From Perna viridis (taxonomy: Eukaryota), in contig CM074519.1 in assembly GCA_037379345.1 (NCBI GenBank), forward strand, positions 25,756,103-25,820,102: a stretch of 64,000 nucleotides of DNA, given 5' to 3'. This document shows positions 1 through 64,000 of this stretch, in pieces. Below the pieces are notes generated by a model that saw only the letters and a list, made by a program, of their open reading frames with translations, searched no databases and had not been told where the DNA came from. Positions within the stretch are counted from its first letter, which is position 1. Each line of letters begins with the position of its first letter. The position numbers were made by a program, and so were the translations under genes.

Positions 1-13857: not shown

Positions 13858-14599
13858 GGACTCTAATGAGAGACAATTGACCTATATGATTTTACTTATA
13901 ACTTTTAACTTTACTTTCAGCTTACTCGCACTTGTTTTAGTTTATAATTGCTATTGATATATGAGCATATTCTCTTAAATTAGTATTTTATTATGTGTGG
14001 TGGTTTAATTTAAACCAATCAAGTAAATCATATTACCGTTCCATTAAAACCTGTTAATAAATGTATGTCACGAATTTATAAAACCAGAGAATTTATATCT
14101 ATCACAATGTTTAAACCAGTTAAAAATGTATTTCAAGTAAGTCAACTTCATTTATTTCACGATTTCATTTCAATCACTTTTTAAATATTTAAAAAAAGCT
14201 GAGTCTTGTTATCTGAACCGTTAAAAATAGTAATGACAGGTTTAAATTAAAGTGTATGCGTTTCTTCATTTGTGGTTCTGTTTTTATGCTTGTATGTTCT
14301 GTCGTCGTTTCATTCTTGTTCAATTGTTTGGCCGTGACTTGCTTTTCTGTTGTTTTTAATTTAATTTCGTTTTGTTTCTGTTCAAATTCTAAACCTTTTC
14401 AGCGTTACATATTTATTTCACTTTACATTTCGTAACATTTGTATTAAGATCAAACAAGCAAATTGTGATTACCAAATAAATCTACAGTTCCCGCCCCGAA
14501 TTTATTTCTTTTTTATTTATATCAAAGCTTACTGATATTTTACATTAAACTGATTTGTGCTTGATTTTGTATTTTATGTCCAGTATTTCTGTTTATTTG

Positions 14600-15750
14600 T
14601 AAGAGTCATCAAAGGAACCAAGATTTTAGCGGAAATCAAAAGGATGTTATCCAGGGACAAAGACCAGATATGGAAAACAGGCAAACACAACAAAGAACAT
14701 AAAGTAACTAAAATAATACATTCAAAGTAACAAAAGAAAATGAGCTGGTAGCATAGACCAAGTGCAACGGTAGGGTAAGCGTCCTTTTCTTTTAACTTTA
14801 ACAGGCATTTATTAGGGTGCTAAATTACCTGAGTATGGGTAATACATTCCACCACGGGAGTAACAAGTGTCGTGGTAAAACCGAAGACCCTCTTCTTTGA
14901 AAGATGTGAGTATATATAATTTGAAATAGGTTTGAGGATATGTTTTGTTTATTTAGCGATAGAGCGTTGACTCTTTGGATTCTTGTGCAGGTTTTGAATC
15001 CAATAAAATAGACTGTAGATCACAATCATCGTCATTAGTAAAGAAACCATAACCGGATAGTACGGATTTATGGTTTCCCCCTATCTCTTCTTTGGAGAGT
15101 GGGGTAACAGTATAGGTCTTATTACTGCTTTTATTTTCTACGTCTACTTACGATAATAAATATTATATGATGTAATGCGTCTTGCAGCCAAACACAATTT
15201 TCTTAAGGACTTTGCTTACTGGTACGACAACATACTTTGAAAACTGATGTAGCATTGACACTCATTGACCCACTTGAAACTTTCATACGTTTTGAAATGA
15301 AAGACCCCACAGCTTTTAAAAATTCAGGGAGTGAATCAATTGTTTCTTGTTCTCATTTTTATCCATTTGCTTGCATTATCCTCCACAGCATTCATAAGAA
15401 TCTGAATGTTATATTTACAATTTATGGAGCGTGATTCACGGTCCTTCGGCATTTAGAAATGATGTTACACAGAGATTCCTTTCCTGTAATGTTTACATCT
15501 CCCGTAATGCGTGACCAGAAAGACTATAGTTTTTGCAAGAACTATCAAGTGGACGTTTGTTCATTTGCCTAAAATTCTGGTATTTTACTTCTCGTTTGTC
15601 TGAGTTTTAGACGAAAGTAATAGGAGGGCATTGACTGCAATGTTATATTCTAACCATGTGAACATTGAATGTACTTCCAATCCCTTTTGCAACTTAGGTT
15701 AGGTTAAAAGACGTTCAATAATTAAAACATTTTTGTTTTAAAATAATTAT
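14600..15750 (-). mobile_element. Decayed Penelope-like retroelement (Naiad/Chlamys-type ORF fragments plus 3' terminal segment)
   Basis: Minus-strand fragments GH..ITGDVNI, KYVVVPVSKVLKKIVFGCKTHY and YWIQNLHKNP match PLE motifs GHVITGDL, VVPADKASNNIVFVCK and LYWIPKLHK. 14620-14790 matches the terminal segment seen at 38760-38940. Confidence 0.7.
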
Positions 15751-18700
15751 TGAGGATATTTATTGTTATTTTTACAATCTCTCTGCAATATATCACGTCC
15801 GAACAGTGAATTTTCTAAATAAAAATATCTATATATAATATTAATGATTAAAGTTCCACTGTCCCAAAACTATAAAATATACAGGTTGAATAGTTATAAA
15901 TTCGTGTTACATATCTTATTGTTTTTTTTTTGGTACACAGCAGATCACTCTAGATTTCCTGTCAAATATTCATGATTAACTACGCATACCAAAACAAAGT
16001 CTCACATTTGATAATCAAAGAATTTACACCATTTCAAGCAAAACAGATGATGTTGATCTCTATAAATGCTTTTTCTATTTGTTTGAACACGTCTATAATA
16101 TCTGTCTGTTTTTAAATACAGCATGTGAACCTCATTGCTTTATCTTATCAATAAAGGTATCAATTCTAACAACAGATTGCGCGGAAAAATCTGTATCCAT
16201 GAGATTATTGACACACAAATGACCTTTAATGTACGCTATTTGATTTCTGGTCAAGTAGAAAAATAACCGTTGGAAGGTCCATGGTCACAAAATTGTGACA
16301 TTCATACGATGTTAATGTTAAAAAACAAACATCGTATCAAAGCTGTTACGGAGTCTGTTAATCAAGGAGTTAATAGAAAAGTGTGTCTGGATCGTTTCTT
16401 CTAATTCTAATGTTTGTTTTTATAGATTGATATTGGTCAAAAGTTGATCGATTTATCAAGCATTTGACTATTTATGTTGTTCTTTTAGTTGACTATTTGA
16501 AGGTTTGAGCTTTCAGAAGTAGTGTTCTCTTCCCATGTTTGACATTACAAGTTTCATAATTGTGGCATTTGATACATGCATGTTACAGTTAGAATTATCT
16601 TGTTTATCGAAAATGAATTCAAGTTATTCATCATTTGTCGTATTTCCTGTTTCAAAGGTTTGACGTTATCTTTATGACTTTGAAGTTGTTTTGCTTGTTC
16701 GCAGAACTTCAACGTGTGACTGACATCTCCACAGATACTGCACGCCCTGATCTGAAAATTTTAGGTTACCAATCAAGTAGACTGTCACCGATTATCGACC
16801 AATTTATTACAATGTTGTGTTCCAGAATAGCCGCCACTCCTTTCGCAGAAAACATCATATGATAAGTATAGAGAGATGGTATGTACTACATACAATATCA
16901 CGCTCAAGCTCAGTCGTGGGTAAGCAATTTCTGCATTTCCGGAACGCTCGATTAAATTCATCAGAGGAGAGATTGTAGTATAGTCTTACGTCATTTTAAG
17001 AGACAACTTTACTGATAGACTTGAGATGTTTTTTTGATTATTGTTAATTAAGTAGATAATTTTTATGAAATATGAAGTTTTTTTTTAAAGAATTTTTTTT
17101 TCAAAATGTTTTGTCGGTTTACATAAAGTTAACGTTGACGTGTATACTATTCACTGAACACTCATAAAGTTTTGCATGTGTTTCATTTATATAAGAAAAC
17201 GGAAAGTACTAATGTGGTAGCAGTAAGTAATTTTAGTATAAACATGAATTCTTTACATAATAATCATAATTATATTTGTGCCCAAATATCAGATATCCCA
17301 TACTTGTTTTTTTTTTGTCCCTGCTTTACCATGTATTATGTTGGATATACAAAGAAATTTTATCAGAAAGATGATTATTAAGGATAAATTATGCTACACG
17401 AAGACTACATCTAAGCTATAAAAAACCTACTAAAATATCTTCTTCGAATTCAAATTTCACCTTAAATGAAATATCATTTACTACCTAATAGCTTATATAT
17501 TGTGAGCAATGTTAAAACGACAATTAAATTGATTACGGAACGTTAACAACTCAGAATAAATGTATGATTCAGCTTGTAATGTACCATTGCCACATCACAG
17601 CTAATGAAAGTATATGCCATACTTTTTTTAAAATATGTTTCTATTCTGTTTATTTTTGTCAAGCCATTACTATTTACAGTAATTGTCTTTGTGGTATATA
17701 CAAATCTCCTTTTTGAACTGTAATTGAAACTTTTAAGTAACATATATCCTGAGTGGTTTATTTCGCCAATATCAATTTCTTCAGAAAAGAGGAGAGTTTC
17801 ATGAACACCGTAAGATTTTGACGAGGTCATTCTGGCAAAAACGATTACCTTAGGCTGCTATCTACAGAAAAATAAAAATAAAATTACTGGGGTTAACTCA
17901 ATTGGAATGTAATGAGAAACGATATGCCTACCTTTCGAAAGGACATGAGGTCATTGTCTTTTCCCTATATTACAAGCGCTTAAGTTTGTTTGTGTGATGT
18001 GTTGTTTTTCTTGTCTTAGTATTTAATTCGATAGTTGGAATACTACACAAAGAATAATATAGTTTAAGATGTGATTGTACAGTATCATCTTCATATTTGG
18101 GGGAAAAACACTTCCTTAAATAGACAACAATGCACCCATAAAAACAATAACAAAACAAAAATTACTTTAACCTATGAAAATATATATGTAAACAAACTAA
18201 ACAATGGATTACCAGTAAGACGTTTAGGTTTACCCATTTGGTGATCCAAATTTTCAGACAAATTCTTTGCGGTTGATAAATGAGACTGATTTCTGCCATT
18301 CTGAATTTCGTGCATCAATACGTTTTCTAAAAACAAGATTTGTTTGCTTTGTTTGAGAACAATATTTTCAAGATTTGGATCTTTTCATCTTTTTCTTTTG
18401 AGAAATCTAATGCGCTTTCTATTGTAGATAAGAGTTCAACAATAGAAAATGCATACAAACAAAATTTAGAGACGAAAAAAGAAAAATAAAGAGGCCCAAA
18501 GACAAACACAATAACATTGTGCTTGTTACAATGAAGAGTTTATACAATGTATAGAAGGTAATATCTAATCTTAAATAACGGCTTAATTTCCATACAAAAA
18601 GCTATACGACAAGTAATCATTTTATTACTCAATTATAAGAATTCTATACTGTTCCCGGATTAATTTTGTGCGTTTATATTAGTATCTCCAAATGAAAGGA

Positions 18701-19767
18701 ATGACGAAAGGTCCGATAGTTATTTTTTTGTATTCACATCTTGTCGCACAATGTTATAACAAGAGCATTCATTTGTTAATTGGAACTAAATTTGGGACAA
18801 AATTAAGAAAAGTCCAAATAAAACTTTCAAAGACACTCTTCCATTTCATTTAAATGAAGTGACAACATTTCAAAAAATGATACTGCTTTTTTTTAACTCA
18901 AAAGTTATAAATATCTTACAACTTATTAATAAAATATTTGTATAATATGGCTTAAATAATAATATTTATGAAAAAATTGCTCATTACTTAATATGAATTT
19001 AGGCTATGGCTTTGAGGAAGGGAGTTTTAAGTACTAAAACACTTGACATGGCTATTAATGCACCTCTATTTTGTTATATTGCTGATGTCGAAAATTTGCG
19101 AGACTTCTTACAAAACATGCTGTGCGTCTGCGTTAAATGATAATACAATCACTTCATAAGTAATTTCCGAATTACGTCAATTCTGACAAAATGACGTTGA
19201 GCCATTTATGTTACAGACCATCTTAATATATCAAAGGTCGCTATCGCTCCGTTACTATTATTAATAACCACGAAATTTAATAACCCTAGAAATGATTCTG
19301 ACATAGAATTCGAAATCGTTAAACGCAAATAGTTTTTATCAATGATCTCACGAAAGTAGCGTACAGAAACGTAGGCGTGGAACTAAAAATTATGATTTCA
19401 TTTTCCCTTTTAAATGCCCTATCAGTGACAATTTTATTATAAAATATTATGTAATCTTCTGTACACATGACAAAGTAATATATCAATAGAATTGTTATAT
19501 TGTTCACTACATGTACTTAAAAGAAAGACACGACTTGTATAATTATCTGGCAATACAACAGATAACAAATGACACAATATCAGGACACTTGAATTTAACA
19601 ACAACCTAACACCTGACTGGTAAAATATGCTAAAAATTTATTTTCACCAGGTTAATCTCTCATAAAAAATTATCGTGAGCAAAATATTTAGTGACATTAA
19701 TTAATAGATCACTACTATTCATATTTTCAGATTTATTCTTTCAAAAGAGTTTTGGATATTGAAGGCA

Positions 19768-19780
19768 ATGGCCTTGATAG
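19768..19780 (+). CDS. LU-domain gene coding exon 1 (MALI-G)
   Basis: Acceptor ttttcag at 19730, ATG in gcaATGg context, donor gtaagt at 19781. Confidence 0.7.
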
Positions 19781-22700
19781 GTAAGTGTTTTCATATTATT
19801 CAATAATTTCAAGTAGATTTAAAATGAGGTGAGTTCTAAATGGATGTTGAAATGTCGAGGCTGAGATATCACACTAATATCATGCAATTTCGTTTTTTTT
19901 TTAAGATTTAAAACATTATTCATAAAGGTATATGTTCTACTATGAAAAAGATACATTATCATAAAGAAGTGAGTGAACAGACTCACCCACATAATAAAAC
20001 ATACACATTTTGTAGTACAGTAATAATGAAACAAACAAACAAAAAACAAAAAAAAACAAAAACAAAAACAAAAAAATCAACGTCCAAACCAAAGCTACCA
20101 GTATGTGTATATTACACAGAGAGTCACAAATAAGATATAATCTATGTAAATGTAAACGATTATTTCTCTCCAGGAATAATACTTTTGCTTGAGTTCTGCG
20201 GTGCAACATTGAGTAAGTATTGTAATACGATAGATTTTTCAACAAAACATACTATATTCAAAACGAAGAAATCCGACACAGCACAAAATTCTGCTCTATG
20301 AATATTCTCCATACGAACCTCCTTCTTGTCTGCAGATATCCACTTAAACAAATTTAATCCAAATGTGGCACAAAAATAGCTAAACCACTATATATAGACG
20401 TGCCGAACAATTTAAAAAATAAAAAAAGTATGTCGTTCAAACTTTAGAAAAATCGTCAGAATATAGGAAAGAAATCGTAGAAAGTACGTATACATACTTG
20501 GTATAAAAATAGGTCGCTATAATGGCTATCGATTCATAATATTCACGTTTAAATAATGGCCAGTTCAAAAAGATAATCAAAAAGTGAAGAAAAAAAATCA
20601 TCGAGGCGTCGAAAGTAATTTCTCCTATCGCAATGGGGGAACTGAGGGGAGCATCTGCTACGCTGTGCGCAGCAATTACTTATGATACATGAGAAGCGAT
20701 TTTTGTTGAGACAGTTCTTCGAACGCTACTGATTTATCAGTATTTGGCCAATCGAGAACAGAATTACGACCAGGTGACATATTTCTATAGAGGAGTGTCT
20801 GTAAAGTCAATGGATAAGGGCAGACATCTTGCTACGTGGGAAAAAAACTGTAGCCTCCGATGGTCAACCTCCCCTAATCTTTCTCTACTTATTTTTCACT
20901 TAAAATGAAATCAATTGTTTTTCTATACTTAAACGACATGACTAAAGTCTATTTTTGCTATGAAACTATTAATTTGACATCAATTTGCATAATTTAGTTC
21001 TTAATTTATTCCGTCATTTTCATTTTGTTTTGTAATTTGCAAGATGAAAAAAGTTACTTTATCAATTCAGGTTTAAAATGCATGTCCTGTAACTCTGCTT
21101 CTAACATTGTTGAGTGTATGGTTTATACGATGACTTGCAGTGACAATAATGAGGTGCGTGCATTATACATAACTACATATGAATGTATAAGAAACCAATA
21201 TCATCACTAAGTATGGAACTGTCATTAAGTAAACCGCTCTTCATAAAAATATGTTTGTATATTATTACCTTTGATCTCTGGTGAAAGTATGGTACGTTTA
21301 GCTTAAAATCGTCACTGACTTAAATGACATCATTTACCGTTTTAATTAAAAGTCCATACGCACTTAAAATTTGTGATGCTAATTAAGGTCGCTCCCTCAG
21401 CGGGTTGCAAGCCTTCTCTGTGTCCTCTGACATATATGGCAATACCGCCTGTACCAATGCTCTAGATCACTCGACTGACAAGGGTATTAAAAATATTGGT
21501 TTAATGGTTTTATCAACCGCTTGATACTTCCTTGTAAGTAAATCTAGAGCGTGAACATCAGTATATGATCTATTGGCGATTCATTGTGTAGGAAAATCTA
21601 CTGAATGGTCAATACTTTTTCAGTACACATATGCTATATTTTCATGAGATGATAGTCCTTCTTTATTCAGATCTTTTTTTTTTAGAAAACCTTACATTTA
21701 TCTCCTACTTAAATTAAACAAAATCAAACCAAAACAAGAATGAAAACTCTTTTAAAGTGCTCATTCTATACACATTCTACGTAAGATGTATCTCGTAAGC
21801 GTTTGCTTTGTCGAAATAACTATCATTCGCTCGGAGCAGTCGTTTACCTGTTCTACAATCCAAAACAGTCCACAGAGTTTACACCTGTGCACATAAACAC
21901 GTATTAGAACATTCATAAGCGTTATAAAAAGGTATGTACGGATCTTTAACAACCTTCTGCTTTGGTCATACTTTACGTCCGTCGAACTACGACTGTTTAT
22001 GTGGACTGTAACTGTTTCTGCACTTGAAACAAACCTGTTGGTTTTGGACATGCACCAATGATCTCCTATCTAATTTTTAAAATAAAAATCGCTACTAAAT
22101 ACACAACCTTCACCTGTCATAGATGACTAATTTCGTCAATACATTGACATAAATAGAACGTGTTTTTCTTGCAAGACGAAGGAACAGGTTATACATGTTA
22201 TATTTCAGAGCATTGAGATCATTGCGGTTTATAGTGTGTTTGATGCTTTTGTTTTCATCTTATTTTTAGTTCTTTTGAACTGTGTTATTCATTCTGTTTG
22301 TTTGTCCTTTTGTGGTTCCCGGCAATTTTCCTGATGATTTTCGTTTGGTTTCGATTACTTGTTCTTGAGTTTGTAATTCTGGCTACACCAACACCACACA
22401 CATCCCATCAAATTGAAGCCTCGTGAAAAATAAACGTTTCAAGGGTATAACATTGATTGTCGAATTTGAACCTTGAAAGGTTTAAAATACAGTAATTTAC
22501 GTTTCAGTTTGATTTTGTGTTCTTTGTATATTCCTTTCAAGCTACATGTTATATCAACAGGAATGTTTCTTGGATATAACTACTTTAGAGAGCTTGGAGA
22601 CAGCATACTCTGCAGGGTGCCGATCAAAAGCTGTAAGTAATAAAAAGACGTTACGAATGCATATGTTCTTCATTGTAAATGAAAATAAATCGTTGCATAA

Positions 22701-25700
22701 TATAACAAATGTATTTGTACACCTAAAATATTTCAGCAATCAAATTGAAATTACATTGAACTTGTCTTTCTATGTCAGGAACACATTCCTTTTCTGATTT
22801 TTAAGTGTTATAAAAGCGATATTTGTTTTTACTTTCCGTAAATCTGCAAGGTCTCTTTTGAAGAAAACTTCATAATCATTAAATGTAAACTAAACAAAAC
22901 TGTTATTTACTCTTTTTATTAAGTGTTTTTAACATTAAGATAATTTAAACTTTCCAGAAGTTTCGATTCAGCAGTAAATTGAGTATTCTAAAAATCTATA
23001 AACCAATGTGTGATGGCAAAATTGAAGGATCACCGAACTTATAGAAATATTGTATTCCTCCACACCTTCCTAGTTGTTGAAAACAATATATAATTATTGA
23101 CATGTGAACTATGAATGCTTGTAAGAATTATTCCAATTTGATATATGCAATCTCTGTGCAATTTAAAAGTGATGCTCATTTATAAATAGGTTTGTGATCT
23201 GATGGGATCATTGACTGGTAAAAGGAGTGTTGTGGCTTGTGCTCAGTGTTGTAAAAATCCACCTGGTACTGACGGTGCACCATGTAACGCCAGGCTTTGC
23301 AATGAAAGTAAGATTTATTTGAATTATTATTTTTTGAGTATGCCTTAGAACGCACATTATCTTAAAATGTTTTATTGTCCTATTTATCCATATCATGGAT
23401 TACAAAAATATTTCTATGTCTTAGCATTACTTTTCGTGCCAATTTTGAATTTCCGCACTATCATGTTTTTTTCATGCCATTGCATTAATCCCTTTCAACT
23501 GTACTTAACTGAAATGTTAGGTTTTATGACATACAAATCGCTCAGATGATATAAATCCCATTTTTGAACAAAAGACACGGCACGGTATCTAAAGTCTTTT
23601 CAATTGTTAGAGTTCCGATCATTTTAGTGTTCATCATACATATTCAATAAACAATATATCTAAGAAGAAAAACCTGTGCTAAAGTATTATTCAAGCCTCA
23701 TCACCACAACACTTAAAAAGAAAATTCAGTTTGAGAAGATTTTAACTATTAGTGACCTCATAAATTTACGTATTGATAGTTTTTCTTGATACTTTTTTGT
23801 CTCGAAAATATATAATATGGCTCATTGAAATGTAAATTGATAAGAGAAATACATTTAGAAGGACCTAGATAAAAAAGGAATTAGAGTGTTAAATCAGGTG
23901 TAGAAAAGATTGCAACGAAAATGAAATTTATAAAAGATTTTTGAAAATGATTTTTATAGGCATTAGAAAAGATTGCAACAATATAAAATAAAAGATTTTT
24001 TGAAAAAGTCAACAATGACAACAGACAACTACAATGAACACAAAGTGATGGCAATAGCTCACACTGACCTTCGTATCAGATGCGCTTTAAGATACGATGA
24101 GAAAACCAACCTCTTCTAACTAAATCCTGTTACACAGAGTGTTAGTTTAAAACGCCAGACTTTGATTAATATAAGTTTTAATTAATCTGAATTAAATATT
24201 ATCTATTGGAATAGAATGTAAACTTGACCTGTAACTTATCATTGCGAACTAATCATGTCATTATCTGCAAGCGTTGAAGGAAAAATCCTTAGAACGATTA
24301 TTTCTGTAAATTTCTGTAAAGTTCAAGGCCCATAATGTCAGTAAAACATCGAAGTGAAACCAAACACAAACTTGTATTGTAACTTATCACTTTTAATTTA
24401 TAATAAAAATCATGTCAATATCTGCAAATGTTCAGAAAACAATGTCAGGAAAACGGTTATATCTGTGAATTTTGATGATTACAGAGCCCGTAATTTCGGT
24501 AAAAATTATCGAAAAGTATACTTGTCCTTTAATTTATCATGGTGAACTTATTAACCAAAAAAAATTCAATATCTGCAAATGTTTAAAAAAAATTCCAGAA
24601 AACTTAAGATGGACTGAAGGACTGACGGTCAGACGGACGGGTCAAACATATTTTACCCTGCGCAACTGCATTGCGTGAGGCGTAATTATTTAAGCTCAGA
24701 TTTCTTCTCCCTTGAAATTAAGAGAACCTATATTCCATAACAGATGTAAAAGATTAGTACTGCTACTGGAGTTACGCACAATCAGGTGATAAAGGGCAAG
24801 TGATTCTTTACAATTACGACATACTGTAAGATGAAATATTGCATGAAATCAGTCAAGAACTTAAGCCAAAATTTTGTATGTCATTTGACCATAAGGTCAA
24901 AGGTCATGTTCAAAAGTCACACACCTTAATTGATACATGACACTCAACCTTGGCGTGAAATACACACATACCAAATGTCAGATATCTTAGTAAAATGGCA
25001 AAAAAGTTATGGCACAGGCAAAACTTTGGTAATATTTTGCCAAAATGTGTATCTTATATGACCATGAGGTCGACAGCTTATATTCAGGTAAAATTTCATC
25101 TATTCTGGTACGCAACACTCCACCTTGAGAGGATATACCAACATACTAAATATTAGAAGTCTAGGTCAAAAAGACAAAAAGCGTTATGGTATGGACAAAT
25201 TTTGTATGAATGGCGTCAAACTTTGGTATGTTATTTGAACATGAGGTCAAAAGTCAAGTTCAAATGTCAACCACCCTAGTATGTGGTGCCTGGCCTTCAG
25301 GTTTTATAATCCCATACCAAATATCATATGTCTAAGTGAAAAGACAAAACGATTTTAGCCCAGACAAATTTTTGTCTGGTATTTGGCCAAAATTTTGTAT
25401 GTCATTTGATCTTGGAGTTAAAGGTCAAGGTCAAAAGTAATCCTATCTTTAACATTACACTTTACCTTAATGTGATTTACTTACACACAAAAAAATCAGA
25501 TATCTTGGTAAAATGACAAACAGCAGTATGGCCAAGACAAAGTTTTTATGGTATTTTGCCAAACTTCTATGTATTTGTACTCGGGGCCAAAGGTCAAGGT
25601 CAAAGGTCACCCACCTAAAACATTACTCCCTGCCTTGGTGTGATATACTTAAATGCCCAAGGTCATGTATATAAGTAAAAAGACCTAATAATAATGGCTC

Positions 25701-28700
25701 AGATAAAATTATGTATCGTATTTTGCCAAAATTTGTATGTTATTTGACCTTGATGTTAAAGGTCAAGGTCAAAAGTTGACCACTCTGATATGCAACAATC
25801 TACCGTGAGAGGTTATACAAACTTACCAAATATTAGAAGTCTAGGTCTAAAGAAAAAAAAGTTATGGTCTGGACAAAATTTGTATGAAACACGTTAAGAA
25901 GAAGAAAAGTTCTTACAGGGGGTGATTTTGGGTGCAGATGAGCAAAAACAAAGATATTCTACATATTTTTATTTTTGATATGTTTCAGTGGAGAGCACCT
26001 ACTACACATCTATGCATACATTGTATTAATATCTTCTTGCTCTTGTTAGCAAAACGGGTCTGAACATAGCCTATTTTCGAACATTTCAAATTGTCAAAAA
26101 TGAAGAATTTTGGTTGCTGTGGTAACCAGATCTAAACCAATCTGATTGCTTTGTACTTTATTGTACATTGTTTTTAATAAGACATGCTTCATTAATATAA
26201 TTATGTAGTTTGACAAATTTCCACCATTATATACAAAAAATACATTCAAATTGTGATGTTTTTGTGTTTTTAGGCCTAAAATTGGTGGTTGCTAAGGAAT
26301 GGTCATTGCTATGGTTACGTTTCATTTTTTTATATCTATTCTTGTTTTTCCATTAAATCCTACATATTGCAAGTCAATGTGGTTCAAATGTCTGACATCG
26401 ATGAATCACCCACTGCATGATTCTTAGGTGAACTGCTACTTAAAACCATGATTCAAATGAAAAAAGTAATAATGCAACCCGCAACATTATAGGGCAATTC
26501 CTATGGTACACATTTTATAAAGGTATACATGTAATAGAGCCCGAATAGAGAAAGCATACAAAGTAATTTTAAACTCAATCGGAAAGTATATGGTCTTCCT
26601 GCCACAGGTATCCCTTACTTAACAGAAACTACATGGTATTTCGGGAGAAAAGGGGGAAATAGTTTTCCCTTTTATTTAAATAAAATAGCGAATACCTACT
26701 TTTTTTTTGTTATATAGAACCCATTGACAGTCGGACGTGTGGTATTTGTGATCGAGTTTCTGATCCGACGAAGTGCACAGTGTCACAAAGTTGTCAACCA
26801 CATGAGGTAAAGTTATAAACCATAAAACATGAAAAAATCACAAACAAAAAACAAGAATATGCACAATTTATTTTGAACTTCAATAACTTCCTTCTTTATT
26901 TTCACCTATCGCCACCCATAAACACACTACAAATGTAGCAATAATAGGTTTCACGGAATTAGAAATGATCCTAGACATATGCTAGGGTTTTGCAACTTGT
27001 ATTTGCAAATTTTCTGAGACCGGTTTATTGAGTTTCAGTGAATGATATACTATGATAAAAATATGAAATCGCTTCTTATAAATTTAGATGTCCATAAGCA
27101 TAATGTTAAATTTACCTAATGTCTGGTAGTTAGTGTCATTATTTCATTTCATAATTTCCCCATTGAAATATTCATGGAGATCATTTAAACGTTCCAAGAA
27201 GAAATACTATGAAATAACATATTGTGCACCTCCAATTTATCTTTAATCTTTTTTTATTACGGGAATAAGAACGTGGGCTTTACCGCTTACCCTATAGCTG
27301 AAAAAACGGTAGTTGAGTGGATTATATTGGCTTACATGCACCACTAACTTTTATACAGATGGTTGTGCTATTCGATCTTCGACTTTCACAACAATGAGAT
27401 ACACAACTTGCATGCATTTTTTTTTATCTGGGAAACACTTTCTTGAACACGGATGTATTTGACACTTTTTTGGTGAATCGTCATTAACATTAATTTATTT
27501 AAATAGATTGATAAATATCAGTAAAGTTCTAATCTATATAAAAGTCAGTCAGTGCCACTGGTAGGGGTAATTTATTGTGCAGGAAATCCTACAGCTCAAA
27601 CAATATCTTTAGGCTACATATGCTACATCGTATATTTTGACGTAACGATAGTTTTTTTTTCTGTAATCTGCATGTAAACACTCATTTCAATCTTAAATTA
27701 TTCAATCAAGAACGACGAACGATAATACTTGCAAAGCAACAATATCATACACAACCTGTATAATGTTTTTTTCTCTCGAAAGTGTAGCAAATTTAATTGC
27801 AGATCAAGAATGGCTATGTAGTAAAATAGAATTAGGTGGGTTACTGACATACTATGATGATTTGTCTTTTTTTTTGTTTTATATTTATAACGACTGCTAC
27901 TTAATGTGTCTTAGTGGTGCAAGGGTACTAACCTCTTGGTTATAGTTTCACTGATTCGGAAAAAAACTGCTTTAAACAATTTATGTATCAAAATGTTTCA
28001 TACACATTTTACTCCAAATATTAAAGCATACCAACTCTATAATAAGTTACTAACGTTTATCAGATATTGTATTTTTTACACCCGAAGTAATAATACGATA
28101 TATTTCAAATAATTTCTGTTTTACAATCAAAATGTTTCAACAAAAGACGTAAATATCCCGATTATTTGAAATAGACTTTTACGTAGTGATAAACAGCGCG
28201 TGACATTCCACGGGAACGTGGATTTAAATGCACCTGGGTATGTAGTATAGCAACACTCGTAAGGAATTTGTAAAGACGTGATCCTAGCCAATCATAGTCC
28301 TAGAAATTTACTATAACGGAGATGATTTGTTTTGTTTATTTTCAGATGTGTAAAATTGACCAGATATTTAGTGATGGAAACGTCATCTACCAGTTAGGCT
28401 GTGAATTGAAAACTGTATGTAAAATATTTCTGATTAAAATAGCATGCAAAGTTAAAAACATAGATTGATAGTGTGTTACACAAGTAAATAGATCGTAATG
28501 AATGAAATAGAGTGTATGGCTTGATTTTATAGCTACGCGGATTTGTCTTGGTATGTGGTTTAGGAATTATAACCTACAAAATATGTTTTGAATGTAAATA
28601 TAAAAAAAACACAATAATATCAATCAATCATCAAAATGACGGGCAAAGAGAAATAACGACATTTATGTTGCTTAAATTATTAATTTAACATCTGTCATCG

Positions 28701-39119: not shown

Positions 39120-41955
39120 ATTAGGTGAAGAAGAGCAGTATCCGAGGAAAATAAATGTCGGAAAGTTCTATGGCCTTTCTACAAGGTACCTTAAAATCAA
39201 CGTAAAAAAGATAATTTCAAGAAAGATAAATTGATTATTAATGGAAGTGAATTTGTTCCACCAGTGACGAACGGAACTGGTATGGAAACGATCGAGAGAC
39301 TGCTATTCGTGAACAAGGAGCTCGACCTTGGTTTGAATTTCAACCAACTCGAGGTCGCGGTAGATCCCGCAGAGGAACCGAGAGACATACATCATCAGGT
39401 CAAGGAGGATCAACGGTTAACAGACAACGACGATCCTCCTTATGACGAGACCAACTCTACCGTAACTGACTTACATTATGAAAACCTTGTCAATAATAAC
39501 ACTGTTGTACTTAAACGTTTGTGGTGTTTAAAATAAAATTTTATACCCTGAGTTTCTAAACAAAAATTATATTATTTGTGTTTTTCCAAAGTTGCCTAAT
39601 AACGTGGTATGTGGATTAATTTACATTCCATCTGAAAACTCTCGATATGCATCAATGATGCATTCAACGTATTGGAATTAGAGTTTCAGATGATTTTTCA
39701 AATGGATTTTTCAAACATTATTTTTTTGGCGACTTCAATAGCAATAGCAGAACTCGTAAATTGCCAGACTATTACATCTCTAAAGAGACAGAAAATAGTG
39801 ATTTCGAGTACGAGTTTTTTTGTTATCATTTGTCTGATATACAGGAACTAGACAATTTGAATATATATCCCAAGAGATAGAATTTCAGTTGACAAAACTA
39901 TAAATAATTATGGAAAGAAATTTTTGTAAAAACAAGAATTTGTTTATATCAAATTGGCAAATATCTAGTGATAGAAATGGTTAAGCAACGAGCAGAAATA
40001 CAAGTGTTGTTGATTGTGCTTTATGTGCTGCAAATATGACGCACAGGGTAAATTGAGGTGTTTGATTTTAGCAGTCTCTGGTCAGATATACAGTGTCCTT
40101 TACATGTAGTTGTTGATATTCACAAACACCAAGACTTGAACGAAAGTTATGAAGAAATGCAAACGAATTAATCTGATAAAAAAGGCCACTGGGATCAAAA
40201 TAGATTCAACAACTATAGAAATAATATTGATTTAAATGGAGTTAAAGAACTAAAATTATATATTTTATCAAAAACTGATGATTTACAAAGTGTAGATCAG
40301 AATTGTATGTATAATATTGTGCTTGAAATAACATATGTTTTGCTCAATTCAGGAAAACAAACATTTGGTGTTCGACGGATCAAAAACGTCCTGAAAAATA
40401 ATCCTGATAAAAATCAAACCAAAGATTGGTTTGACAAGGATCGTTATAGAAAGAGAAAAGATTTTCGAAAAGCACGGAGATTAAACAAACATTAGGCTTC
40501 TAATATTTTTAAATCACGCCTTAAGGCTAGTGAAAAGATCTATAAGAAAACTTTAGATAATAGTATGAGGTATAAAAGCTTGAACTGAAGAAAAGATGGA
40601 ATCTTGGAAAAAAGTAATAACTCCCTGAATTCTGGAAAATCCGAAATAGGGATAGATCAGTGCATAGAAATAATATAGAAATCGATACTTTCTTTGATTA
40701 GTTTAAAGAGGTAAATAAAAATTATGAAGATATACCAAACGTAAATCATCCTGATGATGTTATTGTAGATGCAGAGCTTAACTCCCCCATTACTAAGGAG
40801 AAGGTTATAAGAGCTATCAAAAATGCTAAAAGTAACAAGTCTCCAGCAGATGATTTTGTAATAAATGAATATTAATATGCTACTGATGATGTTATGTCTG
40901 ATGAATATGCGAATGTATCTAATTTTATACTTGATACAGGAGTAATGCCAAAAGGATGGTTTAATGGTCATATTTTTCTCCTATTTTTAAAAATAAAGGT
41001 AGTAAAACATAACCTAAGAATTATAAATCTATAACACACTTATCAAATCTTGGAAAAAATTTTACTTCGATATTGAAGCGTAGGCTGTGTAACTATTTAG
41101 AAAATAGTTTTATATTACTCGAAAATTAAACAGGATTAAGAAATGGATATAGTACATCTGATCATATATTTTCTTTGTATGCCTTATTAGAATTATTAAA
41201 GGTGAAACGAAAGAAATTTCATTGTGCATTCATCGATATTCAAAAAGCGTTTGAATCTATTAAGAGAAACTAACTAATAAGTAAATTATTAGTCAAAAGT
41301 ATAAATGGAAAATTCTTTACAATTATACACTATATGTATAATAACATTAAATCCAGAATTGTTTTTAATTCAAACAAAATCAGATTACTTTCCATGTGGA
41401 ATAAGTGTTCAACAAGGCGAAAATCTGCCTCCTACTCTGTTTTCTGTTTATCTAAATGATTTACAAAATTTATTCGTTTCCAAAAATGTGGTGGGTCTTG
41501 AATCTATCACGGCGGATTTAGAATCTGAACTTGACTTGTTAGAGATTTGTTATTTACTATATGAACAGTTTAGATGAGGTATTCACCGTTTACCAATCAA
41601 GACGGGAAGGTAGCAATGTGTTCCAAGGAACTAGACACTCTGTCAAAAAAAAAAAAAAAATACAATCTTATACAATATTGCAACTGTAATCGGTGCAACC
41701 TTGGTGTGACAGTATCTATTGATCACTTCTTACTGTATTGTCCTTTTTACGGTGACTTGCGAAGGGCATTGTATAATAATCTCAAAATGATACTTTGTCC
41801 AAATGTTAATTTCAATATTTGTGTCAACTTGTCTAAGACATATATAATCAACTAGCTATTGATCGGTAGTTAAGATCTGAGTGAAGAGGAAAATATAAGA
41901 ATCTTTCATCATATGTTTGAATTTTTTATCAAGAGCAAGAGATGTTGTTAACATT
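39120..41955 (+). mobile_element. Decayed LINE (CR1/L2-like): ORF1 end, AP endonuclease, RT and 3' cysteine motif
   Basis: Fragments in correct order: EQYPRKIN...DKLIING (ORF1); CGLIYIPSENSRY, GDFNS, DKTINNYGK (endonuclease); ELNSPIT...KSNKSP, PKNYKSIT, GYSTSDHIF, CAFIDIQKAFESI, VQQGENLPPTLFSVYLNDL (RT); CNRC...HFLLYCPFY (3' end, possibly from a separate copy). Many stops and frameshifts. Confidence 0.85.
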
Positions 41956-44607
41956 TCAATCATTTTATATTCCATTTACAAACATAATTAAACAAAAATT
42001 CATTTTCTATAAATGATTTGTTAATGATTCGTGTATTTGTAAATATTACAATATTTGTAAGCGGTACATATTTTACTCACATTGGTATTGACCTAAGATC
42101 GTTGTTTATCAACTCCGTTTCAGGATTTTTTACGCAAGGACAAACATTGGAACGAATAGGCGCAAAACGTAATGAAATACATGTTATTACATAGGATGGC
42201 AAGTTTATATAAGCATTTTTTTTAGCAAAAAGTTGTTAATAAAAATATTTATTGAAATGCGTTTTTTTGTGTGTCAAAATCGCTATCATCCGCTCAGATC
42301 AGTCGTATACTTGTTCTACACTCCAAAATTGTACATACAGGTTATACTGGTACTTGTGCACATAAACACATAGACACATGTATGAAAACATTCATTAGTG
42401 TTATGTATAATACAGGTATATTCGCGTCATTCACAACCTTCTTTTGGTCATACTTTGCGTCCGTCCAAGCACAACCTTTTATGTGGATTGTAACTGTTTC
42501 TAAATTAGAAACAAAGGTATGTTTTGTGAGTTTCTGACATGCACCAATTATCTCCTGCTTGATTAAAAAAAAATATTTATTATTGGAAAATATGAACCTT
42601 GAAAAGTTCCAAATACAGTCATAATGATCCAATTTTATTTTGTGTATTCATATCAAGTTACAAGTTATATCAACATAAATGTTTCTTGGATATAACAACT
42701 CTACAGAGCGGTAAATAATGAAAAAGACGTGAAAATGTATATATATTTCATCACAATTAAAAATAAATTGTACAATATTACTAACGTCTTCATACTCTTG
42801 AAATGCTTATGTTATAATCTGACTTGTCTTACATGTCAGAAATACACTTGATTGATTGATTTATTGATTGATTACCTTTATTTCCTCCATAGTGGAAGAT
42901 TAGATATTTCAGAAACAAAATTAGCTTTAATACAGACAAAGCTATGTAAACATTATATACACAATTTAAATTGCCATTACAGACATCAAATTAATAAAAT
43001 ACATTTTATGCAGTTGATTTGATATGATGATATATATCATCTAAGTAAGTGGTGAAACAGATCATACGAAAAAGTCGAGTACATTTTTGTGACATATTCT
43101 GCTAAATGCCACATGAGGCGATCCCATTTATTGGACGATAATGCTTTCATGGCAGTCATGACTCCACCCAATATTGACATGACCAGGTCACCATCATGCT
43201 GATAAAAAATATTACGGATTCGTGGACAAGAAGCATATCAACAATCTTATAAAAATCTCTGATCGAACATTTAGAAGTTGTTCGCAAATAAGTACATGTC
43301 TAACAAATGTGTTGAAAAAGATTTGCATATAGAACACATGCCTTGTCTGATTGGAGTCGAACCTACTTTGACAACTGTCATTAATTTCGTGTTCATAAGT
43401 GGTAAGGAAACGGCAAGTATTAGAAGCCTACGTTCAGTCAAATTGGTATGAATACGAGCGTATCGCTGCAAATCAGGTCGTTTTTCAACGCTATGCTTCC
43501 ACTTGTTTTCTGCATAAATATCTGTCGATTGGATGACTATTTTTCTCAAAAGTGGTTTTGGTGGGAAAAAATTGTCTTTTACATAGTTTACGAAAAACAA
43601 AAGCAAGTCGTATTTGCGCAACAGTTCAACAAGGTCATATGTTACTGACGATTTGCTACAGTCTTCAGTCAGCACTTGTGCAACACGTAAATTAAATAAC
43701 TGCTTGAAAACTATCCACTATTAGCACGACAGTCTTCCAAAAAGCAAAAATTTCATCTTGTCAACAAAACCTTCTATAGATTATAGGCCTACGTTTGCAT
43801 TACATGATTCAACAGGACTCCTTTCTGAAAAATTGTAGAATAAATCTTGTTAAGTACCTCTGTGTTACAGCTTGTTAGAGCACTCATTCCTCGAGGATTA
43901 AGTCCGATTTTGTAAAAAAGCATGGAGTTTCTGTTTTTCTAAAACCACCAGTAGATAAGATGTAACATGCATGACACCCTTCATATTCCAGCATAAACAT
44001 AACATAAGAAATAACAATAAATGTAAAATACAAAAATGGTTTATTACCATAATGGTTCTGAATTTGTATTGTTATTTCTACTATAGTTAGTGTTGTATGG
44101 CACGTACTCACGCCAGTAAACTCCATTGGGCCAAAATGAGTAATCATTGTTTACCTTGTCAAAATCATTTTCCGCTATGTTCACTCTCATTGTGTACGTT
44201 GCAGTCCCACGAATCTCTCTTTTCTTGAACATTTTTGTATATGTCGCGTTGAGACCCCTTTTGTTAGCAAACGATTTCATTGCAGCGCTTACAAGATCAC
44301 ACGGTTTGTCACCTCTTACACTGTACAGAACGATGCATATTGTCCTTTTTCGAACGAAGCCCCTTAACTGTGAAGCGTTCTCTTCATTATCGTGGTTTTG
44401 TGTCGGATAATCACAATTTGAAGACGTTGTGATGTGAATAAAATTTCCAATGGTTTGGTACTTTGGGAAATCGCTTGTTTTAAACTATTCATTTTGGTCA
44501 ATTATGTGTGTTTGTTTGTAATTTTTTATGTGTTTATCGTTGTCTCCTTCGAGGACTTCTTTCCCTGAATGACTGTTGCGTTTGCTTGTACCAGTGTCTT
44601 TATATAT

Positions 44608-44858
44608 AGAGTATATAGCGTAGAATCGCGTATTAAGATTTTATTCGCGCAATCACTCTATTTGCACAAACGTGTTGCGCTCTACTCACGACGATACAAG
44701 GAGGTGACGATTCTTTATCTTTTACGATATCACTATATTTTCTGTTTCGCCCTTGAATAAGTTCTTTACACTTGCCGTCGATTGAGTTGAGACGGGTGTA
44801 AATTTTAGACAAGTTTTCCTTCTGAGAAGAACTAGCACTATGCTTTTTGAAATACTCT
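44608..44858. mobile_element. Short dispersed element nested in LINE ORF1 (second copy begins near 47905)
   Basis: 44608-44712 is near-identical to 47905-48008; short inverted termini agagtat / atactct. Confidence 0.55.
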
Positions 44859-45153
44859 GGCGTAATTATGTTGCCTTATTTGCCCCTTCGAGAAACTGGA
44901 AGATAACGTAAATGTCATCCGCTAGTTTTTTGTCACCGAGTGATAATCCACTTTCACGACTAGCTCTTTCGACCAGCTTAGTATTTTCATAAGACGTATG
45001 TCTTGTTCGCACAAGATCAAAAAGTGATTTTCGGATTGGACGCATGTCATGTACATCGTAAGTTTTAACAAGTTCATGTTTGAATGTTTTTCTGTCGAGA
45101 TGACCAAAGTTAGATTGAAGCAAATGATATATATCATTATCATTAAATTGGCT

Positions 45154-45635
45154 ATCAGATATGTCGCAACTGTCATTCATAGTGCTTTGTGAGTTTTGTG
45201 TATTGGCATTAGTTACTACTTCGTTTGAATTGTTATACATACATTCATTGTCAGGATTTACCGTTAGAAAAGTATCACTCATTATGCTGCTACATTGTAC
45301 TTGACATCCACTCACAACTCATAACAATGACGGAATTCACAAATGTCTCGGTGATAAGCATCTGTATTGAACTCAAAAATCGAACGAAGAAGGATTTTGA
45401 TCAGATATGTCGCAACTGTCGTTCATAGTGCTTTGTGAGTTTTGTGTATTGGCATTAGTTACTACTTCGTTTGAATTGTTATACATACATTCATTGTCAG
45501 GATTAACCGTTTGAGAAGTATCACTCATTATACTGCTACAGTGTACTCACAACTCATAACAATGACGGAATTCACAAATGTCTCGGTGATAAGCATCTGT
45601 ATTGAACTCAAAAATCGAACGAAGAAGGATTTTGA
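45154..45635. repeat. Tandem duplication (about 246-bp unit) in the LINE 5' region
   Basis: atcagatatgtcgcaactgtc...gaagaaggattttga occurs twice head-to-tail; the second copy has a short deletion. Confidence 0.9.
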
Positions 45636-47364
45636 ATGTTCGTAAAGGTCGTTTTACTCACAGGACTGTCTTGGTAGAGGGTCTAATGTCCACCACTGAC
45701 GTCTACCATGGGCTCATTGACAGGCAAAACATGCAGCCCCAAAGAGCCGATAGGAGCCGTTTTGATGGAAACCGGGTTAAGGATAACAACACTATAGTTT
45801 TGCCTCAAGAACGTAAGTGTATAATAAGAAAATGTATTAACTAATATACCATATATACAGTTAAAGAGTATCGTTTTCGCTCTGCAAATTTTTGCGCTGC
45901 CATCTTGACTGGTTCCCCAATAGGAAAAAAACTAAAATTCATAAATTGGATTTTCTTGAAATCCATAAGCAAAACAACTGATGGCCAGATTGATGATTGA
46001 TAGAGAAAAAATATGCATTAGGAATACTTTATTTCTCACTACAGACAGAAACATATTCCTACTTTTAGCCAACTGAGATATCCTTATCTCACCCATGAGT
46101 GAGATAACGCGAAGTTTGTTCGTCGAAATAAAACGTTTTGTGACGTCCTGTAAACACAAAGAAATTTCGACATGCAGAGCGTTCTAACTTGGCGTGTTAG
46201 TCACGAAATCAGTTTCAAAATTGAAAAGAATCAACAAGCACCACCAAAAATGTAAGACTGGGAAATCTCAGACACCCTCGGGTAACATTTCATTGTTATA
46301 TAACTTGGCAGAAACTCGTTAGATAACTTGAAATCGAACCCTTGTCAATGGGTGACGGAGATTTCTATGCCTTGCATTCTCAGCAATTTTAGATTCTTTC
46401 TATCTCGACTCACTCCAAGTTCTTAATGCAATAGCTACATTATATGAACAATAGCTGCTTATAAAAATACTTCCGTTTTCATTTATGCCATCCTATGCAA
46501 TTTAAAAGTGACGCTCATTTATAAATAGGTTTGTGATCTGATTGGGTCAATGACTGATAAAATACGTGTTTATGCTCGGTGTTGTAATAATCCACTTGGT
46601 GCATCATGTAACGCCAGACTTTGCAGTGACAGTAATATTAATTGAAAATATATTAAACAAATATGCCTTTACATAAACTGCTTGCTTAGCTTAACAATAT
46701 GTATTTCTTTATATCCTATTCGTCGGCTATTATTCTTTACTCTTTAAATATACCTAAACCTAAAAAAACAACAATATTCTACCATGTACACTGGCTTTAG
46801 TGTCAGGTATTCCGGCTTCCACTTGTTACAGTAAGGCTAAGACTGCTGCTGAGAGAGTGTTATTATTACAATAACCAAATGTGATAATCGCTTCCTATAA
46901 AGTTTCACTAAAACATGGTCTGAAAAATGGTGAAATAAATTTGAATAAATATAATTTTTATTTTGTAAACTACATTCAAACATCATTAAATGGATAAGCC
47001 CCTTTTCTATCTGAATGTAGAAAAACTCAAAGATACGAGAAAATTAAGATGCTGGCGTCATAGTTTACGTAGTGTCCTTTATTTGTAGTTTGTTGGTGAA
47101 TATTCGATGTACAACAATGCATCTCAATGTAGGATTTTTCTTAAAGACAAACGTCATCTAATAAAACGCGCATCACAGTCGACAAATAAGTTGTCGACAA
47201 CAATCAGTAGCGTTTTCACAACTTCTTCTAGACAAGTTTTAGGGTTACCTAGGTTTCGGTTTAGATAAGTTGCACTGCATTTGGCAACATTGTGATGACG
47301 TTGTCATTTTAATTGAACGCTTGTTGAAGGGGACATATGACCAATTTGCTAATGCAGTCTTGGA

Positions 47365-47606
47365 ACCCTACTGTGGTATTCTCCCGGAGTAGGAACCATA
47401 GGGCTCCGCCACAGGAGGCTAAATTGCCCGACCGACTCTCCCTATTTTCAGTGGCAATCAAAATTTGTCGACCCCATTGTCCTTGTGTCCCATCCCTTTT
47501 TCATTTCATCATCATTTCATGTTCATTTTATCATCACTTTCATGTTCATCGTCTGAATATAGCTGAAATAATGCTGCTCGGACGTTAAACCCTAACCAAC
47601 AACAAA
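47365..47606 (+). mobile_element. 5'-truncated copy of the 906-1436 retroposon with a perfect 16-bp TSD
   Basis: ctaatgcagtcttgga at 47349-47364 and 47607-47622; the body aligns to about 1170-1420. Confidence 0.9.
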
Positions 47607-48481
47607 CTAATGCAGTCTTGGATACAACAAGATACATTATACATGTTGTCTTCTCAATTTCATGCATTTGTGATCACGTCTAACCTCTCTTAAATTCTGC
47701 CAGAGTATGTCAGGAAAACTGTTCTTTGACAGCAGATAAAACAGAAATCCTGACAAATTCTGCTCTGGGTCGTAATACACCTCGTCTTATTCTTTGACAG
47801 AAACTGTCCTGGGTCCTGAGAAATACGATAAGGTGTTCTAAACTGTCATACCATGGAAAGTTCCTGACACTATTCTTTTTTTTTTCTTTCTTTTTTTTTG
47901 GCACAGAGTATATAGTGTAGAATCGCGTATTAAGATTTTATTCGCGCAATCACTCTAGTTGCACAAACGTGCTGCGCTCTACTCAGGACGATACCAGGAG
48001 GTGTCGATCGCAAGTGTATAAATAAATATTGAAATTGAGTTCAATTTCTTTGGGTGGATTGGAGTATCCGATGAATTCAAACTGTGCTGTATGATTTTTA
48101 TATGTACATGCATAGTGTACCAAAAAACGAGTTTTATTAACAAATTGTAGCAAACCGAGTTTACGCAACAACTTTTAATGTCCTTGCGCGATCAAGGTTT
48201 GGTACATGTAGCAGCCCGAAACCGCAAGATGACTGCACATAAGCTGTTTTGAAAAACTAATATTCGTTTTCGCCCTCCGAAAACTTAAGCTGAAAATGCT
48301 GACTTACCAATCATATCCATATCTAGAATCATTACTGGGAAGTATTTCACTTCTATATACGTGCCACAGCCCTAGGAAGACGAGAACTTTTTTATATTCT
48401 CGGTAAAACGTGGTGACGTCACTTCTCACATGCCGTTATTTGAATTTTAAATATCAATTTTTATTCCCACGAATTAATTCA

Positions 48482-48720
48482 AGGAGAGAGAGGACGATAT
48501 TGAAATAGAAAGTGAGGAATCAGATGAGATGTTTGAGGCCCCAGACAATGCTCCATGGTTTAGAGTTATTCCGCCTGAGGATGAGGAAAGAAGAAAAATG
48601 TTTAGAGAAGAAGTTGGTCCTAGAAGTGCCCTAAAGCTGATGCAAAGCCAGTTGCATAATTTTCAATATTTTCACCATAGACTTTTAAGGCATATCGTTA
48701 CAGAAACAAATAGGTATATG
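48482..48720 (+). mobile_element. piggyBac transposase N-terminal fragment (decayed)
   Basis: Acidic stretch, then FREEVGPR...LLRHIVTETNRY; IVxETNRY is the conserved start of the piggyBac (DDE_Tnp_1_7) domain. Confidence 0.7.
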
Positions 48721-48796
48721 CTATAATTAATTGCATATAACCTCATCATGGTTGAATCAAGTAGCAAAACATCAAGTACCTGGTTGAAAAATTATA

Positions 48797-48842
48797 TGTG
48801 CTGAACGCGCGTTTCGTCCATATAAGAACCATCAGCGACGCC
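48797..48842 (-). ncRNA. Degenerate minimal type I hammerhead ribozyme motif (Penelope-associated), probably inactive
   Basis: Minus strand ggcgtcg-CTGATGG-ttcttatatggac-GAAA-cgcgcg-tt: the core CUGAUGA is altered to CUGAUGG; palindromic stem III CGCGCG. Confidence 0.5.
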
Positions 48843-49621
48843 TTTGCTCTTGAAATTAGTATAGCATTTTAAAAGCACCAATCTCTAACAAACTGTGCAT
48901 TAAGTACTCTAAGCATGACATAACTACAGCAATGCGTGCACATGACAGTGTGAAATATAACAATGCATGAACATGAAAAAATAATATAAAAGACCAACTG
49001 TAACAATTGGCAACATAGATAGAAATAATTATATGATGCATCTTTCATATCTTTTATTACTTTCAAAAACCGATAAAACGCTGTATAAAACCCAATTCTA
49101 TATGATATCCTATAAACGGCCAAGCTCGGAAACAGTGTCTGACGTTCGAAATTTACTCTAGACGCTGCAGCTACCCTGGTACCCGGGACTACGTTCCAGG
49201 TATTAGCTACTAGCCATACACCGTCACGAGCCTTATATATGTATATATGTAACATACTGAATATTGCGATCGCCCCAGTCTACGCTGCAGCCAACCCTCC
49301 TCATCTGGTTCCCTGGTCAATATCATAAGCGCCCCTAGGATCGCTAAAATGTGGTTATATTTGAGAGAAATTTGTGGAAAGAAAATCTTACCTGGGCGGG
49401 AAAATGATTTTACGTGACGTTATCCGATTGTCAAACGACGTTTAATTTGAATAATGTCAGAGAATTTCGAGCGGCAAGTAAGATAGAAAACGAATGACTT
49501 GATATACGGCAAACAATACTACTCATCTACACCCGGCGATTCGGAAGCAAAACATAACGTTATATACGGTAGCCTATATCGGCCACTCTTATTTATTTAT
49601 TTTTTTTTGAAAACACGAAGT

Positions 49622-49850
49622 GGAAAATTCTAGATTAGAAATTGAAAATTCAAGTTAAAAAGTTGAAAAATTCAAGATAGTAAGTTGAAAATTTCAAAAA
49701 AAAGTTGAAAATTTAAAATAAGACTCTAGCTTTATGTTGACAATTCAAGATATTAACTTTAAAATTAAAAATTATCTTGAAAATGCAAGTTAATTTGGTA
49801 AAATTCAAGGTAACAACTTGACAATTTAAGATAATAACTTGAAAATTCAT
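49622..49850 (+). repeat. Diverged tandem repeat of about 21-22 bp (ttgaaaattcaagataataa-like, about 10 copies)
   Basis: Recurrent ttgaaaattcaag / ttgacaattcaag units. Confidence 0.8.
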
Positions 49851-49859
49851 TTTACATAC

Positions 49860-50620
49860 ACAATGTTACTTATCAAACGGTCCTTTGATAAATCGGGATT
49901 TGTATATATTTGTTCGAATTGTTTTAGATAATTTATTTAGTAACAAAAACACAAAAATACTTTTGATGTGCTTATAGGACTAAAATTCCTGTTATACAAC
50001 ATTTTCATTCTTTGGTGATACCGTTTATAGTAAAGTTTTTTTGGAATTCCCATGAAGACAAATTGTGCACCACTTATTGCGGTCATCTTTCTGTACTGTT
50101 ACGAATCGTTATTTATGGCTGGAATAAATAAAGACCTTTTGAAGAAAAAAAAAAACAGTTAGTAGAAACAATTTATAACATCTTCAGATATTTTGGCTCT
50201 CAACTTCATGTTCATGCTAAAGATATACATGTATAAGTTCATAAATATTGATAATAAAGAATGTTCGATCCTTGGTCATAGCATTCATAACTATAATGGA
50301 GAACTGAATACTAGAATTTACGATAAAAAGGGATGATTTTCATTCCCCATTTATTTTAAAACTATTCATTTTAGATGGTGACGTCCCTTGTCACCATCAT
50401 ATTATAAGGTGGTTACGTATCATGGTACGATTTGCTCGTATTGGTAAAAAATGTTTTGTTTGAATTTTAACGAAATAAATCTTTATATAACCTAGACATT
50501 ATTACATGTTTTGATGTTTTCGAAATCAAAAGCTCGCAAAAACATTCAAAAAAATTTCAACCGATACAAGAATCTCAATCTCAAATATAGATGTACTTGT
50601 AAACGATACTGTACGTGTGG
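49860..50620 (+). mobile_element. Decayed Penelope-like RT fragment
   Basis: GIPMKTNCAPLIAVIFLYCYES (GIPMGTNCAP motif), RIYDK..DDF and DGDVPLSPSY; many frameshifts. Confidence 0.7.
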
Positions 50621-50656
50621 GGATCTGTCAACCTATATATATTCCTATAAAGCATG

Positions 50657-50775
50657 GAAGAATAATCAAGGGAACCAAGGTTATAGCGGTAATCAAAAGA
50701 ATACAATCCAGGGACAAAGACCAGACATGGAAAACAGACATACACAACAAATAACATAAAGTAACTAAAATCCAA
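50657..50775 (-). mobile_element. Penelope-like terminal segment (inverted copy)
   Basis: Reverse complement of about 38835-38935. Confidence 0.8.
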
Positions 50776-52073
50776 ACGCTAAAAACTCCCTCAAAAAGTT
50801 GACTAAACCGTTGAATAGGCCAACTCGTAAGGGATATTGTTATGATATTGTTGTCATATCGTTAAAGATAGCATTTTTAGGGTATCAACGTTTACATAGA
50901 AACAAACACACTATATTCAAAAGTAGTTTTCAGCATGACACGAGTTGTGGCCTTATTCTATGAGTTACATGTATAATGTACCATAGTTCTCAACCCCACA
51001 TGATAAGAGTTGGAATTGATATTACATACAATGAGGATATAACTTTTTTGTATGTTTACATTGGTCTGGAACTGGTATGTCAGTTTACTGCTAGTAGTCC
51101 CGGTGTTTTTTTTGTTTTGGTTTTAACAATGGACTCACATCTTTTTGAACTATTTGCGGGTGCGGTTAATTGTGTTATTTTTTTTCCACAGTAGCCAGAT
51201 TTAAAAAAAATGGAAGGGTTGTGACCACCCCAAAGTAATATTACCTCCGCCGCATTTTTGCGCCTGTCCTGAGTCTGGAATTTCTGGCCTCTGTGTCGCT
51301 TATTGTGTTTTCACTTCCAATTTACTTTTATTTGCTAGAGTACATTGTATATGGGGAACTGTTTCGATGTTTTCGTGTATAATTTGTTTTTGGGCGAACC
51401 GCAACCTGCCCTATGGGTTGAGGGTGTCCTTGTCGTTCATTGAAGACCCATGGGTGGCCTTGAGCTGACATGTTTCATACCGGTGGGGCTGTTGTCTCCA
51501 TATCCATTCTCGTTATATAGTCCATGGACCGCATACACCCTAGGAACCCCTCCCCCTTGAAAACATTTGAAGTATACATTTTTCAACTTCTCTATTATCG
51601 ATAGAATCAAAATTGACCAATTTTCAACACCTATGTTTTGAAAATCGATGTTTTAGCAGAGAGTCATTCACATTTAGTTGGGGTTCGGGGACCACCTGCC
51701 CCAAGCAATAAAGCAAATTTTGTTAAGTTATTAAATGGCAGACAAATATCCATGTGTACTTTGAATGGCCCGGGGTAGATTTTTCATGCACACTTAAAGG
51801 GAAATGTGGGATTCTGGTGAGGCATCATATCAAAGTCCCATTACTTCTGCAAGTGGGGTCAGAGTTTCCCTTTGTGGCCCATAGCCTATTCGTATAAATG
51901 TATACATTTCGATCTCTTTTTAAAAACATGACAGACGAGCAAAGACACTGTTCACTATTATATAACTTCACTTTTAAAGGCTGGATTGGAACAAATGAAG
52001 ATAAGGAAAAACAAATACGAAAATATTATATATTTAATACAAGTACATGTACAAACAACTTCTCCAGTAAAGA

Positions 52074-52351
52074 TCATTCGTATTCGCCCAGATCAAATTC
52101 TTCCACTATTTCGGCTACTGTTCGCAATTCCTCGTCAATTAAAGCCTTGACAAGTAAACTCTTCGTTGCATTTTGTCCATTTATTTCTCTCCACTTCACC
52201 AACATTGAATATGACTTTTGTTCAATTTGTTGATTATTTTGATCAATTATATTAATGTTACTGTTTGAAATATTTAGATAACGACCCACATTTTTCCATT
52301 GGGGTGTTATTTCCTTTGCTATCCGTAAAAAGAGTCTGTTCCAGTTAGAAT
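52074..52351 (-). CDS. Terminal exon encoding the death domain
   Basis: Acceptor tgtctgcttcag, phase 1; LFLRIAKEITPQWKNVGRYLNIS..I..ID..N..IEQKSYSMLVKWRE..G..AT...LVKAL....L...AE matches the FADD/RIP-type death-domain consensus. Confidence 0.92.
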
Positions 52352-55300
52352 CTGAAGCAGACAATACATGTAAACATCTATTAACAAACTACATGTACCT
52401 AAAAATTGCAAGGAATTTAAACAGAGTATGTGGTTGTAAAATATATTATGCAATAAGGTTAATGGAAATAGTCTGAAACAATCATAAAAAATCTAATTGT
52501 AAACATGTTTTTATTTTCATGTGCAAGACTATACTTGGTATATATACGAACATTAATTTCCAAAAATAGTTAGGTTTTTTACACCCTAGGACAATCATTG
52601 GCGTATGTGTGAAAATGTGCTATATTTATACCATAGGCACCGACCAATGAAAGGAAATGGAGGATTAAGCTAAGGAAAATATGTTTATCCTCACATATTC
52701 TGTTGTTAGTTTTAACTTTAGGGTTTATGGTACTTATACAATGTTTGTAAATCATTGCTGCTCCTTTGAATTTCATCAACACATTTTGTTCCTGTCCATA
52801 TTTCATCGCAGTACCCACTCTTTAAATAGTTGGTATATTAAAGCTGTCTGGTTGCCCTTTAAATTTGTTTTTTTTTCGTTTTTGTTTCGTTTTGCTACTC
52901 TCACCTTGTTATATCTCATTTAGCAATGTTTTCGAGAATTAAAGTGTAATGTAACATAATTAGACTTATACCAATACGAAAATCAAGAAGTACATTTGCA
53001 TTGTTTTTACATATACTGTGTTAAAACACTCCAGCTAAGAATCATGCAAAATGTGATTCACGGCTGAAAAACCTACATATTTTTATTTTTTGATATTTTG
53101 TTTGAATTGCCATAGTAAACAGAAATTAGCATTTGGTTTTTCATATAAATTTTGTTCTTAGGAGATAAAAAATATACAGAATGCACTGTAGATTTCAAAA
53201 TTAAAGGAGGTACATGTATCTCTGTAAATGACACTCAAATACAATAGAATCCATTGGATCTTCGATCACCTATGTTGATTATCTCCTAAGAGTAGATAGA
53301 TTGGAATGAATAATTACACATTTCATAATATAGACCCATAAAACAACTTAATTACAAAAATAAAAATATGTAGCCTTTTTGGTGTGTATCACATTTTTGA
53401 GATTTTGCATGATTCTTACAAAGACAGCTACTTAAAAAAATACGAAGGTCATTCAAAGTTAATTCCTTGGTTCTCAGACCATAATTCACGAAAATCAGCG
53501 AGATAAGGAGGCACGTCTCTCTCCCTTTTTATTGCCCCAAAAAGGCAATTATCCTTTTTGAACATTCAATCACAGCAAAACCTGCAAATTATAGGTCAAA
53601 AATGGTCTATTTATAGGCCATAAAAATGGACAATAGTGTACCTTCATAAGGAACGAAAACAGGCTGAAAACTAAAAAATCACTTTAGTTGACCTTCCATG
53701 TACATGTATTTACCTTGAGTTTGCTCACTCCCATCTGAGATTCTTCCAGGGCTAGTACAAAATATAGTGTGCAAATCTGGAATATTGCCATGTCCCCATA
53801 GGGTTACTTTATATCCAGAGGAAGGTTGATTCGCTGATGTAAGCATATTGTCTGCAATCCTCAATTCCGTACCTGGAGGTGGGGTTACTACGTAATAAGG
53901 CATTTGTTTAGATTCTCTAGTATTGATATCAAGCAAGGGAAGGTTAGGTCTTCCGTGATGAGGCTGAGTCGTTGAGATTGGGACTATACTGTCCATCATA
54001 TCTTGTGGATAGTGTGTATAAAGTCGGCTGTCAGAAGGCGACGGCTTTGGACCATTTGTGTTTGGCATAGACAAAAGATCGGAATCAGACTTGTATCCAC
54101 TGTCTATAGGTTCGTTAACTACCAGTGAGTTCCGAGAAGATTTATTTGGTACAGAAGCCTAAATAAATGATTGAGTTATCAGACTTGAACAATTATGACG
54201 TGTAAATTAAAAGTCAGATAAAACATGTCCATGACTTGGTGAGAACAGCACACACACACACACACAATTTAACGTGCCAGTCTGGTTAAATACATGCATA
54301 TTCAAGCGTTTTCGTCATGAATAGCATTGAACGTTAATCTACAATCCAAGAACTTTTTCTATAAGTAATCAATTGGAAATATCTGTAATATATACATGCA
54401 TATATTACAAGTATTCCCGAGGACCTATGAAATGAATTATTTAGAAAGTATTAAATACAAAAAAATCATTGTATAATTTTCAAGAGTTGATAAAGTACAT
54501 GTACATAGTATGATATGCCCAAACACATGTATAGATTGACATTGAGGTTACTAACCATTCTATGGAATCCAGATCCAGACTTTCTTTCCAAGTCAATATT
54601 CAAAATCGTAACAGTTGATCGACTTCTTTTATCTTTCATTCGAAGTCGTTTTAACTGGAGTTGTAACGCAGCCACTGATGGTGTTCCTCCTAAAATAAAA
54701 GAAGAAAACATATAGAGTCATGTACACGGATTACTAACATTTTTATTGGTTAGAATACCTCGTTTAATCAAATTTAAAAAGCTTCTGAAATTTAAGTACC
54801 TAAAATTAATTTCTTTCAAGATCAGCGATCGTTCTAAGATGATACATGAACCTATAGCTGTGGACAGCGGTAAACGTTTGTGTCTTTTCCATAGCCACAT
54901 CAGACGTATACATCTAAACTATTATATCTTTGTTATCTTTGTTTTAAACTTTTTCAGAGAATGGCAATAAAGTTATTTGTATACGGCCAGTTTTTTTATG
55001 GGTAGGTAGGGTAAGGTTACTAAGGGGAGACAAATCTAATTTTAATATTGGCATGAGAGGAAGGGGACCCACTTATTATTTTCAATTTTTACTATATGAT
55101 CAACCAACCTCTTCAGGCAGGAGAGAGGGGGTACGCCTATGGATAGTAATTAAAATAAATAACGTGTTCTTTGCTACAACATGTACCTTTTTCTATAGTC
55201 CCGTCAGTATTTGCTTGGAATATAGCATACTGATTGAAATGTTCATCCTCTTCATATGGCTTAGGACAGTGGCACATGCAAACTATTGACCTGTCGGTGA

Positions 55301-57787
55301 CTGACGAGTTTATGTAAGATTCACTCCTTTCTAAACAATGTCCACCATGAATAAGGTACAATTCGTCATCTTTAATTTGGAGTATTTCAGATACAATTTT
55401 GATAACCTCTTCTATATTTTCTTCCGGATCATCAACTTTGATGTGAAGGAATTTTCCTCGGAATATCAATTTACTTCTGTTTGCAACCCCTTTATGAACA
55501 TATAGGCGAAACACTAATCGGTTTTGATTGTAAGAGAGTTCAAAGGAAGCTTTTCTGTCAGTAAATTCTTCAAGCAAGACGTACTCTTCTAGAATAGTTC
55601 CCTTGTACATCAAATCGAACTCTTTTGTTGAAATTTCATATTTAGTTGAAATTTCATTTTTTAATTCTTCTATTGAACAAGTTGGATACTCTTCTATTAT
55701 TGCATTATTTAACCTCTCTATATCACTACTAAGAACGATGGTAACTTTACTGATTCTTCTTACCGTGAAAACAGAGGTTGGATTAAACTGGAATGTAGAT
55801 ATAAGTTGTAAGTTTTCTACTTCTTCGATTTTATTTATGCCATTAGGTGGGAATATCTCAAACGATTGTGGTTTCCAGTGACAGTGTTTTGCAATTTCCT
55901 GTCTGAATTCATTTGTTGAACTGTCATTACGAATAAATACTGTGAAAGGATGCATGTGACCTCTATCATCACCCAGTATGCGCACATGGAGCATCCAAAA
56001 CGTGAAGACTCTTGGTGTTAAGTGTACAAGGAACGCAGGATATGAATGGAATATATTATTGTCTGAAATTAGTTTCCTTTCATTCACCAATAAAGAAATG
56101 ATTGCTTTGTAGTTCTGATCTATCCTTTTGCCATAGTCATCAGTCAATGACAAATCATATATTTCTAAGTCAGACAATTCTGTTATATTTTTCTTTGCCA
56201 ATCTATGATAATTCCAAAGAACTTGACTGAAAGTATCGGTTGACTGATATTCTACGTGATATGTGACTGAGGTTTCGTATGACTGATGATATATGAATTT
56301 AAGTATGTTTGTCTTATATTTGACGACATTGAGGTAGTAAGCGGGAGAGGTAGTAATGTTATAAAAGTTAACTTTCTCTGTTGTTTCACCATCTTCAAAT
56401 TGATGGCAGAGATGGATGAGTTCGCTTGAAAGTTGTCGCTTCATGAATGCAATGTTATCGATGTGAACAGGCTTCGGAAAAATTCTACAATAAAATGGCA
56501 CTTGATTATCTGAGATCGTTGTATTCTGACATACCGGAGACGGAGTATTGGAAAACTCTTTCGAGATGAAAAATGTGACAATGTCGGTCTTCTTATGCGT
56601 CGGCGGTAGCGAAATCACTACGGAATGGATATCTGTGAGAAAACATTCATGAGCAGTCCCAAAAACGTTCAGGAATTGTTCGTGGCTAACGACATTACAA
56701 TACGATTTCAATGACAAAATGAGGTCTCTTTGCACAAGCTCGTGACTTCTATTTCCAGTTCTACGTTTAACTATCTTCCCTGGTGTTATTGAATCGCTTA
56801 TAGTGTCGCAATCAAATACTAAGAATTCGAGAAGCTGTGTGGAATTTGATGAATATGATCCTTCTCTGTAACTAAACTCCTCTGATGTAATTGATTCTGT
56901 TAGGAATAAGAAATAGTATGGTTATAGAATTAAATACTTTTTTCGAGAATTTTTCAATGTGTACAACCGGATCATTAACTAACAAAACAAATAAATGGTC
57001 CGATCTAAAAAAAAAAAAAAAAAAAAAAAAAATGCGATGCTCTCGGATTTTTGAGAGTTGATATTGCTAGTGCTTAAGTTTCATGGGAGACGTCTTCTTT
57101 TCCATATCTTCAGTTTGTTTTGTGTAATAAGTTTCATTCTGCTTGCTACATAGTGATTATTTCCTATATAATTAAATTTGATTTAAAGATTTTAAACGCT
57201 GTACATATACAATGTACTTATCATCCATTTGAATTTTATGAGAAGGGAGGCTTTGGTCGAATTTTCTGTTATACCTTTTTTTATTTTGAGAAAGTTTAGG
57301 CCCGCCTTTTTTCGAATACAAATGTTTTTCAATAAAGTCAATTCAGATTGGCAATGTGGATACTTATGAATACAAATTGATATCATAAACAGTTCAATGA
57401 AAACTGTATTTATACATGTGTGTATATATATATAATACAAACGTCTCAGAATGTGACGACTCTATTCGCTACACTGCTCCATCGGATCAAATTGATACAG
57501 GGAAGATAACGTAAACTTATAGAAGGGTCTGAGAAATTCCCAACGATGTTAGAACTGTCACATTTGCGATGCAAATTTTTGGTCGTTCCCTCCGCGGGAC
57601 TCGAACTCGTACCGCTGTGACATCTATGGCAACACCGCCTGCGTAGTCCTAGACCACTCGACCAGATAGGCTATATAAAAATAACGCTTTCGCATAGACT
57701 TCTAATGAATTACCCAATTCCATAAAATTTCATAGTACATTGTGTTTATACAAAAATGTACACACCAATATCTGCATCAGATGCCAT
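52074..57787 (-). CDS. Tandem ubiquitin-like repeat + C-terminal death domain protein, 862 aa, 5 coding exons
   Basis: Exons 57787-57766 (MASDADI), 56896-55187, 54689-54556, 54158-53714 and 52351-52074. GT-AG introns, phases 1/1/0/1 consistent, 2589 nt. ATG in acaATGg context with an in-frame TGA 9 nt upstream. The last exon has the canonical death-domain pattern. Confidence 0.82.
53021..53435. mobile_element. TTAA-flanked MITE in the last intron of the death-domain gene
   Basis: Perfect 16-bp inverted repeat taagaatcatgcaaaa (53036-53051) / ttttgcatgattctta (53403-53418), with TTAA at both ends. Confidence 0.7.
53714..54158 (-). CDS. Death-domain gene exon 4 (S/P/T-rich linker with DSGYKS)
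   Basis: tttatttag acceptor, gtaaat donor, phase 0-1, open frame of 445 nt. Confidence 0.82.
54556..54689 (-). CDS. Death-domain gene exon 3 (GGTPSVAALQLQLKRLRMKDKRSR...HRM)
   Basis: Strong polypyrimidine acceptor, gttagt donor, phase 1-0. Confidence 0.8.
55187..56896 (-). CDS. Death-domain gene exon 2 (1710 nt; tandem ubiquitin-like domains)
   Basis: Acceptor tttcttattcctaacag; the frame stays open upstream of the listed 532-aa ORF; donor aag|gtacat. Confidence 0.9.
57420..57672 (-). mobile_element. tRNA-derived SINE in intron 1 of the death-domain gene
   Basis: Minus strand has A box tggtcgagtggt and B box gagttcgagtccc, a non-tRNA body and a (TA)n/(CA)n tail; related copy at 21386. Confidence 0.75.
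57766..57787 (-). CDS. Death-domain gene first coding segment (exon 57823-57766)
   Basis: ttcttatag acceptor, ATG GCA TCT GAT GCA GAT ATT G|gtgtgt; phase 1 matches the next exon. Confidence 0.65.
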
Positions 57788-58640
57788 TGTTGTGGTTCAG
57801 TGTCTATGTTCTTCGGTGTAAGACTATAAGAATAACTGCTCTATTTTTTGTCAAGTTGGTCTAAAATAAGACACGATAAAATCAAAAGAATAGATGAAAG
57901 AAATAAATTCTTAATATTTAAGGAATAGACCTGGGGTAAGGGACACAACTCTTACAAATCATTGCCTGGAACGTTTGTATTCAGCATTTGACATCAATCA
58001 AAGTAACTTGGACTGATTTCATTCTGTTTCAAACAAAAGCTTGATATGCTTTAGTGAAATTGAATGCGATACAAACACATCACTTATTTCAAGAGTAATG
58101 TCCCTTACCCTAGGTCGACCTCCTTAATACTGTATGTAGTTTCTTGTAACGAAAAATAAACTAAAGGATATAAAAATATCTAGGCAAATAAAATGTAAAT
58201 TTAATCTACACTGCGTACATGTATATTTTTATCGGTCATCGGGCAAAAGTTAAATACCTTTACTATTTTAATCTCGACTTCAACATAACTAAAATCATAT
58301 ATAATCACCAGATAGTCATGTTTAATGAACCAATTCAGATATTTAACCTCCATACTCCTAAACAACGTTGCATCGTCGTAGTGACATCGTAAAATAGGTT
58401 TTGACCAATGAGGTACGTCATGAGTAACAGCAATACCATAATGCAATAGTTTCTGAATCGGTCCATTACACAAAGTTTAAGTGAAAGTGTGTGTACGAAT
58501 CAAGTGTTTGCAAGAATCAGACCGATCTGACAATGTAATATCACTCAAGGATACTTTCTCAATTTGAAAAGACCACTATTTGATCCCTGCATCACTGGCA
58601 TTACTCAGAAAATTTTCGATAGAATGTTCGAAAACCTTAC

Positions 58641-58999
58641 CTTGAAATCTTCATTTTCATTGCATTTTAATGATATCATATCAATTAGCCAAAATAATAT
58701 GGAAAATTTTGTCTTTTTTTCTTGATTCTGATGGTGCAAATAGTCAAATTACACTATCAAAATGATGAATTTTAAGTCAATTCCAAGAGTTGATCAATCT
58801 AGTCACGCAAGATTCTCGTATATTCTTAATATCATTTGAATCATTTTTGTTGTCCGACTGTCAGAAGTACACAGAATACCGTCATGACGACCTCGTCCTC
58901 CAAAGTTCGGTCATTGTTGCCCTGATGATTCTAAAATACTTAAAAGTTGGAAACGCTACCTCAAATACTAATTTATCTCTTTTGTGGTATGGAACCGTG
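58641..58999 (-). other. Probable 5'-UTR exon of the death-domain gene (a further donor lies at 60056)
   Basis: tatttttacag acceptor and caag|gtaagg donor; upstream gaa|gtaagt donor near 60056 and TATAAA near 60195 on the minus strand. Confidence 0.4.
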
Positions 59000-61900
59000 C
59001 TGTAAAAATAACTGACACTTGATTTAGTTCATACATGTACATGCATGTCACAAGTGTCTATGGACGACGTCGGAGTGCTTTTTTGCCGTATTATGGAGAA
59101 TACGTGTCGATATCGAGTCCTCAAAAAAGGTTGAGTTGAAAAGGAAGTTGAAAAGTTAGCGGATAGATTGTTATAGAAGTAAAATCATACATGTAAGTAT
59201 TGATTTAAATGAAGTTGGTCGGAAATGTGTTAAAACCACTTTGGAAGGCCTTATTTGACATCATGGCACACTTTTAACCTAAAAAAAAAACCCTTTGTAT
59301 CATTAACACATAGATAAGAAAGGGGGATGACGTCGAATGACAAATTTGAATCTTGACCTTACACGACCTAGAATCGGAGGTACATATACGACATATACAT
59401 GTAGCGATATGTACATGTTAACTAATTACTAATCAGTTAATTTGTTAATTAATCATTTTCCATGCTAAGAATTCAAAATTGAAAGTTGGTGTTATGTGTG
59501 TCAAGGGCGTATCCAGAAAGTGATAACGAAAATCTGGATGATATCGATTAAGATATAGTAAAAAGGGGGTTCCAAACTATCTTTTGGTCATTTTGCAAAC
59601 GTTTTGCACAAAATTAACAATTTCCCCCTTTTAATATCACTAGAGCCCCCCCCCCCCTTCCCGGCCACCACTGTATCTCGTTTATCAAAATAAAAGGAAC
59701 ACTTTAATTCGCATTTTTCACTAATATTGAAAAAAACGAAAAAAAATGAAAAGAAAAAAAAAGATTCTTCTTGAGTCACAAGCGATGCGTTACGGATTTA
59801 ACGTTTCACTGGATCCACACGCACACATCTGTCGTCAGTTTATTTAAAAAGAGCTTTGAACTTTGATCGATGAGTCAGTAATTCAAATTTAAAAAAAACT
59901 ACATACAATACATGATAAAGTTATAATATCAGTATTGTTCAGTTCACAAGTATTTAGATTATTGAATACATGTATAGAAACTATTACATATGTAATCTAC
60001 AATACACTGTTATCACATTTTGTAAACAATAATTAAAAGATAACTATCTTACTTACTTCCTTGTTACATCACACTCGTCACGCTGTTTGTTTTACAAATC
60101 TTATACTAATTTTAGAGTCAAAGACGGGACTTATTTAAACGGGAAACAACATTTTTATTTAAAAATTGAGTTATTACATGCAAGTAGCAGTCTTTATAAA
60201 CATCAGACGGGGTGTGATTAACGCATGTCAAAACCCCACAAATTTAACTTTTATTTCTTATTCAGAAGCACATATATACAACATACAGTAACCACTCTTA
60301 GATGTTGCACTTTTGAGACAAAACATGAATAGATTTTGTGCATGAAATTGGCACTTTGCAAGAGGTATTGTTCTTGGTTTGGACATGAGTGTATTTTTTA
60401 ATGCAGATCAAAATACAGAAAGGACTATAATTACGTAAAAATGTATAGCAAATATATATATACAGAAAACGCATCGTTTGTTTTGTGGGTTTCTCTACAA
60501 CATGAATTTCCCCTACTTTTTATATGAACTGGTACTTAACATAATGTCTTTTTAGCATACATTTTCACTTAAGAATCATAAGTGTTAAAACTTCCTGTCT
60601 GTCCCTTCAGCATTCATTTGATGTCGGATTAAAGAAATGTTCCGCATAAGCGCAAACTTTTTATCATAATTCAGCGGTTTTTTATTGAAATCAATATTTT
60701 TATTTATTAATGTGTCTTGTTAGGTGATGGAAAAATGGAAGAGTGATTTTTTTCTCTCCACTATTTAAAACATTTATTTTTTTTTCTCAAAAATATCCAA
60801 GCCCCCCTTTTCCCCTCGCTAATAAAATGGTCAGTGCCAAAGAGTTTATCAGAGCCGAGGTTGGGAAGGTAATGTAACTATTCATATTAAATATAAATAT
60901 TGCATTCTATTGGAAAATATTTCTCGCCATTACTGTTCACTGCACAGATAACAACTGTAGTCAAACATTTTTTTCTAAATTTTCCCAACTATCTTTATTA
61001 CTTTCTTGCATTGTTCTCAAGTTACTAATGTGATACAATGTATACTGAATGCACTTAACCTTTTAGAATGTTTAAACAGCAGTATTAGATCTCTCCCTGC
61101 ACAATTCTCAGATGAACCGTATAGATGTAGTATTTAGCTAGGAACTTTGATATATATTGGCCGAGACGGTATCCCCGTATATTCAGGTATTTCTTCATGG
61201 TATGTATCATAAAAAACAAAAAGGGTTTTGGCCCGACATGTCAGTGCTGCTCCTTCGATCCGAGAGAAAAAATATATAATGTTTAATGTCAAACGAATGA
61301 CTGATAGATCAAGACTTAGTGTCAAATGGTTTGCCTTAAGTACTTCACCATTTTTCTATGTTTGCCTTCTCCATGAATATAGCCGGGATAATTGAGAGGA
61401 TGGACATCCATATAAGGGAGTTGAGAGAAAAACAGAAGTAGTAAAATATATCAAACTAACGTAACGTCCGATCAAAATATGTTCAAATGTGTTGTTTTCA
61501 GAAGAATTATTTGTCAGTGTGGGAAGATACATATCCTAGTGTCTAGTCAATTTGATATCTCAAACCACTGCTAAGGAACGCTGTGGAAGGACGGACTGAC
61601 AACATTTTTATGTTCATTTGGCTTTGCGAAGACTACAAAACGAAGATAATCTTTTGTTTTCAACTTCAAGTTTCAAGTTTCAAGTTATATTAATACTCTC
61701 TGACAGAAATTACACTGTAACAAAAGGCTTATATAGAAGAACAATTTTACATAACTACAACGAATATTGCTTTATGAAAATTATCACAATCATTCTGGAT
61801 AGCATAGCTTATGGCCATAAACCAACAGGGTGTTGCACAATAAATCAGGAAGTAATTATAAGTAATCAGAGGTGAAAATATCATCCTAGTTTCTTTTCTT

Positions 61901-62745
61901 AACTTCATATACTACGCAACGAATTGTTGTGGCCTGTCCGTCAAAGCATGTTGTCTCGATCCTGATAGTGCGTCCATATTTTTTTACCCATTTCTTTCAA
62001 TTTTGTATACAATTACTTCGTAGTAGCTATAGACACTTAGATAGGATTGTCTTTCCATGTCATCCTATAGGGGGAACACTTTTTTTTGAGATATTAGAGT
62101 TGGTTAAAAATATTTTATTTAGGTTGTAACTGGATTATCGCCTTACTTTTGTGACGGATTTCCCCTAAACTTTGAGGTATGGTTAGAAGCAACAGACACT
62201 TGTATAGGTTGGCTTTCACTGTCAGATATCGGTCAATAGAAACGACTTTTTTTCAAGTGTACTGGGACTGAATGCTCCGGAAAATTGTAAAGGTTGATAC
62301 ATTGGGTAATGTTGGCGTACATACGAAAGGTTCTTAAATTCAAGATGGTGCAATGTTGTTGTTTTTTTTTCTCACATGCTTCATTCAAAGTCTGCTTCTT
62401 AATGAGATTGAAATTAGTTAAAATAATTAATTAAAACTCCATGTACAATTTCAAAACAAAGCAATTTCAAGTATAGGTTTTATTACGCTTCCATCATTTG
62501 AACATTCTAATAATAGCTTACGACTGTCATACATGTTTTTCATTTGTTTTGGATGCTTCTCAAGTCTAGTCGACATTTCTGTCGTTATGCTTATGATTGT
62601 TTACTGAAGTAAGATATGGAAATCCGATCAGATCTGTAAAGAAGAACAATGGAGTGACATTTCAATACAAATGTATCAGAAAAAATGATTAGGCTTCATT
62701 TAGATATTTGTAATACACGAGACGTGTCAATGAATTGTAGCGTGA

Positions 62746-62910
62746 AACGCTGTTTTATCCCAAAACCTGTTTAAACTGAAAGCTGTATTATCCAAAAACC
62801 TGTATAAACCAAACGCTGTATTATCCCAAAACCTGTATAAACCGAACGCTGTATTATCCAAAAAACCTGTATAAACAGAACGCTATATTATCCCAAAACC
62901 TTATAAACCA
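62746..62910 (+). repeat. 33-bp tandem repeat, 5 copies
   Basis: Unit aacgctgtattatcc(a/c)aaaacctgtataaacc(g). Confidence 0.9.
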
Positions 62911-63146
62911 GGCACACTTTAATATCAGTTCAAATATATTTTTAACCTTAGTCGACCAAAGACCTAGCAGTTTATGTTGACAAATCAAATGGGTTTAGAC
63001 AGCAACATGCCAAGTTTACATATATGATATAAACAGCTTTGAAAGTATTCAAGTTCGCAAAACAATTCGTATTTTTTATCCTTAAAATAGTACTTTATTA
63101 CTTGTTTTTTTTGACAAATTAAAGAGGAGACTTCAATAGTATTCAC

Positions 63147-63287
63147 CTGCACATAGTCCACAATATTTTCTGCAGTTTCGTTCTCTAAATAACATGAACA
63201 TTTGACTTATACACAGGTTGTCACCATATGCGTCACAGTTACTTATGTAGTTTTCACAAGATGGCACTTGAATAAATGGGGGATATT
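63147..63287 (-). CDS. Internal exon encoding an ShKT (ShK toxin-like) domain; the gene begins beyond the window
   Basis: attttatttacag acceptor, g|gtgaat donor, symmetric phase 1-1, 141 nt. CENYISNCDAYGDNLCISQMFMLFRERNCRKYCGLC has the six-Cys ShKT pattern ending CxxxCxxC. Confidence 0.88.
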
Positions 63288-64000
63288 CTGTAAATAAAAT
63301 TGGATGTATGTACTTCGTGTGGCACCTCACTTGATAAATATCAGCGAGCGAAAGTAAACTGAGCTACTGAAGTACCTCGGACAGGAAAAAAAACAACTTT
63401 ACTTTTTCGACTTTTACGCACATTGAATTCAGAGATTATGAAGTAGGTGGGACGGGGAGCGGTGGGGTGAGATGGTGGGTTGTTGAGGCTGTTCAGGTGG
63501 GACTTCAGAAAAGGGGTTACGTGCTGTTATGTGCTAATTCTTTCAATAATCCAATACGTCTCAGTCCAATATTTCTAGCCGAGGACAAATAACCCAGCCA
63601 ATATGGAAATCCGTACGCAATTACACCTTTGACTAATTACTCCAATACATTAGTCCAATATGGATTTTAATAAGTCCAATATGACGTATTGGACGGCTAA
63701 ATCCCGTATTGGCACACCTTTGTATTTTGTATTGTATTGACAATTTGGATCATATATAGGCTTATATTCGAACTTTAGTCAATAAATATAAAGTTTAGGT
63801 TCTGTTGGCAGATAAAGGGTTGCACGTTGTGAATGATAAAAAAAATTCCGGCGAAAGAAAGGGGTGGGGGAGGGAGAGATATTAAACCTTTTGGCTTACT
63901 TAAAGATGAAAATGAAAATATACTATTTTTTCAGGTTTGATTGTCCATCGGTATGTTCACCCTTTCAGACAAAGGTGGTGAATAACATTTTTAACACCGA

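What the first reader, a model, noticed from the sequence alone, without database searches (positions are those of the whole stretch)
52074..57787. Unusual signalling-adaptor architecture: poly-ubiquitin-like array + phosphodegron + death domain
Seen: manual splicing gives an intact 862-aa ORF with an N-terminal repeat array, a basic stretch, an S/P/T-rich linker and a clear C-terminal death domain. No kinase, TIR, DED, ankyrin, LRR or caspase motif is visible. Established: death-domain adaptors (FADD, TRADD, RIPK1, MyD88, IMD) signal by acquiring ubiquitin chains that recruit NEMO/IKK and TAB/TAK1. Inference: I do not recognise this domain combination from any characterised family. It may be a lineage-specific innate-immune or cell-death adaptor that carries its own genetically encoded ubiquitin-like chain, acting as a scaffold, decoy or proteasome shuttle.
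Basis: partly seen in the sequence, partly recalled or inferred. Interest (0 to 1): 0.8.

Follow-up and report, generated by a model that had tools for sequence, protein, structure and literature searches.

The report
Mollusc ubiquitin-like array plus death domain
This is a real, expressed, single-copy bivalve gene for a soluble protein that joins probably six ubiquitin-like folds to a FADD-like death domain; the architecture recurs in other bivalves and in snails and I found no description of it, but its function is still only inferred.

Summary
Five GT-AG exons on the minus strand (57787..52074) give an 862-aa frame with no internal stop. Single transcript contigs from three separate studies span all five exons at exactly the predicted joints.

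The last exon is a Pfam Death domain (E 1e-13). As a family profile it is closest to the FADD death domain.

The 1710-nt exon folds (AlphaFold2, pLDDT 81.5) into six beta-grasp units:
- Units C-F superpose on linear tetra-ubiquitin, OASL, ISG15 and parkin.
- Units D-F are also ubiquitin-like by sequence.
- Units A and B rest on predicted topology only.

No unit ends in Gly-Gly, so the array is not a precursor of free modifiers. The canonical ubiquitin L8/I44/V70 patch is not conserved. The DSGxxS "degron" is private to this species, whereas GYKSD[ST]DL is conserved.

Orthologues occur in Mytilus and distant relatives in gastropods, with the same array plus death domain layout. All named ones are "uncharacterized" or "hypothetical". 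The gene is single-copy here.

Best reading: a soluble death-domain adaptor whose fixed ubiquitin-like array is a docking platform. That function is inference. The joined protein was never sent to a search or fold tool; exons were searched by reference.

The parts
57766..57787 (-). Exon 1: start codon and first 7 1/3 codons (MASDADI-); the 5' UTR continues upstream to at least 57900
   Evidence: Frame and GT donor. Transcript contigs join 57766 to 56896. The N-terminus matches orthologues P0001-P0004.
55187..56896 (-). Exon 2 (1710 nt): the whole ubiquitin-like array, model residues 8-578
   Evidence: Open frame. Homologues at 61-42% identity over 100% of it. AlphaFold2 pLDDT 81.5, pTM 0.65.
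56604..56837 (-). Unit A (exon-2 residues 20-97): predicted beta-grasp topology, with no sequence signal
   Evidence: Secondary structure E21-28, E40-45, H51-61, E65-70, E89-96 at pLDDT about 77-89. hhalign to the other units and to ubiquitin gives probability <1%. Not confirmed by a structural match.
56316..56585 (-). Unit B (residues 104-193): predicted beta-grasp with weak sequence support
   Evidence: Secondary structure. hhalign B-E gives 72 columns end to end but only 13.9% probability. Weak in-register ubiquitin-HMM hits map to this unit in P0033 and P0036, and P0036 and P0014 have a whole-protein Pfam Rad60-SLD hit whose best stretch (173-233 in P0036) reaches it.
56013..56312 (-). Unit C (residues 195-294): ubiquitin-like fold with a long insert
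   Evidence: Tetra-ubiquitin 5b83_A aligns to 196-545 with 291 residues. hhalign C-ubiquitin gives 24.5% over 51 columns. With unit D it is the best conserved part of the array (56.8% identity to orthologues).
55752..56003 (-). Unit D (residues 298-381): ubiquitin-like fold
   Evidence: The OASL tandem ubiquitin-like domain aligns to 298-458, Z 12.5. hhalign D-E gives 96.6%. ISG15 covers profile positions 299-425.
55524..55748 (-). Unit E (residues 383-457): the most ubiquitin-like unit
   Evidence: Pfam PF00240. Ubiquitin, FAT10 and ISG15 give Z 12-13 at rmsd 1.4-1.7 A over 74-76 residues. hhalign E-ubiquitin gives 97.5%.
55263..55520 (-). Unit F (residues 459-544): ubiquitin-like fold with an insert after strand 1
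   Evidence: Parkin ubiquitin-like domain Z 12.0, rmsd 1.6 A on 460-547. RAD23 ubiquitin-like domain E 3.7e-9. hhalign F-ubiquitin gives 91.8%.
54556..54689 (-). Exon 3: conserved amphipathic basic segment (VAALQLQLKRLRMKDKRSR; basic core at 54619-54651)
   Evidence: Joints in transcripts. Aligned with orthologues.
53714..54158 (-). Exon 4: Ser/Pro/Thr-rich linker carrying short conserved motifs
   Evidence: Joints. Composition. No Pfam family at E<=1. 36% identity to orthologues, with conserved islands.
54075..54104 (-). DSGYKSDSDL: the GYKSD[ST]DL core (54075-54098) is conserved; the DSGxxS reading (54087-54104) is private to this species
   Evidence: Motif position. Orthologue block.
53751..53816 (-). 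Conserved linker motif GY..T.WG..GN[IL]P[DN]...I.G[ST] of unknown role
   Evidence: Orthologue block. No Pfam hit, RHIM included.
52074..52351 (-). Exon 5: death domain (52098-52322) and stop codon (52074-52076); the 3' UTR runs to about 52020
   Evidence: Pfam Death E 1.2e-13. Family profile against PDB: FADD death domain E 1.7e-14. It is the most conserved part of the protein (63%). Contig ends.

Best explanation
Shown. This is a bona fide, transcribed, single-copy gene. It encodes an 862-aa soluble protein with no signal peptide and no membrane segment. The protein has three parts:
1. An N-terminal array of probably six integral ubiquitin-like (beta-grasp) domains, encoded by one exon. The domains cannot be cleaved out and cannot be conjugated.
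2. A linker of about 190 aa, rich in Ser, Pro and Thr, with a basic helix and several conserved short motifs.
3. A C-terminal death domain of the FADD/RIPK1/TNFR1-like kind.

The gene belongs to a fast-evolving, uncharacterised family found so far in bivalves and gastropods. The array-linker-death-domain order is kept across that family.

Inferred mechanism. The death domain takes the protein into death-domain oligomers, most plausibly platforms of the death-receptor/FADD/RIPK type. The fixed ubiquitin-like array then acts as a multivalent docking platform, in the manner of the USP7 C-terminal ubiquitin-like array or the OASL and ISG15 tandem domains. The linker motifs would be regulatory sites. 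The array probably binds its own specific partners rather than generic ubiquitin readers.
For: Gene and splicing:
- All junctions are GT-AG and the frame is intact.
- Single transcript contigs from three studies span all exons.
- Relatives' transcripts P0001 (L001) and P0036 (L003) carry the array and the death domain in one uninterrupted frame.

Death domain:
- Pfam E 1.2e-13.
- The profile is closest to FADD (1.7e-14), then THOC1, RIPK1, ankyrin, PIDD, TRADD, TNFR1, Fas and CRADD. No MyD88, IRAK or Pelle chain appears below 1e-3.

Array:
- AlphaFold2 pLDDT 81.5 with six beta-beta-alpha-beta-beta units.
- Foldseek: tetra-ubiquitin 4e-19; USP7 ubiquitin-like array 1e-13 over 560-630 columns.
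- VIA-align: Z 12-13 on units C-F.
- Sequence profiles.

Other properties:
- No C-terminal Gly-Gly in any unit.
- No hydrophobic segment.

Family:
- Mytilus californianus and M. edulis orthologues carry PF00240+PF00531.
- Nucella lapillus P0022 has a ubiquitin-like domain plus a Death domain.
- A Death ORF lies 3.5-8 kb downstream on the same strand in three genomic contigs of distant relatives.
- The gene is single-copy in its own genome.
- The death domain and units C and D are the best conserved parts.
Against: - No functional datum exists. Expression level or induction could not be read from contigs.
- Units A and B are supported only by predicted topology and weak in-register alignments. 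The count may therefore be four to six.
- The Gigantopelta relative P0021 (676 aa) shows no death domain in Pfam, so the fusion may not be universal, or that gene model may be truncated.
- Similarity of a death domain to FADD does not predict its partner.
- The ubiquitin-patch analysis rests on an approximate MAFFT alignment.
Confidence: 0.6

Rival explanations
1. Built-in polyubiquitin mimic. When the death domains oligomerise, the clustered array is read by ubiquitin-chain receptors (NEMO UBAN, TAB2/3 NZF, ABIN, optineurin). Kinases are then switched on without an E3 ligase building chains.
For: The best Foldseek matches are linear tetra-, tri- and di-ubiquitin taken from complexes with HOIL-1L, ABIN, optineurin and NEMO. 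The head-to-tail units have short linkers, as in Met1-linked chains. Unit E is 20% identical to ubiquitin at rmsd about 1.5 A.
Against: The L8/I44/H68/V70 patch and the C-terminal LRLRGG tail that these receptors read are not conserved in any unit. Units are only 14-20% identical to ubiquitin. Units C and F carry inserts. pTM 0.65 hints at a packed array rather than beads on a string. The Foldseek matches reflect the fold, not the binding surface.
Confidence: 0.12
2. Proteasome shuttle or negative regulator. The death domain captures a death-domain partner and the ubiquitin-like units dock on proteasome receptors, as in RAD23, ubiquilin, FAT10 and midnolin. This would damp death or immune signalling.
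For: Unit F matches the RAD23 ubiquitin-like domain (E 3.7e-9) and unit E matches ubiquilin and FAT10. Midnolin-proteasome ubiquitin-like domains appear among the structural matches. A long disordered linker could serve as an initiation region.
Against: The same loss of the I44 patch applies, and Rpn10 and Rpn13 use that patch. Six units are far more than known shuttles carry. The protein has no UBA or other cargo-binding ubiquitin receptor domain.
Confidence: 0.12
3. Integrated decoy. The ubiquitin-like array is bait for pathogen enzymes that attack ubiquitin or ISG15-like modifiers (viral or bacterial deubiquitinases, ubiquitin-modifying effectors). Engagement frees the death domain to trigger cell death.
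For: The family evolves fast (16-19% identity between bivalve and gastropod arrays) while the death domain is conserved. It resembles the antiviral tandem ubiquitin-like proteins ISG15 and OASL. Ubiquitin-system domains fused to the TRADD-N apoptosis/immunity adaptor domain are reported in marine invertebrates (PMC8195603).
Against: There is no Gly-Gly or LRLRGG tail for a deubiquitinase to grip. The gene is single-copy and not expanded, unlike arms-race families. There is no direct evidence of any kind.
Confidence: 0.06
4. Annotation artefact. The 1710-nt exon and the death-domain exon belong to two genes, or the array is a decayed polyubiquitin pseudogene.
For: None found.
Against: Single transcript contigs join all five exons in three independent studies, and a fourth reaches 28 nt into exon 5. 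Orthologous transcripts are collinear. The frame is intact and conserved. The genuine polyubiquitin genes lie elsewhere in the genome.
Confidence: 0.01

Closest known systems
FADD and the other death-domain adaptors of the death-receptor pathway (RIPK1, TRADD, CRADD)
   Same: It has a C-terminal death domain of about 85 aa. The family profile scores best on the FADD death domain (E 1.7e-14), then RIPK1, TRADD, TNFR1, Fas and CRADD. It is a soluble adaptor-like protein with no enzymatic domain.
   Different: It has no DED, kinase, TRADD-N, CARD or RHIM. The partner module is a ubiquitin-like array, which none of these proteins have. Orthology to any of them is not shown.
USP7/HAUSP C-terminal ubiquitin-like array (HUBL, five units)
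   Same: Both are long runs of divergent, non-conjugatable ubiquitin-like folds inside one polypeptide. Foldseek aligns 560-630 columns at E about 1e-13. That array works as a partner-docking and regulatory platform, which is the function proposed here.
   Different: There is no USP catalytic or TRAF/MATH domain here. Sequence identity is only 9-11% and no sequence-level relation was detected. This array has six units rather than five and sits at the N-terminus.
ISG15, FAT10 and the OASL C-terminal tandem ubiquitin-like domains
   Same: They have head-to-tail ubiquitin-like units. ISG15 aligns over two units by sequence profile. OASL aligns over units D and E at Z 12.5. All three act in innate immunity.
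   Different: ISG15 and FAT10 end in Gly-Gly and are conjugated; no unit here does. They have two units, not six. None has a death domain.
Linear (Met1-linked) polyubiquitin and the polyubiquitin precursor
   Same: It is the best structural match: tetra-ubiquitin at E 4e-19, with 291 residues aligned on units C-F.
   Different: Units are 14-20% identical to ubiquitin and differ from one another. They carry inserts and have no Gly-Gly. The I44 patch is not kept. The genome's real polyubiquitin genes are on other contigs.

Membership tests
Death domain (Pfam PF00531, death-fold superfamily) | Sequence match to the death-domain profile above the curated cut-off over the whole domain | tested here: met
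   51.4 bits against a cut-off of 22.6, profile positions 7-84 of 86. FADD death domain E 1.7e-14 with the family profile.
Death domain (Pfam PF00531, death-fold superfamily) | Six-helix bundle fold and homotypic oligomerisation | not tested
Binding needs an experiment.
Ubiquitin-like (beta-grasp) domains, integral type | Beta-beta-alpha-beta-beta fold superposable on ubiquitin | tested here: met
   Units C-F: Z 12-13, rmsd 1.4-1.7 A for single units, and tetra-ubiquitin aligned on 196-545. Units A and B: predicted topology only.
Ubiquitin-like modifiers (ubiquitin, NEDD8, ISG15, FAT10) and polyubiquitin precursors | Each unit, or the last unit, ends in an exposed Gly-Gly for processing and conjugation | tested here: not met
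   The only GG in the exon lies inside unit F at residues 517-518. No unit ends in GG.
Ubiquitin-like modifiers (ubiquitin, NEDD8, ISG15, FAT10) and polyubiquitin precursors | Conserved L8/I44/H68/V70 recognition patch | tested here: not met
   Columns aligned to these residues are mixed polar and hydrophobic in every unit across 14 family members. The alignment is approximate.
USP7-type ubiquitin-like array | The array is attached to a USP (UCH) catalytic domain | tested here: not met
   No UCH or MATH family in any exon at E<=1.
beta-TrCP phosphodegron (DSGxxS) | The motif is present and conserved in orthologues | tested here: not met
   DSGYKS is present at residues 641-646. Orthologues read D-GYKS or GYKS, and the first Ser is an insertion private to this species.
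FADD / TRADD / RIPK1 / MyD88 / IMD adaptors | Second signature module (DED, TRADD-N, kinase plus RHIM, TIR, or the IMD-type motif) | tested here: not met
   No such Pfam family in any exon at E<=1. The IMD caspase-site/IAP-binding motif was not assessed.

The most novel reading that the evidence does not exclude
The family is a self-contained signalling switch. Death-domain oligomerisation clusters a hard-wired ubiquitin-like array, and that array replaces E3-built ubiquitin chains as the recruiting signal. Alternatively, the array serves as bait for pathogen enzymes that target ubiquitin. Either way, molluscs would have an E3-independent route from a death-domain platform to kinase activation or cell death.
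Probability: 0.12. Interest if true: 0.8.

Novelty: new variant of a known kind. Interest (0 to 1): 0.5.

Why it matters
Death-domain adaptors are normally regulated by ubiquitin chains added after translation. Here a run of ubiquitin-like folds is fused in cis to a FADD-like death domain, and the fusion has been kept through bivalve and gastropod evolution. That points to a selected function rather than one of the many one-off domain shuffles of invertebrate immune genes.

The gene is single-copy, so it is a tractable target. It could show how mollusc death-receptor-type signalling is wired. It could also show what long arrays of divergent ubiquitin-like domains recognise. It also gives a name and a model to a set of "uncharacterized" proteins in Mytilus, Gigantopelta and Nucella.

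Tried and rejected
Approaches that led nowhere or gave limited results:
- The first AlphaFold2 run, with seven close sequences, gave pLDDT 51 and was unusable. Adding seven distant relatives raised it to 81.5.
- The word-index searches with the family alignment and with P0036 added almost nothing. The taxonomic range therefore rests on the one exhaustive HMMER search.
- ESM Atlas look-ups scored under 0.9 and gave leads only. The look-up for units A and B was uninformative.
- A narrow ubiquitin HMM found only weak, though in-register, hits on units B, C and F.
- hhalign could not link unit A to anything.
- Model coordinates are not exposed, so per-unit superposition and the inter-unit geometry could not be computed.

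Readings rejected:
- Two separate genes.
- A polyubiquitin pseudogene or modifier precursor.
- A conserved beta-TrCP degron.
- A RHIM or any other Pfam family in the linker.
- A membrane or secreted protein.
- A tRNA or Rfam RNA in the introns.
- A lineage-expanded paralogue family in this genome.

It was used only inside scripts, for frame, motif and composition counts and for a local alignment with four orthologues.
Full report
**Gene model.** The window is AT-rich eukaryotic DNA (GC 0.29-0.37) and has no N runs. There are five exons of 22, 1710, 134, 445 and 278 nt. Every intron starts with GT and ends with AG. The phases are compatible, and the frame is 862 codons plus a stop with no internal stop. 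The joined protein was used only inside scripts, for frame, motif and composition counts and for a local alignment with four orthologues.

**Transcript evidence.** Of 24 listed runs, 14 hold about 45-58% of the stretch's sampled words, which is about the exonic share. I laid four of them, from four studies.
- In X5, X6 and X11 one contig (2692, 2645 and 2787 nt) covers exon 1 through exon 5. The joints are 52351|53714, 54157|54555, 54688|55186 and 56896|57766. The skipped ends are CT..AC on the plus strand, which is GT..AG on the gene's strand.
- In X1 the contig spans exons 1-4 and 28 nt of exon 5.
- Introns have zero or low depth except over two dispersed repeats.

That test fails, so the gene is one unit. 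These are contigs, so nothing can be said about expression level or induction.

**Death domain.**
- The last exon matches Pfam Death (PF00531) at E 1.2e-13, 51.4 bits against a cut-off of 22.6, over nearly the whole profile.
- On its own it hits the death domains of THOC1, FADD, TNFR1, RIPK1 and ankyrin in PDB.
- I built a four-member family profile from the window, two relatives' transcripts and one genomic ORF (A5). It scores FADD's death domain best (E 1.7e-14, full length). THOC1, RIPK1, ankyrins, PIDD, TRADD, TNFR1, Fas and CRADD follow.
- No MyD88, IRAK, Pelle or Tube chain appears below 1e-3.
- It is the best conserved region among orthologues (63% identity).

**The array.**
- Pfam sees one ubiquitin-family hit above cut-off (exon-2 residues 401-443) and a sub-threshold PB1 hit on the same unit.
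- A profile of close relatives hits ISG15 across two units and RAD23 on a third.
- With the wider family profile, ubiquitin, ISG15 (two stretches), RAD23 (3.7e-9), ubiquilin and FAT10 are all significant.
- AlphaFold2 with only close relatives failed (pLDDT 51). With 14 sequences including distant relatives it gave pLDDT 81.5 and pTM 0.65.
- That model has six consecutive beta-beta-alpha-beta-beta units: A 20-97, B 104-193, C 195-294, D 298-381, E 383-457 and F 459-544.

Structural matches to that model:
- Foldseek against PDB ranks linear tetra-ubiquitin first (E 4e-19, about 355 columns).
- The USP7 C-terminal ubiquitin-like array follows (E about 1e-13, 560-630 columns). Di-ubiquitin, tri-ubiquitin, ISG15, OASL and FAT10 come after it.
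- VIA-align gives ubiquitin, FAT10 and ISG15 on unit E at Z 12-13 and rmsd 1.4-1.7 A.
- OASL's tandem domain aligns on units D and E (Z 12.5). Tetra-ubiquitin aligns on 196-545 with 291 aligned residues. Parkin and Fubi align on unit F.

Profile-profile comparison of the units:

| Pair | hhalign probability |
|---|---|
| E - ubiquitin | 97.5% |
| F - ubiquitin | 91.8% |
| D - E | 96.6% |
| E - F | 93.3% |
| C - ubiquitin | 24.5% |
| B - E | 13.9% (72 columns, in register) |
| A - anything | none |

So four units (C-F) are established. B is likely. A rests on predicted topology alone. The companion note s1-766592 counted about five units over 55269-56582, which corresponds to B-F.

**What the array is not.**
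- No unit ends in Gly-Gly. The only GG is internal to unit F. The units therefore cannot be released as conjugatable modifiers.
- With ubiquitin added to each unit's family alignment, the columns equivalent to L8, I44, H68 and V70 are not conserved in any unit (approximate alignment). That patch is what NEMO, TAB2, ABIN and the proteasome receptors read. The "encoded ubiquitin chain" idea is thus weakened, although not excluded.

**Linker.**
- Residues 578-771 hold 59 Ser, Pro or Thr residues among 194 and are poorer in hydrophobic residues than the array (27% against 38%).
- The basic stretch exists (KRLRMKDKRSR, 591-601). It sits in a conserved amphipathic segment.
- The DSGxxS motif is there (DSGYKS, 641-646). 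Orthologues read D-GYKSDTDL or GYKSDTDL, and the first Ser is a private one-residue insertion. It is therefore not a conserved beta-TrCP degron.
- The conserved islands are GYKSD[ST]DL, S[PS]S[DE]S[RQ][LI], an aromatic/aliphatic-x-V-x-[TS]PP motif, and GY..T.WG..GN[IL]P[DN]...I.G[ST]. Their roles are unknown, and Pfam finds nothing in these exons at E<=1.
- There is no signal peptide and no membrane segment. The highest 19-residue hydropathy mean is 1.08, and the N-terminus is acidic.

**Family and range.**
- The word-index search found six relatives with the same Pfam pair. They include Mytilus californianus LOC127711251 (905 aa) and an M. edulis protein (938 aa), both "uncharacterized". A 61%-identical 854-aa protein sits on a 2788-nt transcript contig with one uninterrupted frame.
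- The exhaustive HMMER search of 1.84 billion representatives found only 25 hits at E<=1e-3. About half are polyubiquitins.
- The rest are distant multi-ubiquitin-like proteins that align collinearly with the array at 15-19% identity. They include Gigantopelta aegis LOC121380403 and Nucella lapillus ACOMHN_004184, both gastropods.
- Nucella P0022 and the 1099-aa transcript product P0036 carry a C-terminal Death domain.
- For three relatives known only as the large ORF on genomic contigs, a Death-domain ORF lies 3.5-8 kb downstream on the same strand. Two of these are paralogues in one sample.
- The architecture is therefore conserved well beyond this species. The Gigantopelta model lacks a detectable death domain.
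- In the window's own 723-Mb genome the gene is single-copy. A family profile finds only this gene and two polyubiquitin loci.

**Comparison with the known.** I found no chain in PDB, no source name and no paper describing a ubiquitin-like array fused to a death domain. PMC8195603 notes ubiquitin-system domains among the partners of TRADD-N, an apoptosis and immunity adaptor domain, in marine invertebrates. Fusions of ubiquitin-type modules to such adaptors are therefore a known theme, and I rate this a new variant of a known kind, not a new category. Absence from this library is not proof of absence from the literature.

**Mechanism.** Shown: the gene, its splicing, the domain content, the lack of conjugation signals and the conservation. 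Inferred: the death domain recruits the protein to death-domain oligomers, most plausibly of the FADD/RIPK/TNFR type given the profile ranking. The array would be a multivalent docking platform, comparable to the USP7 ubiquitin-like array, with the linker motifs as regulatory sites. The rivals are a ubiquitin-chain mimic, a proteasome shuttle and a pathogen decoy. They are scored lower for the reasons above, and none is excluded.

Noticed in passing
window 57319-57712 (intron 1): A dispersed short repeat. RNA-run contigs pile up here to depths in the thousands. A 201-nt piece has at least 881 first-look candidates in the genome, and the 40 scored copies, on many contigs, are about 90-93% identical. 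It has a tRNA-like look by eye, but ARAGORN and Rfam find nothing.
   Followed up: partly
window 52985-53575 (intron 4): A second highly repeated element, with summed contig depth of 10,000-25,000 in all four runs. Nearly all contigs lack one base at 53086 relative to the window. It is probably a transposable element or MITE. It was not classified.
   Followed up: no
window 55944-55964 and 55875-55889 (unit D, exon-2 residues 311-317 and 336-340): RGHMHPF and KHCHW are invariant in all mytilid-type orthologues but absent from the gastropod-type relatives. A cluster of His and Cys on one ubiquitin-like unit could be a lineage-specific metal or partner site.
   Followed up: no
G000:C10:36154206-36155939 and G000:C3:32288891-32290624: The genome's two polyubiquitin loci (open frames of 615 and 625 aa). 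They were found as the only other matches to the family profile.
   Followed up: no
window 54239-54273 and 56972-57043: A (GT)n microsatellite in intron 3, and in intron 1 a low-complexity stretch that the read tool skipped, which includes a T run of about 28 bases on the gene strand. Both were skipped by the read-laying tool as simple repeats.
   Followed up: no
window 55223-56859 (exon 2): About 14 single-base differences between the window and the transcript contigs of the four studies. Several are shared by two or three runs, so they are ordinary population polymorphism. Their coding effect was not worked out.
   Followed up: no

Follow-up and report, generated by a model that had tools for sequence, protein, structure and literature searches.

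A predicted cassette of five, probably six, highly diverged ubiquitin-like domains in an expressed Death-domain protein of Perna viridis

Tandem ubiquitin-like (UBL) domains and Death-domain adaptors are both already known as kinds; what appears to be new is their pairing in the protein described here. In the excerpted text of PMC4457826, USP7 contains five UBLs of less than 15% identity and its partners are bound at unit-specific sites. Death domains build complexes through homotypic binding (PMC8998645, in excerpt), and fusions of ubiquitin domains to lineage-specific immune adaptors are described in marine invertebrates (PMC8195603, in excerpt). The 'death domain' text of PMC9334734, as excerpted, makes no mention of a UBL cassette with a Death domain. 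Literature searches by architecture and accession returned no description of a UBL-array/Death pairing; the supplementary architecture tables of PMC8195603 could list it.

The window, a stretch of 64,000 nucleotides from Perna viridis, contains one open frame of 594 aa (stop to stop), on the minus strand at 55137-56921, and no other of such length. All motifs quoted in the original prediction, which had proposed tandem ubiquitin-like folds from the letters alone, lie in this frame, and the single intronless exon that it had assumed is unbroken from 56896 to 55187 in RNA reads and transcript contigs. The gene has five exons on the minus strand. Exon 1 (57766..57860) holds the 5' UTR and the first seven codons, with the ATG at 57787, and is defined by transcript contigs, by reads spliced at 56896/57766 and by translation. 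Exon 2 (55187..56896; 1710 nt; aa 8-577) is bordered by phase 1 introns on either side and carries the whole UBL array. It is followed by a linker in exon 3 (54556..54689), which, like exon 2, is supported by RNA reads, contigs and translation, and by a Ser/Pro/Thr-rich linker in exon 4 (53714..54158), in which two short motifs are kept in bivalves. Exon 5 (52067..52351) encodes the Death domain (aa 774-856) and the stop codon. The four introns are all GT-AG, and the joined frame encodes 862 aa.

A run index listed none of the runs that contain this stretch as RNA, and expression was judged from the raw reads of two stranded RNA runs, of which about 19% each were examined. The exons are covered at a mean depth of 4-8, from one strand only. 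The splice joints 56896/57766, 54688/55186 and 52351/53714 are crossed by 6 and 4, 10 and 0, and 6 and 4 reads in the two runs, respectively. A single contig of run X1 joins the five exons, and one of run X4 comprises the three middle exons with both outer joints. Among the variants listed, the eight read-supported ones in exon 2 comprise four synonymous and four non-synonymous changes, which is uninformative. A Pfam scan of six further ORFs of the window gave no match. Paralogue searches of the animal's own genome with the array and with the Death exon returned this locus alone (nine candidates scored for each; a lower bound). A chance ORF or a pseudogene was ruled out by the splicing, the intact frame and the conservation.

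The last exon matches the Pfam Death domain (PF00531) with an E-value of 1.7e-13 and 51 bits, against a cut-off of 22.6. Sequence matches in the PDB are THOC1, FADD, TNFR1 and RIPK1 (E 1e-5 to 3e-3), the best being THOC1, and spliced reads place this exon in the same transcript as the UBL array. The Death domain, the chief hint at function, was left out of the original prediction. Death domains occur in non-immune proteins as well.

Six units, U1 to U6, were delineated in exon 2. U1 (aa 27-106; 56601..56840, minus strand, as for all units) shows a beta-beta-alpha-beta-helices-beta topology in the AF2 model, with pLDDT values of 69-86 and without profile support. U2 (aa 111-202; 56310..56588) is UBL-like by AF2 topology and by a profile of the non-bivalve rows, and is strongly diverged in bivalves. 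U3 (aa 203-302; 56013..56312) is UBL-like with insertions according to hhalign, the AF2 model being partly of low confidence. U4 (aa 306-390; 55749..56003) is assigned as a UBL by structural alignments and hhalign. U5 (aa 391-464; 55527..55751) is the UBL nearest to ubiquitin in sequence, and its Ile44 patch is not conserved. U6 (aa 465-552; 55263..55526) has a conserved hydrophobic Ile44/Val70 face with an invariant Gly47. The original prediction had counted about five UBL folds. Its five segments, shifted by 62 to ORF residues 114-200, 205-302, 309-389, 392-464 and 470-551, coincide with the AF2 units U2-U6, whereas the probable sixth unit, at 56840-56601, lies outside the region it covered.

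When the units were scanned singly with Pfam, U5 alone passed the ubiquitin cut-off (E 9.5e-7), U6 reached E 0.04, and U1-U4 gave no UBL match; in other words, the five to six ubiquitin folds of this family are nearly invisible to Pfam, and only one is called. Family profiles were then compared by hhalign with a diverse UBL profile of 178 units, with shuffled controls. The probabilities were 98% for U5, 97% for U6, 75% for U4 and 63% for U3, compared with 0.6% for U2 and 0.1% for U1. The scores of U3-U6 were 26-68, against 9-15 for the best shuffled profiles. U4 ranged from 75 to 93% across profile comparisons, and U2 reached 82% with the six non-bivalve rows only. A Rad60-SLD stretch was found in the U2 region of P0023 (144-204).

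In the AF2 model, U4-U6 can be structurally aligned with ubiquitin, ISG15 and tetra-ubiquitin, and the alignments to ISG15, OASL and tetra-ubiquitin begin at model residue 298-300. As regards U1, the fold-search rows covered residues 378-543 only. The best 50 structural rows are of the ubiquitin/SUMO type. The best Foldseek matches are linear tri- and tetra-ubiquitin, at rmsd values of 15-21 Å; this is expected, because any tandem of such folds would give them. Chains of the USP7 C-terminal region also align over about 570-630 columns (E 1e-12). Here single domains match locally and their scores add up, without a shared arrangement (TM 0.15, rmsd > 20 Å), and linear tetra-ubiquitin ranks higher. 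The pTM of the model was 0.43, which means that packing between the domains is not predicted. It should be mentioned that a first AF2 run on seven sequences had a mean pLDDT of 50 and was excluded from the conclusions; its fold search again covered U5 and its neighbours only. ESM Atlas models of P0003 (30-205) and P0066 (125-400) fell into ubiquitin/Rad60-SLD clusters at 0.75-0.86, under the 0.9 mark, and serve as leads only. A viral fold library contained multi-UBL giant-virus entries and pestivirus-captured ubiquitin, none of them closer.

Taken together, these models and profiles argue strongly for a beta-grasp fold in U4-U6, the last three units, which had also been named as the most convincing, and moderately for one in U2 and U3. 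U1 is probably a diverged beta-grasp, although unproven. Exon 2 would then carry five, probably six, highly diverged UBL domains. The AlphaFold prediction proposed as a check gave a topology that fits a beta-grasp, U3 being partly of low confidence.

A word search found six relatives of 42-61% identity with ubiquitin and Death annotations, two of which are uncharacterised Mytilus proteins; alignment-based word searches gave no extra family members. When 1.84 billion representatives were searched with a profile, 107 matches were obtained, most of them polyubiquitin-like arrays aligning to U5 alone. Six distant proteins align over several units, among them Littorina saxatilis XP_070174366, Nucella lapillus KAL8564691 and Gigantopelta aegis XP_041365131. 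A Death domain forms the C-terminus of the Littorina, Nucella, P0088 and P0119 proteins and is absent from the Gigantopelta model. The array and the Death domain occur together in 11 of the 20 aligned sequences; the remaining nine are the exon product of the window, seven shorter records, most of which stop just past the array, and a single RefSeq model that lacks the Death domain. From these sequences, the architecture is common to mussels and snails. No oyster-labelled orthologue was among the word and profile search matches, which does not imply absence. Pfam scans of the full-length orthologues gave no catalytic domain and no match to UCH (USP catalytic).

Over U3-U6, the window's protein is 42-59% identical to the other bivalve-type rows, whereas identity between the groups is 17-22%. 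A tree of this region (12 of the 20 rows) sets six bivalve-type rows apart from six others, on long branches that cannot date the array. The units U3, U4 and U5 of bivalves have identities of their own, because each finds its best match in the same-numbered unit of the distant orthologues (95-97.5%). Bivalve U6 scores equally against distant U5 and distant U6, and the comparison of U1 and U2 between bivalve and distant sequences gave no significant match. In two other clusters, short ORF calls part from their full-length counterparts just past the array, at a Gly fitting a GT donor, and separate ORF calls in the P0119 cluster correspond to the array exon, the linker exon and the Death exon. 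Because the short ORFs end after the array and the P0119 ORFs are split exon by exon, the array would seem to be conserved as a single exon in the relatives.

The units were originally described as repeats, which does not hold in the sequence sense: they are not recent repeats, since their pairwise z values do not exceed 1.1 and no unit-length DNA repeat was found. The predicted lack of Gly-Gly ends was borne out, as junction GG is absent from all 20 sequences; the sole GG of the exon product sits in the G47 loop of U6. Met1-linked ubiquitin has a spacing of 9 residues between Val70 and the next Ile3. The equivalent spacings in the array are 7/13/7/8 residues in 10 of the 10 sequences checked, with one value of 14 and a possible shift of two in the U3-U4 register.

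As originally suggested, a degenerate polyubiquitin-like array may have been captured, which is plausible although less likely than not: the exon is single and symmetric, and 39 of 85 arrays among the profile matches, one of them from the coral Oculina, have few or no GG ends. Ubiquitin-type profiles give U5 and U6 higher scores than these two units give each other. The array does not exceed about 24% identity to ubiquitin, and at such divergence a polyubiquitin origin cannot be demonstrated. The array may instead have arisen from an integral UBL by serial duplication.

On our analysis, the product, an expressed protein of 862 aa, is probably an adaptor whose Death domain would join a Death-domain complex and whose uncleavable cassette of five, probably six, units would act as a fixed docking platform, like UBL1-5 in USP7. 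The Death domain would recruit the protein by homotypic binding, and the cassette would then present multiple sites on position-specific surfaces, in an immune or cell-death signalling context. The likeliest candidate site is the conserved hydrophobic face of U6, the only unit with an Ile44-like face: the Ile44 position is aliphatic in 11/12 sequences, Gly47 is present in 12/12, and the Val70 position is hydrophobic in 12/12. The original proposal to examine the Ile44 patch is answered positively for U6 but negatively for U5.

The same face might instead serve as a proteasome-targeting handle of the RAD23, midnolin or FAT10 type, delivering Death-domain-bound partners for degradation and making the protein a negative regulator. 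The presence of RAD23, Dsk2, parkin and midnolin UBLs among the tied structural matches is consistent with this. However, a conserved DG hairpin, of low pLDDT in the model, follows U6 and may cover its face, and conservation of U1-U5 is left unexplained. Moreover, a shuttle UBL usually stands alone, at the N-terminus of its protein. This function is considered unlikely.

It was also proposed originally that the array mimics a linear chain. On such a reading, a captured polyubiquitin array would act as a built-in, deubiquitinase-resistant Met1-chain mimic, recruiting or sequestering UBAN-type readers at Death-domain complexes. The single phase 1-1 exon resembles the two single-frame polyubiquitin loci of the host (C3 and C10; eight equally scoring units each, 228-nt period), linear tri- and tetra-ubiquitin lead the Foldseek list, and three UBAN-family matches are present in the host genome. 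Recognition by UBAN domains requires, on the distal unit, the Ile44 patch and the tail and, on the proximal one, the Phe4 patch (PMC4286102, in excerpt). The Ile44 position is aliphatic in U6, as above, and in U5 of 6/6 bivalve rows, but polar or Cys in U5 of 6/6 non-bivalve rows. Across 12 sequences the surfaces read by UBANs are disrupted at the equivalent positions: the Arg42 position of U5 is Asp in 10/12, His68 is found in 0/12, the LRLRGG tail is lacking, and Phe4 occurs in 1/12 for U5 and 0/12 for U6. The U4-U5 and U5-U6 spacings (7 and 8) are close to 9, although junction spacing overall is unlike that of Met1 chains. Superposition of two units on linear di-ubiquitin gave rmsd values of 10-12 Å, in a model of uncertain packing, and a mimic should stay nearer to the ubiquitin surface than the observed identity suggests. 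When U4-U6 were modelled together with a dimer of a host UBAN protein (L004), the score was 0.01; this run, made without controls or alignment, was counted neither way. A hard-wired ubiquitin chain, as this mimic would be, thus appears improbable. The fuller scenario, in which capture of an ancient polyubiquitin gene supplied a phase 1-1 exon that was fused to a Death domain before the mussel/snail split, giving a deubiquitinase-proof scaffold that replaces or competes with enzyme-built chains in molluscan Death-domain complexes, is similarly doubtful.

It is very unlikely that some units are Ras-association- or PB1-type beta-grasps coupling a small GTPase or a PB1 partner to the Death-domain complex: matches to PB1 (10/20 members) and weak ones to Plexin_RBD (8/20, in U3) all lie under the curated cut-offs, Plexin_RBD also scores on ordinary polyubiquitin-like arrays, and the best structural rows are of another type.

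The family has been unannotated and is named so far from molluscs only; in bivalves and gastropods it ties a UBL cassette directly to Death-domain signalling. If the docking-adaptor reading is true, immune or apoptotic signalling in molluscs would gain a new candidate component, and the protein would offer a natural example of how a tandem ubiquitin array becomes an integral cassette.

Among known systems, polyubiquitin precursors of the UBB/UBC type, including the host C3 and C10 loci, share with this array head-to-tail ubiquitin folds in one frame, and the class also encodes all its units in one coding exon, as here. Typical precursors consist of almost identical units of 76 aa, repeated every 228 nt, whereas the units here are 75-100 aa long, pairwise unrelated, without LRGG and fused to a Death domain. 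The degenerate poly-UBL arrays of the coral Oculina and other eukaryotes (P0039 and P0111, for example) have 4-12 diverged units and mostly lack GG, as here; Pfam still recognises their units clearly as ubiquitin-like, with no homology to the U3/U4 signatures shown, and no Death domain was found in the ten scanned. A sub-threshold COR-A match was noted in one such array. ISG15, FAT10 and OASL have two units each, compared with five to six here, in an internal array without GG. ISG15 and FAT10 expose a free C-terminal GG for conjugation; the present protein ends past its Death domain, with GG after no unit. USP7 (UBL1-5; PDB 2ylm; PMC4457826, in excerpt) resembles it in having several mutually diverged, non-cleaved UBLs in fixed order within a larger protein, although the USP catalytic and MATH domains are absent here, a Death domain is present, and no sequence homology is shown. 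With FADD, TRADD, RIPK1 and the PIDD/UNC5-type proteins it shares a Death domain at the C-terminus, preceded by a long low-complexity linker, and an N-terminal interaction module, the module in this case being the UBL cassette.

The last ubiquitin-like (UBL) unit of the array, U6, is followed by a hairpin of two strands (window 55188–55220, minus strand), which is present, with its invariant Gly, in all 12 aligned members. This hairpin may cap the hydrophobic face of U6, in a region where the model confidence is low. The linker encoded by exon 4 (window 53714–54158, minus strand) retains two short motifs across the full-length bivalve orthologues; the rest of the linker is divergent. One motif is GYKSD, and the other, aromatic-x-x-T/L-hydrophobic-W/F-G, is located directly before the Death exon. 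They are possibly phosphorylation or short interaction sites. After the Death domain, a short Gly-Tyr-x-Thr motif forms the C-terminal end in all four distant full-length members (P0066, P0072, P0088, and P0119). The window's protein has a terminal Tyr in a similar position.

In the surroundings of the gene, an exon resembling the ShK domain (1036–1428 of the host locus L006, minus strand; E = 6.9e-5) lies approximately 7 kb upstream of the first exon. High-copy interspersed repeats are in and around the introns (window 50658–50772, 53027–53435, and 57016–59019), and thousands of partly matching RNA reads were drawn to them. Three open frames of 146–150 aa each (window 43271–45318, minus strand) resemble, by eye, pieces of a transposon ORF; a Pfam scan of these frames gave no match.

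The host genome contains three exons of the UBAN (CC2-LZ) family (L003, L004, and L005), NEMO/ABIN-like in appearance. It also carries two canonical polyubiquitin loci of eight units each (C10:36154152–36155963 and C3:32288837–32290648), and further long open frames, each giving a single UBL match, at C8:2815854, C2:64268810, and C1:15414028.

Among the 85 poly-UBL matches with at least four units, 39 have a Gly-Gly end on at most one quarter of their units. Examples include P0022, P0034, P0036, P0039 (from Oculina patagonica), P0053, P0064, P0077, and P0111, the last having 12 UBL units and a sub-threshold COR-A match.
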